Part shown: positions 1 through 64,000 of the stretch, in pieces | Layout of the letters: the number at the start of each line of letters is the position of its first letter | How positions within the stretch are numbered: position 1 is the first letter of the stretch | DNA from: Escherichia coli | GTDB taxonomy: Bacteria > Pseudomonadota > Gammaproteobacteria > Enterobacterales > Enterobacteriaceae | Assembly (NCBI RefSeq): GCF_017348835.2 | Contig: NZ_CP071375.1 | Strand: one strand, 5' to 3' | DNA length: 64,000 nt | Made by a program: the position numbers and the translations under genes | Notes under the pieces: model-generated | Database searches by the model: none | The model's input: only the letters and a program-made list of their open reading frames with translations | Told to the model about the DNA's origin: nothing

Positions 1-936
<936 letters not shown>

Positions 937-981
937 TCAACAGCGGAGATCCGTTAAGGATCTCCGTGAGACTAATAGAAT

Positions 982-1010
982 GCCTGATGCGCTACGCTCA
1001 TCAGGCCTAC
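982..1010. repeat. REP-like palindromic unit, preceded by a 9-bp-stem hairpin at 944-966
   Basis: gcctgatgcgctacgctcatcaggcctac is an imperfect palindrome of the E. coli REP type; cggagatcc-gttaa-ggatctccg hairpin lies just after the srlD stop. Confidence 0.55.
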
Positions 1011-1041
1011 AGGACTTCCGCCACTACATTAAGGAAAAGTT

Positions 1042-1401
1042 ATGGTATCCGCACTCATCACTGTCGCCGTTATCGCCTGGTGTGCGCAACTGGCCTTAGG
1101 CGGCTGGCAAATTTCTCGTTTTAACCGTGCCTTCGACACACTATGCCAGCAAGGGCGGGTTGGCGTGGGCCGTTCCAGCGGGCGCTTTAAACCGCGGGTC
1201 GTGGTCGCCATCGCGCTGGACGAGCAGCAGCGCATCGTCGACACCTTGTTTATGAAAGGACTGACCGTCTTCGCACGACCGCAAAAAATTCCCGCAATTA
1301 CGGGCATGCATTCTGCTGATTTACAGCCCGATGTGATCTTTCCCCATGATCCACTATCACAGAATGCTCTATCATTGGCGCTTAAACTGAAACGTGGATA
1401 A
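1042..1401 (+). CDS. gutM: glucitol operon activator
   Basis: 119-aa ORF between srlD and srlR, matching GutM in size and position. Confidence 0.88.
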   Translation: MVSALITVAVIAWCAQLALGGWQISRFNRAFDTLCQQGRVGVGRSSGRFKPRVVVAIALDEQQRIVDTLFMKGLTVFARPQKIPAITGMHSADLQPDVIFPHDPLSQNALSLALKLKRG

Positions 1402-1467
1402 TTTCGTTGTGAATGTTACTTGCTTGCGAAGTTATCATTTTGAAACCTAAATCAGGTAATCACGCCC

Positions 1468-2241
1468 ATGAAACCTCGTCAGCGTCAGGCCGCCATTCTG
1501 GAGTATCTGCAAAAGCAGGGTAAATGCTCGGTTGAAGAATTGGCGCAATACTTTGACACCACAGGCACAACCATTCGCAAAGATCTGGTCATTCTGGAAC
1601 ATGCAGGAACCGTCATTCGTACTTATGGCGGAGTGGTGTTGAATAAAGAGGAATCCGATCCGCCTATCGATCATAAAACACTCATCAACACCCACAAGAA
1701 AGAGCTGATTGCAGAAGCTGCCGTTAGTTTTATCCATGATGGCGATTCGATCATTCTTGATGCTGGCAGTACCGTTTTGCAGATGGTCCCCCTGCTCTCG
1801 CGCTTTAATAACATCACAGTGATGACCAACAGCCTGCATATCGTCAATGCGCTATCCGAACTGGATAACGAACAAACTATCCTGATGCCAGGCGGAACAT
1901 TTCGTAAAAAATCGGCCTCATTTCACGGGCAGCTGGCAGAGAATGCCTTCGAGCATTTCACCTTCGATAAATTGTTTATGGGCACCGACGGCATCGATCT
2001 CAATGCGGGCGTAACCACCTTCAACGAGGTTTATACCGTCAGTAAGGCAATGTGCAATGCCGCGCGCGAAGTGATTTTGATGGCGGACTCATCAAAGTTT
2101 GGCCGTAAAAGCCCCAATGTAGTTTGCAGTCTTGAAAGCGTCGATAAGCTAATTACCGACGCAGGTATCGATCCGGCGTTTCGTCAGGCGCTGGAAGAGA
2201 AAGGGATCGATGTGATCATAACCGGAGAGAGCAATGAGTGA
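1468..2241 (+). CDS. srlR: DeoR-family glucitol operon repressor
   Basis: 257-aa ORF with an N-terminal DeoR-type HTH and C-terminal sugar-phosphate-binding domain; 8-nt overlap with gutQ. Confidence 0.9.
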
Positions 2242-3199
2242 AGCACTACTGAACGCGGGACGTCAGACGTTAATGCTGGAGTTGCAGGAAGCAAGCCGCT
2301 TACCGGAACGTCTGGGCGATGATTTTGTTCGCGCCGCCAATATCATCCTGCACTGCGAAGGCAAAGTGGTGGTTTCGGGAATTGGCAAATCGGGCCACAT
2401 TGGTAAGAAAATCGCCGCAACGCTTGCCAGTACTGGCACACCGGCTTTTTTTGTCCATCCGGCAGAAGCACTGCACGGCGATCTGGGGATGATCGAAAGC
2501 CGCGATGTGATGCTGTTTATCTCTTACTCCGGTGGCGCGAAGGAACTGGATCTGATTATTCCGCGTCTGGAAGACAAATCTATCGCGCTGCTGGCAATGA
2601 CAGGAAAACCGACGTCACCGCTGGGCCTGGCAGCGAAAGCGGTACTGGATATTTCGGTAGAACGCGAAGCCTGTCCGATGCATCTTGCGCCGACCTCGAG
2701 CACCGTCAATACCCTGATGATGGGCGACGCGCTGGCGATGGCAGTCATGCAGGCGCGCGGTTTTAATGAAGAAGATTTTGCCCGTTCACATCCAGCTGGG
2801 GCACTGGGCGCTCGCTTGCTGAACAAAGTGCATCATCTGATGCGCCGTGATGACGCCATCCCGCAGGTGGCGGTAAATGCCAGTGTAATGGACGCGATGC
2901 TGGAACTCAGCCGCACCGGTCTGGGGCTGGTGGCGGTATGTGACGCTCAACAACAGGTACAAGGCGTCTTTACCGACGGCGATTTACGTCGCTGGCTGGT
3001 TGGCGGCGGCGCACTCACCACGCCAGTTAATGAAGCGATGACGACAGGCGGCACCACATTACAGGCGCAAAGTCGCGCCATCGACGCCAAAGAGATCCTG
3101 ATGAAGCGCAAAATCACTGCCGCACCGGTGGTGGATGAAAACGGCAAACTCACCGGAGCAATTAACCTGCAGGATTTCTATCAGGCCGGGATTATTTAA
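2234..3199 (+). CDS. gutQ: D-arabinose-5-phosphate isomerase (SIS + tandem CBS domains)
   Basis: 321-aa ORF with a SIS domain ([11 protein letters not shown]) and C-terminal CBS pair; last gene of the srl cluster. Confidence 0.9.
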
Positions 3200-4710
3200 T
3201 CCTTCAATCCCAGACGTTTCGCCAACCGATGCAGGTTGGCGACGTCAGTTTCCAGCATTCGCGCGCAGGCAGCCCAGTTGTGATGATTTTGTGCCAGTGC
3301 CTGACGAATAGTTTCACGCTGGAACGCTTCTGTCGCTTCACGCAGGTTTTGCTTAACAACGGGCACCGCCGCCGCTTCTGGCGGCGGTAACGTCACCTCA
3401 GGAAAAGCAAAATGTTGCGCCTCAAGAATCACTTCATCGCCGTTGCGGGTGGCTCTCGCCAACACTACCGCCCGATGAATAGCATGTTCCAGTTCGCGCA
3501 CGTTCCCCGGAAAACGATAGTGTTGCAGTAAATTTCGCGCTCCGGCACTTAATACCACGCGGGAGAGCCCCAGCCGCAAACGACACTGCTCGCAGAAATA
3601 CCCCGCCAGCAGAATGACATCATCGCCCCGCTCACGCAGCGGCGGCACCGAAAGTGGAAACACGCTCAGGCGGTGGAACAAGTCAGCGCGAAATCGCCCT
3701 GCCAGCACCTCTTCGCGTAAATCGCGGTTAGTCGCCGCCAGCACGCGCACATCGACCCGCAAACTACGGTCATCGCCAACGCGCTGAATATCGCCATACT
3801 GCAACACCCTCAGCAGCTTGGCCTGCAATGCCAACGACAACTCGCCGATCTCATCGAGAAACAGCGTGCCGTTATCCGCCATTTCAAACTTCCCACTGCG
3901 GTTACTGATAGCGCCAGTAAACGCTCCTTTCACATGCCCGAACAACTCACTTTCCGCCACACTTTCCGGCAGTGCGGCACAGTTGAGATAGACCAGCGGA
4001 TTCACCGCCCTTGGCGAGGCTTCATGAATCGCTTTCGCCACCAGCTCCTTACCGGTTCCCGTCTCACCGCTGATTAAGACGTTGAGATCGGACGCCGCCA
4101 CAATCTCAATCTCTTTTTTCAATTGCGTCATGCCTGGCGATAAGCCAATCATCTGCGTCTGTTTCACCGCTTCAAATGGAGCGGCATCGCCCGGCAGCAT
4201 ATTCTGGCTTTCCAGTTGCTCAATCAGCAACGCATTGCTTAACGCTCCCGCCGCCAGCGCAGCAATCAGCCGTAACTCTTCATCGCTGAAAACATCGAAC
4301 TGATCGGGCTGCATCCCGTCGAGCGTCAATGCGCCAATCAGGTTTTGCCCGGCAAACAACGGCAGACCAACGCAGGCGTGAACCTTCAGACTCTCCTGCC
4401 CTGGAATCAAACCGTCATAGGGATCGGGCAATTCGCTGTCTGCGGGAAAGCGCACCACGTCCCCGGCGCGGGCAATCGCTTCCAGCCGTGGATGACCTTC
4501 CAGCGCAAAGCGTCTACCGAGTACATCCTTCGCCAGCCCGTCGATGGCAAGCGGAATAAACTGCCGCGAGTCGTAACGTAGCAACGCAGACGCATCGCAC
4601 TCCAGCACCTGACGCAGCGTGGTGATCAGGCGCTGAAAACGATCCTGATGACCAATCCCACGCTGCAATTCGATGGCGATATTCGCCAGCACATCAACGG
4701 AAAAACTCAT
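3196..4710 (-). CDS. norR: sigma54-dependent nitric-oxide-responsive transcriptional activator
   Basis: 504 aa from MSFSVDV...; GAF domain, AAA+ sigma54-interaction domain ([14 protein letters not shown]) and C-terminal HTH; divergent from norV. The listed ORF starts 25 codons upstream at an earlier Met. Confidence 0.9.
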
Positions 4711-4722
4711 CTTTGCCTCACT

Positions 4723-4778
4723 GTCAATTTGACTATAGATATTGTCATATCGACCATTTGATTGATAGTCATTTTGAC
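4723..4778. promoter_or_regulatory. three NorR-type operator sites (GT-N7-AC) in the norR-norV intergenic region
   Basis: gtcaatttgac (4723-4733), gtcatatcgac (4744-4754) and gtcattttgac (4768-4778) are read directly; the GT-N7-AC pattern is the established NorR enhancer motif. Confidence 0.6.
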
Positions 4779-4833
4779 TACTCATTAATGAGCATAATTT
4801 TATTTATAGAGTAAAAACAATCAGATAAAAAAC

Positions 4834-4849
4834 TGGCACGCAATCTGCA
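4834..4849 (+). promoter_or_regulatory. sigma54 (-24/-12) promoter of norVW
   Basis: TGGCAC-gcaat-CTGCA fits TGGCAC-N5-TTGCW, about 50 bp upstream of the norV ATG and downstream of the NorR sites. Confidence 0.6.
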
Positions 4850-4896
4850 ATTAACAAGACATCTTTTTAGAACACGCTGAATAAATTGAGGTTGCT

Positions 4897-6336
4897 ATGT
4901 CTATTGTGGTGAAAAATAACATTCATTGGGTTGGTCAACGTGACTGGGAAGTGCGTGATTTTCACGGTACAGAATATAAAACGCTGCGCGGCAGCAGCTA
5001 CAACAGCTACCTCATCCGCGAAGAAAAAAACGCGCTGATCGACACCGTCGACCATAAATTCAGCCGCGAATTTGTGCAGAACCTGCGTAATGAAATCGAT
5101 CTGGCGGATATCGATTACATCGTGATTAACCATGCAGAAGAGGACCACGCCGGGGCGCTGACCGAACTGATGGCACAAATTCCCGATACGCCGATCTACT
5201 GTACAGCCAACGCTATCGACTCGATAAATGGTCATCACCATCATCCGGAGTGGAATTTTAATGTGGTGAAAACTGGCGACACGCTGGATATCGGCAACGG
5301 CAAACAGCTCATTTTTGTCGAAACACCAATGCTGCACTGGCCGGACAGCATGATGACTTACCTGACAGGCGACGCGGTGCTGTTCAGTAACGATGCTTTC
5401 GGTCAGCACTACTGCGACGAGCATCTGTTCAACGATGAAGTGGATCAGACGGAGCTTTTCGAGCAGTGCCAGCGTTACTACGCCAATATCCTGACGCCGT
5501 TCAGCCGCCTGGTAACGCCGAAAATTACCGAGATCCTGGGCTTTAACTTACCAGTCGATATGATAGCGACCTCCCACGGCGTGGTCTGGCGCGATAACCC
5601 GACGCAAATTGTCGAGCTGTACCTGAAGTGGGCCGCTGATTATCAGGAAGACAGAATCACCATTTTCTACGACACCATGTCGAATAACACCCGCATGATG
5701 GCTGACGCTATCGCCCAGGGGATTGCGGAAACCGACCCACGCGTGGCGGTGAAAATTTTCAACGTCGCCCGAAGCGATAAAAACGAAATCCTGACCAATG
5801 TCTTCCGCTCAAAAGGCGTGCTGGTCGGCACTTCGACGATGAATAACGTGATGATGCCGAAAATCGCCGGGCTGGTGGAGGAGATGACCGGATTACGCTT
5901 CCGTAACAAACGCGCCAGTGCTTTCGGCTCTCACGGCTGGAGCGGCGGTGCGGTGGATCGTCTTTCCACGCGCCTGCAGGATGCGGGTTTCGAAATGTCG
6001 CTTAGCCTGAAAGCGAAATGGCGACCAGACCAGGACGCTCTGGAGTTATGCCGTGAACACGGTCGCGAAATCGCCCGTCAGTGGGCGCTCGCGCCGCTGC
6101 CGCAGAGCACGGTGAATACGGTAGTTAAAGAAGAAACCTCTGCCACCACGACGGCTGACCTCGGCCCACGGATGCAGTGCAGCGTCTGCCAGTGGATTTA
6201 CGATCCGGCAAAAGGCGAGCCAATGCAGGACGTTGCGCCAGGAACGCCGTGGAGTGAAGTCCCGGATAACTTCCTGTGCCCGGAATGCTCCCTCGGCAAA
6301 GACGTCTTTGACGAACTGGCATCGGAGGCAAAATGA
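4897..6336 (+). CDS. norV: anaerobic nitric oxide reductase flavorubredoxin
   Basis: 479-aa ORF with a metallo-beta-lactamase-like di-iron domain, a flavodoxin domain and a C-terminal rubredoxin CxxC...CxxC; appears full-length. Confidence 0.93.
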
Positions 6337-7466
6337 GCAACGGCATTGTGATCATTGGTTCGGGCTTCGCCGCCCGCCAACTGGTGAAAAATATTCGCAA
6401 ACAGGACGCCAGTATTCCATTAACCCTGATTGCCGCCGACAGCATGGATGAGTACAACAAACCTGACCTCAGCCATGTTATCAGTCAGGGGCAACGTGCC
6501 GACGACCTTACCCGCCAGACGGCGGGTGAATTTGCCGAGCAGTTTAATCTGCTCCTGTTTCCGCAAACCTGGGTGACGGATATCGATGCCGAAGCCCGTG
6601 TGGTGAAAAGCCAGAATAATCAGTGGCGATACGACAAGCTAGTGCTGGCAACCGGTGCCAGCGCCTTTGTCCCGCCAGTGCCTGGGCGTGAGTTAATGCT
6701 GACGTTAAATAGTCAGCAAGAGTATCGCGCCTGTGAAACGCAACTGCGGGATGCCCGACGCGTGTTGATTGTTGGCGGTGGCTTGATTGGTAGCGAACTG
6801 GCGATGGATTTTTGTCATGCAGGCAAAGCGGTCACGCTAATCGACAACGCTGCCAGTATTCTGGCGTCGTTAATGCCACCAGAAGTAAGCAGCCGCTTGC
6901 AGCATCGGTTGACGGAGATGGGCGTTCATCTGCTGTTGAAATCTCAGTTGCAGGGGCTGGAAAAAACGGATTCTGGCATTCTGGCAACGCTGGACCGCCA
7001 GCGTAGCATCGAAGTGGATGCGGTAATTGCCGCCACCGGACTGCGCCCGGAAACCGCCCTGGCACGACGCGCCGGGCTGACGATTAATCGCGGCGTTTGC
7101 GTCGATAGTTATCTGCAAACCAGTAATGCCGATATTTACGCGCTGGGCGATTGCGCGGAAATTAACGGTCAGGTACTGCCGTTCCTGCAGCCGATTCAAC
7201 TTAGCGCGATGGTGCTGGCAAAAAATCTTCTCGGCAATAACACGCCGCTAAAACTACCGGCGATGCTGGTGAAAATCAAAACGCCGGAATTACCGCTGCA
7301 TCTGGCAGGCGAAACCCAGCGTCAGGATTTACGCTGGCAGATTAATACCGAAAGCCAGGGAATGGTGGCGCGCGGTGTTGACGATGCAGACCAGCTTCGC
7401 GCCTTTGTGGTCAGTGAGGATCGGATGAAAGAGGCATTTGGATTGTTGAAAACATTGCCGATGTAG
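6333..7466 (+). CDS. norW: NADH:flavorubredoxin oxidoreductase
   Basis: 377-aa ORF with two GxGxxG/A dinucleotide-binding motifs; 4-nt overlap with norV. Confidence 0.93.
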
Positions 7467-7484
7467 GTGGGCTACTGTGCCTAA

Positions 7485-7572
7485 AATGTCGGATGCGACG
7501 CTGGCGCGTCTTATCCGACCTACGGGGACGCATGTGTAGGCCGGATAAGGCATTTACGCCGCATCCGGCAAG
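7485..7572. repeat. REP element cluster
   Basis: Oppositely oriented REP-like palindromes (tcggatgcgacgctggcgcgtcttatccgacctac ... gtaggccggataaggcatttacgccgcatccggca) between convergent norW and hypF. Confidence 0.6.
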
Positions 7573-7593
7573 GGTGTCCAAATGCAACACGCT

Positions 7594-9846
7594 TTATCCG
7601 TTCTGGACTTCACCCGCTAACCAACGCGCCGCAGCAATAACCCCCTGCCCCAGAGACAAACCGCCATCACCCGCCGGTAAACTCTGTGGAAAGAGCAATG
7701 TGAAATCAGCGAGATAATGCGCCAGACGTGCACGCAGCAAACGGTTATGAATAACCCCGCCGCTAAATACCAGCGTAGTGATACCACGCATCGTGGCCTG
7801 CTCACGCATCAACGCGGCAAAACCCTGCGCCAGCGCATCATGAAACGCCCACGCGCGTTGATTAACCGGAGCCTGCCAGTTCAGCCACTGCTGCCAGAAA
7901 GTGGCGAGATCCAGTTGATTGTCCACCCGCGGCATCGTCACCGGATGCGTCACTCCGTCGCACGAATCTGCGAGCGCCTCCAGAGCACAAGCTGCTTCAC
8001 CTTCATAACTTAACGTGGCTGGCGCACAGCCCAGTGCCGCCGCCACAGCATCGAACAAACGCCCACACGATGACGCCAGCGGCGCGTTAATTCCACGCTC
8101 AATGGCCCGCGCCAGCACGCTCCAGTTTTGCTGTTGCACACTTGCCGTTTCAGGGTAATTCTGCCACTCCGGCACAAAGCGCAGGCACTGCGCCAGCAGG
8201 TTACGCCACGGCTGCTTCGCCGCCAAATCGCCACCCGGAAGCGCCACTGCAGGCAAGCCGCCCAGGTGCTCACATTCGCGATAGTTCACCCGCAGGCACT
8301 CGCCGCCCCACAAAGCGCCGTTCTCCCCCATACCGATACCGTCGAGCGTCAAAGCAATGACATCACCGCCATCCAGCGGCCACTGATGCTCTGCCAGACA
8401 CGCCGCTGCATGGGCATGATGATGCAGCACCGTTTGCGTCGGCAGATTCATTTCGCGCGCCCACTGGCTGGAGACATAGCCCGGATGCGCGTCATGCACA
8501 ACGTATTGCGGGGTAAAATCGTAGATGTTTTGCATCAGGCGTAACGCTTCGCGCCACTGCATCTGGATGCCATCGTCACTTAAATCGCCCAGATGCTGGC
8601 TCAACACCGCTTGTTCACCGCGCACCAGGCAGAAGGTATTTTTCAGATCCGCGCCGAGACACAGCACAGGCGGAACATTTTTAAAGCCCGGAGGCAAAGC
8701 CAGCGCATCCGGCACATACCCCCGCGAACGGCGCAGCATTTCGCCGCTTTCGCGCACCACCGAATCATCCATCCGCTGCACGATGTCGCGGTTATGTATC
8801 AAGAATCCGTCGGCAATGCCCTGCAAATCCGCCAGCGCCTGTTCGTTGCTGATAGCCGGTGGTTTACCGCTCAGGTTGCCAGAGGTCATCACCAGCGGGC
8901 ATTGCAGTTCCTGTAACAGCAAATGCTGGAGCGGGTTCGCAGGCAACATTACCCCGACTTCGTTAAGGTCAGGGGCGATATCATCACAAAGCTCAGGTAC
9001 GTATTTTTTATCCACCAGCACAATCGGCGCGGCGAGCGTGGTAAGCAACTGGCGCGCAGCGTCTGGTAAACCGTCAGCCACTGGCAACATGACCGCCAGC
9101 GGTTTCGCCGGGCGATGTTTGCGCGCCCGCAGTGTCGCCACCGCGTTACTGTTACGTGCATCGCAGGCAAGATGAAATCCGCCAATCCCTTTGATGGCGA
9201 CAATGTTGCCCATTTTTAACTGTGCGATAGCTGCCTGTAATGCCGCCTCTTGTTCCGCATGTTCACCATGACTTACCCATTCAAGATGCGGGCCACACTC
9301 CGGGCAGGCCACCGGCTGGGCGTGGAAGCGACGATCGAGCGGGTCGCGGTACTCTTTATCACAGGCTGGACACAGCGGAAACGCCGCCATCACGGTAAAC
9401 GGGCGATCGTAAGGCATGGCGCGAATAATGGTGAAGCGCGGGCCGCAGTGGGTACAGTTGATAAATGGATAACGATAACGCCGTTCGCCTGGGGTATTCA
9501 TTTCGGCAAGGCAAGCAGGGCAAGTGGCAGCATCGGGAACAATTTGCGTATTCATGGTGCCGCCTGTGCTCTGGCGGATGGTGAACTCGGTGGGCGGCTG
9601 TGACCAGATAAACGGCTTACGCTCGACGCTATCAATACGCGCCAGCGGCGGGCAGTGCTGATGCAATTGAACAAGAAACGTTTCCGGGTCTTCCAGCAGC
9701 CGGACTTCTACGCCATCGCCGTCATTACAGACATCGCCGTGAAGATTTAATTGCTGTGCCAGCTGCCAGACAAACGGACGAAAACCGACGCCCTGCACTT
9801 TGCCACGAATACGCAGTTGAACACCGCAAGATGTGTTTTTTGCCAT
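7594..9846 (-). CDS. hypF: [NiFe]-hydrogenase maturation carbamoyltransferase
   Basis: 750 aa from [25 protein letters not shown] (acylphosphatase domain), then two Zn-finger CxxC pairs, YrdC and Kae1-like domains. The listed ORF starts 24 codons upstream. Confidence 0.9.
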
Positions 9847-9998
9847 TGAGTTATTCCCGCCATCATGAATTGCGTAACCCGCCCTGCCGGACACGACAGC
9901 GTCGCATCCGGCAGTCACAGGTCGGCGATACCGCCCGCTCCGTATTCTACGAATATTTCCGGGAATTCCTTTGATGCCAGAACAGTTCTGTAAGATTT

Positions 9999-10526
9999 TT
10001 AGAACATCAGCGCCGTACGGCGGCGTTTTTCTGCGCTCAGTTGTTCAAGTTTATTACGATCGACACAAATCAGCGCATGAGTCGGGCAAGCCGCCATACA
10101 CGCCGGGCCGTCTTCACGATGGTTGCACAGGTCGCATTTATTGGCTTCGGCTTTGTCAGCCCGTACATTCAGACCCGCGCCGCTGTTGCGGATCACCGGA
10201 CGTACCACCACTTCCATCGCGCCATACGGGCAAGCCACAACGCAGGTTTTACAACCAATGCAACGTTCCTGCATCACATGAACAAACCCTTTATCACGGC
10301 TGATAGCACCATTCGGGTAGACGTTAGCGCACGGTGCATCTTCACACTGACGGCAAACTGTCGCCGTGGAAATGTTCACACCTTTAATGACATGGATACG
10401 CGGTAAAAATGTTTCCGGGGTCAGCGATGCACAGTCCTGATTTTCCTGATGAGAAACCACGCACGCCACTTCACAGGTACGGCAACCAATACATTTACTC
10501 GCGTCAGCAATGATGAAACGGTTCAT
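9999..10526 (-). CDS. hydN: 4Fe-4S ferredoxin-type electron transfer protein
   Basis: 175 aa from [22 protein letters not shown], with multiple CxxCxxCxxxCP clusters; immediately upstream of hypF on the same strand. Confidence 0.88.
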
Positions 10527-10674
10527 CAAATTCTCCAGCAATGACAGTTAATGCGCCGATACATTCACAAATCATGCCAGTTTTTAATTCACTGTTATTT
10601 AAGGAAATTAATTTCTATAATGCAGGAAAAAAGATGTCATCGACACTAGTGACGATGACATGTGATGACAATGT

Positions 10675-11688
10675 TTATCGCGAAAGAGCAATGAGTGAGT
10701 CGCGGCAGATCAGTTTTCCGCTGAAGGTTTTCGGCGGTGAGAAATCCCCGCCATCGAGCATAAAAATCAGCCGTCCAATAATTTCCTGAATCATCTCAGT
10801 CACCGGAATTTTTACGCTGGAGAGCGCCGGAACGATATAGGGGGCAATTGCGATATCATCGAATCCGATAACTGACACCTGCTCTGGCACCGCTACGCCG
10901 CGCTCGTGTAACGCTTTCATCGCACCTATCGCCATATCGTCGTTACTGGCAACTAACGCGCTAAATTTAGCCCCACGTTCGAGCAACGTTTCTACCCCTT
11001 CGGCCCCGCTGGCGGGCGTCCATTTACCGTTAGCGATAAGTTTTTCATTGAGCGCAATACCATGCTGCGCCAGCGCGTCTTTATATCCGGCAAGACGTTC
11101 AACGCTGGTGGGGGAATCCATCGAGCCGGTAAGAAAAGCAATCTCCTGATGCCCGGCGTTTATCAACTCTGCCACAGCGTTAAAGCTGGTCTGTTTATGA
11201 TCGCACCAGACGCTATGGCTGCTATTTTTGCGCAGGCGGCGATTAAGCACCATTATCGGCTGACTGTGCGCGTCAATGATGTCATCGATTTCATCCACAC
11301 TTAAAAAACGCGGGTAAATCATAATGGCGTCGCAGCGCAAATCCAGCAGATACTGAATCGCCTGGCGCTCTTCTTCGGCGCTGTGTTTACCATCTGCCAA
11401 TAGCAACTGCCGCCCTTTCTCTTCCGCCATTCGCGCGGCATGAAACAGTAATTCACTAAAATAAATGCCGTGGTAAAGCGTGTTAGTCACTACCAGCCCC
11501 AGCGTCTGGGTACTTTTCGCCGACAGATTGCGCGCCAGCAAGTTTGGACGGTAACCGCTCTCTTCTACCGCCTGAAACACGCGATCTTTAGTCTCCTGGC
11601 TGACGTAGCCATTACCTGAAAGCACGCGGGAAACGGTCGCTTTTGAAACCCCGGCGCGCTTCGCCACTTCCAGCATCGTCGTCATCAT
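10675..11688 (-). CDS. ascG: LacI-family repressor of the asc operon
   Basis: N-terminal LacI-type HTH (MTTMLEVAKRAGVSKATVSRVL) and periplasmic-binding-protein-like domain; divergent from ascF. Start is chosen among adjacent Met codons at 11694-11674 and is uncertain by a few codons. Confidence 0.85.
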   Translation of the reverse strand: MMTTMLEVAKRAGVSKATVSRVLSGNGYVSQETKDRVFQAVEESGYRPNLLARNLSAKSTQTLGLVVTNTLYHGIYFSELLFHAARMAEEKGRQLLLADGKHSAEEERQAIQYLLDLRCDAIMIYPRFLSVDEIDDIIDAHSQPIMVLNRRLRKNSSHSVWCDHKQTSFNAVAELINAGHQEIAFLTGSMDSPTSVERLAGYKDALAQHGIALNEKLIANGKWTPASGAEGVETLLERGAKFSALVASNDDMAIGAMKALHERGVAVPEQVSVIGFDDIAIAPYIVPALSSVKIPVTEMIQEIIGRLIFMLDGGDFSPPKTFSGKLICRDSLIALSR

Positions 11689-11944
11689 TTTCATCCCTTT
11701 ACACGCAATCAACGCAGTGTACTGCACCGTTTACCGATTGTCCTTGCGCAATCGGCGGGAAAAATATTCAGGTGACCGGTTTCACAAATATAAAAAATGA
11801 ACAACTAACTCTCTTGCTTATTTGGTTACAACTATTCATGATTTTGTGAAACCGGTTTCTTAATTCCGTTTCAGCATCGGCATTTTTCCGTCACGTCGAC
11901 TGATAACAACTACATCTTCCCTACTGATAACAGGATAAAATCCG

Positions 11945-14835
<2,891 letters not shown>

Positions 14836-14841
14836 GCAACC

Positions 14842-14923
14842 GTGCCGGATGCGGCGTGAACGCCTTATCCGGCCTACATGTCGCACGAACTATGCAGGCC
14901 CGATAAGCACTGCGCATCGGGCA
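14842..14923. repeat. REP element pair
   Basis: gtgccggatgcggcgtgaacgccttatccggcctac and gcaggcccgataagcactgcgcatcgggc palindromic units between ascB and the inserted genes. Confidence 0.55.
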
Positions 14924-14948
14924 ATCTGGAGTTTGGCATCAGTCAAAA

Positions 14949-15368
14949 TCAAAGAAACCATTCCGGCTTAACGCCAAATCGGGCTGAAAGTGCCTTAATG
15001 TGGGATATTGTCAGGGATCGTTGTCCAGACAAAATCTGACTAACCAGGGATTTAGAGCCGATTTCGTTCTTCAAATCCGCATAGGTCAGATTATGTTGAT
15101 CAATCAACGTGCGAAGTAACGCCACGCCAACCGGCATTGCCGCAACGGCTTTGTCGAACTCTGCAAACTTTTCGTTGTTGTTTTCATACTCTGCAATGCG
15201 GCTCGCCAGAAAGTCGATAAGTGGATTGGTGTCATCTTCTTCAATCAAATATTCGACCAGTTCCAGTGCTTCACGATAATCATCTTCTGAGTCACTGCCT
15301 CCCAGAAAGGGGACTGCATTGACCAGTTCTCTTGTTGCTTTAACAGCGCGTGCAGCATTAGCAGTCAT
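14949..15368 (-). CDS. HigA-like antitoxin (XRE-family HTH)
   Basis: 139-aa ORF with a C-terminal XRE-type HTH (LTYADLKNEIGSKSLVSQILSGQRSLTISHIKALSARFGV); 4-nt overlap with the upstream toxin-like ORF; resembles chromosomal HigA but sits at a different locus. Confidence 0.75.
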   Translation of the reverse strand: MTANAARAVKATRELVNAVPFLGGSDSEDDYREALELVEYLIEEDDTNPLIDFLASRIAEYENNNEKFAEFDKAVAAMPVGVALLRTLIDQHNLTYADLKNEIGSKSLVSQILSGQRSLTISHIKALSARFGVKPEWFL

Positions 15369-15676
15369 TCTTTGTTCTCTCTGTAGTAACGTGTCAGTTT
15401 GTCATACTCTGCGTGATTCGTTATGTGCTTCACAAAGAACCGCTTATTAACAAAGTTTATGTAGGCAATAACCCTAAGATTGTTCCCGCCGACATCCAGA
15501 ACGTACCATTTGTTGCGATATTTAAAATTGTCGAGGTTGGGAAACGCCGTTCGCATTTCTTCTGGCGTAGAAAAATCCGTTTCCTTAATAACCCGATACA
15601 ATGCCTGAAGAGCCAGAGCGTCGTTAGGATATTTACGCGCAGACTCTTCAAATGGCACTTTAGAAATGATGTGCAT
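15365..15676 (-). CDS. HigB-like (RelE/ParE superfamily) toxin
   Basis: 103-aa basic ORF upstream of, and translationally coupled to, the HTH antitoxin; contains a FPxLDNFKY...VGGN.LRV motif as in HigB-type toxins; toxin-first order typical of HigBA. Confidence 0.7.
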   Translation of the reverse strand: MHIISKVPFEESARKYPNDALALQALYRVIKETDFSTPEEMRTAFPNLDNFKYRNKWYVLDVGGNNLRVIAYINFVNKRFFVKHITNHAEYDKLTRYYRENKE

Positions 15677-15837
15677 TTTTAAGTTTTAACTTCCTTATAG
15701 TAAGTAAACAGCCACATCTGCGAGTTCTATCCTCATGTGTTCGGAAACTATAGCTCATCAAATCCAAGTTCACAATATGTAAACACTTGCGCGTGATATA
15801 ATTACCCCCAAAATCCTCATAACCACTCTGCAAAAAG

Positions 15838-16611
15838 TCAGTTCTGATTCACCCCATCAAGCACATCCCCCTTTATCAAGCAACGCTGCGTCAGCGACAG
15901 ATCTTCCGTTTGTGTGTCGCGCCCGGCGATGGGTTTGAGGACGAGTTTACGGTTGGGGGTATAAGTAAAGCGCGTGAGCGCGGGATAGCTTAACTTGCCA
16001 AACCAGCCGTGAACACGCTGCCATTTGGCGTCTTTTACCTGATACAGACTGGTTATCCAGTAACCAGAATTAAACTGCATATCCAGCAATTGCGTGTGAC
16101 CATTGCCTTGTAAATCCAGCAAATCATCTACGCCAGTTTTGCTTGCAGTGTAGAATCCCCAGGGTTCAAAGACACAGGGACGGCCTTCGTGCGTGAACGT
16201 CATGAGGATTAAATGTGCATAGGGCGCCAGACCATTACCGGCACTTGGCAACCAGATAACCAGATCCTGAATGCCGTTACGATCCAGATCGGCGCGATAG
16301 AGCTGCCCTTTGCCCGCCATATTTGCCAGCAACCCCACTGGCACCGTCCAGGATTTACCCGCGCGGTCTTTAGCGGTTAATTGCCAGTAATCCTCTTCAT
16401 TTGGCATCTTCTCAAGCGTCACGCCAGCAACGCCGATTTTTCTAAAATGCCAAGTTTGCTCGGTATAATAAGGCATGGTCAGGAGAGGTTTCAGCGCCCG
16501 CTTTTGCGCATATTCGCTGCCACTCATTGGCAGATATTCGGTAAAGCTGGTGGCCTGTGCAGACTGCACTAAGCTCAATAAAAAAGCGCACATCCCTGTT
16601 CTGATGTTCAA
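15838..16611 (-). CDS. hypothetical secreted protein with two D-x-D-x-N-G-x-x-D-like motifs
   Basis: 257-aa ORF with a predicted Sec signal peptide (MNIRTGMCAFLLSLVQSAQA); DLDRNGIQDLVIW and DLQGNGHTQLLD resemble FG-GAP/VCBS-type calcium-binding repeats. No family I can name with confidence. Confidence 0.55.
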   Translation of the reverse strand: MNIRTGMCAFLLSLVQSAQATSFTEYLPMSGSEYAQKRALKPLLTMPYYTEQTWHFRKIGVAGVTLEKMPNEEDYWQLTAKDRAGKSWTVPVGLLANMAGKGQLYRADLDRNGIQDLVIWLPSAGNGLAPYAHLILMTFTHEGRPCVFEPWGFYTASKTGVDDLLDLQGNGHTQLLDMQFNSGYWITSLYQVKDAKWQRVHGWFGKLSYPALTRFTYTPNRKLVLKPIAGRDTQTEDLSLTQRCLIKGDVLDGVNQN

Positions 16612-16635
16612 TTCCCTGAATTCCCTGATGAAGAA

Positions 16636-17106
16636 TTATTCTTCTTCCACCGCTAACTGCGCAAATCCGCCGTTCCCTTCCCAGCCTTCCAGTCGTTGAT
16701 AAACGGTTTCTACCGCATCTTTAATCGGCTGGGTCATTGGGTAGTAAAAGCCGACGATATCCGGCTGGATGCCGAGAAAAATCACCTCGCCAATATCTTC
16801 TTTCAACTGGTCGATAAGATAGTTCAGCGGCATGTTATGGGTAGTCATCATAAACATTTCGGCGATATCATCCGGATCGATGATGCGGATCTCGCCGGGG
16901 TTTAGCCCCATATCCGTGGCGTCGACAATCAGCAGTCGTGTCGGGCGCAGTTCGCGGATAGCGACAATGTCGTTTTCCGGTGCGCTACCGCCGTCAATCA
17001 CCACCCAGTTGCCTTTCGGCGCGGCGGCGCACTTTTCCGCCAGCAGCGGACCTGCGCCATCATCGCCCATCATGCTATTGCCAACACAGAGTAAAACGTC
17101 AGTCAC
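16636..17106 (-). CDS. hycI: hydrogenase 3 large-subunit maturation endopeptidase
   Basis: 156-aa ORF, last gene of the hyc operon; HycI/HybD-type protease signature. Confidence 0.9.
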   Translation of the reverse strand: MTDVLLCVGNSMMGDDGAGPLLAEKCAAAPKGNWVVIDGGSAPENDIVAIRELRPTRLLIVDATDMGLNPGEIRIIDPDDIAEMFMMTTHNMPLNYLIDQLKEDIGEVIFLGIQPDIVGFYYPMTQPIKDAVETVYQRLEGWEGNGGFAQLAVEEE

Positions 17107-17509
17107 GCAGTCTCCTCACCATCAAATAGATGGCGTTTTCCTGATGAATATCATGCAGCATACTTAACAGCATTGTACTCCATTCCTGCTGCTGCGAAGT
17201 TTGCGCTGCCCGGGCTTTATCGAATGCATTGGCCAGCATCGGCACATGGTTAATGTCGATGACGATCTCACCGTACTTCGGTACGCCTTCCATTTTGCGG
17301 CGGGCTTCGCTGCCCGCCTCCAGAGTGGCAATCCATGCCAGATATTCATCCCACGGGCAGGTGAGCGCCGCTTCCAGGCAATCGATAACCCCAAGGTGGT
17401 GACCAATCGCCAGGCTGTAATAGACCACCTGCTGCGCCTCGGCGGGCGTGGCATCGTTCTCATCAATAAATTTACGGCTCAGTTGACTGAACACCACCTT
17501 TTCACTCAT
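17099..17509 (-). CDS. hycH: formate hydrogenlyase maturation protein
   Basis: 136-aa ORF between hycG and hycI, overlapping both. Confidence 0.88.
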
Positions 17510-18273
17510 CGGATACGCGCCTCTTCAACAACATGATTCAGATGGCTGACAATCTCGTTCAGACGCGGATCGTTTTCCGCTTCCAGCCAGCGTGCAACCT
17601 GTTCTTCGCCCTGCCCTAACTGTGTAAGGTAATCATCGGCAATCTGACGACCGTAACGATAACCCGCCAGTCGACGTGCTTCGCGATCCACTTTCACACG
17701 CAGCGGCTGCACCATATCGCCATGCAGGATCTCCGCCGGTTGTTCATCCTGCTCACCCGGCCCACGGGCGTGAATTTTCTGCTCCAGCAGGCCGAGCGCC
17801 ATTGCAAAGCCGTACAGCGTGGCGGCAGGCGTTGGCGGGCACCCCGGAATGTAGACATCCACCGGGACGATTTTATCCGTACCGCCCCACACGCAGTAGA
17901 GATCGTGGAAGATCCCGCCGCTGTTACCGCAGGCACCGTAGGAGATACAAATTTTCGGGTCCGGCGCGGACTGCCACGCACGCAGCGCAGGGGATCGCAT
18001 TGCACGGGTGACCGCGCCGGTAAACAGTAAAATATCCGCATGACGCGGTGAAGGAACGACTTTAATGCCGAAGCGTTCTGCATCGAACAGCGGCGAAAGC
18101 GTGGCGAAAATTTCGATTTCGCAGCCGTTACAGCCGCCGCAGTCCACACGGTAAACGTAGGCAGAACGTTTGATTTTTTTCAGTAACGACGCCTTCATGC
18201 TGGCGATGGATTCATCCACCGTCATCGGGACCGGAATGCCGTTGGCGTCACGGGGGCCTAATAAATTGCTCAT
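17506..18273 (-). CDS. hycG: hydrogenase 3 small subunit (NuoB-like)
   Basis: 255-aa ORF with NuoB-like cysteine motifs (CGGCNGC...GCPP). Confidence 0.9.
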
Positions 18274-18815
18274 CAGATGGCCTCTTTCATATGGCGAGTC
18301 AGTTCAATACGGTCGGACGGCACCAGGCATTTCTGGCGCTTACATTCCGGGCAAGTCTCAAAGCTTTCGCGGTGGTTTTCCGCGCGGCTGTCACCATTGT
18401 GCTTAAGCAGCGCAATGGCGTAGTCTATCTCTTTCTGGACGGCGAAAGGACGATTGCAGACGCGGCAGTTGCACAGCGCGAAGCGGGACTGTTGCAGGAA
18501 GTCTTCTTTCTTCCACACCGCCAGTTCGTACTCTTGCGACAGTTTGATCGCCGCCGTCGGGCAGACTTCTTCGCAGCGTCCACAGAAGATGCAGCGACCG
18601 AGATTAAACTCCCAGGCAAGCTCTCCTGTGGCGAGGTCGGTTTCAACCGTTAAAGCGTTTGACGGGCAGGCATTGACGCAGGCCGCGCAGCCGATGCACT
18701 GCTGCGGGTTCTGCTCTGGCTTACCACGGAAGTTTTTATCAACCGCAATCGGCTCCAGCGGATAAGACGAGGTCGCCGTGCCGGTTTTGATGACTTTTTT
18801 GATAAAGGTAAACAT
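18273..18815 (-). CDS. hycF: formate hydrogenlyase 4Fe-4S subunit (NuoI-like)
   Basis: 180-aa ORF with two CxxCxxCxxxCP ferredoxin motifs. Confidence 0.9.
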
Positions 18816-18824
18816 GGCGATTCC

Positions 18825-20534
18825 TTATTTCAGCGGCGAGTTTTTACGCTCAATGCTGTAACGCTCGAGTTCTTTGTACGGCACCACTTTGCTCTTCTTC
18901 TTACGCACATCGACCACGGTCATGCGGTCGGTACAGGAGTAGCAAGGGTCGAGGCTACCGATAATCAGCGGCGCATCGGAAACGGTATTGCCACGCAGCA
19001 TGTAGCGCAGGGTCGGCCAGTTCGCGTAAGTCGCGGCACGGCAGCGCCAGCGGTACAGCTTCTGGTTGTCGCCGGTCATGCTCCAGTGGATATCGTCGCC
19101 GCGCGGCGCTTCGGCAAAGCCCAGCGCAAAGCGGTGCGGAATGTAGGTAAAGCCTTCCACCATCAGCGGGCCACCCGGCAGGTTATCCAGACCGTAGTCG
19201 ATCATGTTCAGCGCGGTATAGACTTCGTTGATACGCACTTTCAGACGGGAAATAACGTCGCAGCCCTGCTCGCTGTGGACTTCCATCGGCAGCAGGCCAT
19301 AACCGACAAACGGGTGATCGGCACGGGTATCGCGGGCGTGACCGCTGGCGCGGACCATCGGGCCGACGTTACTGAAGTCGCGGGCGATTTCCGGGTCCAG
19401 ACGACCAATGCCGACAGTGCGCTGTTCCATGTTCGGCGTACTCAACAGCACATCCACCAGCTCCTGCACTTCACGACGCATCTGTTGTGCCAGCTGGCGG
19501 GTCTGGATCATGTCGTCTTTCAGCAGATCGCGACGAATCCCGCCGATCAAGTTCAGGCCGTAGGTTTTACGCGCACCGGTAAGGATCTCTGCCATTTTCA
19601 TGGAGGTTTCACGCACGCGGAAGAACTGCATAAAACCGGAGTCGAAGCCGGTAAAGTGACAGGCCAGGCCGAGGTTGAGCAGATGCGAGTGCAGGCGTTC
19701 CACCTCCAGCAGAATGGCGCGGATCATCTGCGCTCGTTCTGGCACCTGAATACCCATCGCGTTTTCCACCGACGTGGTGTAGGCGGTGCTGTGGGCGAAG
19801 CCGCAGATTCCGCACACACGGTCAGAGAGGAAGGTCACTTCGTTGTAACCCATGCGGGTTTCCGCCAGTTTTTCCATGCCGCGATGGACGTAGAACAGAC
19901 GGTAGTCGGCGTCGATAATGTTTTCGCCATCGACGAACAGACGGAAGTGACCCGGTTCGTCGGAAGTGACGTGCAACGGACCAATCGGCACGACGTTGTT
20001 TTTCTTGTCGCCCAGTTCGTTGATGAACTCGTAGGTTTCAGCATCGGTGGTCGGTGCCGGACGCTGACGATAATCCATGCTGTCTTTACGCAGCGGATAA
20101 AGTTCATCCGGCCAGTCATCCGGCAGCACCAGACGGCGTTCATCCGGCAGACCAACCGGAATCAAACCGTACATATCGCGCACTTCGCGCTCGCCCCACA
20201 CCGCCGCCGGAACGCGCGGCGTTACGGACGGATATTCCGGTTTGTTGGCGTCAACTTCGACGCGCACCGTTACCCAACACTTAGTCCCCTTCTCCATCGA
20301 CAGCACGTAATAAACGGCGTAATGACCATTCAGTTTGCGTTCGTCGTTACCAAACAGCACCGACAGCCAGCCACCCTGTTTGTAGTAAAGAAACTCCACC
20401 ACTTCCGGCAGGTAGTTCACCTTTACGGTGACAGTCAGCTGATCTTTGGTCTGCCAGGCGTGGTCCAGCACGACGCCCGGAAATGCCTCATTCAGCGCGG
20501 CGAGATAATGTTGACCTAATTTTTCTTCAGACAT
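18825..20534 (-). CDS. hycE: hydrogenase 3 [NiFe] large subunit
   Basis: 569 aa from MSEEKLGQHYL; NuoC/NuoD-like fusion with N-terminal RxCGxCxxxH and C-terminal DPCxSCxxR nickel-binding motifs. The listed ORF starts 7 codons upstream. Confidence 0.9.
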   Translation of the reverse strand: MSEEKLGQHYLAALNEAFPGVVLDHAWQTKDQLTVTVKVNYLPEVVEFLYYKQGGWLSVLFGNDERKLNGHYAVYYVLSMEKGTKCWVTVRVEVDANKPEYPSVTPRVPAAVWGEREVRDMYGLIPVGLPDERRLVLPDDWPDELYPLRKDSMDYRQRPAPTTDAETYEFINELGDKKNNVVPIGPLHVTSDEPGHFRLFVDGENIIDADYRLFYVHRGMEKLAETRMGYNEVTFLSDRVCGICGFAHSTAYTTSVENAMGIQVPERAQMIRAILLEVERLHSHLLNLGLACHFTGFDSGFMQFFRVRETSMKMAEILTGARKTYGLNLIGGIRRDLLKDDMIQTRQLAQQMRREVQELVDVLLSTPNMEQRTVGIGRLDPEIARDFSNVGPMVRASGHARDTRADHPFVGYGLLPMEVHSEQGCDVISRLKVRINEVYTALNMIDYGLDNLPGGPLMVEGFTYIPHRFALGFAEAPRGDDIHWSMTGDNQKLYRWRCRAATYANWPTLRYMLRGNTVSDAPLIIGSLDPCYSCTDRMTVVDVRKKKSKVVPYKELERYSIERKNSPLK

Positions 20535-20551
20535 GCTCAAACTCTCTTTAA

Positions 20552-21475
20552 TCACGCCGCCAGCAAGGAGACGAACGCTAAAAATGCAAAGCCAAACCCA
20601 GCCCAGGTAATGCGCGGAGTAATATCAAGACGCAGACGGGCCATGCTGTTTTCGAACAGCGCGATAACCAGGACGCCGACCACCAGTTTGACGATGGCAA
20701 TCACCAACGCCAGCAGCAGCCCACCGACGGTGAAGGTTTCCATTTGTCCCCACGGAATAAACACCCCGACGAACATCTGCAGCACCACCAACTGTTTCAG
20801 GCTGATACCCCATTTCATGACGCCAAAGCCGCTGCCGCTGTACTCAGAGAGCGGACCTTCCTGCAACTCCTGCTCGGCTTCCGCCAGGTCGAACGGCAGT
20901 TTGCCCATTTCGATAAAAGTGGCGAACGCACAGGCACAAAGCGCAAGTACCAGCGGGATGCTCTGGCTCAGCGGCCAGTGATAAACGGTGTCGGTGATGT
21001 TGCTGATGTTGGTGGAACCGGCAACCTGTGCGGCAACCCACAGACCCAGCAGCAGCATCGGTTCGACCAGCACACCCAGCATCGCTTCACGACTCGCGCC
21101 GATAGCGGTAAACGGGCTACCGGTATCCAGACCAGAAATGGCAAAGAAGAAACGCGCGATGGCAAAGAGATACAGTAAGGTGATCAAATCACCCAGTTGC
21201 GGCAGCGGAGAACCGACGGTCACCACCGGCAGCGCAGTAGCGATAGTCAGCATGACGCCCACCATCACATACGGCGTCAGGCGGAACACCCAGCCGGAGG
21301 CATCCGGGCCAACGCTCTGGCGGCCCAGCAGTTTGAAAATGTCACGATACTCCTGCAACACACCCGGCCCACGACGGTTATGCAGACGGGCGCGCGCCAC
21401 GCGGGTAATACCGGAGAGCAGCGGCGCAACGGCAAATAACACCAGCGCCTGAATTAACGGATATAAAACACTCAT
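20552..21475 (-). CDS. hycD: formate hydrogenlyase membrane subunit (NuoH-like)
   Basis: 307-aa hydrophobic polytopic ORF in hyc operon order. Confidence 0.9.
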   Translation of the reverse strand: MSVLYPLIQALVLFAVAPLLSGITRVARARLHNRRGPGVLQEYRDIFKLLGRQSVGPDASGWVFRLTPYVMVGVMLTIATALPVVTVGSPLPQLGDLITLLYLFAIARFFFAISGLDTGSPFTAIGASREAMLGVLVEPMLLLGLWVAAQVAGSTNISNITDTVYHWPLSQSIPLVLALCACAFATFIEMGKLPFDLAEAEQELQEGPLSEYSGSGFGVMKWGISLKQLVVLQMFVGVFIPWGQMETFTVGGLLLALVIAIVKLVVGVLVIALFENSMARLRLDITPRITWAGFGFAFLAFVSLLAA

Positions 21476-21477
21476 TC

Positions 21478-23304
21478 TCAGGCTCCTCGTGAAACAATAA
21501 TCACCACCAGTACCGCCAGTTCAACCAGCGCCATCCGGCGGAACAGCAACGCACTACCTTCGCACTGCCAGCCCGGCACCAGCGACACCGGATTCAGCCA
21601 TTTGCGTAGTTTCAGCACCGGCGCAAACGCCTGTTTCACCGGCATGGCAAAACCGTGAGCAGTAATCACCATTGATTTTTCGTGGTCGTAGCCGCACACC
21701 CAGGCCGCGCCGCGGGAACGCGATGGCAAACGATCGCCTTTGCAAATCGCCATAATGATGAATGGCAGCAGCGGGCAGGCAATCAGCAGCAACGTGATCA
21801 TCGGTTGAGAAACGGTGGTGTTAGCAGGCTCCAGCGGCAGAGGTACAGCAGCAGACAGCATCGGCAGCAGCCACGGCGCAGCAACACCGCCAATTACGCA
21901 GCAAATAGCCAGTGCCACTACGCTTACGCTCATCAGGAGCGGCGCACAGGTGGCGTTTTCGGCTTCTTTGGTACGCGGCGCGCCGAGGAACGTGACGCCA
22001 TAGACTTTCGCCATACACATCACCGCCAGCGCACCGGTAATTGCCAGACCCACAGCGAGCAGCGGCCCCAGCAGACGGGCAACAAACGCGCCACTATTGC
22101 TCAGTTTGAAAAAGGATTGATAGATAACCCATTCCCCGGCAAACCCGTTCAGCGGCGGCAGCGCAGCCATTGCCATCAACCCGACTAACATGGCGATGGA
22201 GATAACCGGCATTTTCTTGCCAATACCACCGAGTTTTTCGATATCGCGATGACCGGTACGGAACCAGACGCTCCCCGCCCCGAGGAACAGTACGCTTTTG
22301 AACAGGCTATGGTTAAGCAGATGGTACAGACCACCGACCAGACCAAGGGCAATCAGCGCCGGTTGTTCGAGCGCGATACCCGTTACGCCAGCGCCCAGCC
22401 CCAGCAGGATGATGCCGATATTTTCCAGGGTGTGGTAAGCCAGCAGGCGCTGGATGTTGTGCTCCATCAGCGCATACAGACCACCGACAAACGCGGTGAT
22501 CATGCCGAGCACCAGCAGCGCGATCCCCCACCACAGCGGTGCATTACCGCCCAGCAGTGACAGGGTTAAAATGCCCAGCAGGCCAATTTTCATGACTACC
22601 GTAGAAAACAACGCGGCAGCTGGCGCAGAGGCGTTCGCATGTGCCTGCGGCACCCAGCCGTGCAGCGGAATAATCCCGGCCAGCAGGCCAAAGCCAATCA
22701 CACCGAGCAGCCAGATATCGGAACCGAGCGGCAGCTGTTGCATACGCATATCCAGCAGGCGCAGATCCAGCGTGCCGTAACGCTGCCACAGCAGCCAGCA
22801 AGCAATCGCCAGCAGCAGAGTGCCAAGACGCCCCAGCGCAAACCACAGTTTGCCCTCTTTACTGTTGCTGGTGAGGAACACCGCACACAGAGCCATGATT
22901 TCTGCCATTACCACGAACATACCGAGGTTGCTGGCGATGACGGCACAGACGGCAGCAGCCATCAACATATTGATCTGCAAACCGTTGCACTTCACCTGCG
23001 CATGGCGATGCCAGTCAATGTTGTAGAGGCTGACAAACAGACCGCACAGACCGAGCGTAATCAGCCAAATCGCGTTAAGCGGAGAGATTTGCACATCGTA
23101 GCTTACCAGCGACAGCGCACCGCTCACGCCAACCGCGCCAGTCAGTACAGTGAAGCCCGCGGCTGCCGTATACAGACTACCAACCGCGCCGCCAATTCCG
23201 GCTATCCAGCCGCTTAGCGCCTTTTGAAAAGAAAAGAGAAATGCCAGAACAGCGGCGGCGACAAACCACGCCACGCCGCTATTGATCAGGGAAATTGCGC
23301 TCAT
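21478..23304 (-). CDS. hycC: formate hydrogenlyase membrane subunit (NuoL/antiporter-like)
   Basis: 608-aa hydrophobic polytopic ORF. Confidence 0.9.
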   Translation of the reverse strand: MSAISLINSGVAWFVAAAVLAFLFSFQKALSGWIAGIGGAVGSLYTAAAGFTVLTGAVGVSGALSLVSYDVQISPLNAIWLITLGLCGLFVSLYNIDWHRHAQVKCNGLQINMLMAAAVCAVIASNLGMFVVMAEIMALCAVFLTSNSKEGKLWFALGRLGTLLLAIACWLLWQRYGTLDLRLLDMRMQQLPLGSDIWLLGVIGFGLLAGIIPLHGWVPQAHANASAPAAALFSTVVMKIGLLGILTLSLLGGNAPLWWGIALLVLGMITAFVGGLYALMEHNIQRLLAYHTLENIGIILLGLGAGVTGIALEQPALIALGLVGGLYHLLNHSLFKSVLFLGAGSVWFRTGHRDIEKLGGIGKKMPVISIAMLVGLMAMAALPPLNGFAGEWVIYQSFFKLSNSGAFVARLLGPLLAVGLAITGALAVMCMAKVYGVTFLGAPRTKEAENATCAPLLMSVSVVALAICCVIGGVAAPWLLPMLSAAVPLPLEPANTTVSQPMITLLLIACPLLPFIIMAICKGDRLPSRSRGAAWVCGYDHEKSMVITAHGFAMPVKQAFAPVLKLRKWLNPVSLVPGWQCEGSALLFRRMALVELAVLVVIIVSRGA

Positions 23305-23912
23305 TTAGCCTCTCCACTTTGAGCCTGCTGAAACAAGGTGAGATCGCCAAAGTCCGTGTTAAAGGTCAGCTCACGCTTACGTTTGCTGACGCGGGCGATA
23401 TCGGTGTTATCCACCAGATGCAGGGCTTTAGTCGGGCACATCCGCACGCAGGCCGGACCTTGTTCATCAAAGCTACAAAGGTCACATTTGACGGCGATCG
23501 CGCGAATACCTGGCACCCAGTCAAGCAATGTGCTGACACGCGCCGGAGCAGGCGGTGCCGGTGGCGCTTTCGGGGTATTGGCGTTTGCCGGAATATCCAG
23601 CGGACGGCTGCCGGAAAATTCAATTGCGCCAAACGGGCAGGCGATGCCGCACAGTTTGCAGCTTACGCACAGGCTTTCATTCAACTGCACGGCCCCATCA
23701 ACGCGGGTGATGGCGTTAACTGGGCAGACCACCGCGCAGGGTGCATCTTCACAGTGGTGACAGAGCTGCGGCGCAGATTCTTTTTCATTTAGCATCACTC
23801 TCAGGCGCGGCATTGATTGCAGGCCGTGCTGGCGATGCGTCTCTGAACAGGCGGCCTCACAAGTGTGGCAGCCGATACAGAGCGTGGAGTCAGCAATTAC
23901 AAAACGATTCAC
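23301..23912 (-). CDS. hycB: formate hydrogenlyase 4Fe-4S electron carrier
   Basis: 203-aa ORF with four ferredoxin-type Cys clusters. Confidence 0.9.
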   Translation of the reverse strand: MNRFVIADSTLCIGCHTCEAACSETHRQHGLQSMPRLRVMLNEKESAPQLCHHCEDAPCAVVCPVNAITRVDGAVQLNESLCVSCKLCGIACPFGAIEFSGSRPLDIPANANTPKAPPAPPAPARVSTLLDWVPGIRAIAVKCDLCSFDEQGPACVRMCPTKALHLVDNTDIARVSKRKRELTFNTDFGDLTLFQQAQSGEAK

Positions 23913-24036
23913 CAGGCATTCCTCAGGTGATTGTCATTTTTGACGAAAACATGCCGATGAAATGTCATTTTCGACACTCATCGACACGCCCATCCCCAAA
24001 CAGGCGTAACGCCTGCAAAACGGGCAAAGCCTCAGC

Positions 24037-24498
24037 TCATGCTGCCGGGCTTTGTCCCTTTACCAGTTGGCTTAAATTCACCGGCACATTGTTTTCAATG
24101 GCGGTGTATAAGCTGTCGTAAACGCCAGCGATTTTTTCGAGATAGTGTTCCAGAACCTGTTCGCGATCGCGGATGTTGACCTTGCCATCAATCATGCCGT
24201 CAATGCTCAGTTGCGCCTGTGCAATCCGCTGTTTGTCTTCGCCATCTTTTGTTTCGACGTAATACTCGATGATGTGGCTGTTAAAGCCATCCGCCAGGGT
24301 GACGTAAATACGAAAATGTTCAAAAAGGACGAAACAGAGTTCTTTGTCCGGCGCGCAGCTCATGGCGTGATGCAGGCGCGCTTTCGATAACGTGATCCCC
24401 TGAACCAGCGAATTACAGTAGATGTGCCACTGGTCCTGTAGGCGACGATGCCGCTGTGCGATGTAATCGGCTTTCTCGCTTATTTCCCAAATAGTCAT
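24037..24498 (-). CDS. hycA: formate hydrogenlyase regulatory protein
   Basis: 153-aa first gene of the hyc operon, divergent from hypA. Confidence 0.88.
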   Translation of the reverse strand: MTIWEISEKADYIAQRHRRLQDQWHIYCNSLVQGITLSKARLHHAMSCAPDKELCFVLFEHFRIYVTLADGFNSHIIEYYVETKDGEDKQRIAQAQLSIDGMIDGKVNIRDREQVLEHYLEKIAGVYDSLYTAIENNVPVNLSQLVKGQSPAA

Positions 24499-24533
24499 TG
24501 TCAGGTTACCCGTTTAACAGAGATGCCAGCTTT

Positions 24534-24550
24534 AAGCATTTTCTGTGCCA
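24534..24550 (-). promoter_or_regulatory. sigma54 promoter of the hyc operon
   Basis: The minus strand reads TGGCAC-agaaa-ATGCTT, placed 35-50 nt upstream of the hycA start. Confidence 0.5.
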
Positions 24551-24600
24551 ACTTTTAATTCATTGTTATTAAAACGATTTTTAAGCTAAAGATGAATTTC

Positions 24601-24640
24601 GTCGCCGTGTCGACGTGTCATTTCGACATCATCGACATTA
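24601..24640. promoter_or_regulatory. candidate FhlA upstream activating sequence between hyc and hyp
   Basis: Repeated TCGACA/TGTCGAC half-sites (gtcgacgtgtcatttcgacatcatcgacatt) midway between the two divergent sigma54 promoters; assignment to FhlA follows from known regulation of these operons. Confidence 0.45.
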
Positions 24641-24663
24641 TTCACCGCAGGGATAATCAACAC

Positions 24664-24679
24664 TGGCACAATTATTGCT
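24664..24679 (+). promoter_or_regulatory. sigma54 promoter of the hyp operon
   Basis: TGGCAC-aatta-TTGCT, about 30 bp upstream of the hypA ATG (SD GGAGG at 24701-24705). Confidence 0.55.
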
Positions 24680-24709
24680 TGTAGCTGGCAATAGTTAATG
24701 GGAGGCGAT

Positions 24710-25060
24710 ATGCACGAAATAACCCTCTGCCAACGGGCACTGGAATTGATCGAACAGCAGGCCGCAAAACACGGCGCAAAACGCGTAACTGGGGTCTGGC
24801 TCAAAATTGGCGCATTTTCTTGTGTCGAAACCAGCTCTCTTGCCTTTTGTTTTGATCTGGTTTGCCGCGGCAGCGTGGCGGAAGGTTGTAAACTGCACCT
24901 CGAAGAACAAGAGGCCGAATGCTGGTGTGAAACATGCCAACAGTATGTGACGCTACTGACCCAGCGCGTCCGCCGCTGTCCACAGTGTCATGGTGACATG
25001 CTACAGATTGTGGCAGACGACGGTTTACAGATTCGGCGGATAGAAATAGACCAGGAGTGA
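24710..25060 (+). CDS. hypA: hydrogenase nickel insertion protein
   Basis: 116 aa from MHEITLCQ with two C-terminal CxxC pairs (zinc site). The listed ORF starts 4 codons upstream. Confidence 0.9.
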   Translation: MHEITLCQRALELIEQQAAKHGAKRVTGVWLKIGAFSCVETSSLAFCFDLVCRGSVAEGCKLHLEEQEAECWCETCQQYVTLLTQRVRRCPQCHGDMLQIVADDGLQIRRIEIDQE

Positions 25061-25063
25061 GCG

Positions 25064-25936
25064 ATGTGTACAACATGCGGTTGCGGTGAAGGCAACCTGT
25101 ATATCGAGGGTGATGAACATAACCCTCATTCCGCGTTTCGTAGCGCGCCATTTGCCCCTGCGGCACGCCCGAAGATGAAAATCACCGGCATTAAAGCGCC
25201 TGAATTTACCCCCAGCCAGACTGAAGAAGGCGACCTGCATTACGGTCATGGCGAAGCGGGCACTCACGCACCGGGCATGAGCCAGCGTCGGATGCTGGAA
25301 GTCGAAATTGACGTGCTGGACAAAAATAACCGTCTGGCTGAACGCAACCGCGCGCGCTTTGCTGCCCGCAAGCAACTGGTGCTCAACCTGGTTTCCAGCC
25401 CTGGTTCCGGTAAAACCACCCTGCTGACGGAAACCTTAATGCGCCTGAAAGACAGCGTTCCGTGCGCAGTTATTGAAGGTGACCAGCAAACCGTGAACGA
25501 TGCCGCACGCATTCGCGCTACCGGCACACCAGCGATTCAGGTGAACACCGGTAAAGGCTGCCATCTTGACGCACAGATGATTGCCGACGCCGCACCGCGT
25601 CTGCCACTGGACGATAACGGTATTCTGTTTATCGAAAACGTTGGCAACCTCGTATGCCCGGCCAGCTTCGATCTCGGTGAAAAACACAAAGTGGCGGTGC
25701 TTTCCGTTACCGAAGGTGAAGACAAACCGCTGAAATATCCGCATATGTTTGCCGCCGCCTCGCTGATGCTGCTCAACAAAGTTGACCTGTTGCCGTATCT
25801 CAACTTTGACGTTGAGAAGTGCATCGCCTGCGCCCGCGAAGTCAATCCAGAAATTGAAATCATCCTTATTTCCGCCACCAGCGGCGAAGGGATGGACCAG
25901 TGGCTGAACTGGCTGGAGACACAGCGATGTGCATAG
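25064..25936 (+). CDS. hypB: hydrogenase nickel-incorporation GTPase
   Basis: 290-aa ORF with an N-terminal CxxCGC metal site, His-rich stretch and GTPase P-loop (GSPGSGKTT). Confidence 0.9.
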
Positions 25937-26199
25937 GCGTTCCCGGCCAGATCCGCACCATTGACGGCAACCAGGCGAAAGTCGACGTCTGCGGCATTCA
26001 GCGCGATGTCGATTTAACGTTAGTCGGCAGCTGCGATGAAAACGGTCAGCCGCGCGTGGGCCAGTGGGTACTGGTACACGTTGGCTTTGCCATGAGCGTA
26101 ATTAATGAAGCCGAAGCACGCGACACACTCGACGCCTTACAAAACATGTTTGACGTTGAGCCGGATGTCGGCGCGCTGTTGTATGGCGAGGAAAAATAA
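25927..26199 (+). CDS. hypC: hydrogenase maturation chaperone
   Basis: 90 aa starting MCIGVPGQI (conserved N-terminal Cys2); overlaps the hypB 3' end and the hypD start. Confidence 0.9.
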
Positions 26200-27320
26200 T
26201 GCGTTTTGTTGATGAATATCGCGCGCCGGAACAGGTGATGCAGTTAATTGAGCATCTGCGCGAACGTGCTTCACATCTCTCTTACACCGCCGAACACCCT
26301 CTGCGGATTATGGAAGTGTGCGGTGGTCATACCCACGCCATTTTTAAATTCGGCCTCGACCAGTTACTGCCTGAAAATGTTGAGTTTATCCACGGTCCGG
26401 GTTGCCCGGTGTGCGTACTGCCGATGGGCAGAATCGACACCTGCGTGGAGATTGCCAGCCATCCGGAAGTCATCTTCTGTACCTTTGGCGACGCCATGCG
26501 CGTGCCGGGGAAACAGGGATCGCTGTTGCAGGCAAAAGCACGCGGTGCCGATGTGCGCATCGTTTACTCGCCGATGGATGCGTTGAAACTGGCGCAGGAG
26601 AATCCAACCCGCAAAGTGGTGTTCTTCGGCTTAGGTTTTGAAACCACCATGCCGACCACCGCTATCACTCTGCAACAGGCGAAAGCCCGCGATGTGCAGA
26701 ATTTTTACTTCTTCTGCCAGCACATTACGCTTATCCCGACGCTTCGCAGTTTGCTGGAACAGCCGGATAACGGTATCGACGCGTTCCTCGCGCCGGGCCA
26801 CGTTAGTATGGTTATCGGCACTGATGCCTATAATTTTATCGCCAGCGATTTTCATCGTCCGCTGGTGGTCGCTGGTTTCGAACCCCTTGATCTACTGCAA
26901 GGCGTGGTCATGCTGGTGGAGCAGAAAATAGCGGCCCATAGCAAGGTAGAGAATCAGTATCGTCGGGTGGTGCCGGATGCCGGTAACCTGCTGGCGCAAC
27001 AGGCGATTGCCGATGTGTTCTGTGTCAACGGCGACAGCGAATGGCGCGGCTTAGGCGTGATTGAATCTTCTGGCGTGCACCTGACGCCGGATTATCAACG
27101 ATTCGATGCCGAAGCACATTTCCGCCCGGCACCGCAGCAGGTCTGCGATGACCCGCGTGCGCGTTGTGGTGAAGTATTAACGGGCAAATGTAAGCCGCAT
27201 CAATGCCCGCTGTTTGGTAACACCTGTAATCCTCAAACCGCGTTTGGTGCGCTGATGGTTTCCTCCGAAGGAGCGTGCGCCGCGTGGTATCAGTATCGTC
27301 AGCAGGAGAGTGAAGCGTGA
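26199..27320 (+). CDS. hypD: hydrogenase maturation Fe-S protein
   Basis: 373-aa ORF with CGxH, GPGCPVC and C-terminal CPxxC...CxxC motifs. Confidence 0.9.
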   Translation: MRFVDEYRAPEQVMQLIEHLRERASHLSYTAEHPLRIMEVCGGHTHAIFKFGLDQLLPENVEFIHGPGCPVCVLPMGRIDTCVEIASHPEVIFCTFGDAMRVPGKQGSLLQAKARGADVRIVYSPMDALKLAQENPTRKVVFFGLGFETTMPTTAITLQQAKARDVQNFYFFCQHITLIPTLRSLLEQPDNGIDAFLAPGHVSMVIGTDAYNFIASDFHRPLVVAGFEPLDLLQGVVMLVEQKIAAHSKVENQYRRVVPDAGNLLAQQAIADVFCVNGDSEWRGLGVIESSGVHLTPDYQRFDAEAHFRPAPQQVCDDPRARCGEVLTGKCKPHQCPLFGNTCNPQTAFGALMVSSEGACAAWYQYRQQESEA

Positions 27321-28327
27321 ATAATATCCAACTCGCCCACGGCAGCGGCGGCCAGGCGATGCAGCAATTAATCAACAGCCTGTTTATGGAAGCCTTTGCC
27401 AACCCGTGGCTGGCAGAGCAGGAAGATCAGGCACGTCTTGATCTGGCGCAACTGGTAGCGGAAGGCGACCGTCTGGCATTCTCCACCGACAGTTACGTTA
27501 TTGACCCGCTGTTCTTTCCTGGCGGTAATATCGGCAAGCTGGCGATTTGCGGCACTGCGAATGACGTTGCGGTCAGTGGCGCTATTCCGCGCTATCTCTC
27601 CTGTGGCTTTATCCTCGAAGAAGGACTGCCGATGGCGACACTGAAAGCCGTAGTGACCAGCATGGCAGAAACCGCCCGCACGGCAGGCATTGCCATCGTT
27701 ACTGGCGATACTAAAGTGGTGCAGCGCGGCGCGGCAGATAAACTGTTTATCAACACCGCGGGCATGGGCGCAATTCCGGCGAATATTCACTGGGGCGCAC
27801 AGACGCTAACCGCAGGCGATGTATTGCTGGTTAGCGGTACACTCGGCGACCACGGGGCGACTATCCTTAACCTGCGTGAGCAGCTGGGGCTGGATGGCGA
27901 ACTGGTCAGCGACTGCGCGGTGCTGACGCCGCTTATTCAGACGCTGCGTGACATTCCCGGCGTGAAAGCGCTGCGTGATGCCACCCGTGGTGGTGTAAAC
28001 GCGGTGGTACATGAGTTCGCGGCAGCCTGCGGTTGCGGTATTGAAATTTCTGAATCAGCGCTGCCGGTTAAACCTGCCGTGCGCGGCGTTTGCGAATTGC
28101 TGGGACTGGACGCCCTGAACTTTGCCAACGAAGGCAAACTGGTGATCGCCGTTGAACGCAACGCGGCAGAGCAAGTGCTGGCAGCGTTACATTCCCATCC
28201 ACTGGGGAAAGACGCGGCGCTGATTGGTGAAGTGGTGGAACGTAAAGGTGTTCGTCTTGCCGGTCTGTATGGCGTGAAACGAACCCTCGATTTACCACAC
28301 GCCGAACCGCTTCCGCGTATATGCTAA
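27317..28327 (+). CDS. hypE: carbamoyl dehydratase for hydrogenase cyanide ligand synthesis
   Basis: 336-aa PurM-like ORF ending ...PRIC. Confidence 0.9.
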   Translation: MNNIQLAHGSGGQAMQQLINSLFMEAFANPWLAEQEDQARLDLAQLVAEGDRLAFSTDSYVIDPLFFPGGNIGKLAICGTANDVAVSGAIPRYLSCGFILEEGLPMATLKAVVTSMAETARTAGIAIVTGDTKVVQRGAADKLFINTAGMGAIPANIHWGAQTLTAGDVLLVSGTLGDHGATILNLREQLGLDGELVSDCAVLTPLIQTLRDIPGVKALRDATRGGVNAVVHEFAAACGCGIEISESALPVKPAVRGVCELLGLDALNFANEGKLVIAVERNAAEQVLAALHSHPLGKDAALIGEVVERKGVRLAGLYGVKRTLDLPHAEPLPRIC

Positions 28328-28400
28328 TAAAATTCTAAATCTCCTATAGTTAGTCAATGACCTTTTGCACCGCTTTGCGGTGCTTTCCTGGAAGAACAAA

Positions 28401-30479
28401 ATGTCATATACACCGATGAGTGATCTCGGACAGCAAGGGTTGTTCGACATCACTCGGACACTATTGCAGCAGCCCGATCTGGCCTCGCTGTGTGAGGCTC
28501 TTTCGCAACTGGTAAAGCGTTCTGCGCTCGCCGACAACGCGGCTATTGTGTTGTGGCAAGCGCAGACTCAACGTGCGTCTTATTACGCATCGCGTGAAAA
28601 AGACACCCCCATTAAATATGAAGACGAAACTGTTCTGGCACACGGTCCGGTACGCAGCATTTTGTCGCGCCCTGATACGCTGCATTGCAGTTACGAAGAA
28701 TTTTGTGAAACCTGGCCGCAGCTGGCCGCAGGTGGGCTATACCCAAAATTTGGTCACTATTGCCTGATGCCACTGGCGGCGGAAGGGCATATTTTTGGTG
28801 GCTGTGAATTTATTCGTTATGACGATCGCCCCTGGAGCGAAAAAGAGTTCAATCGTCTGCAAACATTTACGCAGATCGTTTCTGTCGTCACCGAACAAAT
28901 CCAGAGCCGCGTCGTTAACAATGTCGACTATGAGTTGTTATGCCGGGAACGCGATAACTTCCGCATCCTGGTCGCCATCACCAACGCGGTGCTTTCCCGC
29001 CTGGATATGGACGAACTGGTCAGCGAAGTCGCCAAAGAAATCCATTACTATTTCGACATTGACGATATCAGCATCGTCTTACGCAGTCACCGTAAAAACA
29101 AACTCAACATCTACTCCACTCACTATCTTGATAAACAGCATCCCGCCCACGAACAGAGCGAAGTCGATGAAGCCGGAACCCTCACCGAACGCGTGTTCAA
29201 AAGTAAAGAGATGCTGCTGATTAATCTCCACGAGCGGGATGATTTAGCCCCCTATGAACGCATGTTGTTCGACACCTGGGGCAACCAGATTCAAACCTTG
29301 TGCCTGTTACCGCTGATGTCTGGCGACACCATGCTGGGCGTGCTGAAACTGGCGCAATGTGAAGAGAAAGTGTTTACCACTACCAATCTGAATTTACTGC
29401 GCCAGATTGCCGAACGTGTGGCAATCGCTGTCGATAACGCCCTCGCCTATCAGGAAATCCATCGTCTGAAAGAACGGCTGGTTGATGAAAACCTCGCCCT
29501 GACCGAGCAGCTCAACAATGTTGATAGTGAATTTGGCGAGATTATTGGCCGCAGCGAAGCCATGTACAGCGTGCTTAAACAAGTTGAAATGGTGGCGCAA
29601 AGTGACAGTACCGTGCTGATCCTCGGTGAAACTGGCACGGGTAAAGAGCTGATTGCCCGTGCTATCCATAATCTCAGTGGGCGTAATAATCGCCGCATGG
29701 TCAAAATGAACTGCGCGGCGATGCCTGCCGGATTGCTGGAGAGCGATCTGTTTGGTCATGAGCGTGGAGCTTTTACCGGTGCCAGCGCCCAGCGTATCGG
29801 TCGTTTTGAACTGGCGGATAAAAGCTCCCTGTTCCTCGACGAAGTGGGCGATATGCCACTGGAGTTACAGCCGAAGTTGCTGCGTGTATTGCAGGAACAG
29901 GAGTTTGAACGCCTCGGCAGCAACAAAATCATTCAGACGGACGTGCGTCTAATCGCCGCGACTAACCGCGATCTGAAAAAAATGGTCGCCGACCGTGAGT
30001 TCCGTAGCGATCTCTATTACCGCCTGAACGTATTCCCGATTCACCTTCCGCCACTACGCGAGCGTCCGGAAGATATTCCGCTGCTGGCGAAAGCCTTTAC
30101 CTTCAAAATTGCCCGTCGTCTGGGGCGCAATATCGACAGCATTCCTGCCGAGACGTTGCGCACCTTGAGCAATATGGAGTGGCCGGGTAACGTACGCGAA
30201 CTGGAAAACGTCATTGAGCGCGCGGTATTGCTAACACGCGGCAACGTGCTGCAGCTGTCATTGCCAGATATTGCTTTACCGGAGCCTGAAACGCCGCCTG
30301 CCGCAACGGTTGTCGCTCAGGAGGGCGAAGATGAATATCAGTTGATTGTTCGCGTGCTGAAAGAAACTAACGGCGTGGTTGCCGGGCCTAAAGGCGCTGC
30401 GCAACGTCTGGGGCTGAAACGCACGACCCTGCTGTCACGGATGAAGCGACTGGGAATTGATAAATCGGCATTGATTTAA
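28401..30479 (+). CDS. fhlA: formate hydrogenlyase sigma54-dependent transcriptional activator
   Basis: 692 aa from MSYTPMSDLGQQG; GAF domains, AAA+ sigma54-interaction domain ([14 protein letters not shown]) and C-terminal HTH. The listed ORF starts 12 codons upstream. Confidence 0.9.
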   Translation: MSYTPMSDLGQQGLFDITRTLLQQPDLASLCEALSQLVKRSALADNAAIVLWQAQTQRASYYASREKDTPIKYEDETVLAHGPVRSILSRPDTLHCSYEEFCETWPQLAAGGLYPKFGHYCLMPLAAEGHIFGGCEFIRYDDRPWSEKEFNRLQTFTQIVSVVTEQIQSRVVNNVDYELLCRERDNFRILVAITNAVLSRLDMDELVSEVAKEIHYYFDIDDISIVLRSHRKNKLNIYSTHYLDKQHPAHEQSEVDEAGTLTERVFKSKEMLLINLHERDDLAPYERMLFDTWGNQIQTLCLLPLMSGDTMLGVLKLAQCEEKVFTTTNLNLLRQIAERVAIAVDNALAYQEIHRLKERLVDENLALTEQLNNVDSEFGEIIGRSEAMYSVLKQVEMVAQSDSTVLILGETGTGKELIARAIHNLSGRNNRRMVKMNCAAMPAGLLESDLFGHERGAFTGASAQRIGRFELADKSSLFLDEVGDMPLELQPKLLRVLQEQEFERLGSNKIIQTDVRLIAATNRDLKKMVADREFRSDLYYRLNVFPIHLPPLRERPEDIPLLAKAFTFKIARRLGRNIDSIPAETLRTLSNMEWPGNVRELENVIERAVLLTRGNVLQLSLPDIALPEPETPPAATVVAQEGEDEYQLIVRVLKETNGVVAGPKGAAQRLGLKRTTLLSRMKRLGIDKSALI

Positions 30480-30488
30480 CTGCAAATT

Positions 30489-30512
30489 GCCGGACAGATC
30501 TGACTGTCCGGC
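30489..30512. terminator. hairpin between convergent fhlA and ygbA (possible bidirectional terminator)
   Basis: gccggacag-atctga-ctgtccggc, a 9-bp perfect stem 10 nt after the fhlA stop; no strong T-run, so termination function is inferred. Confidence 0.4.
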
Positions 30513-30515
30513 ATA

Positions 30516-30869
30516 CTATTCACGAGGTTTTTTCGGACGATATTTTTCCGGCAGTTCTGGCACCGGACGCTTGTCATCGATGAGATGACGCACGGTTAAG
30601 ATCGGATGACGCCACAGCATTCTCGGCCCGGCCCAACGCATAATCTGTTTCATCTCTTCACGCTTTGCAGGCTGGTAACAGTGCACCGGACACTGCTTAC
30701 AGGCTGGTTTCTCTTCGCCGAACACACATTTATCCAGCCGCTTTTGCGCGTAAACAAACAACGCCTCGTAATGCTCCGGCTCCGCTGACGCCTGCGGGCA
30801 TTTCGCTTGATAAAGATCGATCATTTTTTTAATCGTCAGTTTTTCACGAGAGATACGCTTGCCGGACAT
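30516..30869 (-). CDS. ygbA: conserved Cys-rich protein of the NO-responsive (NsrR) regulon
   Basis: 117-aa ORF with several Cys residues, convergent with fhlA and divergent from mutS. Confidence 0.85.
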   Translation of the reverse strand: MSGKRISREKLTIKKMIDLYQAKCPQASAEPEHYEALFVYAQKRLDKCVFGEEKPACKQCPVHCYQPAKREEMKQIMRWAGPRMLWRHPILTVRHLIDDKRPVPELPEKYRPKKPRE

Positions 30870-30896
30870 GCTGCCTCCATACTCTTAAGGTGTATT

Positions 30897-30919
30897 TATA
30901 CTACAACTTAATTTGAAAG
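30897..30919. promoter_or_regulatory. candidate NsrR operator upstream of ygbA
   Basis: aaggtgtatttatactacaactt is an imperfect inverted repeat of the AAGATGyATTT...AAATrCATCTT type, 28 bp upstream of the ygbA start. Confidence 0.45.
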
Positions 30920-31155
30920 GGGACTATGGCTCTGAAGGAGGAGGTTTATTCAACCGACGCAATTTTGCGTACTTGCTTCATAAGCATCACGCAAAAGCTG
31001 CAAAACAGCATCTTTCCCGGAACCAACATCAAGAACTCGCCGTTCGCTTCTTCCCCTGAAATGATTAACTCCGGTATCATGTGCGCCTTATGTGATTACA
31101 ACGAAAATAAAAACCATCACACCCCATTTAATATCAGGGAACCGGACATAACCCC

Positions 31156-33717
31156 ATGAGTGCAATAGAAAATTTCGACGCCCATACGCCCATGATGCAG
31201 CAGTATCTCAAGCTGAAAGCCCAGCATCCCGAGATCCTGCTGTTTTACCGGATGGGTGATTTTTATGAACTGTTTTATGACGACGCAAAACGCGCATCGC
31301 AACTGCTGGATATTTCACTGACCAAACGCGGTGCTTCGGCGGGAGAGCCGATCCCGATGGCGGGGATTCCCTACCATGCGGTGGAAAACTACCTCGCCAA
31401 ACTGGTGAATCAGGGCGAGTCCGTTGCCATCTGCGAACAAATTGGCGATCCGGCGACCAGCAAAGGTCCGGTTGAGCGCAAAGTTGTGCGTATCGTTACG
31501 CCAGGCACCATCAGCGATGAAGCCCTGTTGCAGGAGCGTCAGGACAACCTGCTGGCGGCTATCTGGCAGGACAGCAAAGGTTTCGGCTACGCGACGCTGG
31601 ATATCAGTTCCGGTCGTTTTCGCCTGAGCGAACCGGCTGACCGGGAAACGATGGCGGCAGAACTGCAACGCACTAATCCTGCGGAACTGCTGTATGCAGA
31701 AGATTTTGCTGAAATGTCGTTAATTGAAGGCCGTCGCGGCCTGCGCCGTCGCCCGCTGTGGGAGTTTGAAATCGACACCGCGCGCCAGCAGTTGAATCTG
31801 CAATTTGGGACCCGCGATCTGGTCGGTTTTGGCGTCGAGAACGCGCCGCGCGGACTTTGTGCTGCCGGTTGTCTGTTGCAGTATGCGAAAGATACCCAAC
31901 GTACGACTCTGCCGCATATTCGTTCCATCACCATGGAACGTGAGCAGGACAGCATCATTATGGATGCCGCGACGCGTCGTAATCTGGAAATCACCCAGAA
32001 CCTGGCGGGTGGTGCGGAAAATACGCTGGCTTCTGTGCTCGACTGCACCGTCACGCCGATGGGCAGCCGTATGCTGAAACGCTGGCTGCATATGCCAGTG
32101 CGCGATACCCGCGTGTTGCTTGAGCGCCAGCAAACTATTGGCGCATTGCAGGATTTCACCGCCGGGCTACAGCCGGTACTGCGTCAGGTCGGCGACCTGG
32201 AACGTATTCTGGCACGTCTGGCTTTACGAACTGCTCGCCCACGCGATCTGGCCCGTATGCGCCACGCTTTCCAGCAACTGCCGGAGCTGCGTGCGCAGTT
32301 AGAAACTGTCGCTAGTGCACCGGTACAGGCGCTACGTAAGAAGATGGGCGAGTTTGCCGAGCTGCGCGATCTGCTGGAGCGAGCAATCATCGACACACCG
32401 CCGGTGCTGGTACGCGACGGTGGTGTTATCGCATCGGGCTATAACGAAGAGCTGGATGAGTGGCGCGCGCTGGCTGACGGCGCGACCGATTATCTGGAGC
32501 GTCTGGAAGTCCGCGAGCGTGAACGTACCGGCCTGGACACGCTAAAAGTTGGCTTTAATGCGGTGCACGGCTACTACATTCAAATCAGCCGTGGGCAAAG
32601 CCATCTGGCACCTATCAACTATATGCGTCGCCAGACGCTGAAAAACGCCGAGCGCTACATCATTCCAGAGCTAAAAGAGTACGAAGATAAAGTCCTCACT
32701 TCAAAAGGCAAAGCACTGGCTCTGGAAAAACAGCTTTATGAAGAGCTGTTCGACCTGCTGTTGCCGCATCTGGAAGCGTTGCAACAGAGCGCGAGCGCGC
32801 TGGCGGAACTCGACGTGCTGGTGAACCTGGCGGAACGGGCCTATACCCTGAACTACACCTGCCCGACCTTCATTGATAAACCGGGCATTCGCATTACCGA
32901 AGGCCGCCATCCGGTGGTTGAACAGGTGCTGAACGAGCCATTTATCGCCAACCCGCTGAATCTGTCACCGCAGCGCCGGATGTTGATTATTACCGGTCCG
33001 AACATGGGCGGTAAAAGTACCTATATGCGCCAGACCGCACTGATTGCGCTGATGGCCTATATCGGCAGCTACGTACCGGCGCAAAAAGTCGAGATTGGCC
33101 CGATTGACCGTATCTTTACCCGCGTAGGGGCAGCGGATGATCTGGCTTCCGGGCGTTCAACCTTTATGGTGGAGATGACCGAAACCGCTAATATTCTGCA
33201 TAACGCCACCGAGTACAGTCTGGTGCTGATGGATGAGATTGGGCGCGGAACGTCCACTTACGATGGTCTGTCGCTGGCGTGGGCGTGCGCGGAAAATCTG
33301 GCGAATAAGATTAAGGCGTTGACGCTGTTTGCCACCCACTATTTCGAGCTGACCCAGTTACCGGAGAAAATGGAAGGCGTCGCCAACGTGCATCTCGATG
33401 CACTGGAGCACGGCGACACCATTGCCTTTATGCATAGCGTGCAGGATGGCGCGGCGAGCAAAAGCTACGGCCTGGCGGTTGCAGCTCTGGCCGGCGTGCC
33501 AAAAGAGGTTATTAAGCGCGCACGGCAAAAACTGCGTGAGCTGGAAAGCATTTCGCCGAACGCCGCCGCTACGCAAGTGGATGGTACGCAAATGTCTTTG
33601 CTGGCAGTGCCAGAAGAAACCTCGCCTGCGGTCGAGGCACTGGAAAACCTCGATCCGGATTCACTCACCCCGCGTCAGGCGCTGGAGTGGATTTATCGCT
33701 TGAAGAGTCTGGTATAA
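31156..33717 (+). CDS. mutS: DNA mismatch repair protein
   Basis: 853-aa ORF with the mismatch-binding N-terminus ([21 protein letters not shown]...GDFYELF), Walker A (GPNMGGKST) and C-terminal dimerisation region. Confidence 0.95.
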
Positions 33718-33822
33718 TTATAATTCCCGGTAGAAAAATACTATCGGGAATATTATCTACAGCTGACGAATCAAATAAAAATACCCTGTATAATAGGAAA
33801 GCTTATTTTACAGGGTAAAACC

Positions 33823-34479
33823 ATGCCATCTACACGCTATCAAAAAATCAATGCCCATCACTATCGCCATATATGGGTCGTTGGTGATATTCATGGTGAA
33901 TATCAGTTATTACAATCCCGCTTACATCAACTCTCTTTTTTCCCCGAAACCGACTTACTTATTTCTGTCGGCGATAATATTGATCGTGGGCCGGAGAGTC
34001 TTAACGTCCTGCGCCTGCTAAACCAGCCCTGGTTTATCTCCGTTAAAGGCAACCACGAAGCAATGGCGCTGGATGCGTTCGCGACCGGCGATGGCAATAT
34101 GTGGCTTGCCAGCGGTGGTGACTGGTTTTTCGATTTAAATGATTCAGAGCAAAAAGAAGCTACAGATCTGTTGCTGAAATTCCATCACCTTCCACATATT
34201 ATTGAAATCACTAACGACAACATAAAATATGTCATCGCACATGCAGATTATCCGGGGAGTGAATATCTCTTTGGTAAAGAAATAGCGGAGAGCGAATTAC
34301 TCTGGCCTGTTGATCGTGTGCAGAAATCGCTTAATGGCGAGTTACAACAAATAAACGGCGCTGATTATTTTATATTTGGACATATGATGTTTGATAACAT
34401 TCAGACGTTCGCTAACCAGATTTATATTGATACCGGATCGCCGAAAAGCGGGCGGCTGTCATTTTATAAAATAAAGTAA
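33823..34479 (+). CDS. pphB: serine/threonine protein phosphatase 2 (calcineurin-like)
   Basis: 218-aa ORF with GDIHG, GDxxDRG and GNHE metallophosphatase motifs. Confidence 0.88.
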   Translation: MPSTRYQKINAHHYRHIWVVGDIHGEYQLLQSRLHQLSFFPETDLLISVGDNIDRGPESLNVLRLLNQPWFISVKGNHEAMALDAFATGDGNMWLASGGDWFFDLNDSEQKEATDLLLKFHHLPHIIEITNDNIKYVIAHADYPGSEYLFGKEIAESELLWPVDRVQKSLNGELQQINGADYFIFGHMMFDNIQTFANQIYIDTGSPKSGRLSFYKIK

Positions 34480-34483
34480 TGAG

Positions 34484-34518
34484 GCCGGGTAAAGCAAAGC
34501 CACTACCCGGCACTTTTT
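34484..34518 (+). terminator. rho-independent terminator after pphB
   Basis: gccgggta-aagcaaagccac-tacccggc stem-loop followed by cacttttta, 5 nt after the pphB stop and abutting the stop of the convergent small-subunit gene. Confidence 0.55.
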
Positions 34519-34519
34519 A

Positions 34520-34756
34520 TTAGCGCTTACCTTCCGCCAGCAGCGGCGGGATGCTCGGCACCATTGGCGCGTCATCAATATCTTTCTGCGTCATGCGGAA
34601 CGCTTCGGGATAATGTTCGCGGCTGGTACGGCGCAGCGGTTCGGTATCGCGCCAGGTATAAAGGCAATGCTGGCACTGATATACCGTCCAGACATCTTTC
34701 ACCGGCGATTTCGCCATCACTTCAATCTGTTCATCGGCACAACGTGGACAAATCAT
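34520..34756 (-). CDS. ecdD: hydroxyarylic acid decarboxylase small subunit (VdcD/KpdD-like, Cys-rich)
   Basis: 78-aa ORF with CPRC...CQHC zinc-ribbon-like Cys pairs directly downstream of the UbiD-like gene; the O157-type mutS-rpoS segment is known to carry a 78-codon ORF here. Confidence 0.7.
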   Translation of the reverse strand: MICPRCADEQIEVMAKSPVKDVWTVYQCQHCLYTWRDTEPLRRTSREHYPEAFRMTQKDIDDAPMVPSIPPLLAEGKR

Positions 34757-34766
34757 CTTGTTCTCC

Positions 34767-36194
34767 TTATTTACGTGCGGCCAGCATAGCGGTCAGTTTT
34801 TCAGCCCAGGCTTTGGTTTCCGGCAAATCCACCACCGGCTGGCTGTAGTGACCACGGTTGTCCGGGGCGACAGGCGTGGTGGCGTCGATAATCAGCTTGT
34901 CGGTGATCCCCGCCTGGCTTGAGCCAGGGTCGAGTTCCAGCACGGACATATTCGGCAACTGCACCAAATCCCCTGCCGGATTTACTTTCGAGGAGAGCGC
35001 CCACATCACCTGCGGCAGGTTGAACGGGTCAACGTCTTCATCGACCATAATCACCATCTTTACGTAGCCCAGACCGTGCGGCGTGGTCATCGCACGCAGG
35101 CCCACCGCGCGGGCAAAGCCGCCGTAGCGTTTTTTGGTGGAGATAATCGCCAGCAGGCCGTGGGTGTACATGGCGTTTACCGCCTGCACTTCCGGGAACT
35201 CGGCTTTCAGTTGTTGATACAGCGGCACGCAGGTGGCAGGCCCCATCAGGTAGTCGATTTCGGTCCACGGCATGCCGAGGTACAGCGATTCGAAAATCGG
35301 CCTGGTGCGGTAAGAGACTTTATCGATGCGCACCACGGTCATGTTACGCCCGCCGGAGTAGTGTCCGGTAAACTCACCGAACGGCCCTTCGATTTCGCGT
35401 TTACGGCTTTCGATGACCCCTTCGAGGATCACTTCTGAACCCCACGGCACATCAAAACCGGTCAGCGGGGCGGTGGCGATCGGGTACGGGCTTTCACGCA
35501 GCGCGCCTGCCATTTCATACTCAGACTGATCGTATTTCAGCGGCGTGGCCCCCATCAGCGTGATGATCGGATCGTTACCGAGCGTGATCGCAATCGGCAG
35601 ATCTTCACCGCGCTCTTCTGCTTTATGCAGATGCAGGGCGATATCGTGCATCGGCACCGGTTGCAGGCCGAGCTTACGCTTGCCCTTCACTTCCATGCGG
35701 TAGATGCCGACGTTCTGCTTGCCGAAGTTATCCGGGTCGAGCGGATCGCGGGAAACCACGCAGGCTTTGTCGAGATAGAAACCGCCATCGCCATCGTTTA
35801 AACGAAACAGCGGCAGGATATCGAACAGGTTAATCTCGTCGCTATCAACGGTGTTCTGCGCCCAGGCAGGATTGGCGCGGCGCTCCGGGGCAATCGGGAA
35901 GTTATCCCAGCGGCGGATAAACTCATCAATCTGCTTTTTGACCGGGGTGTTTGGTGGCAGGCCAAGGGAAATCGCGTGGTTCTGCCAGGAACCGATGGTA
36001 TTCATCGCCACGCGGGCATCGGTAAAGCCGCGAATATTATCAAACCACAGCGCGGGCGCGCCGTCGCCGATACGCCCGGTGGCGTTAGCTGCTGCTGCCA
36101 GATCCGGTTCCGCGTTCACCTCTTCGCTGATTTTCAGTAACTGGCCGTGGTCATCAAGCGCCTGTAAAAAGCTGCGTAAATCATCAAATGCCAT
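34767..36194 (-). CDS. ecdC: UbiD-family reversible hydroxyarylic acid decarboxylase, large subunit
   Basis: 475-aa ORF of UbiD length and layout; middle gene of a ubiX-ubiD-small-subunit operon. Confidence 0.8.
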   Translation of the reverse strand: MAFDDLRSFLQALDDHGQLLKISEEVNAEPDLAAAANATGRIGDGAPALWFDNIRGFTDARVAMNTIGSWQNHAISLGLPPNTPVKKQIDEFIRRWDNFPIAPERRANPAWAQNTVDSDEINLFDILPLFRLNDGDGGFYLDKACVVSRDPLDPDNFGKQNVGIYRMEVKGKRKLGLQPVPMHDIALHLHKAEERGEDLPIAITLGNDPIITLMGATPLKYDQSEYEMAGALRESPYPIATAPLTGFDVPWGSEVILEGVIESRKREIEGPFGEFTGHYSGGRNMTVVRIDKVSYRTRPIFESLYLGMPWTEIDYLMGPATCVPLYQQLKAEFPEVQAVNAMYTHGLLAIISTKKRYGGFARAVGLRAMTTPHGLGYVKMVIMVDEDVDPFNLPQVMWALSSKVNPAGDLVQLPNMSVLELDPGSSQAGITDKLIIDATTPVAPDNRGHYSQPVVDLPETKAWAEKLTAMLAARK

Positions 36195-36787
36195 TATTCA
36201 TTCTCCTGAGAAAAATTCCGGGCCTGCGGCAATCCTTGCCAGCGCCTGGCGTGGGGATGTTCGAGGCCAAATTGATCCAGCACGCGGGCTACCACATGGT
36301 GGACAATGTCATCTACCGTTTCGGGATGGTTATAAAAGGCAGGCATCGGCGGCACCATCGCCACGCCCATGCGTGAAAGTGCGAGCATATTTTCGAGATG
36401 GATGGTGCTAAGCGGCATTTCACGCGGCACCAGCACCAGTTTGCGGCCTTCTTTGAGCACGACGTCCGCCGCGCGCCCTACCAGGCCATCAGCGTAACCA
36501 GCGCGGATACCGGCGAGCGTTTTCATACTGCACGGAATAACGATCATGCCGTCGGTACGAAAAGAACCTGAGGAGATGGTCGCCGCCTGATCCGCCGGTT
36601 TATGGCTGAAGTCAGCGAGGGCAGCAACATCGCGGGCGCTGTAAGGCGTTTCCAGTTCAATGGTGGTTTTCGCCCACTTCGACATCACCAGATGAGTCTC
36701 GACATTCGGCATCTCCCGCAGCGCTTGCAGTAATGCCACACCAAGAGGCGCACCGGTAGCCCCTGTCATCCCGACGATCAGTTTCAT
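36194..36787 (-). CDS. ecdB: UbiX/Pad1-family flavin prenyltransferase
   Basis: 197-aa ORF starting MKLIVGMTGATGAPLG (flavoprotein fold); stop overlaps the ecdC start. Confidence 0.8.
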   Translation of the reverse strand: MKLIVGMTGATGAPLGVALLQALREMPNVETHLVMSKWAKTTIELETPYSARDVAALADFSHKPADQAATISSGSFRTDGMIVIPCSMKTLAGIRAGYADGLVGRAADVVLKEGRKLVLVPREMPLSTIHLENMLALSRMGVAMVPPMPAFYNHPETVDDIVHHVVARVLDQFGLEHPHARRWQGLPQARNFSQENE

Positions 36788-36933
36788 TGCTTACTCTCTT
36801 AATTGTTCGTATACGAACGTTATTGTTAACATACTCCTTCATTTCCACAGCGGCAAGGATTGAAAAGTAACAACATCTTCTTCGTCACTAAAAAACCGCT
36901 ATGATAGCGACAGAGAATTAGCCCGGAGTTTAC

Positions 36934-37341
36934 ATGGCGTTACGAAAAAAAGCGTTCCATCAGTTACGACAGCTTTTTCAGCAGCACACGGCTCGCTGGC
37001 AGCACGAGTTACCTGACCTGACCAAACCACAGTATGCGGTGATGCGCGCCATTGCTGATAAGCCTGGTATCGAACAGGTGGCACTGATAGAAGCAGCAGT
37101 CAGCACCAAAGCAACGTTGGCAGAAATGTTGGCAAGAATGGAGAATCGTGGCTTAGTCAGACGTGAACATGATGTCGCTGACAAGCGGCGTCGCTTTGTC
37201 TGGCTGACTGCCGAAGGAGAAAAGATACTTGCTGCGGCGATACCGATTGGTGACAGCGTGGATGAGGAATTTTTGGGGCGTTTGAGTGTAGAAGAGCAGG
37301 AGCTGTTTATGCAGTTGGTGCGCAAGATGATGAGCACATAG
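36934..37341 (+). CDS. MarR/SlyA-family transcriptional regulator
   Basis: 135-aa ORF with a winged-helix MarR-like core, divergently oriented from the decarboxylase operon. Confidence 0.75.
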   Translation: MALRKKAFHQLRQLFQQHTARWQHELPDLTKPQYAVMRAIADKPGIEQVALIEAAVSTKATLAEMLARMENRGLVRREHDVADKRRRFVWLTAEGEKILAAAIPIGDSVDEEFLGRLSVEEQELFMQLVRKMMST

Positions 37342-37410
37342 AATGCTGATTGCCGGGTAGGACGCTGACGTGTCTTATCCAGGCGACAAAAACACAAGCT
37401 TCCCAAACAA

Positions 37411-37442
37411 AAGAAAAAGGCCAGCCTCGCTTGAGACTGGCC
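37411..37442 (-). terminator. rho-independent terminator of rpoS
   Basis: ggccagcctcgc-ttga-gactggcc hairpin (37419-37442) followed on the minus strand by a T-run (plus aagaaaaa), 19 nt after the rpoS stop. Confidence 0.6.
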
Positions 37443-37460
37443 TTTCTGACAGATGCTTAC

Positions 37461-38453
37461 TTATTCGCGGAACAGCGCTTCGATATTCAGCCCCTGCGTT
37501 TGCAGGATTTCGCGCAAACGGCGCAGGCCTTCAACCTGAATCTGGCGAACACGTTCACGGGTGAGGCCAATTTCACGACCTACATCTTCCAGTGTTGCCG
37601 CTTCGTACCCCAGCAAACCGAATCGACGTGCCAGCACTTCACGCTGTTTGGCGTTCAGCTCGAACAGCCATTTGACGATGCTCTGCTTCATATCGTCATC
37701 TTGCGTGGTATCTTCCGGACCGTTCTCTTTTTCATCGGCCAGGATGTCCAGCAACGCTTTTTCGGAATCACCACCCAGCGGGGTGTCTACCGAGGTAATG
37801 CGCTCGTTAAGACGAAGCATACGGCTGACGTCATCAACTGGCTTATCCAGTTGCTCTGCGATCTCTTCCGCACTTGGTTCATGGTCCAGTTTATGGGACA
37901 ACTCGCGTGCGGTTCGCAGGTAAACGTTCAGCTCCTTTACGATGTGAATCGGCAAACGAATAGTACGGGTTTGGTTCATAATCGCCCGTTCAATCGTCTG
38001 GCGAATCCACCAGGTTGCATATGTTGAGAAGCGGAAACCACGTTCCGGGTCAAACTTCTCTACCGCGCGGATCAGCCCCAGGTTGCCCTCTTCGATAAGG
38101 TCCAGCAACGCCAGACCACGATTGCCATAACGGCGGGCAATTTTTACCACCAGACGCAAGTTACTCTCGATCATCCGGCGGCGAGAGGCGACATCTCCAC
38201 GCAGTGCGCGACGCGCAAAATAAACTTCTTCTTCGGCCGTTAACAGTGGTGAATAACCAATCTCACCAAGGTAAAGCTGAGTCGCGTCCAACACACGTTG
38301 TGTGGCTCCCTGCGATAACAGTTCCTCTTCGGCCAAATCGTTATCACTGGGTTCCTCTTCTACTAAGGCCTTTTCGTCAAAAACCTCAACTCCGTTCTCA
38401 TCAAATTCCGCATCTTCATTTAAATCATGAACTTTCAGCGTATTCTGACTCAT
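37461..38453 (-). CDS. rpoS: RNA polymerase sigma factor sigma-S (sigma-38)
   Basis: 330 aa from [24 protein letters not shown]; sigma70-family regions 2-4; codon 33 is Glu (no amber). The listed ORF starts 12 codons upstream. Confidence 0.95.
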
Positions 38454-38515
38454 AAGGTGGCTCCTACCCGTGATCCCTTGACGGAACATTCAAGCAAAAG
38501 CCTGGTTCCGCCGAT

Positions 38516-39655
38516 TTATCGCTGCGGCAAATAACGCAGCGGGTTTACGGATTTCCCCTTGTAACGAATTTCAAAATGCAAGCGTGTTGAACTGGTTCCG
38601 GTGCTACCCATGGTTGCTATTTTTTGCCCCGCCTTCACTTCTTGTTGTTCCCGGACCAGCATTGTGTCGTTATGGGCGTAGGCACTCAGGTAATCATCAT
38701 TATGTTTGATGATAATCAGATTACCGTAGCCGCGCAGCGCGTTACCGGCATAAACAACGCGGCCATCTGCGGTCGCGATAATTGCCTGTCCTTTGCTGCC
38801 TGCGATATCAATCCCCTTGTTGCCCCCCTCAGAAGCGCCAAAGGTTTCGATCACTTTGCCCTCAGTCGGCCAGCGCCAGGTGGAGATAGGCGTACTGGTT
38901 GATGTACTGCTGACAGTCGGCTCGGTTGTGCTTGCTGTTGGTACCGTTACAGGCGCTGTGACCGTGGTCGCAGTTGGCTTGTTGTTCGGCAACATTTTGT
39001 TAGCACTCTGTTCACCCGAAGACTCAGAATACGTAATTGTCGGTTGCGACGCAACAGCAACGGTGGAATTTTGTGCAGGCTTGATCACAACTCCTTGCTC
39101 TGCTGCGTCGGCCTGGGTAATGGCATTTCCGCCAGTGATTGGCGTACCGGAAGCATTACCCACCTGCAAGGTCTGACCAACGTTCAGCGCGTATGGTGCC
39201 TGAATATTGTTGCGCTGAGCAAGGTCACGGAAATCGTTGCCAGTAATCCAGGCGATATAGAAAAGTGTGTCGCCTTTTTTCACGGTATAGGTACTGCCGC
39301 TATAACTGCCTTTCGGAATGTTCCCATACTGACGGTTGTAGACGATACGTCCGTTTTCCATCTGTACCGGCTGCTGAGCTACTGGCTGCACTGGCTGGAT
39401 TTGCGGTTGTTGAGTAGCCTGAATTTGTGGCTGCTGTACCGGCTGAATTTGCGGTTGCTGGGTTGTAGACGTCGTTCCCATTTTCGGCGGTGGCGTAATC
39501 AACATACCAGAATTGGTATTTGCTGGCGCATTGCCATTAACGGAGCTGACCGGTGCCGGTGGATTTGAAGTGTCAGAACAGCCTGCCAGCCATAGCGAAA
39601 CCAGTGACAAAGCCGCAATGCGGCGAACGGTGAATTTTGGGCTTCCCGCGCTCAT
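38516..39655 (-). CDS. nlpD: LysM/M23-domain lipoprotein, activator of cell-wall amidase
   Basis: 379-aa ORF with a lipoprotein signal (LAGCS), Q/P-rich repeats (QQPQIQ), LysM and a C-terminal M23 domain; immediately upstream of rpoS. Confidence 0.92.
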
Positions 39656-39794
39656 TTATCCCCCAGGAAAAATTGGTTAATAACCAGTGACATAATTACC
39701 GTGCAAGGCACCATACTGAACACTGGAAAAGATGTTCACGATACGCTGACCTACGGCAAAATAACCAGGAAAAATCCAGGTATTTCCTCACGTT

Positions 39795-41156
<1,362 letters not shown>

Positions 41157-41176
<20 letters not shown>

Positions 41177-42206
41177 AATCACCTGTTGTGTTGATAAGTT
41201 CCCTGACAACGCTGGTTGCAAAACTACCCGCAGGAAGCCAGAAACGGATCTCTACGGTGACGTCATCCCACCAGTTCCAGCTTAATTGTTGCGGATACAG
41301 CAGCATCGCTCTGCGCGCGGCTTCAACTTTTTCGCGCACCAGTAAGGTTTGTAATTCAGTTTCTGCGGCGACCGCTGCTTGTTCGAATGCCAACGCTTCA
41401 CGCTGAGTTCCCCATTCGCCACTGCCCGGCAATGCGGCGGTTATCATCAGCTCTTTATCGTTGACGCGACGCTGTAATTCCGCCAGTTCTTCGGTGGTTG
41501 CGACAAACCAGCTACCACGTCCGGCTAATTGTAGCGCATCGCCGTCAACAACTTGATTAACGTCTGCTTTTTTGAGGCGCTCAGCAACAATCTGATTAAA
41601 CAACGCACTGCGGGCTGCCGACAACCAAAAACTCCGTTTATTGCGATCGCGCACCGGAGTATTGGTTTGCGCCCAGCGCAGCGCGCCCTGCAAGTTGCTA
41701 CCGCCAATCCCAAAACGTTGGGCACCGAAGTAGTTCGGTACACCTTTTACGCAAATATCGATCAGACGTTGTTCAACGTCATCGCGATTGCTCACTTCGC
41801 GCAGAACCAGGGTAAAGGCGTTTCCTTTCAGCGCCCCTAAACGCAGCTTGCGCTTGTGCCGCGCATACTCCAGCACCTGGCAGCCTTCCAGTTGAAAGGC
41901 GCTCAGATCGGGCATTTCCTTGCCCGGCACGCGAGCGCATAACCACTGTTCCGTAACAGCATGTTTGTCTTTTTGCCCAGCGAAGCTGACTTCACGGGCA
42001 TGAATTTTCAGGAATTTCGCCAGTGCATCCGCCACAAAACGGGTATTGCAGCCGTTTTTGAGGATTCTAACCAGAATATGCTCACCTTCACCATCAGGCT
42101 CAAAGCCCAAATCTTCCACCACCACAAAGTCTTCCGGATTGGCTTTCAGCAGCCCGGTGCCTTGCGGTTTACCGTGGAGGTAAGTGAGATTATCAAACTC
42201 AATCAT
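41157..42206 (-). CDS. truD: tRNA pseudouridine(13) synthase
   Basis: 349-aa ORF in the conserved position between ispF and surE. Confidence 0.9.
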
Positions 42207-42682
42207 TTTGTTGCCTTAATGAGTAGCGCCACCGCTTCACAGGCAATCCCTTCCCCACGTCCGGTAAATCCAAGTTTTTCCGTAGTAGTGGCTTTCACGT
42301 TAACATCATCCATATGGCAGCCGAGATCTTCGGCAATAAACACGCGCATTTGTGGAATGTGCGGCAACATCTTCGGTGCCTGAGCGATGATAGTGACATC
42401 GACGTTGCCAAGGGTATAACCCTTCGCCTGAATACGACGCCAGGCTTCGCGTAGCAGCTCGCGGCTGTCGGCACCTTTAAATGCCGGATCGGTATCCGGG
42501 AACAGTTTGCCGATATCCCCCAGCGCCGCCGCGCCAAGCAATGCATCGGTCAACGCATGGAGCGCCACGTCGCCATCAGAATGCGCCAGCAATCCTTTTT
42601 TGTAAGGAATGCGTACGCCACCAATGATAATTGGGCCTTCACCGCCAAAGGCGTGTACGTCAAAACCGTGTCCAATTCGCAT
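42203..42682 (-). CDS. ispF: 2-C-methyl-D-erythritol 2,4-cyclodiphosphate synthase
   Basis: 159-aa ORF with the IspF N-terminal motif [12 protein letters not shown]. Confidence 0.93.
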
Positions 42683-43392
42683 TATGTATTCTCCTGATGG
42701 ATGGTTCGGGTGAGGTAAAACTCGGCCAGTGCCAAATCTTCCGGGCGCGTGACTTTAATGTTATCCGCGCGGCCTTCGACCAACTGAGGATGGAATCCGC
42801 AATATTCCAGCGCCGAGGCTTCATCGGTAATGGTAGCGCCTTCATTTAGAGCGCGCGTCAGGCAGTCATGTAACAGCTCACGAGGGAAAAATTGCGGCGT
42901 CAGCGCGTGCCATAAGCCGTTGCGATCAACGGTATGAGCAATGGCATTTTTGCCCGGTTCGGCACGTTTCATAGTATCGCGCACTGGTGCGGCGAGGATC
43001 CCCCCCGTGCGGCTGGTTTCGCTCAACGCCAACAATCGCGCGAGGTCATCCTGATGCAGACAAGGACGAGCGGCGTCATGCACCAATACCCACTGCGCGT
43101 CGCCAGCGGCTTTCAGACCTGCCAGCACGGAATCGGCACGCTCATCACCGCCATCTACAACGGTGATTTGCGGATGATTCGCCAGAGGAAGTTGTGCAAA
43201 ACGGCTATCGCCAGGACTTATGGCAATGACGACACGTTTCACCCGGGGATGCGCCAGCAGCGCATGCACCGAGTGTTCAAGAATGGTTTGATTACCGATT
43301 GAGAGATATTGCTTAGGACATTCCGTTTGCATTCGACGGCCAAATCCGGCCGCCGGAACCACGGCGCAAACATCCAAATGAGTGGTTGCCAT
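42682..43392 (-). CDS. ispD: 2-C-methyl-D-erythritol 4-phosphate cytidylyltransferase
   Basis: 236-aa ORF with a nucleotidyltransferase fold ([11 protein letters not shown]); stop overlaps the ispF start. Confidence 0.93.
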
Positions 43393-43410
43393 GTTAATTC
43401 CCGGGCTGAT

Positions 43411-43722
43411 TTATCGATTGTTTTGCCCCGCAGACTGTGCGCGCTTCGACGCGTCAGGTATCAGACGATAAAAAGTTTCGCCCGGCCTGGTCATGCTGAG
43501 TTCATTACGCGCACGCTCTTCGAGCGCCTCCTGGCCGCCATTGAGATCGTCAATTTCGGCAAAAAGTTGATCGTTTCGCGCTTTAAGTTTCGCGTTTGTA
43601 GCTTGCTGTGCCGCCACATCATCATTGACGCGGGTATAGTCATGTATACCGTTCTTACCGAACCACAGCGAATACTGTAGCCAGACCAGAATAGCCAGCA
43701 ACAGCAGCGTTAGTTTACCCAT
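43411..43722 (-). CDS. ftsB: cell division protein
   Basis: 103-aa ORF with an N-terminal TM segment and coiled coil. Confidence 0.9.
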
Positions 43723-43915
43723 CCTGCCCCCTGAAAAACGGCATCATCATCCCATGCATCCGAAGACGACTCTACATCCTCTGTTGGGGATACCGCGACA
43801 ACGCGGGCAAATGTACCACATTTGTCCATTGTTACGTATACCCAGGGCGTGCAGAACATAATCTCATTATTAGTTACGGTTTGAATTATGAACAGAGGAG
43901 ACAAGAAAGTACAAA

Positions 43916-44239
43916 TTAGCCCAGTAGCCACATAAACAGTGCGCCAAACATAATGCCTACTGTCATCAGGGTGAAAACAATACTGTAGCGTAGCTTTCCG
44001 TCCATCAATGAATGCAGCGCAATCCCCACCACTACCGCGACGGGCATCAGCGCAAGAAAGAAAGGCCAGGTGTAGATAAAGAAGAACAGCGTGTTAGAGC
44101 CATAAATCAACATCGGCATCGCCAGCGCAAATAACCAGGAGATAAAACCGACCACGGCACCAGGCAGTGACCATGTGGTTTCTTCATCCTCAGTAAGGCT
44201 GTCGTTATTTGTTAGTGTAATGTTATGGCTATTACGCAT
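43916..44239 (-). CDS. ygbE: small inner-membrane protein
   Basis: 107-aa hydrophobic ORF between cysC and ftsB. Confidence 0.8.
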   Translation of the reverse strand: MRNSHNITLTNNDSLTEDEETTWSLPGAVVGFISWLFALAMPMLIYGSNTLFFFIYTWPFFLALMPVAVVVGIALHSLMDGKLRYSIVFTLMTVGIMFGALFMWLLG

Positions 44240-44288
44240 ATTTGATCCTGTTACTTTGACGAACCGGGCATGGAAACCCGGTGGTGTC

Positions 44289-44894
44289 TCAGGATCTGAT
44301 AATATCGTTCTGTCTCAACAGATCTAATAATTGCTGTACCAAATTTGTTACTAATTGTTCACCATTGAGATGAATTTCTGCCGATTCAGGCGCTTCGTAA
44401 ACGGAATCTATTCCCGTAAAGTTGCGCAGTTCACCGGCACGCGCTTTCTTATATAAGCCTTTTGGATCGCGGGCTTCGCAAATCGCCAGCGGCGTATCGA
44501 CAAACACTTCGATAAAGCGCCCTTCTCCTACGCGTTCGCGAACCATCTGGCGTTCGGCGCGGTGTGGCGAGATAAATGCGGTCAGCACCACCAGTCCGGC
44601 TTCAACCATCAAATTCGCCACTTCACCGACGCGACGGATATTCTCTTTACGATCGGCATCGCTAAAACCGAGATCGCTGCATAATCCGTGGCGAACATTA
44701 TCGCCATCCAGCAGATACGTACTGACGCCGAGTTTATGTAACGTCTCCTCCAGCGCCCCGGCGACCGTTGATTTACCGGACCCGGAGAGGCCGGTAAACC
44801 ACAGCACTACACCACGATGACCGTGGTGTAGCTCGCGTTGTTGCACAGTGACCGGATGGCTATGCCAGACGACGTTTTCGTCATGCAGCGCCAT
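44289..44894 (-). CDS. cysC: adenylylsulfate kinase
   Basis: 201-aa ORF with a P-loop (GLSGSGKST). Confidence 0.93.
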
Positions 44895-46321
44895 TATTTA
44901 TCCCCCAGCAAATCGCGCGCGCCCCAGTGCGGAAAGTGGCGACGAACCAGGGCATTCAATTCCAGTTCGAATGCACTGAATTCAGATGGCGCAGCAGTTG
45001 CCTGGCTAACTGGCTCGTGCACCATACCGGCACCTACGGTCACATTGCTCAGGCGATCGATAAAAATCAGCCCACCGGTAACCGGGTTTTGCTGATAACG
45101 ATCTAACACCAGTGGCTCGTCAAAAGTGAGATCCACCAGGCCGATGCCGTTCAGCGGCAGGTTTTCAACTTCGCGTTGGGTAAGGTTATTAATATCAACC
45201 TGATAACGAATGCCATCAACACGAGCACGCGTCTTCTTACCGGCAATTTTGATGTCGTAACTCTGGCCCGGGGAAAGCGGCTGTTCCGCCATCCATACCA
45301 CATCCACCGACGCGCTCTGCACAGCTGGTAACGCTTCGTCTGCCGCCAGCAGCAGATCGCCACGGCTGATGTCGATCTCATCCGTCAGCACCAGGGTGAT
45401 CGCTTCTCCGGCAAAGGCTTCTTCGCGATCACCATCAAAAGTCACGATCCGCGCGACGTTTGATTCCACACCAGAGGGCAGCACTTTGACACGTTGCCCG
45501 ACTTCCACGCGACCGGATGCCAGCGTTCCGGCGTAGCCACGAAAATCGAGATTCGGGCGATTAACGTACTGCACCGGGAAGCGCATTGGCTGAGCATCCA
45601 CCACTCGCTGGATCTCCACGGTTTCCAGCACTTCGAGCAGTGTCGGACCGCTGTACCACGGCATACTTTCACTTTGCGAAGCCACGTTGTCACCTTCCAG
45701 TGCGGAGAGCGGCACAAAGCGGATATCCAGATTACCCGGCAGCTGCCCGGCAAAGGTCAGATAATCTTCACGAATACGGGTGAACGTCTCTTCACTGTAA
45801 TCCACCAGATCCATTTTGTTGATCGCCACGACCAGATGTTTGATCCCCAACAATGTGGAGATAAAACTGTGACGACGGGTTTGATCGAGCACGCCTTTAC
45901 GGGCATCGATCAGTAAAATCGCCAGTTCACATGTCGATGCGCCAGTCGCCATATTGCGGGTGTACTGCTCGTGTCCTGGGGTGTCGGCGATAATAAATTT
46001 ACGCTTCTCGGTAGAGAAATAGCGGTAGGCCACATCAATAGTGATGCCCTGTTCGCGCTCAGCTTGCAGGCCGTCCACCAGCAGTGCCAGATCCAGCTTT
46101 TCGCCCTGGGTGCCGTGACGTTTACTGTCGTTATGCAGCGATGAGAGCTGATCTTCGTAGATTTGGCGGGTATCGTGCAGCAGGCGACCAATCAGGGTAC
46201 TTTTGCCGTCATCGACGCTACCACAGGTCAGAAAACGCAGCAGGCTTTTATGTTGTTGCGCAATCATCCAGGCTTCGACGCCGCCTTCATTGGCGATTTG
46301 TTGTGCAAGTGCGGTGTTCAT
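44894..46321 (-). CDS. cysN: sulfate adenylyltransferase subunit 1 (GTPase)
   Basis: 475-aa EF-Tu-like GTPase ([18 protein letters not shown]). Confidence 0.93.
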
Positions 46322-46322
46322 C

Positions 46323-47231
46323 TTAAAAATACCCCTGACGTTTTTTCAGCTCCATAGACCCCGCCTGGTCGCGGTCAATCACGCGGCCCTGACGTTCACT
46401 GGTGGTGGAAACCAGCATCTCTTCGATGATTTCCGGCAGTGTTTGTGCATTTGACTCCACCGCACCGGTCAGCGGCCAGCAGCCCAGCGTACGGAAACGC
46501 ACCATCCGTTTTTTAATCACTTCGCCCGGTTGCAGGTCGATACGGTTGTCATCAATCATCATCAACATACCGTCGCGTTCCAGAACCGGACGTTCCGCAG
46601 CGAGATACAGCGGCACAATGTCGATATTTTCCAGCCAGATGTATTGCCAGATATCCTGCTCGGTCCAGTTAGAGAGCGGGAAGACGCGGATGCTTTCGCC
46701 TTTGTTAATTTGCCCGTTGTAGTTGTGCCACAGCTCCGGGCGCTGATTTTTCGGATCCCAGCGATGGAAGCGGTCACGGAAAGAGTAGATTCGCTCTTTA
46801 GCGCGGGATTTCTCTTCGTCACGGCGCGCACCACCGAAGGCGGCATCAAAACCGTATTTGTTCAGCGCCTGTTTCAGGCCTTCAGTTTTCATAATATCGG
46901 TATGTTTCGCGCTGCCGTGCACGAATGGATTAATCCCCATCGCCACGCCTTCCGGGTTTTTATGCACCAGCAGCTCGCAGCCGTAGGCTTTCGCCGTACG
47001 ATCGCGGAACTCATACATCTCGCGGAATTTCCAGCCGGTATCGACATGCAGCAACGGGAAAGGCAGCGTACCTGGATAAAACGCCTTGCGCGCCAGATGC
47101 AGCATGACGCTGGAATCTTTACCGATAGAGTAGAGCATCACCGGATTTGAGAATTCTGCCGCCACCTCGCGAATAATGTGGATACTTTCCGCCTCCAGTT
47201 GCTGCAGGTGAGTAAGTCGTTTTTGATCCAT
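46323..47231 (-). CDS. cysD: sulfate adenylyltransferase subunit 2
   Basis: 302-aa PAPS-reductase-fold ORF, first gene of cysDNC. Confidence 0.93.
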
Positions 47232-47482
47232 AACCGTTCCTTTGCAATACCGCTATTTTCTTGCCATCAGATGTTTCGACTATAGGGAGCGTAAGAGAAC
47301 GAATGAAATTACCAATTAGAATGAGTAGTTCCTTAACGGAATAACGATTTGGCAAAGCTAATATCAAAAAGTGCTTAAGGCACCGGATTTCGGGCGTTTA
47401 GGAAGATTTGAAATTGTTTTAGCGCAGCGGCAGTTTCATACTATGGCGGTAAAAAAATTTGCATGGTATTTAAGGACTCACT

Positions 47483-48520
47483 ATGTTTTCCGCATTGCGC
47501 CACCGTACCGCTGCCCTGGCGCTCGGCGTATGCTTTATTCTCCCCGTACACGCCTCGTCACCTAAACCTGGCGATTTTGCTAATACTCAGGCACGACATA
47601 TTGCTACTTTCTTTCCGGGACGCATGACCGGAACTCCTGCAGAAATGTTATCTGCCGATTATATTCGCCAACAGTTTCAGCAAATGGGTTATCGCAGTGA
47701 TATTCGGACATTTAATAGTCGGTATATTTATACCGCCCGCGATAATCGTAAGAGCTGGCATAACGTGACAGGAAGTACGGTGATTGCCGCTCATGAAGGC
47801 AAAGCGCCGCAGCAGATCATCATTATGGCGCATCTGGATACTTACGCCCCGCTGAGCGATGCTGACGCCGATGCCAATCTCGGCGGGCTGACGTTACAAG
47901 GAATGGATGATAACGCCGCAGGTTTAGGTGTCATGCTGGAATTGGCAGAACGCCTGAAAAATACGCCTACCGAGTATGGTATTCGATTTGTGGCGACCAG
48001 CGGCGAAGAGGAAGGGAAATTAGGCGCTGAGAATTTACTCAAGCGGATGAGTGACACCGAAAAGAAAAATACGCTGCTGGTGATTAATCTCGATAACTTA
48101 ATTGTTGGCGATAAATTGTATTTCAACAGCGGTGTAAAAACCCCTGAAGCAGTAAGGAAATTAACGCGCGACAGGGCGCTGGCAATTGCGCGCAGTCATG
48201 GAATTGCCGCAACGACCAATCCGGGTTTGAATAAAAATTATCCGAAAGGCACTGGGTGTTGTAATGACGCAGAAATATTCGACAAAGCGGGCATTGCTGT
48301 ACTTTCGGTGGAAGCGACTAACTGGAATCTTGGGAATAAGGATGGTTATCAGCAACGCGCAAAAACAGCCGCATTCCCTGCGGGAAATAGCTGGCATGAT
48401 GTAAGGCTTGATAATCAACAGCATATTGATAAGGCACTTCCTGGAAGAATAGAACGTCGCTGCCGTGATGTTATGCGGATAATGCTACCACTGGTGAAGG
48501 AGCTGGCGAAGGCGTCTTGA
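47483..48520 (+). CDS. iap: alkaline phosphatase isozyme conversion aminopeptidase
   Basis: 345-aa ORF with a signal peptide and M28-like peptidase core, adjacent to the CRISPR array. Confidence 0.88.
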   Translation: MFSALRHRTAALALGVCFILPVHASSPKPGDFANTQARHIATFFPGRMTGTPAEMLSADYIRQQFQQMGYRSDIRTFNSRYIYTARDNRKSWHNVTGSTVIAAHEGKAPQQIIIMAHLDTYAPLSDADADANLGGLTLQGMDDNAAGLGVMLELAERLKNTPTEYGIRFVATSGEEEGKLGAENLLKRMSDTEKKNTLLVINLDNLIVGDKLYFNSGVKTPEAVRKLTRDRALAIARSHGIAATTNPGLNKNYPKGTGCCNDAEIFDKAGIAVLSVEATNWNLGNKDGYQQRAKTAAFPAGNSWHDVRLDNQQHIDKALPGRIERRCRDVMRIMLPLVKELAKAS

Positions 48521-48540
48521 TGGGTTTGAAAATGGGAGCT

Positions 48541-48814
48541 GGGAGTTCTACCGCAGGGGCGGGGAATTCTCAGTGATATCCATCATCGCATCCAGTGCGC
48601 CCGGTTTATCCCCGCTGGCGCGGGGAACACTGCAGGTTTTTAGGGATAGTCACTGCAATACGCGGTTTATCCCCGCTGGCGCGGGGAACACGCAAGCCGC
48701 CCATTTGACGGTCACGCCAGTTACCGGTTTATCCCCGCTGGCGCGGGGAACACCCGGGATAGCCGATAACGATGGCGGCTCTGGGCGGTTTATCCCCGCT
48801 GGCGCGGGGAACAC
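48541..48814 (-). CRISPR. short type I-E CRISPR array: 4 intact 29-bp repeats plus one degenerate terminal repeat, 4 spacers
   Basis: CGGTTTATCCCCGCTGGCGCGGGGAACAC occurs at 48602-48630, 48663-48691, 48725-48753 and 48786-48814, with spacers of 32, 33 and 32 bp. A degenerate copy (18/29) lies at 48541-48569, leaving a 32-bp spacer at 48570-48601. Minus-strand repeat is GTGTTCCCCGCGCCAGCGGGGATAAACCG. Confidence 0.92.
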
Positions 48815-48910
48815 ACTAAGCATACATATCTGTTTTTAAACAAATTTATTCCACATCAACAATCTACCAACTAAATTCAAACATTTCCTTATTTTTAAAG
48901 AACACATAAC
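48815..48910 (-). promoter_or_regulatory. AT-rich CRISPR leader
   Basis: About 96 bp of AT-rich sequence between the last intact repeat and the cas2 remnant, the normal leader position for an E. coli I-E array. Confidence 0.55.
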
Positions 48911-49237
<327 letters not shown>

Positions 49238-49241
<4 letters not shown>

Positions 49242-50800
49242 TCAGCAGCCTCCTGCTTTTTCTCCCTGGCGGCTTTAGCACTTTGCTTCTCCGCCGATGT
49301 TGTAAAATATTTCTTGCGCGCGGTCATGACGCGTTCCAAATCAACGGGCTCATAAGGATTGGTGAATACACGCTCGTCAAAATCCTGACGTGCGAATAAC
49401 CAAATTTCCTTTTGCCATTTGCCGAGTAATTCATCCGCATCCTGACCTTCTTCAATTTGGCGCACTAACCTCAGGAAGCGATGCTGAGTTTTGTTCCAGA
49501 AGTCGATATCCACAAAACTGAAATCACCCCTTGCACCTTTTGGATCGGAGAACCATGCTTCTTTCAATGCACTCCGTAACAGACTCAGAATCCGTGAAGC
49601 CGTTTGCGCAGCCAGCCGCAGCTTCGGTATCTGGCCTTCTTTTTTATTGAGCAATAGAGGGAAATGGTGTTCGTACCAACAGCGAACCTTCATATCTTCG
49701 AAATCATAACCAAATCCCCACAAGCCTATTTTTGTCTGCTTTAGATTGCTGGCATTGAAAAGCTTCACTACCTGTGCGGGGAGTTCAGTATTGTTTTTTG
49801 ATTTACCTTCCTCTATGAGGCCTAACCAGTCGCGCCAGATTAAACCACCTGGTTGTGGTTTAACTGAGTAAAACTCTCCTCCCTCTTTAAGCGGCATACG
49901 GTAAGGTGTTAGAGGATGCCTCCACATGACGTATTGCACCCCATTGTTTTTAAGTGCCATCAAGCTCAATAGAGCGCCGCTCTGACTACCGCAAATATCG
50001 CAGTTGCCAATTGAGGTTGTCTTAAAATCAATACGAATACGCCGAGGCATTCCCCAGTAGGCCTGAAGTTTATTGACTTGTTCATCGGTTATCACAGCAC
50101 CATCCAGTTCACTGGTACGCGTCGGTGCAAGCCAGGGAAAGACCAGGTCATCAAAGGTTTTTGGTAAAGGTAAATCGGCTTCATCCTGTGGCATTACGTT
50201 AAGCCACAGCTTGCGCCACAAAGGGGGTTGTGGATTGCCCTGATACTCCAGCAATTCTATAAGTGTGGTCAGCGGCCCCCCGCCACGTAACCCCGGATAG
50301 TAACCGCGTCCACCTTTGGGAGCATTCAGCTGGATTGAAAAAAGTGCTAAAGGCACACAATGCAGGCATATATGCTGAATTGTATCTCGCTTAATAAAAT
50401 GGTCTTTATTTCGTTCTTTTGTTTGTTTTCCTGGTATGTCAGGAAGAAGCGAAGCAATAGAACTAACCTTAACTCTTAATTCTTCGAAATCCTGCATAAA
50501 TGAAGGTGAATCTGGCCCGAACTGGAAAGCATGTTCTAATAACAGCAATGCTTCCCGTAGCTTTTCGGCTTCCAGTCCGTCTTCCCAGATATCATCCCAA
50601 CGACGATGATCTTTTGGCGCGAAGCTGGTTTGTAGTAACCCCAGCAAAAACTGCCAGGCCGCCCCCTGGAGATCTGCCCGCGGCGCAGCGATATCGACAA
50701 CATTTTCATCCGCCAGATCGACTGGCGCCAGTTTGCCTGTCGTTCCGTCTTTAAAACGAACGGGCAACCACGGGGTTGTCAGAAGTGAAAACGAGTTCAT
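49238..50800 (-). CDS. casA: Cascade large subunit Cse1/CasA (variant distinct from the K-12 allele)
   Basis: 520 aa from MNSFSLLTTPWLPVRFKDGTTGKLAPVDL, a Cse1-type N-terminus; sits between cas3 and the cse2 start with the usual ATGA overlap. The start could instead be the upstream Met at 50860. Confidence 0.7.
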
Positions 50801-53538
50801 ACGCATCCTCTCGTAAAAAAGACCATCCAGGTCGGTTATCCATCCTTTTCGGTGTATCAACTATTCAGAGAGTCTCTGTCGCAGGCATCTCAATCAACCT
50901 TGCCAATCAATCCCTCCCTGGCCGAATACCCGCAACTTTCGTCATCAGTGACTAAAATCACGTTTGCCATCTCCGGATCTTGCCGTTGTTCAACACACCA
51001 CTGCCTGAACGCTTCCCCTTCCAGTAAAGAAAATTCATCCCGATGTTTTTTCCACCAGCTTCGACGCACTCTGGCAACGCTCATTTCCCATGCGTGAGCA
51101 CCGCTGGCATAAGGCTTCACCACACCGTCAATACAGGTAGCCAGCCACAGGGAAACAGACTCTTCAGCCAGACGTGTCGACAGCTTTTCCGGGAGGTAAT
51201 CGTTGATATTGGCGGCATAGCCGGGCCTGAAGTTCAGCATAAACTTTTTAGCCATTGCGCGATCGCAGTAATATTTGCCCACTTGCTCCTGCTCGCTGCG
51301 GGCAAATCCTTCCGGCATTACCACGTCCTCACCGTAGACGGATTCAATAAGAAGCCGGGCTGCGTGTGGCATCTGAATAGCGCCTTGCTCACGCAATACT
51401 CGCTGCGTCAGCCAGATTCGCCCATGATCGGGGTAGACATATGCGCTGTTACGCATCGCACTGCCAAACCATTCGTCACCCGGAGAGTCGTCCCAGACGG
51501 GGGCCAGAATCAGCAATTCAGGAGGGGAACGCTCGTCTTTTCCATCACGCTTTAACTGACCATTAATATCGCGAATATGCCGTTGTAATCGCCCCGCTCG
51601 CTGGATCAGCAAATCAATGGGGGCCAGGTCGGAGATCATTTCGTCCAGGTCAATATCCACACTTTGCTCAATTACTTGTGTACAAACAATGACTTGAGAT
51701 GATCTTTTTAAACTACAATTTTTACCAAAGCGTGCCAGCGTTTCCGTTTCAATTCGCTGGCGATCGCTAAAAGCAAAGCGGCTATGAAAAAGTGAAAGGC
51801 TGGAAGCAGGAATGACGCCGCGGGCAAGTAACTGACGATAAACCTTAATAGCGTCATCGACAGAATTCCGGATCCAGGCGATGCATTTCCCCTGACTTAC
51901 CGCTGATTCGATACGCGCAATACATTCTTGTTCGCTATGAAGCCAACCCACGCTCACGCTACGCTCAACGTCTTTGCGCGTCGCTACCCGGTGCGAATGC
52001 ACATCGGATTTCGTGACATGCGTCAGCCAGGGGTAATCATCCTTTTCCAGGAACGGAGCTTCTTGCTGGCCCTCTGTGCCACGCGCAAAGGCGGCGACAA
52101 GTTTGTCGCGCTGCTGTTGAGATAACGTAGCAGAAAGCAAAATGACGCTGTTTCCGCCACGCACCTGTCGCTCAATCAACCCTTCAAGAATGTACGACAT
52201 GTAAGCGTCACAGGCGTGGATCTCATCAGCCAGCAGGATTTTGTTACTCAACCCCAGAAGCCGCAGATTATTATGTTTAAACGGCATCACTGCCATCATC
52301 GCCTGATCCAGCGTGCCGACGCCAATTTCAGCCAGTAAAGCCTTCTTGTTACTGTCGGCAAACCAGGCTGCACATCCTTGACTGAACGCTTGTTCATCCG
52401 GTTCTTCTGACCCGACTAAATCACCGGACCAGAGTGATTCATTAAAGCGTTCCATTAATGTACGGGCGCTGTGTGCCAGCACCAGGCTGGGGCGGGATTC
52501 TGGCGAAAAGAAAGCAAGCCAGGTTTTGACCAGCCGATCGTACATGGCATTGGCCGTTGCCATTGTTGGCAGGCCAAAAAACAAACCCTGTGCTTTCCTC
52601 GCAGCCATCAACCTGTGCGCCAGGATAAGCGCCGCTTCTGTTTTACCTGCGCCAGTCACGTCTTCCAGAATAAATAACTTTGGCCCTGGCTGGCTGATAT
52701 CCAGATCCAGCACCTTTTGCTGTAATGGTGTCGGGTGCTCAATAAAAGGAAACAGCGTATTAATTCCGGTGAAAGGTGCGGTTTCTGCTTTTGGAGGAAA
52801 GACGGTTAAGGCGTTTTGAGCCTGAACTAAAGTTTTCTGCCAGTAATCTTTAATATCCATTGGGTGTGCGACGCGTGGAAAAAATCGCGTTGACGAACCC
52901 GTCCAGTCTGCGAGTACGACTGTTGCAGAGATATACCAGGAAAGTTGTTTTAAAAGTTCAACGCCCTCGTCATCATCCCAGAATGTGGGAATCTCTATGA
53001 GCGGAAACAGTGCCTTGATTTCAAGGAGAAAATCTCGCGCGGCAGCTTTGTCTTCAGGCAGAAAATTATCCAGCTCATCAATACGGTCAGGTGGTCGACC
53101 ATGATGCCCGGTAGTTATGGACATCCACATCTCTATTACACGTGTAAGTTTACGAGAAGAGAGTGAAGATGAAGGAAGCAACTCCTCACATTCACTTAAA
53201 TAATAATTCCACAGCCAGTAACCCAGCGTTGAATGAGAGATCTTTTCGTAATTCTTTCTGGAACCTTCCGGAATCTTGAGTTCAGGGGCCAGGTAAAGTT
53301 GCTGAAAAGAGCGGGCAAATTTTCCAATATCGTGCCAGCACAACAACCAGGCGAAAAATTGAGCCGCCTGTTCCTTGTCAGAAATCCCTAATTGACGAAA
53401 ATAATCAGCCAGCCCGAAGCAATTTCTTTTAACCATTAAATAGCCCATCGCGGCCACATCCAGCGAATGCCAGCAAAGAAGGTGTGAACCGCCCCGGAAA
53501 TCCTGGAGACTAAACTCCCTGAGAAAGAGGTAAACAGG

Positions 53539-53865
53539 ATGACTAAAAATACTCGTTTTTCCCCCGAAGTCCGTCAGCGGGCGATTCGTATGGTTCTGGA
53601 AAGTCAGGATGAATATGACTCACAGTGGGCGGCAATTTGTTCCATTGCCCCAAAGATTGGCTGTACGCCGGAGACTCTGCGTGTCTGGGTTCGCCAGCAT
53701 GAGCGGGATACCGGGAGTGGTGATGGTGGACTCACCACCGCTGAACGTCAGCGTCTGAAAGAGCTGGAACGTGAAAATCGTGAACTGCGCCGCAGTAACG
53801 ATATCCTTCGCCAGGCTTCCGCTTATTTTGCGAAGGCGGAGTTCGACCGCCTCTGGAAAAAATAA
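53539..53865 (+). CDS. IS3-family transposase OrfA (HTH / leucine zipper)
   Basis: 108-aa [25 protein letters not shown]... that I recognise as IS629/IS1203-type OrfA. Confidence 0.85.
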
Positions 53866-54752
53866 TGCCACTGCTGGATAAGCTGCGTGAGCAGTACGGG
53901 GTCGGACCGGTATGCAGCGAACTGCATATTGCCCCGTCAACGTATTACCATTGTCAGCAACAGCGACATCATCCGGATAAACGCAGTGCCCGTGCGCAGC
54001 ACGATGACTGGCTGAAGAAAGAGATACAGCGCGTATACGATGAAAATCACCAGGTATACGGTGTGCGTAAAGTCTGGCGTCAGTTGTTACGGGAAGGTAT
54101 CAGAGTGGCCAGATGCACTGTGGCACGTCTCATGGCAGTTATGGGACTTGCCGGTGTTCTCCGGGGTAAAAAGGTCCGCACTACCGTCAGCCGGAAAGCC
54201 GTTGCCGCATGCGACCGCGTAAACCGTCAGTTCGTGGCAGAACGTCCAGACCAGTTGTGGGTGGCTGATTTTACCTGGGTAAGCACATGGCAGGGCTTCG
54301 TTTATGTGGCGTTCATCATTGATGTGTTCGCCGGATACATCGTGGGATGGCAGGTCTCATCATCCATGGAAACAACATTCGTGCTGGATGCACTGGAGCA
54401 GGCGTTGTGGGCCCGTCGGCCGTCCGGCACAATCCATCACAGTGATAAAGGTTCTCAGTATGTATCGCTGGCCTACACGCAGCGGCTTAAGGAAGCCGGA
54501 TTACTGGCATCAACAGGGAGTACTGGCGACTCGTATGACAACGCGATGGCTGAGAGCATCAATGGTCTTTACAAAGCGGAGGTAATACACCGTAAGAGCT
54601 GGAAAAACCGGACAGAAGTGGAACTGGCCACACTAACGTGGGTGGACTGGTATAACAATCGACGATTGCTGGAAAGGCTGGGCCATATTCCTCCGGCAGA
54701 AGCAGAAAAAGCTTATTATGCTTCCATCGGAAATAATGATCTGGCAGCCTGA
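53865..54752 (+). CDS. IS3-family transposase OrfB (DDE integrase core)
   Basis: 295-aa ORF with an rve-type catalytic core (...HHSDKGSQY...YDNAMAESINGLYKAE...); its ATG overlaps the orfA stop (TAATG). Confidence 0.85.
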   Translation: MPLLDKLREQYGVGPVCSELHIAPSTYYHCQQQRHHPDKRSARAQHDDWLKKEIQRVYDENHQVYGVRKVWRQLLREGIRVARCTVARLMAVMGLAGVLRGKKVRTTVSRKAVAACDRVNRQFVAERPDQLWVADFTWVSTWQGFVYVAFIIDVFAGYIVGWQVSSSMETTFVLDALEQALWARRPSGTIHHSDKGSQYVSLAYTQRLKEAGLLASTGSTGDSYDNAMAESINGLYKAEVIHRKSWKNRTEVELATLTWVDWYNNRRLLERLGHIPPAEAEKAYYASIGNNDLAA

Positions 54753-55067
54753 GTTCACAGATAAAACACTCTCCAGGAAACCCGGGGCGGTTCAGTGATA
54801 GTCGTCACCCCCTTCTTTCTCGTCGCGTCGGGTTTTTCCCCAGAAATCAAAGAAAGTCACAATATTTTTATCCTTCAGTAAACTTAAAGGATATTTACGC
54901 ATATTTTAAAAATTATCTGTGATATATATCAGCCAATAAAACATTTATATTGTGAATAAATTTATGATTTTCATTTGAAATTCATAATAATAAATAGAGA
55001 CAATATATTCACATAAAAAATATAAATTTAAAAAAGGGTGCAGGAGACCAAACCATCACAATTCAAT

Positions 55068-55089
55068 ACGCGGGGTTTTACCCCCGCGT
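55068..55089 (-). terminator. hairpin terminator downstream of the hok-like gene
   Basis: acgcggggttttacccccgcgt stem-loop 6 nt after the hok stop, followed on the minus strand by a T-rich tract. Confidence 0.5.
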
Positions 55090-55094
55090 GGTGG

Positions 55095-55247
55095 CTACTT
55101 CTTCGATTCGTAAGCGAGAACAGCCTTAAACTCCATACCACGTTCCCTGATACTCAACTCACACAACGAGTCGCCTACCATCAGCGTGAATCCCAGTACT
55201 GTACAACACAGTACGATGATTGCCACAAGGGCATATTTTGTCAGCAT
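55095..55247 (-). CDS. Hok/Gef-family small membrane toxin
   Basis: 50-aa [53 protein letters not shown] with an N-terminal TM helix and the conserved SLCE...AYES C-terminal pattern; not in the supplied ORF track because it is below the size cutoff. Confidence 0.75.
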
Positions 55248-55308
55248 GTCTGTGTAAGTTCACAGAGATATTGCAATTGCCTCCGGATAAGTAAGGGGAG
55301 ATTGCACT

Positions 55309-56330
55309 ATGCAAATGCAGCATCTGATGGTTGGCTATCCTAAGTACTACCAAACGGCCGATTATGCGTTGAGGCTTTCAGTGATGGCTGATATAGCAAC
55401 AATGAGAATGAAGGCTCTGCACTTCTGGGATAAACACGGTATTTCTGCAGCTTCTGAAGCCTTTGGCGTGTCCTGCCGCACGCTTTACTGGTGGCGTCAG
55501 TTACTGAACAAGGAAGGACCTGAGGGGCTAATCCCGCACAGTAAGGCACCTCTGGTGCGACGAAAAAAACACTGGCATCCCGATGTGCTGAAAGAGATTC
55601 GACGCCTCAGGACAGAGCTGCCGAACCTCGGTAAAGAGCAGATTTTTGTTCGCCTGAAGCCCTGGTGCGAACAGCGCTATCTGGCCTGTCCGAGTGTTTC
55701 CACCATCGGCAGAATGATCGCTGCCGCACATGATAAAATGCGGATGATACCTGTGCGTCTGGGATCGCGGGGGAAGGCACTGCTTGTCAAAAAGCGGTCT
55801 GCCAAACCCCGCAGGCCAAAGCACTACCGCCCGGTAAAGACAGGTGAGCTCATTGGGATGGACGCCATTGAGCTCAGAATGGGCGAACTGCGTCGCTATG
55901 TCATCACCATGATCGACGAATGCAGCAATTACGCGCTGGCTGTGCCGTCACTCAACAGTGATATCGTCAATCACTTCTTCAGCCGCGCAGCCCGGTTGTT
56001 CCCGGTCGGTATCAGCCAGATAATCACAGATAACGGAAAAGAGTTCCTGGGAAACTTCGACAAAACGCTGCAGGAAGCCGCTATCAAACACCTCTGGACC
56101 TATCCCTACACGCCAAAAATGAACGCTATCTGTGAACGTTTTAACCGGACGTTAAGAGAGCAGTTTATTGAATTTAATGAGATTTTACTCTTTGAAGATC
56201 TGGCGCTATTTAACCAGAAGCTGGCGGAATATCTGGTGCTGTATAACAGCAAAAGACCCCACAAGGCGCTCGCACTAATGACGCCCGTGGAATATATTTT
56301 AAAAGAGAATAAAAATTGCAATATGTGGTG
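55309..56330 (+). CDS. DDE (rve/integrase-core) transposase, IS481-family-like; element ends not resolved
   Basis: N-terminal HTH (ISAASEAFGVSCRTLYWW) followed by an integrase core (ITDNGKEF...YTPKMNAICERFNRTLREQ...YNSKRPHKAL). The listed ORF runs on to 56739 into cysH antisense, which I take as read-through; the true 3' end is estimated near 56300-56330. Confidence 0.6.
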
Positions 56331-56606
56331 GACCCATACAATGTCTTGCCTCCCTGCAAAGAAGAGACTAACATTCGAATTGCTTAGGTTCGAACGCTGG
56401 CCTCAGGTTGATAGAAATATCGCCTGGGGCTTTTGTCCATCTGGAACCTCGCGAATGCTTAACGCCAGACAGCCTCAAGCACCCGACGCCATTCTATACC
56501 TGATAATTCTTCCAGCGGCGTTCACGTTTAAAATCAGGAATGCTGCTCGCAAAATAAAAACGCCCCCATCATTTCTGACAGAGGCGTTTAATTTATCCGG
56601 CAATAT

Positions 56607-57341
56607 TTACCCTTCGTGTAACCCACATTCCCTTTTTAAGCCAAAGAAACGCGTTTCTTCTTCCGCCATGCCAGGTTCCCATTTACGGGTTGTATGGGTA
56701 TCACCGACCGATAAATATCCTTCGTCCCATAATGGGTGATATTTCAGGCCATGCTTTTGCAGATACTGATATATCGTTCGGTTATCCCAATCGATAATCG
56801 GTAGCACTTTAAATACGCCACGCTGAATTGTCAGCACCGGTAAATTGGCGCGGCTGCCGGATTGTTCGCGGCGCAGGCCAGCAAACCACGTTTGCGCGTT
56901 AAGTTCTTTCAGCGCCCGGTTCATCGGTTCGACTTTGTTGATGTCATTGTACTTTTCAATGCCTTCAACGCCCTGCTCCCACAGTTTTCCGTAGCGTGCT
57001 TCCTGCCAGGCTGCGCTTTCGGTAGCACGGTACACTTTCAGGTTGAGCTTGAGTTTGTCCGTTAACTCGTCAATAAAGCGGTAGGTTTCCGGGAACAAGT
57101 AACCGGTATCGGTGAGGATCACTGGAATATCCGGGCGAATCTGATTCACCAGATGCAGGCTCACCGCCGCCTGAATGCCGAAGCTGGAAGAAAGCACATA
57201 TTCACCGGGCAGATTATCCAGCGCCCAGGCTACGCGGCCTTCAGCGTCCAGTTTTTCCAGTTGGGCGTTAGTTTCCGCCAGCGCCAGAATGCGATCTACC
57301 TTCGGCAGTTCGTTCAGGGCGTTTAGATCGAGTTTGGACAT
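56607..57341 (-). CDS. cysH: phosphoadenosine phosphosulfate reductase
   Basis: 244 aa from [22 protein letters not shown] with C-terminal ECGLH. The listed ORF starts 51 codons upstream. Confidence 0.93.
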
Positions 57342-57362
57342 AGATTCCTCACTGTTTGCCTT

Positions 57363-57398
57363 GCCTGATGCGACGCTCACGCGTCTTATCAGGCCTAC
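57363..57398. repeat. REP element between cysI and cysH
   Basis: gcctgatgcgacgctcacgcgtcttatcaggcctac palindromic unit. Confidence 0.55.
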
Positions 57399-57414
57399 AA
57401 GACCGGGCTGATGG

Positions 57415-59127
57415 TTAATCCCACAAATCGCGCGCCGGATCGAGCACCGGGCGAATGATGCCCGCACGCACCGTAAAGTCGCCGAAGCCTTCACCCGCTT
57501 CGCGCTCTTTCGCCCAGCGCCCTATCAGTTCATCAAGCGACGCCAGGATTTCCGGCTCGGTGATGTTTTCTTTATACATCCGTGGGATACGTGTCCCAAT
57601 ACGGTTGCCGCCAAGATGCAGGTTGTAGCGACCCGGCGCTTTACCCACCAGCCCCACTTCCGCCAGCATCGCGCGACCACAACCGTTCGGGCAGCCTGTT
57701 ACACGCATCACGATATGCTCATCGCTGACACCATGTTTCGCCATTAAATTATCGATGTTGTCGATAAAAGACGGCAGGAAACGCTCCGCTTCCGCCATCG
57801 CCAGCGGGCAAGTCGGGAATGACACGCAGGCCATTGAGTTTTCACGCTGCGGCGTGACGGCATTCATTAACCCGCTCTCTTTAGCGATCTTCTCGATCTT
57901 CGCTTTCTCGCTTTCCGGCACACCGGCGATGATCAGATTCTGGTTCGCCGTAATGCGGAAATCACCTTTGTGGATCTTCGCGATCTCCAGCAGGCCGGTT
58001 TTCAGCGGACGCCCCGGATAATCAAGGATGCGACCATTTTCGATAAACAGCGTCAGGTGCCAGTTATCATCAATGCCCTTAACCCAGCCAATACGATCTC
58101 CACGTCCGGTGAACTCATACGGACGGATCGGTTCAAATTTGATCCCCGCGCGACGTTCCACTTCCGCTTTAAATGTCTCAACACCCACGCGCTCCAGCGT
58201 GTATTTGGTTTTGGCATTTTTACGATCGGTACGGTTACCCCAATCGCGCTGAGTCGTCACGACGGCTTCCGCCACCGCCAGGGTATGCTCCAGCGGCAGA
58301 TAACCAAACTCGCTCGCCGTGCGGGCGTAGGTTTTCTTATTACCGTGTTCGATGGAAAGCCCGCCGCCCACCAGCAGGTTAAAGCCTACCAGCTTGCCGT
58401 TTTCGGCGATTGCCACGAAGTTCATGTCGTTGGCATGCAGATCGATATCGTTCTGCGGCGGGATCACTACCGTGGTTTTGAATTTACGCGGCAAATAAGT
58501 CTGACCGAGGATCGGTTCTTCATCGGTGGTGGCGACTTTTTCCTGATCGAGCCAGATCTCCGCATACGCGCGGGTACGCGGCAGCAGATGTTCAGAGATT
58601 TTCTTCGCCCATTCATACGCTTCCGCGTGTAGCTGCGACTCGTAAGGGTTCGAGGTACAGAGTACGTTACGGTTCATGTCGTTAGCGGTCGCCAGCGCAT
58701 CAAGACCGACTGAGTGCAGCATCTGGTGCACCGGTTTGACGTTCTTTTTCAGAATGCCGTGGAACTGAAACGTCTGGCGGTTGGTCAGGCGAATGCTGCC
58801 ATAGATGGTGTTTTCACCGGCAAATTTGTCGATCGCCTGCCACTGTTTAGTGGTAATCACCCCACCCGGCAGACGGCAGCGCAACAGCATCGCGTGGCGC
58901 GGCTCCAGCTTCTGTTCAGCACGTTCGGCGCGGATGTCGCGGTCATCCTGCTGATACATGCCGTGGAAGCGGATCAGCAGGAAGTTGTCGCCCTTAAAGC
59001 CGCCGGTCAGACCGTCGTTTAAATCTTCCGCAATGGTGCCGCGCAGGTAGTTGCTTTCAAGCTTCATGCGCTCGGCGTCTGTCAGTTTTCCTTCGACCAC
59101 TAAAGGCCCTGGATGTTTTTCGCTCAT
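57415..59127 (-). CDS. cysI: sulfite reductase hemoprotein beta subunit
   Basis: 570-aa ORF with siroheme/4Fe-4S Cys motifs (CPNGC...C). Confidence 0.93.
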
Positions 59128-60926
59128 TAGTAGACATCTCGCTGATAACGGCGCTCTACGCGCAGCTCACTTAAAAATTCATCCGCCGCTTCGGTGTCCA
59201 TGCCACCAAATTCGGCAATCACTTCCAGAAGTGCCTGCTCAACGTCTTTCGCCATGCGATTAGCGTCGCCGCAGACATAAATGTGGGCACCGTCATTGAT
59301 CCAGCGCCACAGCTCCGCGCCCTGTTCGCGCAGTTTATCTTGTACGTAAACTTTTTCTTTTTGGTCGCGCGACCAGGCGAGATCGATCCGCGTCAGCACA
59401 CCCTCTTTGACGTAGCGCTGCCACTCCACCTGATACAGGAAGTCTTCCGTAAAATGCGGATTGCCAAAGAACAGCCAGTTTTTACCTGGCGCTTCGTCAG
59501 CGGCGCGTTGCTGCATAAAGGCGCGGAACGGCGCAATACCGGTGCCTGGGCCAATCATAATCACCGGGGTTTCCGGGTTAGCGGGCAGGCGGAAGTTATC
59601 GTTATGTTCGATAAATACGCGGACTTCGCCCTCTTCTTCCACGCGGTCCGCGAGGAAGCTGGAGGCACCACCAGCACGGGCGCGGCCTTCCACGTCGTAA
59701 CGCACCACACCAACGGTGACGTGTACTTCGTTCTCGACTTCCGCCTGCGAGGAGGCAATGGAATAGAGACGCGGCGTCAGCGGGCGCAGCAGATTAATTA
59801 GCGCTTCGGCATCAAGCTGTGCCGGGGAGAAACGCACCATGTCAACAATCGGCGTCGTCGCGGCGTAATGCTGTAACTTCGCTTTATCGCCCACCAGCGG
59901 CAGCAGTGTTTCACTGCGGGTAAGCGTGGCGTAATTCTCAACAATGTTGGCGGTGTTGACGGTCAGTTCGAAGTGCCACTGTAGCGCTTCGTTCAGAGGC
60001 AACGTTTTGCCCTCGACGGTGACAGGTTCATCGCCTTTCAGCCACAGCAGTTCGACAAGTTCTTTCACTAGTGCCGGATCGTTCTGATACCAGACACCCA
60101 GCGCGTCACCCGGCTGGTAACGCAGGCCCGAGTCACCTAAGTCAATTTCGATATGGCGAACGTCTTTTTCAGAGTTACGCCCGGTAATTTTCTGGTTAAC
60201 CGAAAGGCTCGCCACCAGCGGCGCGTCTTTGCTGTACGGGCTGGTGTGGATTTCATTTACCACGCCAGTAGCGACGGATTGCAAAGGTGCCGCGACAGGC
60301 GCACGCGATTTAAGCGCATCAACCACGCGGGCGCGCCACTCGCTGGCAGCAGCCTGGTATTCAACGTCGGCGTCGACACGGTCGAGCAGGCGTTCACCGC
60401 CCAGTTCCGCCAGCTTGCTGTCGAAATCTTTCCCGGACTGGCAGAAAAATTCATAAGAACTATCGCCGAGGCTAAACACGGCAAAAGCGGTATTTTCCAG
60501 CTTCGGCGCTTTTTTGGAGAACAGGAACTTATGCAGCGCGACGGCTTCTTCCGGCGGTTCCCCTTCTCCTTGCGTTGACGTCACCACGATAAGCAGTTTT
60601 TCGCTGGCGATTTGTTTGAATTTATAGTCGCCCGCGTTCACCAGCTTAACGTTCAGTTTTGCCGTCAATAAATCATCGCGTAATGCTTCAGCAACCCGGC
60701 GCGCATTGCCGGTTTGCGAAGCAGAGATAATAGTTATACCCGGCATTTCTGCGGCTGGCGCTGGCGTCGCTGCAAGCGCAGCAGGCTGCTGATTGAGCAC
60801 GCCCCAGAAATAGCCAGAAACCCAGGCAAGCTGGGTGGGAGTTAAATCGGTCGTGGCCGCCTGAAGGCGTGCCAGTTGCTCCGGGTTCAACGGAAGCAAC
60901 GCGGAAGGTGGGACCTGTGTCGTCAT
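59127..60926 (-). CDS. cysJ: sulfite reductase flavoprotein alpha subunit
   Basis: 599-aa ORF with flavodoxin-like and FAD/NADPH-binding domains. Confidence 0.93.
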
Positions 60927-61241
60927 GCGTCGTTATGTTCCAGTAAGCAAAGCTGTTTCTGCGCCCTGTCAGCGCCCATAAAACAGAAGAGAAGGTAAGG
61001 TTAACGGGGTGAACGGTGTGGATTAAAGACGGGATAGCGATAACTAATAACCAAATCGACTAACCTGTTTTAGCAATAGTCTTTAACAACAAAATAGATT
61101 AACCAACCTAATGAAAAACAAATGAATTTAGCCAATCATTAAGATAAATCAGCGATTTTGCGCAACAAAGTCGTTTTAGATAATGCGAAAAAACAGCCTT
61201 TCCGGTACTCTACGGCGGTTTTATCGTCCTGTAGAGAAATT

Positions 61242-61607
61242 ATGATGTCCACCACGTTATTTAAAGATTTCACCTTCGAAGCCGCTCACCGCTTACCACA
61301 CGTCCCGGAAGGGCATAAATGTGGTCGCCTGCACGGGCATTCCTTTATGGTGCGACTGGAAATTACCGGGGAAGTCGATCCGCATACGGGCTGGATTATC
61401 GATTTCGCTGAACTAAAAGCGGCGTTTAAGCCAACTTATGAGCGCCTCGATCACCATTATCTCAATGATATTCCAGGTCTGGAAAACCCAACTAGCGAAG
61501 TTTTAGCAAAATGGATTTGGGATCAGGTTAAACCCGTTGTGCCGCTGTTAAGTGCGGTGATGGTAAAAGAAACCTGCACCGCAGGGTGCATCTATCGCGG
61601 CGAATGA
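61242..61607 (+). CDS. queD: 6-carboxy-5,6,7,8-tetrahydropterin synthase
   Basis: 121 aa from [35 protein letters not shown] (QueD CxxxHGH signature). The listed ORF starts 28 codons upstream. Confidence 0.9.
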
Positions 61608-61684
61608 TAAGAGTGTGTCGGCGGTCAATTTCCCTTAAGTAACGCTATGTTAGGGTGTTGTGTTCAGGATATCTGGGGCATGAC

Positions 61685-62956
61685 ATGGAAGACGACTGCG
61701 ACATTATTATTATTGGTGCCGGTATTGCAGGCACCGCTTGTGCGTTACGCTGCGCGCGAGCGGGTTTATCCGTTTTGTTACTGGAACGCGCTGAAATCCC
61801 CGGCAGCAAAAATCTTTCCGGCGGGCGGTTATATACCCATGCACTCGCGGAACTCCTCCCGCAATTTCATCTGACCGCGCCTCTTGAACGACGCATCACT
61901 CACGAAAGCCTTTCCCTGTTAACGCCGGATGGCGCAACGACGTTTTCCAGCTTACAGCCCGGCGGTGAATCCTGGAGTGTATTACGTGCACGGTTCGATC
62001 CGTGGCTGGTTGCCGAAGCCGAAAAAGAAGGTGTCGAATGCATCCCTGGTGCGACGGTGGATGCACTGTATGAAGAAAACGGCAGGGTGTGTGGTGTCAT
62101 TTGTGGTGACGATATTCTCCGCGCCCGTTATGTGGTGCTGGCAGAAGGTGCCAACAGCGTCCTGGCTGAACGTCACGAGTTAGTGACTCGTCCTGCTGGC
62201 GAAGCGATGGCGTTGGGGATCAAAGAAGTGCTGTCGCTGGAAACATCCGCTATTGAAGAACGTTTTCATCTGGAGAATAACGAAGGCGCAGCGTTGCTGT
62301 TCAGTGGCGGAATCTGTGATGACTTTCCCGGCGGCGCATTTCTTTATACTAATCAACAAACGCTCTCGTTAGGGATTGTTTGCCCGCTCTCTTCCCTTAC
62401 GCAAAGCCGTGTTCCGGCAAGCGAGCTGCTGACTCGCTTTAAAGCGCATCCGGCAGTGCGCCCGCTTATCAAAAACACGGAATCACTGGAGTATGGTGCG
62501 CATCTGGTGCCAGAAGGTGGCTTGCACAGTATGCCGGTACAATACGCCGGTAACGGCTGGCTGCTGGTGGGCGATGCGTTACGCAGTTGCGTCAATACCG
62601 GAATCTCCGTGCGCGGCATGGATATGGCGCTGACTGGCGCACAGGCGGCGGCACAAACGCTGATAAGCGCCTGCCAGCACCGCGAGCCGCAAAATCTGTT
62701 TCCGCTTTATCATCACAACGTAGAGCGCAGCCTGCTGTGGGATGTTCTACAGCGTTATCAGCATGTTCCGGCGCTTTTGCAACGCCCTGGCTGGTATCGG
62801 GCGTGGCCTGCGTTAATGCAGGATATTTCCCGCGATTTATGGGATCAGGGTGATAAACCTGTTCCACCGCTGCGCCAATTATTCTGGCGTCATTTACATC
62901 GTCACGGCCTGTGGCATCTGGCGGGCGATTTTATCAGGAGTCTGCGATGTCTGTAG
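61685..62956 (+). CDS. ygcN: FAD-dependent oxidoreductase (ETF-QO/FixC-like)
   Basis: 423 aa from MEDDCDIIIIGAGIAGTACA (FAD-binding GxGxxG). Confidence 0.85.
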   Translation: MEDDCDIIIIGAGIAGTACALRCARAGLSVLLLERAEIPGSKNLSGGRLYTHALAELLPQFHLTAPLERRITHESLSLLTPDGATTFSSLQPGGESWSVLRARFDPWLVAEAEKEGVECIPGATVDALYEENGRVCGVICGDDILRARYVVLAEGANSVLAERHELVTRPAGEAMALGIKEVLSLETSAIEERFHLENNEGAALLFSGGICDDFPGGAFLYTNQQTLSLGIVCPLSSLTQSRVPASELLTRFKAHPAVRPLIKNTESLEYGAHLVPEGGLHSMPVQYAGNGWLLVGDALRSCVNTGISVRGMDMALTGAQAAAQTLISACQHREPQNLFPLYHHNVERSLLWDVLQRYQHVPALLQRPGWYRAWPALMQDISRDLWDQGDKPVPPLRQLFWRHLHRHGLWHLAGDFIRSLRCL

Positions 62957-63207
62957 CCCGTAATCTCTGGCGCGTTGCTGATGCGCCACACATTGTTCCG
63001 GCTGACTCCGTTGAGCGCCAGACGGTACAACGGTTGATTAATGCCTGTCCGGCAGGTCTTTTTTCGCTCACACCGGAAGGTGACTTACGCGTTGATTATC
63101 ACGGCTGCCTGGAGTGTGGCACCTGCCGTCTGCTGTGCGACGAAAAAACACTACAACAGTGGCGCTATCCGCCTTCCGGATTCGGCATCACCTACCGCTT
63201 TGGATAA
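62947..63207 (+). CDS. ygcO: ferredoxin-like protein (FixX-like)
   Basis: 86 aa from MSVARNLWRV with a CxxC...C cluster; overlaps the ygcN 3' end. Confidence 0.8.
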   Translation: MSVARNLWRVADAPHIVPADSVERQTVQRLINACPAGLFSLTPEGDLRVDYHGCLECGTCRLLCDEKTLQQWRYPPSGFGITYRFG

Positions 63208-63223
63208 ATAATAAGGATAATTT

Positions 63224-63799
63224 ATGCCCCTCTTACACCTGCTCCGCCAGAATCCGGTGATTGCTGCCGTTAAAGATAATGCCAGCCTGCAACTGGCAAT
63301 CGATTCTGAATGCCAATTTATTTCCGTGTTGTACGGCAATATCTGCACCATCAGTAATATCGTTAAAAAGATTAAGAACGCCGGGAAATATGCTTTTATT
63401 CATGTTGATTTGCTGGAAGGCGCGTCAAATAAAGAAGTCGTTATTCAGTTTTTGAAACTGGTGACCGAGGCGGACGGCATTATCAGTACCAAAGCCTCAA
63501 TGTTGAAAGCGGCAAGAGCGGAAGGTTTTTTCTGTATTCATCGCCTGTTTATTGTTGATTCGATTTCGTTTCACAACATTGATAAGCAAGTTGCGCAATC
63601 GAATCCGGATTGTATTGAGATCCTGCCAGGCTGCATGCCCAAAGTGCTGGGCTGGGTGACGGAAAAAATCCGCCAACCGCTGATTGCTGGCGGGCTGGTA
63701 TGCGATGAAGAAGATGCGCGTAATGCGATTAACGCGGGTGTCGTGGCGCTTTCCACCACGAATACCGGAGTCTGGACGTTAGCGAAAAAATTGCTTTGA
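63224..63799 (+). CDS. ygcP: GlpP-like putative antiterminator
   Basis: 191-aa ORF in conserved order after ygcNO. Confidence 0.8.
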   Translation: MPLLHLLRQNPVIAAVKDNASLQLAIDSECQFISVLYGNICTISNIVKKIKNAGKYAFIHVDLLEGASNKEVVIQFLKLVTEADGIISTKASMLKAARAEGFFCIHRLFIVDSISFHNIDKQVAQSNPDCIEILPGCMPKVLGWVTEKIRQPLIAGGLVCDEEDARNAINAGVVALSTTNTGVWTLAKKLL

Positions 63800-63836
63800 C
63801 GGGATAATCGTAACCAATTGAATTTGGTTTGATTTG

Positions 63837-63902
63837 TAGGCCGCACGCCACATCCGACATTCAGCGCCTGATGCGACGCTTAACACGTCTTATCAGGCCT
63901 AC
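63837..63902. repeat. REP element pair
   Basis: gtaggccgcacgccacatccgacattcagcgcctgatgcgacgcttaacacgtcttatcaggcctac contains two inverted REP-like units. Confidence 0.55.
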
Positions 63903-64000
63903 AGGTCCCCAGTCCAGAACCGTAGGCAGGATCATCCGGCAACACGTTATTGGCAATCTGCGTGAATGGTTGTCACCAGTGCCTCCAGCACCACTTTCCA

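Follow-up and report, generated by a model that had tools for sequence, protein, structure and literature searches.

A norR–norV intergenic region of Escherichia coli with the features of the canonical NorR enhancer and sigma-54 promoter

Does the DNA between the divergent genes norR and norV of this E. coli genome hold a complete set of control elements for the response to nitric oxide (NO), and are the genes on either side of it intact? Positions 4711-4896 of the window, by which we mean the whole 64,000-nucleotide stretch of DNA that was analysed, make up the entire norR–norV gap of 186 bp, bounded by the norR ATG (complement of 4708-4710) and the norV ATG at 4897. We read this gap as the canonical control region of norR–norVW in E. 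coli, with a probability of roughly 0.93. Its cis elements (Table 1) are all identical to the characterized ones of K-12, and the three genes norR, norV and norW and their key residues are intact. The norRVW module is thus predicted to be inducible and active in this strain. A working module also needs rpoN and IHF, and rpoN and ihfA/ihfB lie outside the window. The wording 'appears functional', which the original prediction used for it, is an inference from sequence. The system itself is already known and well studied and is found here in its standard form.

The enhancer can be compared directly with the one that has been mapped experimentally. In the work of Tucker et al. 2010, GG-N7-CC took the place of GT-N7-AC at each site, and when their six mutagenic primers are mapped onto the window, the two engineered bases per site are the sole differences (PMC2831303). 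The numbering used here, with site 1 being promoter-proximal, follows from these primer positions, and the 21-bp site-1 oligonucleotide of the same study has an exact match at 4764-4784. The three sites match, base for base, those that were mutated and footprinted in that work. The original prediction had proposed three GT-N7-AC sites at the expected spacing and had named a mismatch to the experimentally mapped NorR sites as the result that would speak against it; the sites are present, starting at 4723, 4744 and 4768, their centre-to-centre spacing of 21 and 24 bp is identical to that in K-12, and the alignment reveals no mismatch beyond the engineered bases of the primers. These are the only GT-N7-AC matches inside the gap, and all three read GTCA-N4-GAC, an extended form of the motif. 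A further perfect palindrome, GTCAACGTGAC at 4934-4944, within norV codons 13-16 (GQRD), was considered as a fourth NorR site and rejected. Its presence hinges on a synonymous third position in a Gly codon, and 10 of 15 relatives lack it though the peptide GQRDW is invariant, which marks it as a by-product of coding and not as a conserved site.

The consensus strings GT-N7-AC and -24/-12 are by themselves not statistically distinctive and have to be used with caution. The 64-kb window contains 189 GT-N7-AC matches, and a loose, non-overlapping triple within a comparable span occurs in 38% of 300 Markov-1 simulated 64-kb sequences. Also, matches to TGGCACNNNNNTTGCW with at most one mismatch are not above chance, with 3 found in the window and 4.0 expected. 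Both frequencies would be compatible with the motifs being chance matches in AT-rich intergenic DNA with no regulatory role. However, the extended motif GTCA-N4-GAC has 16 strand matches in the window where 5.9 are expected, and none of the 300 simulated 64-kb sequences contained a triple of it. The sites also agree fully with the ones that Tucker et al. altered by mutation and footprinted (PMC2831303), and are conserved across genera, beside norR homologs in at least 36 independent species, and we consider an origin by chance hardly credible. It is this identity to mapped sites and this conservation, not the motif statistics, by which the sites of the canonical region are judged to be real.

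Downstream of the enhancer, a TGGCAC-N5-CTGCA element had been predicted about 50 bp before the norV ATG, which is an acceptable description, the 3' end of the promoter lying 48 bp and its 5' end 63 bp before the ATG. No other stretch of the window matches TGGCACNNNNNYTGCA; the -24 GG and -12 GC elements of the promoter are 10 bp apart, and it is situated between the enhancer and norV. In the open complex at the norV promoter, permanganate reactivity has been observed between -11 and +1 (PMC2941729). While the three sites and the promoter are arranged as originally described, that description left out the IHF element between them: the stretch that separates the NorR sites from the norV start site is bound by IHF (PMC2831303), and a motif scan places a putative IHF-like box in this interval. 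From the predicted transcription start, the 5' leader of norV would be ~37 nt long.

Table 1. Coordinates of the regulatory elements and genes of the norR–norVW region in the window.
Feature	Position	Strand	Sequence or product	Basis or remark
norR	3196-4710	-	504 aa, NO-sensing sigma-54 enhancer-binding protein, GAF + AAA+ + C-terminal DNA-binding	ORF, translation
NorR enhancer site 3, promoter-distal	4723-4733		GTCAATTTGAC	Site3 primer (PMC2831303) maps to 4711-4740, differs only at two engineered bases
NorR enhancer site 2	4744-4754		GTCATATCGAC	Site2 primer (PMC2831303) maps to 4737-4762, differs only at two engineered bases
NorR enhancer site 1, promoter-proximal	4768-4778		GTCATTTTGAC	Site1 primer (PMC2831303) maps to 4760-4787
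IHF-like element, putative placement	4815-4827	+	AAACAATCAGATA	motif scan, 2 mismatches to WATCAANNNNTTR
Sigma-54 promoter, -24/-12	4834-4849	+	TGGCAC-GCAAT-CTGCA, TGGCACGCAATCTGCA	identical to K-12
Predicted norV transcription start	4859-4861	+		predicted from sigma-54 geometry, ~12 nt after C of the -12 GC at 4848
norV Shine-Dalgarno	4888-4891	+	GAGG	read directly from sequence
norV	4897-6336	+	479 aa, flavorubredoxin NO reductase, full length	Pfam ODP/Lactamase_B, Flavodoxin_1, Rubredoxin
204-bp norV segment deleted in O157:H7 clades 1-3, present here	5746-5949	+	aa 284-351, flavodoxin domain	global alignment to the 1236-bp strain 111 allele
norW	6333-7466	+	377 aa, NADH:flavorubredoxin reductase	Pfam Pyr_redox_2, Rbx_binding

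The regulator encoded upstream is complete. An intact norR of 504 aa had been claimed, and the reading frame is uninterrupted, with no internal stop; its product contains the Pfam domains GAF, Sigma54_activat and AAA_lid_14 and reaches 826.5 bits against the NCBIfam equivalog NF003451, for which the cut-off is 476. The Walker A motif GETGTGKE and the Walker B motif are present, as are R75, R81, D96, Y98, D99, H111, C113, D131, Q304 and the GAFTGA motif at residues 262-267. Among these, R75, D96, D99, C113 and D131 are the iron ligands (PMC4601167), and R75, R81, Y98, D99, H111, C113, F264, G266 and Q304 have been discussed in the literature (PMC2941729). Seven substitutions distinguish the protein from that of K-12 (T177A, C316S, Q380L, S399R, S423N, T443P and V446A), none of them at the residues checked. 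A longer norR, starting at an ATG at 4785 (529-aa ORF, 3196-4785), would run through all three enhancer sites. This start was rejected because, at 14 of 16 related loci, the alignment of the homolog begins with residue 1 of the protein that starts at 4710, two of these 14 being one or two residues short at the C-terminus.

Since only 13-68 bp separate the three sites from the norR ATG downstream of them and RefSeq labels K-12 NorR a 'dual regulator', negative autoregulation is likely, and NorR bound at the sites probably also limits transcription of norR. Hutchings et al. reportedly found, in 2002, about three-fold negative autoregulation of norR. A reading in which the sites serve, on the other strand, chiefly as operators for the repression of the divergent norR gene by its own product is in our estimate an even bet, and it would be an additional role and no true alternative to the activation of norV. 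For Vibrionales, Rodionov et al. have proposed that norR2 is negatively autoregulated via a NorR site in front of it (PMC1274295). However, a sigma-70 consensus scan of 4600-5000 yielded no minus-strand norR promoter candidate, its sole match being on the plus strand at 4742-4769 and at chance frequency, and activation of norV via the same sites has been demonstrated directly (PMC2831303).

The target genes of the canonical region are likewise complete. The claim that norV is full length and without internal deletion holds, as it encodes 479 aa without internal stops and retains the 204 bp that O157-type alleles lack; norW is also free of internal stops, and its start overlaps the norV stop (ATGA). 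NorV, a class B flavodiiron protein with a metallo-beta-lactamase-like di-iron domain, a flavodoxin domain and a rubredoxin domain at the C-terminus, scores 1045 bits against NCBIfam NF003954 (cut-off 711), can be aligned to PDB 4D02 over residues 1-479 and differs from the K-12 protein by three substitutions. It carries H79, E81, D83, H84, H147, D166 and H227 as well as Cys428, 431, 461 and 464, which we take to be the di-iron and rubredoxin residues of the E. coli enzyme. For NorW the score is 681 bits against NCBIfam NF003437 (cut-off 392), two dinucleotide-binding motifs of the type GxGxxG/A are found (GSGFAA at residue 9 and GGGLIG at residue 148), and eight substitutions separate it from the K-12 protein. 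Its fold is that of a pyridine-nucleotide disulphide oxidoreductase, with a C-terminal domain for rubredoxin binding. None of the substitutions in NorR and NorW affects a residue known to be essential. In the strain 111 allele, the 204-bp deletion lies between GCGGTG repeats. The norV deletion and its distribution over the clades of O157:H7 have been described previously (PMC8779985, PMC7558590).

As a whole, the 64-kb window belongs to the E. coli chromosome and is the reverse complement of positions 1014521-1078520 of the pig isolate PE164 (NZ_CP114128.1), with 3 mismatches, and norR, norV and norW of PE164 are annotated as intact by PGAP. Only six records are at least 99% identical to a 12-kb query. 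The O157:H7 strain TR01 is 100% identical to a 311-bp query covering the norR–norV region and has only this local allele in common with the window; an ungapped, position-by-position comparison of the first 50 kb gives 26,510 mismatches, a number inflated by out-of-register indels. The 311-bp query was matched in 5,425 of 5,426 complete E. coli genomes, with the flanks annotated as norR and norV among the matches listed. A 70-bp block covering the enhancer is exact in 3,538 records and has 1-2 differences in the other 1,885. Five full-length gap alleles were aligned (window, K-12, O157 FRIK2069, S88 and strain 9), and all differences among them fall into spacers, at 4759, 4760, 4791, 4795, 4822, 4852 and 4854. 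Site 3 is identical in K-12, O157, S88 and strain 9, and site 2 shows no change among those of the sampled E. coli alleles which still possess it.

Compared with K-12 MG1655, the gap has no indel and two substitutions, at 4791 and 4854, both outside all sites and both A in the window and G in K-12. The former belongs to the spacer that separates site 1 from the IHF-like box; the latter is at about -6 of the norV promoter, where most E. coli have G as K-12 does. The exact 45-bp promoter block 4822-4866 was found in 9 full-length records at 100% identity and in 14 in the band of at least 99%, out of 5,426, a rarity that is due to the A at 4854. Its carriers are mostly livestock-associated and include PE164, F2_81, N96, TR01, 06-00048, 32F4, 33F4, 33E and 2017-02-2CC. 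It is improbable that the G-to-A change at 4854, possibly together with the A at 4791, measurably changes basal or induced norVW expression; if it did, the allele would represent natural variation in promoter strength within a defence against nitrosative stress. A broader form of this idea holds that the architecture is complete on paper and that its output has been altered in this lineage, by 4854, by 4791 or by the substitutions in NorR, NorV or NorW. Such an alteration could be suspected from the rarity of the block among E. coli records, from the position of 4854 within the stretch between -11 and +1 that turns single-stranded (PMC2941729) and from the seven NorR substitutions relative to K-12. 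However, the -24 and -12 elements are unchanged, positions -12 to +1 vary freely among Enterobacterales, other E. coli have a change at 4852, and a G-to-A change would, if anything, make melting easier. Furthermore, the functionally characterized residues of NorR are all retained, and NorR, NorV and NorW all score far above their equivalog cut-offs. Hence, we regard an altered output as very improbable and retain the reading of the gap as a canonical regulatory region.

A more drastic variant of the gap is present in AF3, a human blood isolate (NZ_OZ547117.1, locus 362-502), in which, through a 45-bp deletion, the left half of site 3 now adjoins the right half of site 1, so that only one site remains. 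Given the published requirement for three sites (PMC2831303), the AF3 allele should be unable to induce norVW.

Several other features of the window were noted. Two further sigma-54 matches with at most one mismatch, at 24535-24550 on the minus strand and 24664-24679 on the plus strand, stand back to back in the hycA–hypA gap. We take them to be the FhlA-dependent hyc and hyp sigma-54 promoters, which serve as internal positive controls, and all three sigma-54 matches are located upstream of operons known as sigma-54-dependent. The gene fhlA also lies inside the window (labelled 'flhA' by PGAP in TR01 and PE164), so that, with the norV promoter and the hycA–hypA matches, two sigma-54 regulons are represented. 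Also present is ygbA (~30516-30869, minus strand), annotated as a 'nitrous oxide-stimulated promoter family protein' and presumably a member of the NO-responsive NsrR regulon; as such, it would provide the neighbourhood of norRVW with a second NO-response gene under regulation of its own. Between hycI and ascB, a HigB-family toxin, an HTH antitoxin pair and a 251-aa hypothetical protein are encoded at ~14950-16600; at the same place in TR01, ascB is directly followed by hycI and none of these genes is annotated.

Further downstream, a type I-E CRISPR-Cas locus at ~48600-54750 is degraded. Its short array of 4 repeats at 48602-48812, part of which carries a hypothetical-protein annotation in PE164, was found by a direct repeat search and was missed by Tandem Repeats Finder. 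In this interval, cas2e adjoins a casB fragment, casA and cas3 are present, and none of cas7, cas5, cas6e and cas1 is annotated. Directly next to cas3 there is an IS3-family element that has an ALIL pseudoknot at 53820-53936. A Hok/Gef gene at ~55095-55247 is separated by a partial integrase-core pseudogene from a sok antitoxin RNA (Rfam RF01794) at 56335-56484 on the minus strand, the whole arrangement spanning 55095-56484.

How the elements of the norR–norV gap would work together can be described from the literature on K-12, from which the following steps are taken and in which the cis elements are identical. Three NorR dimers would bind the three tandem inverted repeats at 4723-4778, and the enhancer DNA would favour assembly of a NorR hexamer. 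In K-12, all three sites are needed in vivo, for the ATPase activity of NorR and for open-complex formation, and hexamer formation is promoted by enhancer DNA; IHF is involved in the system as well (PMC2831303). [quoted passage not shown] Binding of NO to the ferrous iron of the NorR GAF domain would then relieve the repression of the AAA+ ATPase, a repression that acts via the GAFTGA surface (PMC2941729), and ATP hydrolysis would lead to the open complex and to transcription of norV and norW from ~4860. The flavorubredoxin NO reductase NorV and the NADH-dependent reductase NorW would together reduce NO at low oxygen. A scheme of NorR regulation is available in a review (PMC4601167).

For annotation, the value of the locus is that it specifies the norRVW defence against nitric oxide in complete form, whereas norV of O157:H7 clades 1-3 has the 204-bp deletion, and its complete enhancer contrasts with that of the occasional isolate such as AF3, in which only one site is left. 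An intact norV has been tied in some studies to the survival of EHEC and to Shiga-toxin regulation under NO. As a discovery the region has little weight, as it is among the best characterized sigma-54 enhancer–promoter pairs and is found in essentially every E. coli genome.

The arrangement extends well beyond the species. When a single genome of each species was scanned for triples of GTCA-N4-GAC spaced as in E. coli, at least 120 loci were obtained, and in at least 36 of them, among the matches listed, no more than 150 bp separate the triple from the N-terminus of a NorR homolog. These NorR-adjacent loci include Enterobacterales, many Pseudomonas and several beta-proteobacteria, a distribution that agrees with the survey of Rodionov et al. 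(PMC1274295). The remaining loci are tandem arrays in metagenome-assembled genomes (MAGs) of Bacteroidales or isolated matches, mostly in high-GC genomes. The arrays, with a period of ~23 bp and one GTCA-N4-GAC per unit, are found in MAGs of Bacteroides, Parabacteroides and Prevotella, often several per genome, and no NorR homolog is located nearby. In an alignment of 17 Enterobacterales norR–norV gaps, taken from the matches listed and with a mean identity of 60%, the three sites are invariant, partly by construction, as the loci were found with that very pattern. Outside the selection pattern, TGGCA, G130 and G137, corresponding to the -24 element with the following G and to the G of the -12 element, are invariant in all 17 species. 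The IHF-like block reads AATCAA-N4-TTA in most relatives, with C108, A109 and T116 invariant, and in front of the norV ATG the block TGAGGTTGCT is conserved in 12 of the 17 species and TGAGGT in 13.

Among the known systems, norR–norVW of K-12 (b2709–b2710; Tucker et al. 2004, 2010; Bush et al. 2010) is the closest, with the same 186 bp, the same sites, 21/24 spacing, promoter, distance to the ATG and Shine-Dalgarno sequence, and it differs only by having G at the two substituted positions given above. In O157 FRIK2069, which has an intact norV of 1440 bp, the gap differs from the window only at 4759 and 4854, whereas norV of O157:H7 clades 1-3 (Sakai, EDL933) has suffered the 204-bp in-frame deletion and encodes 411 aa instead of the 479 aa found here; the window itself is not from an O157 genome, its best match being PE164. 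In other Enterobacterales (Citrobacter, Enterobacter, Kluyvera, Lelliottia, Siccibacter, Moellerella, Morganella and E. albertii), norR and norV are likewise divergent, three GTCA-N4-GAC sites with the same spacing begin ~13 bp off the norR start, and behind them come an AT-rich spacer that contains an IHF-like box and then TGGCACG. However, the spacers of these species have diverged to the mean identity of 60%, and most of them have a perfect match to the IHF-like consensus where E. coli has two mismatches. The -12 element also varies, reading TGAT and not CTGCA in 10 of the 17 (Enterobacter cloacae, an Enterobacter MAG, Lelliottia, Pseudescherichia, Siccibacter, Morganella and others). In Enterobacter, Lelliottia, Pseudescherichia, Siccibacter and Morganella, the norV promoter has the form TGGCACG-N4-(T/C)TGAT, in which A replaces the C of the -12 GC, whereas CTGCA is found in Escherichia, Citrobacter and Kluyvera. 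More distantly, the NorR/FhpR-type loci of Pseudomonas and beta-proteobacteria show the same three-site pattern beside a NorR homolog of 44-54% identity, and the same GT-N7-AC consensus has been described for them (PMC1274295). Some of these loci have TGGCAC-N5-TTGCA 41-42 bp downstream, an enhancer-to-promoter distance shorter than that of E. coli, and according to the literature the NorR/FhpR-type systems of these groups serve other targets, hmp/fhp or norA/norB.

Follow-up and report, generated by a model that had tools for sequence, protein, structure and literature searches.

The window analysed here is a stretch of 64,000 nucleotides from Escherichia coli (NCBI RefSeq assembly GCF_017348835.2, contig NZ_CP071375.1), in which the genes ascB and hycI are separated by an interval, 14836-16635, that is bounded exactly by the stops of ascB (14835) and hycI (16636). 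As the initial annotation had recognized, this interval contains three minus-strand ORFs, predicted to encode a HigA-like protein, a HigB-like protein and a secreted-type protein of 257 amino acids (Table 1), and it has no integrase gene, nor any ORF of integrase size, and no tRNA gene within 8-24 kb of it. A search for the hallmarks of mobile elements (integrase or transposase, tRNA or att sites, terminal inverted repeats) detected none at the locus, where higA, higB and the 257-aa gene are the only ORFs. The corresponding spacer in E. coli K-12 measures only 158 bp.

Table 1. Features of the ascB-hycI interval and its hycI flank, in window coordinates
Feature	Position	Strand	Description
REP unit 1	14844..14877	+	Hairpin GCCGGATGCGGCGT/ACGCCTTATCCGGC (inverted repeat I6); just after ascB
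REP unit 2	14898..14922	+	Opposite orientation, GCCCGATAAGCA/TGCGCATCGGGC (inverted repeat I15); pairs with unit 1
Left TCAG repeat	14939..14942	.	4 bp, 5 bp (TCAGT) in this allele; flanks higBA
higBA cassette	14943..15837	-	~895 bp; lower G+C, 41-46% versus ~53% in the flanks
higA, antitoxin	14949..15368	-	139 aa, C-terminal HTH; PF01381 (HTH_3), E 2e-9
higB, toxin	15365..15676	-	103 aa; PF09907 (HigB_toxin), E 1.4e-23
Putative higBA promoter	15775-15747	-	-35 TTGTGA, 17 nt, -10 TATAGT; consensus scan
Candidate HigA operator	15768-15784	-	Imperfect palindrome GTTTACA-TAT-TGTGAAC overlapping the putative promoter; read from the sequence
Right TCAG repeat	15838..15841	.	15838-15840 also serves the 257-aa gene as stop codon (TGA)
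257-aa gene	15838..16611	-	Signal peptide, then beta-rich domain with FG-GAP-like DxDxNGxxD loops
hycI flank	16636..17106	-	Last known hyc operon gene; precedes the 257-aa ORF by 24 nt

The two smaller ORFs are readily assigned to known protein families. HigA matches its Pfam family with 37.7 bits (cut-off 23) and aligns over residues 9-138 with the structure of E. coli K-12 HigA, 5IFG_B (E 2.5e-35), and HigB scores 83 bits (cut-off 27) and aligns without gaps over residues 1-100 with K-12 HigB, 5IFG_A (E 2.6e-22). The higB gene lies upstream of higA and overlaps it by 4 nt, which is the toxin-first order typical of higBA. On the basis of toxin family, HTH antitoxin and gene order, the pair is predicted to be a type II toxin-antitoxin (TA) system of the HigBA type. 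Its candidate operator is conserved in E. albertii and recognizable in the divergent allele L002; promoter-like sites such as the one that this palindrome overlaps are no more numerous than expected from shuffled sequence.

The pair shares its protein families and gene order with the K-12 HigB-HigA system (YgjN-YgjM, 5IFG; 104 + 138 residues as compared to 103 + 139 here) and aligns with both of its proteins over their full length and without gaps, but it is a highly divergent paralogue of that system, which resides between fadH and rlmG. It belongs to the same lineage as the plasmid-borne higBA genes of Klebsiella, Enterobacter, Leclercia and Cronobacter, to which it exhibits 71-73% nucleotide identity over ~730 bp. 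Relatives at this level of identity were found on 549 plasmids and in one Cronobacter phage, and hence this TA lineage is mobile. Unlike these relatives, the hycI-linked higBA of E. coli is exclusively chromosomal and single-copy, and no plasmid was found to carry it at an identity of at least 80%; a 96% match to a "plasmid" was rejected, the 4.9-Mb record being a chromosome. Likewise, the whole 1.8-kb segment was not detected as a unit on any plasmid, phage or island elsewhere at an identity of at least 80%. At the hycI-linked locus, higB is present in 20% and higA in 46% of E. coli genomes. Our search of the literature retrieved no paper in which higB is mentioned together with hycI, and the two that name ascB with hycI are irrelevant; a published TA inventory of AIEC lists an orphan higA between fadH and rlmG, and the hycI-linked gene is absent from it.

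The segment next to ascB carries imperfect extragenic palindromes of the ~35-bp type that occur in many copies per genome, as is characteristic of REP/BIME sequences. REP unit 1 has a second copy in the window, at 7536-7569, where the chance expectation is zero, and sequence matching the first ~105 nt of the interval occurs at a median of 32 places in each E. coli genome, with all multi-copy matches confined to query positions 3-108. A sub-threshold match to the REP-derived naRNA4 family at 14830-14874 was the only result of the Rfam search. Contrary to the initial description of the segment as bounded by REP elements, these sequences are confined to the ascB side, and towards hycI there are 24 nt of unique sequence. 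The related suggestion that the REP-rich spacer is a recombination hotspot retains in its favor that higBA adjoins the REP pair, but is weakened by the one-sidedness of the REPs. In E. whittamii, in E69 and in E. coli genomes that carry the 257-aa gene alone, REP unit 2 lies directly 3' of the stop codon of this gene, and we therefore consider it to be part of the gene's ancestral 3' flank.

The 257-aa ORF, which is represented in RefSeq by a 251-aa version starting at the ATG at 16593, begins with what reads by eye as a Sec-type signal sequence (MNIRTGMCAFLLSLVQSAQA, followed by TS) and yielded zero matches in searches of Pfam and NCBIfam. Homologues of this ORF immediately follow hycI in Salmonella, E. 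whittamii, a cryptic Escherichia clade, E. albertii and Phytobacter, and in K. spallanzanii the homologue lies beside the hyc operon, with a symE gene between it and hycI. The order of genes is hycI, homologue, hydN, hypF in Salmonella, E. whittamii and Escherichia sp. MOD1, and hycI, homologue, REP, ascB in E. coli E69 and Phytobacter; in Escherichia and Salmonella the gene is on the same strand as hycI and separated from it by 24-42 bp. Identity to the window's gene declines with phylogenetic distance, from 92-93% (nucleotides) in other Escherichia clades through 84-85% in E. albertii to 74% in Salmonella, and amounts to 61-63% at the amino-acid level in Klebsiella and Phytobacter. The dN/dS values of 0.12-0.27 indicate purifying selection. 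Judging from this conservation of sequence and position, the 257-aa gene is ancestral and is not accessory DNA.

The short K-12 spacer retains both ends of this gene: its last 27 nt are joined, at an ACATCCC repeat, to its first bases, and in both 3' end and junction the scar agrees exactly with the gene-only haplotype L029/L030. It follows that K-12 lacks the 257-aa gene because of a deletion. The proposal of the initial annotation, that all three genes arrived as one accessory insert of ~1.8 kb in a K-12-like ascB-hycI spacer with the REPs as the site of recombination, might have seemed natural, given that the spacer measures ~158 bp in K-12 and in half of E. coli, that the REP pair abuts the segment and that only a minority of genomes have all three genes. 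This proposal is refuted by the K-12 scar together with the outgroup synteny (six taxa have the hycI-linked gene without higBA), and we regard it as highly improbable. It would also have to accommodate the difference in G+C between higBA (41-46%) and the 257-aa gene (~50%), the presence of REPs on one side only and the occurrence of gene-only as well as higBA-only genomes. An accessory insertion is thus upheld for the ~0.9 kb of higBA and not for the 257-aa gene, which is linked to hycI across genera.

The different states of the locus were counted among 5,426 complete E. coli genomes in RefSeq, as megablast coverage classes and not by typing of each genome. All three genes are present in 747 of these genomes, higA plus the 257-aa gene in 580, the 257-aa gene alone in ~134, higBA alone in 344, higA plus a stump of the gene in 837 and the K-12-type scar in 2,745. 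As a cross-check, the 837 genomes assigned to the stump class compare with 838 partial matches to the 257-aa gene. A junction probe derived from E69 yielded zero gene-only genomes at a coverage of at least 80%, which is a false negative (the ~134 include L029 and L030) caused by a differing REP spacer, so the coverage method can miss classes. Complete RefSeq genomes over-represent clinical clones, and the percentages given here are consequently not population frequencies. The whole segment exists in 14% and some part of it in 49% of the genomes, so it is not a possession of most E. coli; its absence from K-12 is nevertheless the derived state as regards the 257-aa gene. Deletion junctions are shared, and the locus is eroding in E. 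coli.

The junctions of higBA can be defined to the base. Direct repeats had been reported as not visible at this locus, but TCAG(T) is found on either side of the cassette, at 14939-14942(3) and 15838-15841(2). TCAG occurs once at the empty site of E69, CCATCAGTTCTGA, and at that of E. coli FDAARGOS_1285, GmF046 and K-12, GGCATCAGAGCTGG, as it does in L029 and L030, and twice in the window. The filled site is longer than the empty one by ~899 bp, one TCAG copy included, and the gap relative to the gene-only E. coli L029 is ~897-899 bp. Neither terminal inverted repeats nor MITE-like structures were found at the ends of the cassette. In E. albertii both junctions are identical to those of the window, and the empty site persists in the ~134 gene-only E. 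coli genomes and in outgroups. As far as can be read from these junctions, higBA alone is inserted DNA, and it is inserted exactly at the stop codon of the 257-aa gene. A repeat of 4 bp is too short to distinguish between target-site duplication and microhomology.

The time at which the cassette entered is another matter. In the 257-aa gene, the gene-only haplotype L029/L030 shares 99% identity with L007, which bears higA, and the empty site of L029/L030 could therefore reflect precise excision or recombinational replacement and might not be a site that was never occupied. A rival reading would have higBA enter before the split of E. coli and E. albertii, so that it was ancestral to all E. coli, that every empty site within E. 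coli is a secondary precise loss (the result either of a deletion from one TCAG repeat to the other or of recombination with a cassette-free allele) and that K-12 lost all three genes. The identical junctions in the two species are consistent with such a history, as is the presence of higA, with or without higB, in ATCC 25922, the Nissle-derived SYNB1934 and ST131, which we take to be members of phylogroup B2. However, empty sites predominate among the outgroups (E. whittamii, MOD1, E69, the E. albertii type strain, Salmonella and Phytobacter), repeats of 4 bp seldom give rise to exact excision, and between E. albertii and the window dS is 0.11 for higA as compared to 0.40 for hycI and 0.53 for the 257-aa gene, a disparity that fits a later exchange of the cassette. 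We consider so early an entry to be possible but rather unlikely.

Where higB has been lost, higA often remains: 1,417 genomes (26% of the 5,426) have higA without higB. In six of six E. coli variants HigA is annotated as the same protein, WP_000126294.1, and the higA genes of E. coli variants exhibit up to 16 synonymous and 0 nonsynonymous differences. The same is seen within single deletion classes, with 9 synonymous and 0 nonsynonymous differences between L001 and L007, and 7 and 0, respectively, between L003 and L004. From this pattern of substitutions the orphan higA looks functional, and we infer that HigA might have a role of its own in the absence of its toxin.

The function of the 257-aa protein was approached by way of its predicted fold. 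An AlphaFold model based on 14 sequences reached a pLDDT of 57.6, and the model used here, based on an alignment of 79 sequences, one of 92.5. This model gave no significant match in a Foldseek search of the PDB, and in a profile search of the PDB with the family the sole alignment was with the FG-GAP loop of integrin alpha-V, at E 0.06 or worse. FG-GAP_3 is matched by 48 of the 79 relatives at E values up to 0.1 (best, 1.5e-7), and the window protein itself has no match. The protein resembles the inhibitors PliI, X-Tfi (XAC2610) and Tsi1 and the Ca2+-binding FG-GAP repeats of the integrin-alpha type without a significant match in sequence or by Foldseek, and no cognate hydrolase gene is found nearby; we treat the resemblance as a lead and not as membership. 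It might point to a periplasmic inhibitor or immunity protein of the PliI, X-Tfi or Tsi1 kind, that counteracts a peptidoglycan hydrolase, be it a lysozyme or a secreted antibacterial effector, and for which the position next to hycI would be incidental; we rate this as unlikely, though worth keeping in mind. Among eight loci of distant family members no partner gene, effector or hydrogenase, was shared, and most of the metagenomic contigs did not extend far enough for a judgement.

Position suggests a different association. The 257-aa gene keeps its place and strand relative to the hyc operon across genera (four species or clades of Escherichia, Salmonella and Phytobacter), and in the window the minus strand shows no terminator-like site in the gap from hycI to the 257-aa ORF. 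With a gap of only 24 nt and no predicted terminator, the gene is probably transcribed with the hyc operon or just after it. The protein might accordingly be tied to [NiFe]-hydrogenase, the gene being effectively a tenth hyc gene, and the homologue of Thiolinea disciformis (35% identical), which directly follows hypF-hypC-hypD-hypE, can be cited in support along with the close spacing described above for Escherichia and Salmonella (symE intervening in K. spallanzanii). On the other hand, the seven other distant contexts lack hydrogenase genes, and the gene is dispensable, having been deleted in ~70% of E. coli, including K-12, where formate hydrogenlyase works. Moreover, Hyd-3 is a cytoplasm-facing enzyme, for which a secreted protein would be an odd partner. 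A link to hydrogenase therefore appears doubtful to us. The same doubt applies to a bolder version, in which this secreted FG-GAP/PliI-like protein is the unrecognised last hyc gene of Enterobacteriaceae, missed on account of the K-12 deletion, and the orphan HigA, with higB and the promoter deleted, has been captured as a regulator expressed by read-through from hyc; we would venture it only as a long shot.

Taken together, the locus is very probably a composite of three layers of differing age, namely an ancestral gene, a higBA cassette and recurrent deletions in E. coli. The 257-aa gene would have followed hycI, with the REP pair past its stop codon, since before the divergence of Escherichia, Salmonella, Klebsiella and Phytobacter. 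A higBA cassette of ~895 bp with its own promoter would then have been inserted once at the stop codon of this gene, most likely by a single illegitimate event (through microhomology or a transposase acting in trans) that created the 4-5 bp duplication TCAG(T), with spread and replacement through homologous recombination within the adjacent core genes as the most likely sequel. By homology, HigB would be a ribosome-dependent mRNA endonuclease, which HigA would neutralize while repressing the operon. A deletion of ~0.4 kb removed higB and the promoter and spared higA, another, of 1,032 bp, took higB together with the larger part of the 257-aa gene, and a separate one affected no gene but the 257-aa gene. 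The K-12 type, half of the genomes, would have arisen from the gene-only haplotype by a deletion of ~0.74 kb inside the gene, between the ACATCCC repeats. The window strain represents the most complete state of the locus and not a novel acquisition.

This history corrects the direction of inference, since it is the reference K-12 and not the window strain that is altered here. It also offers a clean example of the entry of a TA cassette, with empty and filled sites known to the base, a repeat of 4-5 bp and an absence of mobility genes, and of a pattern of decay in which the toxin is lost first and the antitoxin remains unchanged in a quarter of E. coli, a pattern that touches upon the open debate about chromosomal antitoxins as junk, anti-addiction devices or regulators. 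Finally, it draws attention to an unstudied conserved gene at the end of one of the best-studied bacterial operons, missing from the very strain that was used to characterize that operon. The two leads that emerge, this hyc-linked gene and the conserved orphan antitoxin, are modest ones.

As a type, the locus is familiar: it is a decaying chromosomal TA islet similar to ccdO157, which was reportedly described by Mine et al. in 2009. According to two reports (PMC7167474, PMC3184786), ccdO157 is a chromosomal TA islet between folA and apaH and, like higBA, a small TA module without mobility genes in a variable, REP-containing spacer between core genes; the same reports have it present, degraded or absent depending on the E. 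coli strain, which is read there as decay after horizontal acquisition. [quoted passage not shown]

In this E. coli window, the interval 14836-16635 runs exactly from the ascB stop codon to that of hycI and is 100% identical in strain PE164. The initial annotation described it as a novel accessory insertion of three genes bounded by REP elements, without integrase or tRNA. The genes and REPs are indeed present between the two stop codons, and no tRNA or integrase-like ORF was found in the interval, but its hycI side is free of REPs and its multi-copy matches are all confined to the first ~105 nt. The REP adjoining ascB (14830-14874) gives a sub-threshold match to Rfam naRNA4 (41.9 bits vs a cut-off of 59.5), and the window has a second, near-identical REP at 7536-7569. 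The finding holds up and is more structured than was first thought: the locus is better read as an ancestral gene, an old toxin-antitoxin cassette and recurrent deletion, a reading that largely replaces that of an accessory insertion.

Features between the ascB and hycI stop codons
Feature	Position	Strand	Pfam match
REP hairpin 1	14844-14877		
REP hairpin 2	14898-14922		
higA	14949-15368	minus	HTH_3
higB	15365-15676	minus	HigB_toxin
Spacer, 161 nt	15677-15837		
257-aa ORF	15838-16611	minus	
Gap ahead of hycI, 24 nt	16612-16635		

Homologues of the 257-aa gene are few and consistent in position. The order is hycG-H-I, homologue (after a 26-nt gap), hydN, hypF in Salmonella enterica, with the same order in E. 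whittamii and Escherichia sp. MOD1-EC7003; hycI, homologue, REP, ascB in 'E. coli' E69 and Phytobacter diazotrophicus; hycI, symE, homologue, parDE, symE, ascB in Klebsiella spallanzanii (L011 4422-6814; L017); and hycI, homologue, higB, higA, a 142-aa ORF, an ascB stump and hydN in one E. albertii isolate (L009). The E. albertii type strain NBRC 107761 (L018 4001-4770) has no higBA and a frameshifted homologue, a pseudogene in two frames (755 nt vs 756). Identity to the window's gene drops as phylogenetic distance grows, from 92-93% of nucleotides in other Escherichia clades through 84-85% in E. albertii to 74% in Salmonella, and to 61-63% of amino acids in Klebsiella and Phytobacter. Because of this gradient, the hycI-linked position and pairwise dN/dS values of 0.12-0.27, the gene is, judging from sequence comparison, vertically inherited and functional rather than cargo.

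In K. spallanzanii a symE copy lies on either side of the homologue and the parDE pair directly follows its stop; the 3' flank of the gene seems to collect toxin-antitoxin modules in more than one genus. A 1.6-kb contig (L015) of a MAG labelled Collinsella sp. carries an Escherichia-type hycI end (96% amino acid identity over 24 aligned residues) and the 257-aa gene (84%); its presence in an actinobacterial MAG is almost certainly binning contamination.

What stands of the insertion claim concerns higBA, for which empty and filled sites can be compared. The REP-side flank reads ...GGCATCAG joined to AGCTGGTTCACCCC in the gene-only E. coli FDAARGOS_1285 and GmF046, and ...GCCATCAG joined to TTCTGATTCACCCC in E69, which has the gene and no higBA; the TCA of the empty-site flank is the stop codon of the 257-aa gene. 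These flanks are 899 bp apart in the window, where the block starts after TCAG at 14939-14942 and closes with a second TCAG at 15838-15841, a direct repeat that the initial annotation had missed and that reaches 5 bp (TCAGT) in the window allele. The cassette itself (~895 bp; G+C 41-46% vs ~53% in the flanks) has no terminal inverted repeats at its ends and contains a promoter-like site that overlaps an imperfect palindrome, GTTTACA-TAT-TGTGAAC. Both junctions are identical in E. albertii, and higBA was therefore inserted once. HigB and HigA can be aligned along their whole length with the K-12 HigB-HigA structure 5IFG, and related higBA genes, at 71-73% nucleotide identity, occur on 549 plasmids, mostly of Klebsiella, and in one Cronobacter phage; the E. 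coli cassette is strictly chromosomal and single-copy. Since it carries no mobility gene, it would have entered by a single illegitimate insertion, and it may later have moved between haplotypes through homologous recombination in the core genes on either side. At the exact position of this insertion, MOD1-EC7003 (L013 4771-4810) has ~26 nt of unrelated sequence, CTTTTCACGACGAAGAATCAGTCAGA, after the gene's stop and between two CTGA repeats, which could be the footprint of another insertion and excision.

Sub-queries matched against 5,426 complete genomes located higA in 2,508 (always full length and in one copy), higB in 1,091, higA with the adjacent 3' end of the 257-aa gene in 1,327, the body of that gene in 1,461 at a coverage of at least 80% and in 838 as a partial match, the whole interval in 747 and the K-12-type spacer in 2,745. 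The classes derived from these matches are the full arrangement (747 genomes), higA plus the 257-aa gene after a deletion of ~0.4 kb that removed higB and the promoter-like site (580), the 257-aa gene only (about 134), higBA without it (344), higA with a gene stump of 61 codons after a 1,032-bp deletion (837, close to the independent 838 partial matches), the K-12-type scar (2,745) and others (about 39). The junction is common to genomes of the same class, so that each class represents one old event; in E. coli the locus is in decay. In a few genomes, ORF calls of 202-209 aa (P0042, P0044, P0046; one named 'ygjM' by its source) fuse the N-terminal stump, signal peptide included, to HigA (PF01381); these may be annotation artefacts or real fusions in stump-type strains. 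The asc operon is reduced to the last 17-18 ascB codons in E. coli AVS0151 (L004 775-1409) and E. albertii (L009 6737-7362), both with a 142-145-aa ORF without Pfam match between higA and hydN.

The absence of the 257-aa gene from K-12 is derived, an outcome that the initial annotation had named, for the segment as a whole, as counting against its reading. In the 158-bp K-12 spacer two REPs are followed by GGCATCAG, AGCTGGTTCACCCCATCAAGAACATCCC and TGTCCTGAT..., in that order. The 27 nt in the middle match the 3' end of the gene exactly as it stands in the gene-only allele of FDAARGOS_1285 and GmF046; an ACATCCC repeat connects them to its first bases, and a further 16 bp are missing. For higBA, the outgroups favour K-12 ancestors that never carried it, although the 99% identity between one gene-only and one higA-bearing haplotype leaves room for carriage followed by precise loss or allelic replacement.

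In 1,417 genomes (26%) higA occurs without higB, and the higB-deleted class also lacks the native promoter-like site and palindrome (15747-15784). RefSeq gives HigA one and the same accession, WP_000126294.1, in each of the six E. coli structural variants examined; between their alleles there are as many as 16 synonymous differences and no nonsynonymous ones. Within deletion classes these differences number 9:0 (L001 vs L007) and 7:0 (L003 vs L004), which argues for constraint on higA after toxin loss, unless recombination re-imported alleles. Candidate roles for a lone HigA are anti-addiction against related plasmid HigB toxins and regulation via hyc read-through.

Among E. coli strains (window 15838-17106; L001, L007, L029, L030), dS is 0.18-0.31 at hycI vs 0.06-0.10 at the adjoining hycH. 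Synonymous divergence of the 257-aa gene is also unusually high, with two deep allele classes (87-88% identity between classes, 99% within one), and together these values suggest that the end of the hyc operon carries old haplotypes, either balanced or imported.

The 257-aa ORF opens with what reads as a typical Sec signal sequence and matches nothing in Pfam or NCBIfam. Searching 1.8 billion representative proteins with a profile returned 485 clusters, mostly of environmental proteins that are 330-360 aa long and have an additional C-terminal domain; 48 of 79 relatives have weak FG-GAP matches, and a conserved loop, DLDRNGIQD, aligns without significance to integrin alpha-V Ca2+ sites. AlphaFold, given the 79 sequences, predicted an all-beta fold (pLDDT 92.5), for which Foldseek returned no match. 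That the protein is a periplasmic inhibitor-like binding protein is rather unlikely. At the eight loci compared, the distant homologues have no conserved partner gene, and hydrogenase genes occur in the distant contexts only of Thiolinea disciformis (L023 22-4909), where a 326-aa homologue follows hypF-hypC-hypD-hypE after 95 bp on the same strand; a link to hydrogenase is quite improbable.

As a pair, higBA adds a new paralogue to a well-known family and is already labelled HigB/HigA in RefSeq, and no description of it at the ascB-hycI locus was found in the literature searched. The interest of the locus is modest and derives from a gene next to hyc that is unstudied and from an orphan antitoxin that does not vary. 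As a locus it is a close parallel to the ccdO157 islet, which lies between folA and apaH and, as described in PMC7167474 and PMC3184786, likewise occupies a variable, REP-containing spacer and has a toxin-antitoxin module that is present, degraded or absent depending on the strain.

What the first reader, a model, noticed from the sequence alone, without database searches (positions are those of the whole stretch)
14949..15676. HigB/HigA-like toxin-antitoxin pair in a strain-specific insertion between ascB and hycI
K-12 has ascB directly followed by hycI. Here two overlapping minus-strand genes are inserted: a 103-aa basic RelE/ParE-fold toxin candidate with HigB-like motifs upstream of a 139-aa protein with a C-terminal XRE-type HTH. 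Toxin-first order and the 4-nt overlap are typical of HigBA. It resembles, but is not at the locus of, the chromosomal higBA, so it is a second HigBA-type module with unknown target and regulation.
Basis: partly seen in the sequence, partly recalled or inferred. Interest (0 to 1): 0.5.

Follow-up and report, generated by a model that had tools for sequence, protein, structure and literature searches.

The report
SehAB-like HigB/HigA toxin-antitoxin cassette
This is a real but fairly ordinary two-gene toxin-antitoxin cassette, already labelled "HigB family toxin" in public E. coli genomes; its closest studied relative is Salmonella SehAB, so the toxin may block RNase III rather than cut mRNA.

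Summary
Two minus-strand genes overlap by ATGA: a basic 103-aa toxin (15365-15676) and an acidic 139-aa antitoxin (14949-15368). The toxin matches Pfam HigB_toxin PF09907. The antitoxin aligns full-length to K-12 HigA (PDB 5IFG) and has a C-terminal HTH.

RefSeq already annotates the pair as a HigB-family toxin-antitoxin. The closest characterised toxin is Salmonella SehA (58% identity), not K-12 HigB (40%). All eight residues reported as essential for SehA are kept; K-12 HigB keeps four. SehA was reported in 2026 to inhibit RNase III rather than cleave mRNA.

A 17-bp palindrome, GTTTACATATTGTGAAC (15768-15784), overlaps the -35 box and recurs upstream of homologues in other genera. It is the probable operator.

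The cassette (14943-15837, 43% GC) is not strain-specific. Of 5,426 complete E. coli genomes, 1,091 carry both genes, 1,417 carry the antitoxin alone and none carries the toxin alone. E. albertii has it at the same site. The source strain (PE164) lacks the K-12 higBA, so this is not a "second" module.

Verdict: a new member of a known kind, of modest interest.

The parts
15365..15676 (-). Toxin gene. 103 aa, pI 9.3, HigB family (Pfam PF09907), SehA-like branch.
   Evidence: ORF. PF09907 E 1.8e-23. PDB 5IFG_A E 2.6e-22. 58% identity to SehA and 40% to K-12 HigB. Keeps Y53, D61, H88, Y91, K93, T95, Y97, Y98. RefSeq product is 'type II toxin-antitoxin system HigB family toxin'.
14949..15368 (-). 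Antitoxin gene. 139 aa, pI 4.7, HigA-type: N-terminal toxin-binding/dimerisation domain plus C-terminal XRE HTH.
   Evidence: ORF. HTH_3 at residues 85-138. PDB 5IFG_B HigA E 2.5e-35 over residues 9-138. 46% identity to K-12 HigA and 45% to SehB. Protein WP_000126294.1 is identical in five E. coli lineages, with 7-16 synonymous and 0 non-synonymous differences.
15365..15368 (-). ATGA overlap: antitoxin start codon overlaps the toxin stop codon (translational coupling).
   Evidence: Read directly from the sequence.
15768..15784 (.). 17-bp palindrome GTTTACATATTGTGAAC (7-3-7), the probable antitoxin operator. It overlaps the -35 box.
   Evidence: Only match to GTTYACANNNTGTRAAC in 64 kb, against 0.01 expected. 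The same motif lies upstream of the toxin in E. albertii, a second E. coli promoter variant and about 17 loci of other genera, usually in two copies. K-12 higBA and sehAB carry palindromes of the same 7-3-7 form with different central bases.
15747..15775 (-). Sigma-70-like promoter: TTGTGA (15775-15770), 17-nt spacer, TATAGT (15752-15747).
   Evidence: Consensus scan, 9 of 12 matches. The -10 and the palindrome are conserved in E. albertii while flanking bases vary. Function is inferred, not shown.
15693..15709 (-). Degenerate remnant of a second operator (GTTTACTTACTATAAGG, 4 mismatches). Relatives have an intact second palindrome just after the -10.
15690..15695 (-). Shine-Dalgarno AGGAAG of the toxin gene. 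It lies 13 nt from the ATG because of an 8-nt insertion relative to the other E. coli promoter variant and other genera, where the spacing is 5 nt.
   Evidence: Sequence comparison of upstream regions.
14943..15837 (.). Extent of the toxin-antitoxin cassette, from the ascB-side REP element to the stop codon of the neighbouring 257-aa gene. GC is 42.8%, against 51-55% in the flanks.
   Evidence: The K-12 homology break is at 14942. K-12 retains a remnant of the 3' end of the 257-aa gene directly next to that break. GC values. Salmonella has the 257-aa gene without the cassette.

Best explanation
This is a chromosomal type II toxin-antitoxin cassette of the HigB (PF09907) / HigA type, on the branch that contains Salmonella SehAB.

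How it most likely works. One promoter (TTGTGA-17-TATAGT) drives toxin then antitoxin, coupled by an ATGA overlap. The acidic antitoxin binds the toxin through its N-terminal domain. As a dimer, it binds the palindrome GTTTACATATTGTGAAC over the -35 box through its C-terminal HTH and represses the operon. When free, the toxin stops growth by shutting down translation.

Most likely target. [quoted passage not shown]

Shown here: gene anatomy, family membership, homology to solved HigB/HigA, conservation of the SehA-critical residues, the conserved palindrome, and the population pattern.

Inferred: toxicity, neutralisation, repression, and the RNase III target.
For: Family and architecture: PF09907 and HTH_3. 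Full-length matches to PDB 5IFG HigB and HigA. Toxin-first order with ATGA overlap.

SehA branch: 58% identity to SehA (STM4031), against 40% to K-12 HigB; SehA and HigB are 41% identical to each other. All eight residues whose alanine substitution abolishes SehA toxicity are present (Y53, D61, H88, Y91, K93, T95, Y97, Y98; PMC12817084). K-12 HigB has only Y53, H88, Y91 and T95. H88, Y91, K/R93 and Y98 are near-invariant in 57 relatives.

SehA mechanism: the paper reports no RNase activity, RNase III-dependent toxicity, binding to the dsRBD and in-vitro inhibition of RNase III.

Operator: a unique palindrome in the window, conserved across genera at the -35 and after the -10.

Population evidence for an active toxin: 1,091 genomes have both genes, 1,417 have the antitoxin only and 0 have the toxin only. 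The antitoxin is under strong purifying selection.
Against: No experiment exists on this E. coli pair.

The RNase III mechanism rests on one 2026 study. Its in-vitro RNase test used toxin without ribosomes, which would miss a ribosome-dependent nuclease.

K-12 HigB, from the same Pfam family, is annotated and accepted as a ribosome-dependent mRNA interferase (Christensen-Dalsgaard et al. 2010, from my own knowledge). Residues that could serve RelE-type catalysis (K52, K56, R68, H88, Y91) are also conserved.

The antitoxin is no closer to SehB (45%) than to HigA (46%).

The window has only one intact operator and a poorly spaced Shine-Dalgarno sequence, so expression could be low.

The antitoxin-only genomes trace to only a few deletion events, so the toxin/antitoxin asymmetry rests on few independent events.
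Confidence: 0.5

Rival explanations
1. Same toxin-antitoxin module and same regulation, but the toxin is a ribosome-dependent mRNA endonuclease like E. coli K-12 HigB (YgjN). It would enter the ribosomal A site and cleave translated mRNAs.
For: The toxin belongs to the same Pfam family and matches solved K-12 HigB over its full length. K-12 HigB is annotated 'ribosome-dependent mRNA interferase toxin'. PF09907 is listed as ribosome-dependent mRNA degradation in a 2025 survey (PMC11980606). Basic and aromatic residues invariant across both branches (K56, R68, H88, Y91, R99) could form a RelE-type active site. The SehA study did not test cleavage on ribosomes.
Against: The toxin is only 40% identical to K-12 HigB, against 58% to SehA. 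K-12 HigB is the outlier at D61N, H84E, K93F, Y97V and Y98H. SehA toxicity was reported to depend on RNase III, and SehA-induced RNA ends mapped to rRNA leaders rather than coding regions.
Confidence: 0.33
2. The biological role is phage defence or exclusion by abortive infection. Infection would disturb the toxin:antitoxin balance and free the toxin. This is compatible with either molecular target.
For: The toxin matches the PADLOC model PD-Lambda-2_A (E 1.5e-15). The antitoxin matches the N-terminal part of PD-Lambda-2_B (E 2.4e-14). PD-lambda-2 is a validated E. coli defence system with a HigB-like component (PMC9519451). Close homologues sit in the immunity regions of Salmonella prophages (69% identity) and in Cronobacter phage JK004 (78% identity). 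More than 1,000 plasmids carry relatives.
Against: PD-lambda-2 needs three genes. Its B protein carries a C-terminal peptidase domain that is absent here (only positions 9-115 of 402 match), and there is no third gene. The window locus lies among housekeeping genes (asc, hyc), not in a defence island or prophage. No phage data exist.
Confidence: 0.15
3. The module is a decaying selfish element, and the antitoxin is the part that matters to the host. The antitoxin would act as a stand-alone regulator, or as anti-addiction immunity against related toxins arriving on plasmids and prophages. The toxin in this strain would be weakly expressed or on its way to loss.
For: 1,417 of 2,508 antitoxin-carrying genomes, including ST131, have lost the toxin. 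At least three different deletions remove the toxin and its promoter but spare the antitoxin. The antitoxin protein is identical across lineages. Two toxin-less strains that share one deletion differ by 7 synonymous and 0 non-synonymous changes. The toxin evolves more freely (dN/dS up to 0.40). The window has a single operator and a 13-nt Shine-Dalgarno spacing. Relatives 60-80% identical are common on enterobacterial plasmids.
Against: The toxin ORF in the window is intact and keeps every family-invariant residue. The toxin's dN/dS against E. albertii is 0.04. No genome has the toxin alone, which fits a toxin that is still lethal when unguarded.
Confidence: 0.12

Closest known systems
Salmonella enterica SehA/SehB (STM4031/STM4030), a HigB-like toxin-antitoxin pair
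   Same: Both toxins are 103 aa and 58% identical, with no gaps in the alignment. All eight SehA-critical residues are shared, including the C-terminal helix motif HAEYDKLTxYYR. Both have toxin-first order and a HigA-type antitoxin with a C-terminal HTH (45% identity). Both have 7-3-7 palindromic operators at the promoter.
   Different: The chromosomal locus differs: near fdoHI/fdhE in Salmonella, between ascB and hycI here. The operator half-site is GTTTACA rather than GTTTTCA. The antitoxin is 139 aa rather than 142, and is equally distant from SehB and HigA. The window has one intact operator instead of two. RNase III inhibition has not been tested for this protein.
E. coli K-12 HigB/HigA (YgjN/YgjM; PDB 5IFG, 6KML)
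   Same: Same Pfam family, same lengths (103/139 against 104/138), same gene order and 4-nt overlap. Full-length homology at 40% and 46% identity. The operator has the same form, GTTGCCA-N3-TGGCAAC.
   Different: The locus differs (fadH-rlmG). K-12 HigB has only four of the eight SehA-critical residues. The operator's central bases differ, so cross-regulation is unlikely. The source strain PE164 lacks this module altogether.
PD-lambda-2 anti-phage system (Vassallo et al. 2022)
   Same: The A component is HigB-like and matches this toxin (E 1.5e-15). The N-terminal HigA-like part of the B component matches this antitoxin.
   Different: PD-lambda-2 has three genes. [quoted passage not shown] C is required for defence. 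None of this is present here.
Proteus vulgaris Rts1 HigB/HigA (the original 'Hig' system)
   Same: Toxin-first order, RelE-superfamily toxin, XRE-HTH antitoxin.
   Different: It belongs to a different Pfam family (PF05015, HigB-like) and is only about 25% identical to SehA. Its antitoxin has the HTH at the N-terminus (PMC7160566).

Membership tests
Type II toxin-antitoxin module, HigB (PF09907) / HigA type | Toxin belongs to the HigB_toxin family with a RelE-like fold | tested here: met
   PF09907 E 1.8e-23. phmmer to solved HigB 5IFG_A E 2.6e-22 over residues 1-100.
Type II toxin-antitoxin module, HigB (PF09907) / HigA type | Adjacent antitoxin with a HigA architecture: N-terminal toxin-binding domain plus C-terminal XRE HTH | tested here: met
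   HTH_3 at residues 85-138. Aligns to HigA 5IFG_B over residues 9-138, E 2.5e-35.
Type II toxin-antitoxin module, HigB (PF09907) / HigA type | Toxin gene upstream of the antitoxin gene in one operon, with coupled or overlapping genes | tested here: met
   Same strand, ATGA overlap at 15365-15368.
Type II toxin-antitoxin module, HigB (PF09907) / HigA type | Palindromic operator in its own promoter for autorepression | tested here: met
   At sequence level only. The 17-bp palindrome over the -35 is unique in the window and conserved across genera. Binding was not tested.
Type II toxin-antitoxin module, HigB (PF09907) / HigA type | Toxin inhibits growth and the antitoxin neutralises it | not testable with these tools
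   Indirect only: 0 toxin-only against 1,417 antitoxin-only genomes.
SehAB-type (RNase III-inhibiting HigB-like toxin) | Residues required for SehA toxicity (Y53, D61, H88, Y91, K93, T95, Y97, Y98) | tested here: met
   All eight are identical in the window toxin. K-12 HigB has four.
SehAB-type (RNase III-inhibiting HigB-like toxin) | Closer to SehA than to the mRNA-cleaving K-12 HigB | tested here: met
   Met for the toxin: 58% against 40% identity. Not met for the antitoxin: 45% against 46%.
SehAB-type (RNase III-inhibiting HigB-like toxin) | Binds the RNase III dsRBD, with toxicity dependent on rnc | not testable with these tools
   Needs pull-down and genetics. No complex-prediction tool was available.
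K-12 HigB-type ribosome-dependent mRNA interferase | Translation-dependent cleavage of mRNA | not testable with these tools
   Family-level annotation only.
PD-lambda-2 defence system | B component with a C-terminal peptidase domain fused to the HigA-like HTH | tested here: not met
   The antitoxin covers only positions 9-115 of the 402-position PD-Lambda-2_B profile. The protein is 139 aa.
PD-lambda-2 defence system | Third gene (P4-antitoxin-like) required for defence | tested here: not met
   Downstream of the antitoxin are a REP element and ascB. The upstream 257-aa gene has no PADLOC match.

The most novel reading that the evidence does not exclude
About a fifth of E. coli strains carry a SehA-type toxin that arrests growth by inhibiting RNase III rather than by cutting mRNA. 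A further quarter, including ST131, keep only its antitoxin. In those strains the antitoxin has lost its own promoter and operator to deletion, yet its protein sequence is held invariant by selection. That would point to a domesticated function, either as a transcription factor or as immunity against related toxins on incoming plasmids and prophages.
Probability: 0.25. Interest if true: 0.55.

Novelty: new member of a known kind. Interest (0 to 1): 0.3.

Why it matters
Taken alone, this is one more annotated HigB/HigA pair. Three things could make it useful.

First, it gives a natural E. coli counterpart of Salmonella SehAB. That allows a test in the best genetic background of whether the newly claimed RNase III-inhibition mechanism applies to most of the PF09907 family, with K-12 HigB as the exception.

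Second, the three related palindromes differ only in their central bases (GTTgcCA, GTTttCA, GTTtaCA). Together they form a ready-made system for studying how HigA-type repressors keep paralogous modules insulated from each other.

Third, the antitoxin-only state is common in clinically important lineages and looks selected. That bears on whether chromosomal antitoxins act as anti-addiction devices.

Tried and rejected
**Searches that found nothing**
- NCBIfam gave no family for any of the three proteins.
- A literature search for ascB + hycI + toxin, and a search of E. coli toxin-antitoxin repertoire papers, found no description of this locus.
- Rfam over 14000-17500 found only a sub-threshold REP-derived naRNA4 match at 14830-14886.
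- The repeat finder on the promoter missed the operator, because the arms are only 7 nt. It emerged from comparing upstream regions across genera.

**Leads that were corrected**
- I first took the Salmonella cluster P0032 (69% identity) to be SehA. Its context is a prophage immunity region. The true SehA (STM4031) came from a Salmonella Infantis contig whose notes give the LT2 locus tags.
- I considered PD-lambda-2 membership and rejected it: no peptidase domain and no third gene.
- I considered that the 257-aa gene belongs to the module and rejected it. It occurs without the toxin-antitoxin pair in Salmonella and with a different pair (ParDE) in Klebsiella spallanzanii, while the pair occurs without it in other genera and in some E. 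coli.

**The 257-aa protein**
- An AlphaFold model was confident only for residues ~30-160, and Foldseek against the PDB gave no significant hit.

**Source caveat**
- The 2013 sehAB paper is retracted, so I did not rely on it.

Full report
**1. Observation**

The toxin is 15365..15676 (-), 103 aa. The antitoxin is 14949..15368 (-), 139 aa. Both start with ATG and share the overlap ATGA. The toxin is basic (pI 9.3) and the antitoxin acidic (pI 4.7).

K-12 MG1655 does have ascB directly followed by hycI. A BLAST of the window against K-12 shows that K-12 lacks window 14943-16614. That gap holds three genes, not two. Between the pair and hycI lies a 257-aa ORF (15838-16611; RefSeq calls it 251 aa from 16593).

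**2. What the proteins are**

- The toxin matches Pfam HigB_toxin PF09907 (E 1.8e-23).
- The antitoxin has an HTH_3 domain at residues 85-138.
- Against all PDB sequences, the best hits are E. coli K-12 / Shigella HigB (5IFG_A, E 2.6e-22, residues 1-100) and HigA (5IFG_B, E 2.5e-35, residues 9-138).
- Identity to the K-12 proteins, fetched from NC_000913, is 40% for the toxin and 46% for the antitoxin.
- RefSeq already annotates this locus as 'type II toxin-antitoxin system HigB family toxin' plus 'helix-turn-helix domain-containing protein', or in some genomes 'HigA family antitoxin'.

**3. Closest characterised relative**

A homologue search shows a tight clade of 103-aa toxins at 75-81% identity. 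It includes Leclercia, Yokenella, Mangrovibacter, Pantoea, Kluyvera, Citrobacter, Klebsiella aerogenes, Kosakonia and Cronobacter. More distant members are in Photorhabdus, Xenorhabdus, Vibrio, Marinobacter and Burkholderia.

Relatives are also on more than 1,000 plasmids, 531 of them at 60-80% identity and mostly from Klebsiella. They occur in Cronobacter phage JK004 (78%) and in the immunity regions of Salmonella prophages (69%).

The genuine Salmonella SehA/SehB pair came from a Salmonella Infantis contig whose annotation notes give the LT2 tags STM4031 and STM4030 (translations).

| Comparison | Identity |
|---|---|
| Window toxin vs SehA | 58% (no gaps) |
| Window toxin vs K-12 HigB | 40% |
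| SehA vs K-12 HigB | 41% |
| Window antitoxin vs SehB | 45% |
| Window antitoxin vs K-12 HigA | 46% |
| SehB vs K-12 HigA | 46% |

The toxin therefore belongs to the SehA branch. The three antitoxins are about equally distant from one another.

**4. Why this matters for mechanism**

A 2026 paper (PMC12817084) reports the following for SehA:
- It has no detectable RNase activity.
- Its toxicity depends on RNase III.
- It binds the RNase III dsRNA-binding domain.
- It inhibits RNase III cleavage of the 16S leader in vitro.
- It causes pre-16S rRNA to accumulate and ribosome assembly to fall.

Alanine substitutions at Y53, D61, H88, Y91, K93, T95, Y97 and Y98 abolished toxicity. R54 and K56 were dispensable.

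All eight critical residues are present at the same positions in the window toxin. K-12 HigB keeps only Y53, H88, Y91 and T95. In 57 relatives, H88, Y91, K/R93 and Y98 are near-invariant. D61 and Y53 were part of the search pattern, so their conservation in that set is biased.

K-12 HigB is thus the outlier of the family at D61N, H84E, K93F, Y97V and Y98H.

There are caveats. The SehA mechanism rests on one study, and its RNase test lacked ribosomes. K-12 HigB is accepted as a ribosome-dependent mRNA interferase (annotation; family table in PMC11980606; Christensen-Dalsgaard et al. 2010, from my own knowledge). The earlier 2013 sehAB paper is retracted, and I did not use it.

I put the SehA-like target at about 0.5 and the K-12 HigB-like target at about 0.33.

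**5. Regulation**

A sigma-70-like promoter lies upstream of the toxin: TTGTGA (15775-15770), a 17-nt spacer, then TATAGT (15752-15747).

Comparing 200 nt upstream of the toxin gene across loci from other genera revealed a conserved 17-bp palindrome, GTT(T/C)ACA-N3-TGT(A/G)AAC. It is usually present twice, once over the -35 and once immediately after the -10, in sequence that is otherwise unalignable.

The window has one perfect copy, GTTTACATATTGTGAAC, at 15784..15768. It overlaps the -35. It is the only match in 64 kb, against 0.01 expected by chance. E. albertii and a second E. coli promoter variant keep it exactly. The second site in the window is degenerate (15709..15693, 4 mismatches).

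The characterised relatives carry palindromes of the same 7-3-7 form with different central bases:

| Module | Palindrome |
|---|---|
| K-12 higBA | GTTGCCA-ATC-TGGCAAC |
| sehAB | GTTTTCA-ACT-TGAAAAC |
| This cassette | GTTTACA-TAT-TGTGAAC |

This fits insulated autoregulation by each antitoxin. Binding itself is inferred, not shown.

The toxin's Shine-Dalgarno sequence (AGGAAG, 15695-15690) is 13 nt from the ATG. An 8-nt insertion accounts for this; in relatives the spacing is 5 nt. Toxin translation may therefore be weak here.

**6. Is it a strain-specific insertion?**

No. Counts across 5,426 complete E. coli genomes:

| State | Genomes |
|---|---|
| Antitoxin gene present | 2,508 |
| Both genes intact | 1,091 |
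| Antitoxin only | 1,417 |
| Toxin only | 0 |
| Only the last 33 nt of the toxin gene kept (a subset of the antitoxin-only genomes) | 581 |

The combined query matches the same 2,508 genomes as the antitoxin alone, which is how the toxin-only count comes to zero. The locus is always single-copy and chromosomal. Carriers of the intact pair include Nissle 1917 and O111:H8. ST131 has the orphan antitoxin.

Several distinct deletions exist:
- TW10722 lacks 15404-15814, which covers the toxin and its promoter.
- N44 and AVS0578 lack about 15398-16433.
- NRZ88308 lacks the 257-aa gene and has a different leader.
- K-12 lacks everything.

E. albertii has hycI, the 257-aa gene, the toxin and the antitoxin in the same order. 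Salmonella has hycI and the 257-aa gene followed by hydN, with no toxin-antitoxin pair. Klebsiella spallanzanii has the 257-aa gene followed by a different pair, ParDE, plus SymE genes, before ascB.

K-12 retains a short remnant of both ends of the 257-aa gene directly next to the ascB REP element.

So the 257-aa gene is ancestral. The mobile cassette is about 14943-15837, with 42.8% GC against 51-55% in the flanks. The site is a landing pad for toxin-antitoxin modules. Synonymous divergence of the cassette between E. coli and E. albertii (about 0.10) is much lower than that of the adjacent 257-aa gene (0.38). This suggests the cassette spread later, by transfer or recombination.

**7. Is it a 'second' HigBA?**

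No. The window is 100% identical over 25 kb to strain PE164; the next distinct strains are at 98.2%. In PE164, rlmG is directly adjacent to fadH. BLAST shows that K-12 positions covering higA, higB and their promoter are cleanly absent.

The K-12-type higBA is itself variable: 2,825 genomes have at least 80% of it. In this strain, the ascB-hycI cassette is the only module of this family at the two loci.

**8. Evidence that the module is, or was, active**

The asymmetry of 0 toxin-only against 1,417 antitoxin-only genomes is what addiction logic predicts. It rests on only a few independent deletion events, so it is modest evidence.

The antitoxin protein (WP_000126294.1) is identical in five lineages. 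Between them there are 7-16 synonymous and 0 non-synonymous differences. This includes N44 against AVS0578, two toxin-less strains sharing the same deletion (7 synonymous, 0 non-synonymous). With about 98 synonymous sites out of 417 total, the chance of that result without selection is about 4e-5 by my own rough arithmetic, which ignores mutation bias.

The orphan antitoxin therefore seems to be maintained even after losing its toxin, promoter and operator. I have no tested explanation for this. Anti-addiction against the many plasmid and prophage homologues, or a regulatory role, are both possible.

The toxin shows dN/dS from 0.04 to 0.40.

**9. Phage-defence angle**

PADLOC models PD-Lambda-2_A and PD-Lambda-2_B match the toxin (E 1.5e-15) and the N-terminal part of the antitoxin (E 2.4e-14). 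PD-lambda-2, however, is a three-gene system. [quoted passage not shown] Those defining features are absent here, so this is not a PD-lambda-2 system. The prophage and phage homologues keep a defence or exclusion role possible but untested.

**10. Verdict**

The claims of 'strain-specific', 'second module' and 'unknown target' need correction.

This is a new, uncharacterised member of a known kind, already annotated automatically. Its interest is modest. What adds value is the link to SehA, and hence a possible RNase III target; the conserved operator family; and the widespread, apparently selected orphan antitoxin.

Noticed in passing
window 15838-16611 (-), RefSeq start 16593: A 251/257-aa protein with a signal peptide lies 24-42 nt downstream of hycI on the same strand. 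It has no Pfam, NCBIfam, PHROG or PADLOC match. Homologues are essentially confined to Escherichia, Salmonella (69-71%) and Klebsiella spallanzanii (62%), always right after hycI. K-12 has deleted it, so it has never been studied there. It carries FG-GAP-like 'DLDRNGIQDLV' and 'DDLLDLQGNG' motifs. The AlphaFold model is confident only for residues ~30-160, and there is no significant PDB fold match. It is highly polymorphic within E. coli (39 aa differences between PE164 and TW10722; pS 0.27). It could be an unrecognised last gene of the formate hydrogenlyase operon.
   Followed up: partly
E. coli loci L089, L091, L092 (equivalent to window 14949-15368): An orphan antitoxin is present in 1,417 of 5,426 genomes, including ST131. 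In these genomes the toxin, promoter and operator are deleted, so the gene can only be read through from the hyc side. The protein is nevertheless identical across lineages, with only synonymous changes.
   Followed up: partly
L096 (Klebsiella spallanzanii), 2922-5314: At the equivalent position, between the 257-aa gene and ascB, this species carries a ParD/ParE pair flanked by two SymE-like genes. The site seems to be a hotspot for toxin-antitoxin integration.
   Followed up: no
L093 (PE164 record 648131-648242) compared with L002: The source strain lacks the K-12 higBA between fadH and rlmG; only a REP-containing 110-bp spacer remains. Across E. coli, the K-12 higBA is itself often truncated (2,825 genomes with at least 80% of it, out of 4,377 with any match).
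   Followed up: yes
window 14830-14886: A REP element lies between ascB and the antitoxin stop codon. It gives a sub-threshold match to Rfam naRNA4 (41.9 bits against a gathering score of 59.5) and accounts for the dozens of BLAST places per genome.
   Followed up: partly
L092 (E. coli AVS0578) 972-1409: In this strain the whole ascGFB operon is absent. A 145-aa hypothetical gene sits between hydN and the orphan antitoxin. E. albertii has a similar 142-aa gene there (L095 5237-5665).
   Followed up: no
L003-L005 (Salmonella prophages), 5001-5728: A 69%-identical toxin with a 139-aa antitoxin sits in lambdoid/P22-like prophage immunity regions next to Cro/CI-like genes. This suggests the cassette travels with phages.
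   Followed up: no
window 15677-15697: There is an 8-nt insertion (TTAAAACTTAAAAATG against TTAAAATG in relatives) between the toxin's Shine-Dalgarno sequence and its start codon. It is shared with E. albertii and may lower toxin translation.
   Followed up: no

What the first reader, a model, noticed from the sequence alone, without database searches (positions are those of the whole stretch)
15838..16611. Uncharacterised 257-aa secreted protein adjacent to the TA pair
This is the least explained gene in the window. It has a clear Sec signal peptide (cleavage predicted after AQA) and two D-x-D-x-N-G-x-x-D-like motifs that resemble FG-GAP/VCBS calcium-binding repeats. I cannot assign it to a named family. 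It has its own promoter region (15677-15837 separates it from higB-like; it is transcribed toward hycI) and lies only 24 bp from the hycI stop.
Basis: partly seen in the sequence, partly recalled or inferred. Interest (0 to 1): 0.55.

Follow-up and report, generated by a model that had tools for sequence, protein, structure and literature searches.

The report
Uncharacterised periplasmic protein after hycI
This is a real but unstudied gene for an exported, calcium-loop-bearing beta-sheet protein that sits as the last gene behind the formate-hydrogenlyase (hyc) operon, has been lost from about three quarters of E. coli strains including K-12, and has no demonstrated function.

The parts
15838..16611 (-). 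Coding sequence of the uncharacterised exported protein ('X'), 257 aa from TTG. The stop codon is at 15838-15840.
   Evidence: ORF list. Annotated as a hypothetical protein in RefSeq. dN/dS is 0.15-0.27 between E. coli alleles, Salmonella and K. spallanzanii. AlphaFold2 model has mean pLDDT 91.6.
16552..16611 (-). Predicted Sec signal peptide, residues 1-20 (MNIRTGMCAFLLSLVQSAQA), with cleavage predicted after A-Q-A.
   Evidence: Residues 1-20 have model pLDDT 55-58. A signal peptide is a family-wide feature. There is no usable lipobox and no twin arginine.
16591..16593 (-). Alternative ATG start (Met7) used by RefSeq, giving a 251-aa protein.
   Evidence: The TTG start gives a basic n-region like those of the Salmonella and Klebsiella orthologues, and the TTG is kept in all six E. 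coli alleles examined.
16612..16635 (-). 24-nt hycI-X spacer, TTCTTCATCAGGGAATTCAGGGAA, with two AGGGAA Shine-Dalgarno-like copies. No promoter-like or terminator-like site was found in it.
16636..17106 (-). hycI, the hydrogenase-3 maturation protease and the gene immediately upstream of X on the same strand.
16264..16290 (-). Canonical integrin-type calcium-loop motif D108-L-D110-R-N112-G113-I-Q-D116.
   Evidence: This is the only region with weak matches to integrin alpha FG-GAP calcium loops in the PDB (E 0.03).
16090..16116 (-). Second, degenerate motif D166-L-Q-G-N170-G171-H-T-Q174.
   Evidence: The family consensus is D-L-D/N-x-D-G-x-A-E.
16174..16176 (-). Cys146 codon, one half of a cysteine pair specific to the short form.
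   Evidence: C146 and C244 occur together in all 11 intact short enterobacterial sequences of the alignment and in none of the long forms. A disulfide between them is inferred, not shown.
15880..15882 (-). Cys244 codon, the other half of the pair.
14943..15837 (-). AT-rich inserted module placed right after the X stop codon. It holds a higA-like gene (14949-15368), a higB-like gene (15365-15676) and their upstream region (15677-15837). It is not part of X.
   Evidence: Strain AST85 joins window position 15838 directly to 14942. GC content is 0.37-0.46 here against 0.51 for X. A promoter-like site lies at 15775-15747 on the minus strand.

Best explanation
X is a soluble protein exported by the Sec pathway to the periplasm. 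It is built from FG-GAP/VCBS-like beta-sheet repeats and is stabilised by at least one integrin-type calcium loop. It has no recognisable catalytic domain, so it most likely acts by binding something rather than by catalysis. The leading specific candidate is a protective binder or inhibitor of a peptidoglycan hydrolase or other envelope-attacking agent that comes from outside the cell. [quoted passage not shown] It is an accessory gene that has been lost repeatedly and is not needed for hydrogenase 3. Shown here: the gene is real and under selection; the export signal and calcium motif are present; the position after hycI, the distribution and the deletions are as described. Inferred: periplasmic location, calcium binding, the C146-C244 disulfide, and co-transcription with hyc. 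Speculative: the inhibitor role. I put the general description at about 0.8 and the inhibitor/protective-binder mechanism at about 0.3.
Confidence: 0.3

Rival explanations
1. X is a periplasmic calcium-dependent glycan-binding (lectin-like) module. It would recognise peptidoglycan, LPS/capsule precursors or an imported oligosaccharide, without inhibiting any enzyme.
Confidence: 0.2
2. X has a role linked to hydrogenase or formate hydrogenlyase, as a tenth hyc gene.
For: X lies directly after hycI in Escherichia and Salmonella, and in the same region, one symE gene away from hycI, in K. spallanzanii. A distant relative (35% identity) lies directly after hypF-hypC-hypD-hypE in Thiolinea disciformis.
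Against: The product is exported by a Sec signal, whereas the Hyc and Hyp maturation proteins act in the cytoplasm (established knowledge of these pathways). K-12 and about 73% of E. coli lack an intact copy yet keep the hyc operon. None of the 68 metagenome loci has hyp or hyc genes next to X. The same Thiolinea genome has a second paralogue next to carAB and a molybdoenzyme cluster.
Confidence: 0.05
3. In E. coli X is a functionless, decaying relic that merely rides on hyc read-through transcription.
For: At least three independent deletion types exist. About 45% of genomes have the K-12-type scar and about 15% have only the first 69-182 nt. Many truncated versions are present in E. coli and Salmonella databases. 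The C-terminal domain found in most of the family is missing.
Against: Intact alleles show dN/dS 0.15-0.27 even at synonymous divergence of 0.3-2. The protein length is nearly the same (250-269 aa) in three genera. The short form has a clade-specific cysteine pair.
Confidence: 0.1
4. X is a third component of the neighbouring HigBA-like / PD-Lambda-2-like module.
For: X is physically adjacent to the pair. The higB-like and higA-like proteins hit PADLOC PD-Lambda-2_A (1.5e-15) and PD-Lambda-2_B (2.4e-14).
Against: X occurs without the pair (AST85, Salmonella) and with HigA alone. The pair is an AT-rich insertion placed after the X stop codon. X has no PADLOC hit.
Confidence: 0.02

Closest known systems
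FG-GAP / VCBS repeat proteins (Pfam PF01839, PF13517; integrin alpha propellers, Psathyrella velutina lectin PVL)
   Different: The E. coli protein itself matches no FG-GAP model. The 237-aa mature protein has only two motif-bearing repeats, not a seven-bladed propeller. It also has a family-specific N-terminal YLP(L/M) segment, and most relatives have an extra C-terminal domain.
PliI-Ah, periplasmic inhibitor of i-type lysozyme (PDB 3OD9/4PJ2)
   Different: PliI-Ah is half the size of X. The query has no match to Pfam PliI. No lysozyme inhibition has been tested for X.
X-Tfi(XAC2610), immunity protein to the Xanthomonas T4SS peptidoglycan hydrolase X-Tfe(XAC2609) (PDB 4QTQ)
   Different: X-Tfi is a lipoprotein encoded next to its cognate effector. 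X has no lipobox and no conserved neighbour.
CarG, carbapenem intrinsic-resistance protein of Pectobacterium (PDB 4O7J)
   Different: CarG is 157 aa and is encoded inside the car antibiotic cluster (own knowledge). X has no such context.
Tsi1, T6SS immunity protein of Pseudomonas aeruginosa (PDB 3VPJ)
   Same: The literature places it in the same topology group as PliI and X-Tfi.

Membership tests
FG-GAP / VCBS repeat family (Pfam PF01839 / PF13517) | A significant match to the Pfam repeat HMM | tested here: inconclusive
   The query has no match even at E<=10. Among 130 family members, FG-GAP_3 hits 8 at E<=1e-3 and 46 at E<=0.1, and FG-GAP hits 1 and 14.
FG-GAP / VCBS repeat family (Pfam PF01839 / PF13517) | Calcium-binding loop D-x-D/N-x-D/N-G-x-x-D/E | tested here: met
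   Residues 108-116 (DLDRNGIQD) are canonical and nearly invariant. Residues 166-174 are degenerate in enterobacteria.
FG-GAP / VCBS repeat family (Pfam PF01839 / PF13517) | About seven repeats closing a beta-propeller | tested here: not met
   Only two motif-bearing repeats are detectable. The mature protein is 237 aa with 17 strands. Assembly into a propeller by oligomerisation could not be tested.
PliI / X-Tfi / Tsi1 / CarG-type periplasmic protective proteins | Export to the periplasm | tested here: met
   Signal-peptide features are present in the query and in 110 of 116 relatives. This is a prediction only.
PliI / X-Tfi / Tsi1 / CarG-type periplasmic protective proteins | Sequence membership (Pfam PliI PF16743 or a profile match to the solved chains) | tested here: not met
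   The query has no hit. One of 130 members hits PliI at E 0.027. XAC2610 appears at E 1.3, and the long-form profile finds nothing.
PliI / X-Tfi / Tsi1 / CarG-type periplasmic protective proteins | Shared fold | tested here: inconclusive
PliI / X-Tfi / Tsi1 / CarG-type periplasmic protective proteins | A cognate effector gene adjacent (immunity-protein subtype) | tested here: not met
   No neighbour family occurs in more than 7 of 88 loci, and those 7 come from one lineage.
PliI / X-Tfi / Tsi1 / CarG-type periplasmic protective proteins | Inhibition of a peptidoglycan hydrolase through an inserted loop | not testable with these tools
   This needs biochemistry or a structure of the complex.
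hyc operon / hydrogenase-3 accessory genes | Same strand, adjacent, with no intervening terminator | tested here: met
   The gap is 24 nt in E. coli and 26 nt in Salmonella. The scan of the E. coli region found no terminator-like site in the gap.
hyc operon / hydrogenase-3 accessory genes | Present wherever the hyc operon is present; cytoplasmic site of action | tested here: not met
   Only 1462 of 5426 E. coli genomes carry at least 80% of the gene. K-12 has only a scar. The product has an export signal.
HigBA / PD-Lambda-2-like module | Constant co-occurrence with the toxin-antitoxin pair | tested here: not met
   AST85 and Salmonella have X without the pair. E24377A, O104:H4 and ST1193 have X with HigA only. 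X has no PADLOC hit.

The most novel reading that the evidence does not exclude
X and its roughly 220 sequence clusters would be a new, unnamed family of periplasmic, calcium-stabilised inhibitors of cell-wall-degrading enzymes. They would be distantly related to the PliI / X-Tfi / Tsi1 group. In enterobacteria the gene would be wired to the anaerobically induced hyc operon, so that the protection is produced in the gut. A still more remote possibility is a real link to hydrogenase maturation, suggested by two separate placements behind hycI and behind hypE.
Probability: 0.15. Interest if true: 0.55.

Novelty: new member of a known kind. Interest (0 to 1): 0.3.

Why it matters
If the protective-binder idea is right, many pathogenic and commensal E. 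coli (O26, O111, O104:H4, O121, ST1193, E24377A, 55989) and most Salmonella would carry an envelope-defence factor that K-12 lacks. That factor would be switched on together with fermentative hydrogen metabolism. Independently of function, the work corrects the gene's transcriptional context. It shows that the K-12 hycI-ascB spacer contains a relic of this gene. It also defines a widespread protein family that has no Pfam or NCBIfam model. As it stands, this is one more uncharacterised accessory periplasmic protein. It is useful to annotate but not surprising.

Tried and rejected
1. Sequence-family searches with the E. coli protein found nothing: Pfam, NCBIfam, PADLOC and PHROGs all gave no hit.

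2. Profile searches against PDB sequences gave only sub-threshold matches to integrin calcium loops.

3. Foldseek against the PDB found nothing significant. Foldseek against AFDB50 returned only the protein's own family.

4. Genome and metagenome scans for a conserved neighbour found none. A third alignment gave 14 and then 68 loci, and no partner gene was conserved across them.

5. A general hydrogenase link was rejected. The only adjacency outside enterobacteria is in Thiolinea, and that genome has a second paralogue in a different context.

6. Literature searches by guessed locus tags and by neighbouring gene names found nothing about this gene. The first literature search was uninformative, and the CarG structure paper is not in the library.

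7. The 'own promoter' idea was rejected on orientation.

8. The 'pseudogene fragment of a longer gene' idea was rejected for intact alleles, on the basis of dN/dS, the similar length in three genera, and the clade-specific cysteine pair.

9. A terminator between X and higB was not found.

10. I could not inspect the model coordinates. The proximity of C146 and C244 and the surface mapping of conserved residues therefore remain untested.

Full report
THE OBSERVATION

The minus strand carries a 774-nt ORF at 15838..16611, encoding 257 aa from a TTG start. RefSeq annotates the identical gene in strain PE164 as a 251-aa 'hypothetical protein' (WP_001360181.1), starting at the internal ATG at 16591-16593.

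The N-terminus, MNIRTGMCAFLLSLVQSAQA|TSF, has a basic residue, a hydrophobic core and A-Q-A before the predicted cleavage site. The orthologues in Salmonella (…KIIVWSGLLFFCIAARALA|TDF) and Klebsiella spallanzanii (MKEIIWVGLLLLGYAANALA|TSF) have classical signal peptides. This favours the TTG start, which is present in all six E. coli alleles examined.

Across the family, 110 of 116 members with an intact N-terminus have such a hydrophobic core. Only 3 look Tat-like and 1 has a lipobox.

The two motifs are DLDRNGIQD (residues 108-116) and DLQGNGHTQ (residues 166-174). The first is nearly invariant: D108, D110, G113 and D116 are kept in 119-126 of 130 sequences. The second is D-L-D/N-x-D-G-x-A-E in most of the family but has Q168 and Q174 in the enterobacterial clade. 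The two motif-bearing segments align to each other (hhalign P 4.9e-5).

ORIENTATION AND OPERON CONTEXT

hycE, hycF, hycG, hycH, hycI and X all lie on the minus strand. The X start codon at 16609-16611 is 24 nt downstream of the hycI stop codon at 16636-16638. The spacer, TTCTTCATCAGGGAATTCAGGGAA, carries two Shine-Dalgarno-like AGGGAA copies. The consensus scan finds no promoter-like or terminator-like site in that gap.

The stretch 15677-15837 lies 3' of the X stop codon. It contains the only promoter-like site facing the higB-like gene, at 15775-15747 on the minus strand. No terminator-like fold follows X there. X is therefore most simply the last cistron of the hyc transcription unit. This is inferred, not shown.

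The same position is kept in Salmonella, as hycI, a 26-nt gap, X, hydN, hypF. It is also kept in K. spallanzanii, as hycI, symE, X, parDE, symE, ascBFG.

DISTRIBUTION AND HISTORY IN E. COLI

- Of 5426 complete genomes, 2299 have some match to the ORF and 1462 (27%) carry at least 80% of it. All matches are chromosomal.
- About 840 genomes keep only part of the gene; those sampled keep only the first 69-182 nt.
- K-12/B-type strains retain 32 nt of the 3' end of X (window 15838-15869) joined to the spacer at 16615. The interior of X was therefore deleted.
- That scar junction is present in 2422 genomes (45%), including MG1655.
- Strain AST85 has X joined directly to the ascB flank (window 15838 to 14942) with no toxin-antitoxin genes. 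The HigBA-like pair is therefore an insertion placed exactly after the X stop codon.
- Its GC content is 0.37-0.46, against 0.51 for X and 0.53 for the window.
- Other strains have X with higA only (E24377A, O104:H4, ST1193) or with both genes (this window, O26:H11, O2:K2:H1).

X does not depend on the TA pair.

SELECTION

Intact alleles are under purifying selection. dN/dS is 0.15-0.27 within E. coli and against Salmonella and K. spallanzanii. The hyc genes show dN/dS of 0.00-0.10.

X alleles within E. coli are unusually divergent: nucleotide identity falls to 85% and dS reaches 0.56. hycI is intermediate (dS 0.23-0.37), and hycF, hycG and hycH are lower (0.06-0.20).

THE FAMILY

An exhaustive phmmer search found 224 clusters (at 50% identity) with E<=1e-3. 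Typical members are 330-360 aa long. They carry an extra C-terminal domain of about 90-100 aa ending …LYGQR..CSPELLWA.

The Escherichia, Salmonella and K. spallanzanii forms (250-269 aa) end shortly after the conserved DLS motif and lack that domain. They instead share a C146/C244 pair. It is found in all 11 intact short forms in the alignment and in no long form. This suggests a compensating disulfide, which is an inference.

Named relatives are only 'hypothetical protein', 'Periplasmic or exported protein', 'FG-GAP repeat' (Leminorella richardii) or 'VCBS repeat-containing protein' (Pseudomonas nitroreducens and others).

Long forms occur in Acidobacteriota MAGs, Gallionella, Thiolinea and a Pseudomonas-like contig.

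STRUCTURE

With a 130-sequence alignment, AlphaFold2 gives a confident all-beta model. Mean pLDDT is 91.6 and pTM is 0.87. The model has 17 strands, and the signal peptide and the last residues are disordered.

Foldseek against the PDB gives no hit below E 0.1, and only CarG has an appreciable probability (0.54). A profile search of PDB sequences gives sub-threshold matches to integrin alpha calcium loops (E 0.03) and to XAC2610 (E 1.3).

The literature states that X-Tfi(XAC2610), PliI-Ah and Tsi1 share a propeller-like topology, and that all three inhibit peptidoglycan hydrolases by inserting a loop into the active site. The resemblance of X to this group is suggestive but weak, and lectin-type propellers score equally well.

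GENOMIC CONTEXT OUTSIDE ENTEROBACTERIA

In 88 loci, 56 of which have at least 1.5 kb of flank on at least one side, no neighbour family occurs in more than 7 loci. Those 7 come from one lineage.

Neighbours are unrelated housekeeping genes. Examples are menF, fruBKA and ugd-arnT, argininosuccinate synthase-like (judged only from its N-terminal sequence), a heptosyltransferase, an acyl-CoA dehydrogenase and carAB.

One exception is notable. In Thiolinea disciformis, X follows hypF-hypC-hypD-hypE on the same strand. However, the same genome has a second paralogue next to carAB and a molybdoenzyme cluster. None of the 68 metagenome loci has hyp or hyc genes nearby. I treat the hydrogenase adjacency as lineage-specific or coincidental.

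HOW IT MOST LIKELY WORKS

What is shown: an exported protein, a conserved calcium-loop motif, no catalytic signature, a stand-alone gene, accessory status, and a position behind hycI.

What is inferred: a periplasmic, calcium-stabilised binding module, produced together with formate hydrogenlyase.

The most specific mechanism I can commit to is a protective binder or inhibitor of an incoming cell-wall hydrolase, of the PliI/X-Tfi type. I put this at about 0.3. A lectin-like binder of an envelope glycan is next, at about 0.2. A hydrogenase-related role is at about 0.05, a functionless relic at about 0.1, and a part in the HigBA/PD-Lambda-2-like module at about 0.02. The remaining probability is for a function that none of these readings names.

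COMPARISON, NOVELTY AND VERDICT

X works like, and is probably a divergent member of, the FG-GAP/VCBS-like repeat world. The motif test is met, the Pfam test is inconclusive, and the seven-blade architecture test is not met. It cannot be filed in the PliI/X-Tfi family: the sequence test is not met, the fold test is inconclusive, and the adjacent-effector test is not met.

The gene is already present in databases as a hypothetical protein, and nothing about it is surprising to a specialist. The useful outcomes are the corrected orientation, the evolutionary history (ancestral behind hycI; a scar in K-12; the TA pair inserted later), the definition of an unmodelled family with a short enterobacterial variant, and a testable functional hypothesis.

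Interest is 0.3. Novelty: new member of a known kind.

Noticed in passing
window 14949-15676 (-): The higB-like (103 aa) and higA-like (139 aa) proteins hit the PADLOC models PD-Lambda-2_A (1.5e-15) and PD-Lambda-2_B (2.4e-14). The antitoxin covers only the first 115 of 402 profile positions, so this looks like a reduced relative of that anti-phage system.
   Followed up: partly
window 14943-15837: The HigBA-like module is an AT-rich insertion (GC 0.37-0.46) placed exactly after the stop codon of X. Strain AST85 shows the empty site. In K. spallanzanii the same gene is flanked by symE, parDE and symE (L006), so the 3' flank of hycI/X appears to be a hotspot for toxin-antitoxin modules.
   Followed up: partly
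L004 2942-2973 (K-12/B-type strains), equivalent to window 15838-15869: The hycI-ascB spacer of K-12-type strains contains a 32-nt relic of the 3' end of X. The scar junction occurs in 2422 of 5426 complete E. coli genomes, including MG1655.
   Followed up: yes
window 16591-16611: There is a start-codon discrepancy. RefSeq uses the ATG (251 aa), which leaves a 14-residue signal peptide with no basic n-region. The upstream TTG (257 aa) gives a conventional signal peptide and is conserved in all six alleles examined.
   Followed up: partly
window 15838-17106, compared with L026-L030: Synonymous divergence within E. coli is unusually high at X (dS up to 0.56) and hycI (0.23-0.37), compared with hycF, hycG and hycH (0.06-0.20). 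This suggests old alleles or recombination at the end of the operon.
   Followed up: no
L019 1074-6909 (Thiolinea disciformis): A 35%-identical relative lies directly after hypF-hypC-hypD-hypE on the same strand. The same genome has a second paralogue (P0064) between carAB and a Fer2/MoCoBD/XdhC cluster (L103).
   Followed up: partly
L013 2004-4024: Two tandem paralogues of the family (333 and 336 aa) occur in a Bryobacterales MAG.
   Followed up: no
AFDB entry A0A633HV03 (Salmonella enterica): A 343-aa protein named 'Hydrogenase 3 maturation protease' matches X over 188 alignment columns (74% identity). It is apparently a HycI-X fusion call caused by a frameshift or lost stop codon.
   Followed up: no
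L002 1309-2289 and L028 4009-4989: An IS621 (IS110-like) element lies next to the orphan higA-like gene in E24377A and O104:H4, where higB has been deleted.
   Followed up: no
L008 2287-2841: In the closest long-form relative (P0026, 52% identity; it is 345 aa with a signal peptide when started upstream), the gene lies between menF and an unannotated 184-aa ORF with no NCBIfam hit.
   Followed up: partly

What the first reader, a model, noticed from the sequence alone, without database searches (positions are those of the whole stretch)
24499..24709. Divergent sigma54 promoters with a shared candidate FhlA UAS between hyc and hyp
TGGCAC-N5-ATGCTT on the minus strand (toward hycA) and TGGCAC-N5-TTGCT on the plus strand (toward hypA) flank a block of TCGACA/TGTCGAC repeats. 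This is the expected formate regulon control region and looks intact.
Basis: partly seen in the sequence, partly recalled or inferred. Interest (0 to 1): 0.2.

Follow-up and report, generated by a model that had tools for sequence, protein, structure and literature searches.

The report
Known E. coli hyc–hyp control region
This is the textbook switch region of E. coli that turns on hydrogen-producing (formate hydrogenlyase) genes in both directions when formate accumulates; it is intact and ordinary here, with one correction: a second copy of the activator-binding element lies 660 bases away inside the hyc operon.

Summary
The 211-bp hycA–hypA intergenic region (24499–24709) holds the only two matches in 64 kb to TGGCAC-N5-WTGCT. 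They point in opposite directions: 24550→24535 on the minus strand toward hycA, and 24664→24679 on the plus strand toward hypA. Between them lies a block of TCGACA-type repeats.

The window is an E. coli chromosome. The region differs from K-12 MG1655 at four bases, none in a −24 GG, a −12 GC or the repeat block. Both motifs are the exact sites that published K-12 σ54 ChIP-seq lists as experimentally confirmed promoters.

The repeat core at 24612–24638 is 81% invariant across 12 lineages of Escherichia, Salmonella, Citrobacter and Intestinirhabdus. The flanking spacers are 4–14% invariant. Its half-motif TCAT(1–4)CGWCA recurs at two other formate-regulon sites in the window, and fhlA is intact.

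One correction: "shared UAS" is not established. A near-identical, equally conserved second copy sits in the hycA–hycB spacer (23932–23986). As I recall the 1990s literature, which I could not retrieve, the intergenic copy serves hyc and the second copy serves hyp.

Verdict: already known, low interest.

The parts
24534..24550 (-). hyc operon sigma54 promoter, TGGCAC-AGAAA-ATGCTT (-24 GG at 24549-48, -12 GC at 24537-36). The predicted transcription start is about 24524.
   Evidence: It aligns to the K-12 site TTGGCACAAAAAATGCT, which has a sigma54 ChIP-seq peak (FAT 91) and is EcoCyc-confirmed (PMC4591121). The single difference from K-12, at 24543, lies in the N5 spacer.
24664..24680 (+). hyp operon sigma54 promoter, TGGCAC-AATTA-TTGCTT. 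The predicted transcription start is about 24690.
   Evidence: It is identical to the K-12 site CTGGCACAATTATTGCT, which has ChIP-seq FAT 201 and is EcoCyc-confirmed. Applying that paper's rule for predicting start sites reproduces its distances to the gene starts (26 and 20 nt).
24595..24638 (.). UAS-1, the FhlA enhancer candidate. Left part: AATTTCGTCGCCGTGTCGAC. Conserved core 24612-24638: GACGTGTCATTTCGACATCATCGACAT. The core centre lies at -101 from the hyc start and -65 from the hyp start.
   Evidence: It is identical to K-12. In the core, 22 of 27 positions are invariant in 12 lineages of 4 genera, against 4-14% in neighbouring spacers. It contains CATTTCG, a half of the published FhlA consensus CATTTCGTACGAAATG. 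The half-motif TCAT(1-4)CGWCA is enriched at formate-regulon sites.
24556..24568 (-). IHF-like site TAACAATGAATTA (consensus WATCAANNNNTTR, one mismatch) in the AT-rich stretch between the hyc -24 element and UAS-1.
   Evidence: A site of this form sits at the same offset in 8 of 13 aligned sequences. IHF dependence of hyc and hyp is stated in PMC2636881. The exact footprint was not retrievable, so this is a candidate only, and its centre at -38 is close to the promoter.
23932..23986 (.). UAS-2, a second FhlA-enhancer-like element in the hycA-hycB spacer: TGTCATTTTTGACGAAAACATG...TGTCATTTTCGACACTCATCGACA. Its centre lies at -731 from the hyp start and +565 from the hyc start.
   Evidence: D5. 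It is 22/25 identical to the UAS-1 core, differing by two single-base indels. It is strongly conserved across Escherichia, Salmonella, Citrobacter and Intestinirhabdus, while the rest of the spacer is not. At 23935 it holds an 11/16 match to the published 16-mer consensus.
24499..24524 (-). hycA leader (5' untranslated region); 21 of 26 positions are invariant across the 12 lineages.
24037..24498 (-). hycA (153 aa), the first gene of the hyc operon and an antagonist of FhlA.
24710..25060 (+). hypA, the first gene of hypABCDE-fhlA, with RBS GGGAGG at 24700-24705.
28401..30479 (+). fhlA, the sigma54 enhancer-binding activator. It is intact (692 aa) and carries the GAFTGA motif.

Best explanation
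This is the canonical formate-regulon control region of E. coli. RNA polymerase carrying sigma54 sits in closed complexes on two back-to-back -24/-12 promoters. One drives hycABCDEFGHI leftward and the other drives hypABCDE-fhlA rightward. FhlA, encoded 3.7 kb downstream in the hyp transcript, binds the conserved TGTCATTTCGACATCATCGACA-type enhancer. When formate binds FhlA, the protein uses ATP hydrolysis to open the promoter complexes. An IHF-induced bend in the AT-rich stretch helps the enhancer-bound activator reach the hyc promoter. A second enhancer copy in the hycA-hycB spacer belongs to the same system. The most likely wiring is that the intergenic copy (UAS-1, -101 from hyc with the IHF-like site in between) serves hyc, and the distal copy (UAS-2, -731) serves hyp. 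Shown here: the motifs, their identity to K-12, their conservation, the second copy and the intact fhlA gene. Taken from literature: sigma54 occupancy, FhlA and formate dependence, and IHF involvement. Inferred or recalled: which enhancer serves which promoter.
For: Both sigma54 motifs are unique in the window and diverge from each other. The region is identical to K-12 apart from 4 neutral-looking SNPs. K-12 sigma54 ChIP-seq peaks fall on exactly these motifs, which are flagged as confirmed promoters activated by FhlA (PMC4591121). Salmonella ChIP-chip and microarray data show the same two promoters with the same 113-nt separation (PMC3844500). The region is present in 5425 of 5426 complete E. 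coli genomes. The UAS-1 core is 81% invariant across four genera. UAS-2 is 22/25 identical to the UAS-1 core and equally conserved. The half-motif occurs 9 times against 1.56 expected, and 6 of the 9 lie in the hydN, hycA-hycB and hyc-hyp control regions. CATTTCG matches half of the published FhlA consensus. fhlA is intact. There is no excess of sigma70-like promoters. [quoted passage not shown] That fits UAS-2 mattering but does not prove it.
Against: No binding or expression data exist for this strain. UAS-1 does not match the idealised published 16-bp palindrome as an ungapped 16-mer: its best match is below 10/16, and 74 sites in the window reach 10/16 or more. Recognition therefore rests on half-sites and conservation. 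The promoter-anchored genome scan selected for the -24/-12 motifs, so their conservation in that alignment is partly circular. The assignment of UAS-1 to hyc and UAS-2 to hyp comes from my memory of papers I could not open. The IHF-like match is centred at -38, closer to the promoter than is typical.
Confidence: 0.93

Rival explanations
1. One reading: a single shared enhancer. FhlA bound at UAS-1 activates both divergent promoters, and the hycA-hycB element is dispensable or does something else.
For: UAS-1 lies between the two promoters, at -101 from hyc and -65 from hyp. The distance from the UAS-1 core to the hyp -24 element is held at 46-48 nt in all 13 sequences. That fits a constraint linked to hyp as well as to hyc.
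Against: A second conserved copy exists and needs an explanation. A core centred 65 nt from the hyp start, only about 25 nt upstream of the -24 element and with no bend site in between, is unusually close for an enhancer-binding protein; typical positions are about 70-150 bp upstream (PMC3844500). My recollection of the primary literature assigns hyp to the distal UAS.
Confidence: 0.2
2. Cooperative two-enhancer model. FhlA oligomers at UAS-1 and UAS-2 act together, looping out hycA, and each promoter needs both elements for full output.
For: The two copies have the same orientation and the same paired half-site design, and both are conserved. Replacing hycA and the spacer weakened hyc expression.
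Against: There is no direct evidence. The weakened expression in that strain has other possible causes, such as the fusion construct or an altered leader.
Confidence: 0.15
3. The repeat block is a chance cluster or a binding site for a different regulator (for example ModE, named in the literature as a secondary activator of hyc), not the FhlA enhancer.
For: The block matches the idealised FhlA palindrome poorly. ModE is cited as a secondary activator of hyc (PMC2636881).
Against: The same motif pair recurs at hydN and hycA-hycB, both in the FhlA regulon. The core is 81% invariant across genera. The block is identical to the K-12 region, for which FhlA-dependent activation is established.
Confidence: 0.03

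Closest known systems
E. coli K-12 MG1655 hycA-hypA intergenic region (b2725/b2726), the formate regulon control region
   Same: The gene order, the 211-bp length, both -24/-12 elements, the whole UAS block, the hypA RBS and the hycA leader are the same. Identity is 207/211.
   Different: There are four substitutions: 24543 C instead of T (second base of the N5 spacer of the hyc promoter; the C allele is also seen in E. albertii, the E69 lineage and E. whittamii), 24561 C instead of T, and 24574-75 CG instead of GA, all in the AT-rich stretch.
Salmonella enterica hycA/hypA sigma54 promoters (STM2853/STM2854)
   Same: A divergent pair, TGGCATGGAAAATGCTTA and TGGCATAAATATTGCTTT, with the same 113-nt separation in LT2. 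The UAS core TGTCATTTCGTCATTGTCGACAT is conserved in S. diarizonae.
   Different: The -24 element is TGGCAT rather than TGGCAC. The spacers have diverged, and S. diarizonae has 2 nt fewer between the UAS and the hyp promoter.
hydN-hypF and fdhF FhlA-dependent promoters
   Same: Each has a sigma54 promoter with an upstream cluster of (T)CAT..CGWCA / TTTCGTCA repeats. hydN in this window has its promoter at 10579..10564(-) and motifs at 10637 and 10650. The K-12 fdhF upstream region was read.
   Different: These are single promoters, not divergent pairs. The fdhF repeats are of the TTTCGTCA type and lack the TCAT prefix.
Generic bEBP/sigma54 enhancer architecture with IHF (for example glnHp2, nifH, Pu)
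   Same: A -24/-12 promoter, an enhancer about 100 bp upstream, and an AT-rich IHF-type bend site in between.
   Different: Here two promoters lie back to back around one enhancer, and a second enhancer copy lies inside the transcribed operon.

Membership tests
sigma54 (-24/-12) promoter | GG and GC dinucleotides exactly 10 nt apart within TGGCAC-N5-TTGCW | tested here: met
   Both sites meet this. The hyc site has ATGCT at -12, as in K-12.
sigma54 (-24/-12) promoter | Correct orientation and a short distance to the downstream gene | tested here: met
   The predicted starts lie 26 nt upstream of hycA and 20 nt upstream of hypA. These equal the published K-12 values.
sigma54 (-24/-12) promoter | Occupancy by sigma54 holoenzyme and RpoN-dependent transcription | not testable with these tools
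   This is shown for the identical hyp site and the one-SNP hyc site in K-12 by ChIP-seq, by gSELEX, and in Salmonella.
FhlA upstream activating sequence | Sequence identity to the characterised K-12 UAS region | tested here: met
   24576-24709 is identical to K-12.
FhlA upstream activating sequence | Match to the published consensus CATTTCGTACGAAATG (Leonhartsberger 2000, as quoted in PMC4987338 and bioRxiv 2024.02.19.581074) | tested here: inconclusive
   Only half-sites are present in UAS-1 (CATTTCG at 24619-25, AATTTCG at 24595-601), and no ungapped 16-mer reaches 10/16. UAS-2 has an 11/16 match at 23935. The consensus does not discriminate in this window, where 74 sites reach 10/16 or more.
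FhlA upstream activating sequence | Motif shared with other formate-regulon control regions and conserved across species | tested here: met
   TCAT(1-4)CGWCA occurs 9 times against 1.56 expected, and 6 of the 9 lie in three FhlA-regulated regions. The core is 81% invariant in 12 lineages.
FhlA upstream activating sequence | Physical binding of FhlA | not testable with these tools
   The primary footprinting papers are not held.
IHF binding site | WATCAANNNNTTR located between the enhancer and the promoter | tested here: inconclusive
   TAACAATGAATTA at 24568..24556(-) has one mismatch. A site of this form is present at the same offset in 8 of 13 sequences. Its centre at -38 is closer to the promoter than is typical.
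Single enhancer shared by two divergent promoters | One UAS is necessary for both promoters and there is no other UAS | tested here: not met
   A second conserved UAS copy exists at 23932-23986. Whether each UAS is necessary for each promoter cannot be tested here.

The most novel reading that the evidence does not exclude
The two enhancer copies flanking hycA (UAS-1 and UAS-2, about 660 bp apart, same orientation) and the two mirror-image promoters form one looped FhlA nucleoprotein complex in which each promoter needs both enhancers. Separately, the almost invariant 26-nt hycA leader is an undescribed post-transcriptional control element for the anti-activator HycA. Neither idea is excluded by the data here, and neither is supported beyond conservation.
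Probability: 0.1. Interest if true: 0.3.

Novelty: already known. Interest (0 to 1): 0.06.

Why it matters
It matters little. This is a core-genome regulatory region, present in 5425 of 5426 complete E. coli genomes, whose promoters, activator and effector were worked out in the 1990s and re-confirmed by genome-wide sigma54 mapping. The useful outcomes are practical. First, the annotation of this window can carry the two promoters, both enhancers and the predicted start sites with confidence. Second, the strain's four SNPs do not touch functional positions. Third, anyone engineering hyc or hyp expression, for example by replacing hycA, should remember the second enhancer in the hycA-hycB spacer.

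Tried and rejected
(1) I scanned the window with the published idealised FhlA palindrome CATTTCGTACGAAATG. With up to 3 mismatches it hits only an unrelated site at 1898. As a match count it does not single out UAS-1. I rejected it as a detector and used half-sites and conservation instead.
(2) A MAFFT alignment of the four UAS regions (hyc-hyp, hycA-hycB, hydN, fdhF) was uninformative because repeat copies were mis-registered. I replaced it with a pairwise alignment of the cores.
(3) I tried to retrieve the primary papers and reviews: Hopper & Böck 1995 (PMC176951), Skibinski 2002 (PMC135417) and Bush & Dixon 2012 (PMC3429621). None is held. Full-text searches for the UAS location or the hycA-hycB site found nothing relevant.
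(4) An Rfam scan of 23700-24900 gave only a noise-level miRNA hit with E = 0.88. No known RNA element is present.
(5) The sigma70-promoter and terminator scan found no more than chance. The 'terminator' at 24600-24615 is just the CGTCG...CGACG symmetry of the UAS.
(6) I looked for a sigma54 promoter in front of hycB in the hycA-hycB spacer. CGGCATGTTTTCGTC has no GC at the -12 position, so I rejected it by eye from the sequence.
(7) About 23 of the 38 genome-scan hits were not hyc-hyp homologues, at about 60% identity, which is alignment background. I excluded them.

Full report
What is there. The finding covers 24499-24709. This is exactly the non-coding DNA between hycA (24037-24498, minus strand) and hypA (ATG at 24710, plus strand). 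The window is an E. coli chromosome. The segment 24000-25100 is 100% identical to strains PE164 and F2_81 and is found in 5425 of 5426 complete E. coli genomes. The 211-bp intergenic region alone is at least 90% identical in every one of those genomes.

Checking the observation. The plus strand reads AAGCATTTTCTGTGCCA at 24534-24550, which is TGGCAC-AGAAA-ATGCTT on the minus strand pointing at hycA. It reads TGGCAC-AATTA-TTGCTT at 24664-24680, pointing at hypA. The pattern TGGCACNNNNNWTGCT has exactly these two matches in the 64 kb, against 0.11 expected from shuffles. Between them lie TGTCGAC (24608) and three TCGACA hexamers within 30 nt. At the window-wide density this cluster has a corrected probability of about 0.006.

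The region aligns to MG1655 (NC_000913.3) without gaps and with four substitutions. The first is 24543 C/T, the second base of the N5 spacer of the hyc promoter. The others are 24561 C/T and 24574-75 CG/GA, all in the AT-rich stretch. No substitution touches a -24 GG, a -12 GC, the repeat block, the hyp promoter or the hypA ribosome-binding site. The C allele at 24543 also occurs in E. albertii, E. whittamii and another Escherichia lineage, so it is a natural polymorphism.

Genome-wide sigma54 ChIP-seq in K-12 (Bonocora et al. 2015, PMC4591121) lists TTGGCACAAAAAATGCT(-) for hycA and CTGGCACAATTATTGCT(+) for hypA. The fold-above-threshold values are 91 and 201, and both are flagged as experimentally confirmed in EcoCyc. 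That paper predicts the start site 19 nt from the motif centre. Applying the same rule here gives starts at about 24524(-) and about 24690(+), which lie 26 and 20 nt from the start codons. These are the same numbers as in the paper's table. gSELEX also finds RpoN holoenzyme binding in this spacer (PMC8743547). Salmonella ChIP-chip and microarray data show the homologous divergent pair with the same 113-nt separation and FhlA as activator (PMC3844500). The -24/-12 elements therefore do not 'fall elsewhere'.

The enhancer. One scan of species-representative genomes was anchored on the two promoter motifs. It returned hyc-hyp regions from Escherichia (several species), Salmonella diarizonae, Citrobacter (several species) and Intestinirhabdus. 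Across 12 lineages, the segment 24612-24638 (GACGTGTCATTTCGACATCATCGACAT) has 22 of 27 invariant positions. The AT-rich stretch has 14%, the spacer between the UAS and the hyp promoter has 4%, and the hyp leader has 14%. Conservation of the promoter hexamers in this set is partly circular, because the scan selected for them. Conservation of the UAS is not circular.

The block contains CATTTCG (24619-24625) and AATTTCG (24595-24601). These are halves of the FhlA consensus CATTTCGTACGAAATG attributed to Leonhartsberger et al. 2000 (quoted in PMC4987338, and in bioRxiv 2024.02.19.581074). As an ungapped 16-mer that idealised palindrome fits poorly: UAS-1 stays below 10/16, while 74 sites in the window reach 10/16 or more. 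An empirical half-motif, TCAT(1-4)CGWCA, discriminates better. It occurs 9 times in the window against 1.56 expected. Six of the nine fall in pairs in three control regions of the formate regulon: upstream of hydN (10637, 10650), in the hycA-hycB spacer (23965, 23978) and in the region studied here (24618, 24629). The fdhF upstream region of K-12 carries related TTTCGTCA repeats. fhlA itself is intact in the window (28401-30479, 692 aa, GAFTGA present).

A second enhancer copy. The hycA-hycB spacer holds TGTCATTTTTGACGAAAACATG...TGTCATTTTCGACACTCATCGACA at 23932-23986. Its right half matches the UAS-1 core at 22 of 25 aligned positions, differing only by two single-base insertions. It has the same orientation. 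It is nearly invariant across the same four genera, while the rest of that spacer is unalignable.

UAS-1 is centred at -101 from the hyc start, with an AT-rich stretch and an IHF-like site in between. That site is TAACAATGAATTA at 24568..24556(-), with one mismatch, present at the same offset in 8 of 13 sequences. This is the classical geometry for an enhancer-binding protein. From the hyp start UAS-1 is centred at only -65, about 25 nt from the -24 element, whereas UAS-2 lies at -731.

As I remember the primary work (Schlensog et al. 1994; Hopper et al. 1994; Leonhartsberger et al. 2000, 2002), FhlA binds both elements. The intergenic one activates hyc with the help of IHF, and the hycA-hycB one activates hyp. 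I could not open these papers or find the statement in the held library. The assignment is therefore my recollection and not a tool result. One indirect hint comes from an engineered strain in which hycA and the downstream spacer were replaced. [quoted passage not shown]

Mechanism. The steps established in the literature for this sequence in K-12 are as follows. Sigma54 holoenzyme occupies both promoters in closed complexes. FhlA, activated by formate, hydrolyses ATP to open them. HycA counteracts FhlA. IHF is required for full expression. The steps shown here are that every cis element and fhlA are present and unaltered in this strain, that the enhancer is under strong purifying selection, and that it exists in two copies. 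The wiring of the two enhancers to the two promoters is inferred. No sigma70-like promoter excess and no known RNA family compete with this reading.

Verdict. The feature is already known and ordinary, and interest is low.

Noticed in passing
window 23932-23986: There is a second FhlA-enhancer-like element in the hycA-hycB spacer. It is 22/25 identical to the intergenic UAS core and conserved across four genera.
   Followed up: yes
window 24524-24550 and 24664-24690: The two promoters are 27-nt mirror images with 21/27 complementary positions. The match extends past the -12 element to a shared AGCTGGCA at the predicted start sites. This part is only loosely kept in Salmonella and Citrobacter.
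   Followed up: partly
window 24499-24524 (minus strand): The hycA leader (AUCUCUGUUAAACGGGUAACCUGACA before the AUG) has 21 of 26 positions invariant across Escherichia, Salmonella, Citrobacter and Intestinirhabdus. That equals the enhancer core and far exceeds the hypA leader (14%). The reason is unknown, and there is no Rfam match.
   Followed up: partly
window 10564-10660 (minus strand): The hydN-hypF sigma54 promoter TGGCATGATTTGTGAA is identical to K-12. Upstream of it lies a pair of TCATCGWCA motifs forming the palindrome TGTCGATGACA. This is presumably the hydN FhlA enhancer.
   Followed up: partly
window 14949-16611: Three ORFs lie between ascB and hycI (139, 103 and 257 aa, minus strand). 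In the 100%-matching strain PE164 they are annotated as an HTH antitoxin, a HigB-family toxin and a hypothetical protein. As far as I recall, K-12 has no such insert here.
   Followed up: no
L027 (Citrobacter sp. MGH106), hyc-hyp intergenic region: A 12-nt deletion, about one helical turn, removes the left part of UAS-1 (TTTCGACGCC) but keeps the core and the promoter spacing on the hyp side.
   Followed up: no
L007, L010, L012, L016, L023, L025, L030, L035, L040 (rumen Lentisphaeria/Victivallales-type MAGs): The promoter-pair scan also picked up an unrelated conserved family. It has divergent TGGCATGTTTTATGCT and TGGCACGGGATTTGCT sigma54-like promoters about 113 nt apart, flanking three TTACA-N5-6-TGTAA inverted repeats. 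This looks like an analogous divergent sigma54 control region with its own enhancer. The flanking genes were not examined.
   Followed up: no
window 33800-37400 (from L002 annotation): The mutS-rpoS interval carries pphB, a three-gene hydroxyarylic acid decarboxylase cluster and a MarR-family regulator. From my own knowledge, this is a variable region among E. coli strains.
   Followed up: no

Follow-up and report, generated by a model that had tools for sequence, protein, structure and literature searches.

A conserved NsrR operator upstream of Escherichia coli ygbA that probably contains the -10 hexamer of the ygbA promoter

The 64-kb stretch of DNA analysed here (the window) is part of an Escherichia coli chromosome and shows 3 mismatches in 64,000 positions to strain PE164 (NZ_CP114128.1). 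It contains ygbA (30516..30869, minus strand, start codon at 30869), which is annotated under that name in RefSeq and encodes a 117-aa protein of the YgbA_NO family (Pfam PF11756, E=1e-40). The gene is flanked by fhlA (28365..30479, plus strand), which PGAP misnames “flhA” throughout, and by mutS (31156..33717, plus strand), from which it is separated by an intergenic region of 286 bp (30870..31155). A Shine-Dalgarno sequence, GGAGG, can be read at 30878..30874 on the minus strand, and a G-rich block is conserved at the same place across species. A search of 30400..31300 against Rfam matched no family.

Annotations around this locus vary. Between ygbA and mutS, PGAP places a hypothetical protein of 44 aa (30946..31080, minus strand), with a terminator-like hairpin inside the reading frame (31009..30997, minus strand). 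We consider this gene a probable over-annotation because it has no Pfam match and is left unannotated in uropathogenic (UPEC) lineages, which have a 1-bp deletion within the frame. In B2/UPEC strains, including CFT073, a gene for a TOBE-domain protein rather than fhlA adjoins the 3' end of ygbA, and ygbA is annotated three codons shorter. Farther away, between hycI and ascB (14949..15676), the window carries a HigB-family toxin and helix-turn-helix (HTH) antitoxin pair together with a gene for a 251-aa hypothetical protein, all of which are presumably missing from K-12 at this place.

The feature of interest is the 23-mer AAGGTGTATTTATACTACAACTT, read on the plus strand at 30887..30909, which occurs once in the window. 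On the ygbA strand it reads AAGTTGTAGTA-T-AAATACACCTT, an arrangement of the 11-1-11 type found in NsrR operators. Its arms, AAGGTGTATTT and TACTACAACTT on the plus strand, flank a single central base and pair at 8 of 11 positions, so that the description of an imperfect 11-1-11 inverted repeat in an earlier note on this DNA was accurate. The same note had placed the repeat 28 bp upstream of ygbA. That distance is roughly right for the center of the repeat (30898), 29 nt upstream of the first base of the ATG, but wrong for its near edge, which is separated from the ATG by 17 nt (30870..30886). The two halves match the half-site consensus AAGATGCATTT unequally. The promoter-proximal half (30887..30897, minus strand; AAGGTGTATTT on the plus strand) agrees with it at 9 of 11 positions and in other species is near-consensus, AAATGCATCTT, while the promoter-distal half AAGTTGTAGTA (30899..30909, minus strand) agrees at 7 of 11 and is degenerate where, as set out below, the -10 hexamer appears to be encoded as well.

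A site at this place has been published twice. Rodionov et al. 2005 (PMC1274295, supplementary table) listed the K-12 ygbA site as the 19-mer GATGtAaTaTAAATaCATC at -37, and Mehta et al. 2015 (PMC5320621, Table 4) listed the CFT073 ygbA site AAGGTGCATTTATATTACAACTT at coordinate 3137982. Both published sites are separated from the ygbA ATG by 17 nt and are exactly homologous to 30887..30909, sharing with it the gene, the distance to the start codon, and the 23-bp frame; in neither strain is the published site at a different position. A literal search of the literature for the versions of the site returned Mehta et al. 2015 alone. The window operator is identical to the K-12 allele at 19 of 23 bases and to the CFT073 allele at 21 of 23, and the three score equivalently against the matrix described below (21.6 bits for the window, 21.6 for K-12, and 21.0 for CFT073). 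As an allelic variant it begins AAGG rather than AAGA, has T at position 7 and A at position 20, and carries a rare C at 30901.

The literature on regulation agrees with these placements. In K-12, ygbA is reported to be repressed by NsrR (Bodenmiller and Spiro 2006, as cited in PMC5320621), and its promoter to be bound by NsrR in ChIP-chip experiments (Partridge et al. 2009, as cited in PMC5320621). The gene is induced by nitrate and nitrite, and in CFT073 it belongs to the genes with the strongest nitrate induction (PMC5320621); in a Salmonella nsrR mutant, ygbA expression was up 31.8-fold (PMC2884951). NsrR ChIP-seq in CFT073 gave no peak at ygbA, which its authors judge a probable false negative (PMC5320621).

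A bare inverted repeat of this quality is not significant, as 78 positions in the window pair at 8 or more of 11 in the 11-1-11 arrangement. Nor does an idealized consensus find the operator, which was missed at a threshold of three or fewer mismatches because it fits only 16 of 22 positions and has 6 mismatches; a position weight matrix was therefore the right test. The 11-1-11 sites that Mehta et al. 2015 give in their Table 4 (PMC5320621), ygbA excluded, were used to build a symmetric NsrR matrix. Using all 25 other sites, 30887..30909 was the top of 63,978 window positions (22.6 bits), and it also ranked first with a matrix from ChIP-positive sites only (22.8 bits) and with the same set minus hycB (23.1 bits). 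Against a uniform background the operator scored 21.6 bits. This is above the median of the sites from which the matrices were built (18.7-20.9 bits), and the scan recommended in the earlier note thus returned a high score rather than a low one. No other site of comparable score was found by the matrix scan in the intergenic region.

Scores of this size are rare by chance. The exact score distribution at window composition gave P=1.1e-8 per position, or about 7e-4 such matches expected per 64 kb; with the base composition of the ygbA-mutS spacer instead, P was 9e-8 per position, and at 65% A+T only about 0.03 matches would be expected per 64 kb. None of 200 dinucleotide shuffles reached the score of the operator, the best of them attaining 19.8 bits against 21.6. 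Taken together, the first rank in the matrix scan, the published homologous sites, and the regulation reported in the literature, the K-12 part of which is known to us as cited in PMC5320621, support the proposal of the earlier note that ygbA is an NsrR target.

The same scan drew attention to a match of about 16.9 bits, ATGATCTTTTTAAACTACAATTT, at 51699..51721, the second or third best in the window. It falls inside the coding sequence of cas3, which is AT rich, and we discounted it as probably fortuitous. This gene belongs to a type I-E CRISPR-Cas locus (about 48,400..55,000) that looks decayed: in the annotation of the near-identical PE164, a truncated casB, fused next to cas2e, comes after cas3 and casA, and cas3 is adjoined by a partial integrase/Hok gene and an IS3 transposase.

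Scanning one genome per species for YgbA, we obtained 80 loci from Enterobacteriaceae and relatives. In all 80, the best matrix match within 200 bp upstream was 12-21 nt away from the ATG, most often 18 nt, and the median score was 19.9 bits. In an alignment of 28 sequences covering the upstream 121 nt, all invariant or near-invariant columns except the ATG itself fell inside the 23 bp. When the 80 sequences were anchored on the site, information per position was 1.40 bits inside it, compared with 0.26 bits in the 40 nt upstream and 0.51 bits downstream. A matrix made from the ortholog sites correlated with the independent NsrR matrix at r=0.77, and at no more than 0.21 when the register was displaced by 1-3 nt.

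The pattern that is strongly conserved on the ygbA strand (90-100% per position) reads A1 A2... G6 T7 A8.. A11 T12.. A15 T16. C18 A19.. T22 T23, which is mostly the symmetric NsrR pattern. Three positions, T7, A11, and T12, deviate from the NsrR consensus, which has C at 7, T at 11, and any base at 12. With A8 they spell the hexamer TAnnAT at operator positions 7-12, in which T7, A8, and T12 are invariant across the 80 species and A11 is conserved at 97%. The hexamer is TAGTAT in the window, TAATAT in most E. coli, and TATTAT in most genera. In the upstream flank a single column is conserved, a G (90%) that follows T/T; this TTG occupies -17 to -15 from the operator and leaves a 17-bp spacer to the hexamer. 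A different block, AAATGAAAATAATTCTTATTT, is conserved about 90-110 nt upstream of ygbA in Citrobacter, Pseudocitrobacter, and Salmonella; it resembles a Fur box, is absent from E. coli, and presumably belongs to the divergent neighbor gene, which in Salmonella we take to be sitABCD and in E. coli is mutS.

The invariant TAnnAT and the conserved TTG 17 bp upstream of it lead us to propose that the operator contains the -10 hexamer of ygbA, the same bases probably encoding both elements. The putative -10 hexamer, TAGTAT, would lie at 30903..30898 on the minus strand and matches the consensus at 4 of 6 positions; a weak candidate -35 hexamer, TAGTCC, lies 17 bp upstream of it at 30926..30921 (minus strand) and matches TTGACA at 3 of 6. 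From promoter geometry, transcription is predicted to start at the A at 30891 (minus strand), which is preceded by C and lies 7 nt after the -10 hexamer. A scan for consensus sigma-70 promoters found nothing at threshold in the region upstream of ygbA, and the conservation pattern is what argues for the earlier note's statement that the operator overlaps the ygbA promoter.

Structural work on Streptomyces NsrR bears on the same question. The [4Fe-4S]-NsrR of Streptomyces coelicolor likewise binds a 23-bp pseudo-palindrome, the hmpA1 operator, as a dimer (PMC9338935, PMC5411485). In the crystal structure of NsrR on its operator, base-specific contacts are confined to the outer parts, and the central 7 bp have none and tolerate substitutions (PMC9338935). 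S. coelicolor is another organism whose NsrR recognizes another consensus, but if its contact map carries over to E. coli, as we infer, A11 and T12 lie within the contact-free center, and their conservation is best explained by the TAnnAT hexamer for that reason. Closer to home, the E. coli NsrR operators of ytfE, hmp, and hcp resemble that of ygbA in being 11-1-11 repeats with the consensus AAGATGCATTT-N-AAATGCATCTT a short distance before the start codon of a gene that NO induces. The ygbA site differs from them in being more degenerate (16 of 22) and in having its distal half held to TAnnAT in all species examined.

These observations suggest the following mechanism. A dimer of holo-NsrR, an Rrf2-family repressor, would bind the 23-bp 11-1-11 repeat at 30887..30909, which spans about -18 to +5 relative to the predicted start. 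Because the operator would cover the putative -10 hexamer and the predicted start, bound NsrR may be expected to keep RNA polymerase off the ygbA promoter by steric occlusion. NO would then nitrosylate and degrade the Fe-S cluster, NsrR would leave the DNA, and ygbA could be transcribed. The last steps follow Streptomyces NsrR, for which the NO-driven loss of the cluster, the consequent release from DNA, and the 23-bp operator geometry have been described (PMC5411485, PMC9338935). We regard it as very probable that 30887..30909 is the NsrR operator controlling ygbA; the repeat probably covers the -10 hexamer and the predicted start, and would then occlude the polymerase until NO acts. The exact -10 and -35 hexamers and the start of transcription are predictions drawn from sequence, and so, as a consequence, is repression by steric occlusion.

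Might the block instead be conserved merely as the core promoter of ygbA, its -10 hexamer, discriminator, and start, with NsrR acting elsewhere or indirectly? TAnnAT at positions 7-12 and TTG 17 bp upstream do behave like promoter elements, and the missing CFT073 ChIP-seq peak (PMC5320621) would fit such an arrangement. A core promoter does not, however, account for the nine conserved positions outside the hexamer (A1, A2, G6, A15, T16, C18, A19, T22, and T23), which are kept at 90-100% in the 80 species, five of them invariantly, and which are symmetric and fit the NsrR matrix (r=0.77) but no promoter element. The intergenic region also offers NsrR no site of comparable score elsewhere, and the K-12 ChIP-chip result is reported as positive (as cited in PMC5320621). 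We therefore judge this explanation very unlikely.

Marginally less likely still is an operator for a different regulator. FNR, NarL/NarP, and IscR, which is the other Rrf2 protein of E. coli, are examples of regulators that also respond to NO, nitrate, or nitrite. The induction of ygbA by nitrate and nitrite (PMC5320621) would be expected under such control, and the overall geometry of the repeat is common to Rrf2 operators (PMC9338935). Against this, the IscR type-1 motif ATASYYGACTRWWWYAGTCRRSTAT has no match in the window at three or fewer mismatches. The nearest FNR-like sites, at 30807..30820 (inside the ygbA coding sequence, 1 mismatch) and 30977..30990 (2 mismatches), are outside the block and not at class II spacing, and the block fits the NsrR matrix specifically. 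That the repeat is a chance imperfect palindrome without regulatory role, as the 78 window positions with repeats at least as good and the AT richness of the region might suggest, is effectively refuted by the matrix statistics (about 0.03 matches expected per 64 kb even at 65% A+T, and no shuffle of 200 reaching the score) and by the retention of both position and sequence, but not of the flanks, in 80 species.

With 30887..30909 taken as the NsrR operator, its variation within E. coli can be considered. Diversity in the ygbA-mutS spacer is unusually high: just 90-95% identity to the window was seen in 3,904 of 5,420 records, and K-12 is only 93.8% identical to it over 321 bp. Operator alleles vary at positions 4, 7, 15, and 20 and score alike (21.0-22.5 bits). 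The nearest haplotype, that of strain 38, shows a single difference over the 60 nt compared (30870..30929), having T where the window has C at 30901; this C turns the putative -10 hexamer from TAATAT into TAGTAT. The base is confined to a small lineage: the exact 41-mer 30878..30918 was found in only 26 of 5,426 complete E. coli genomes, a count made by megablast, to which diverged alleles are invisible. The rare allele occurs on an AAGG...AACTT background, the same as that of CFT073, the strain in which ygbA gave no ChIP-seq peak (PMC5320621). By consensus count, no E. coli version in this analysis is weaker than the window allele (16 of 22); K-12 has 18 of 22. It is conceivable, but on balance unlikely, that natural variation of this kind, the window allele with C at 30901 being the case at hand, alters NsrR occupancy or basal ygbA expression between lineages. 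In strain A2, from a platypus, an IS3 element has taken the place of all sequence farther than about 100 bp upstream of ygbA, and the operator is intact.

The window contains other points of NO-responsive control. norR (3196..4710, minus strand) is divergent from norV (4897..6336, plus strand) and norW (6333..7466, plus strand). The control region between norR and norV (4723..4848, plus strand) was examined for the NorR motif as defined in PMC1274295 and for a sigma-54 promoter of the type TGGCAC-N5-TTGC, and was found to have three GT-N7-AC NorR sites (at 4723, 4744, and 4768) upstream of a sigma-54 promoter, TGGCACGCAATCTGC, at 4834. These genes and sites bear out the earlier note's inclusion of norRVW as an NO-responsive point. 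Control of norVW is like that of ygbA in responding to NO, and it lies in the same window, 26 kb from the ygbA site; it differs in relying on an activator, which has three GT-N7-AC sites upstream of a sigma-54 promoter, rather than on an Fe-S repressor seated at a sigma-70 promoter.

A further NsrR site of the 11-1-11 type, AAATGACATTTCATCGGCATGTT (23948..23970, minus strand), lies 35 nt upstream of hycB and is identical to the CFT073 hycB site in Table 4 of Mehta et al. 2015. In CFT073, that site was the second-ranked of the listed NsrR ChIP-seq peaks, with 16-fold enrichment, hycB was strongly down in nitrate-grown cells, and a weaker NsrR peak was located between hycA and hypA (PMC5320621). 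The two control points counted in the earlier note were thus an undercount: with norVW, ygbA, and hycB, the window has at least three NO-responsive control points, and perhaps four if the weaker hycA/hypA peak is included.

The ygbA operator is real, its reading as an NsrR site is correct, and the site was already known, having been published twice. ygbA has long been counted in the NsrR regulon, and the observation has little import beyond correct annotation. What is added here is the footprint of the operator across 80 species together with a probable -10 hexamer in the same bases, a rare variant of that hexamer in this strain, and a corrected tally of the NO-responsive control points in this part of the E. 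coli chromosome.
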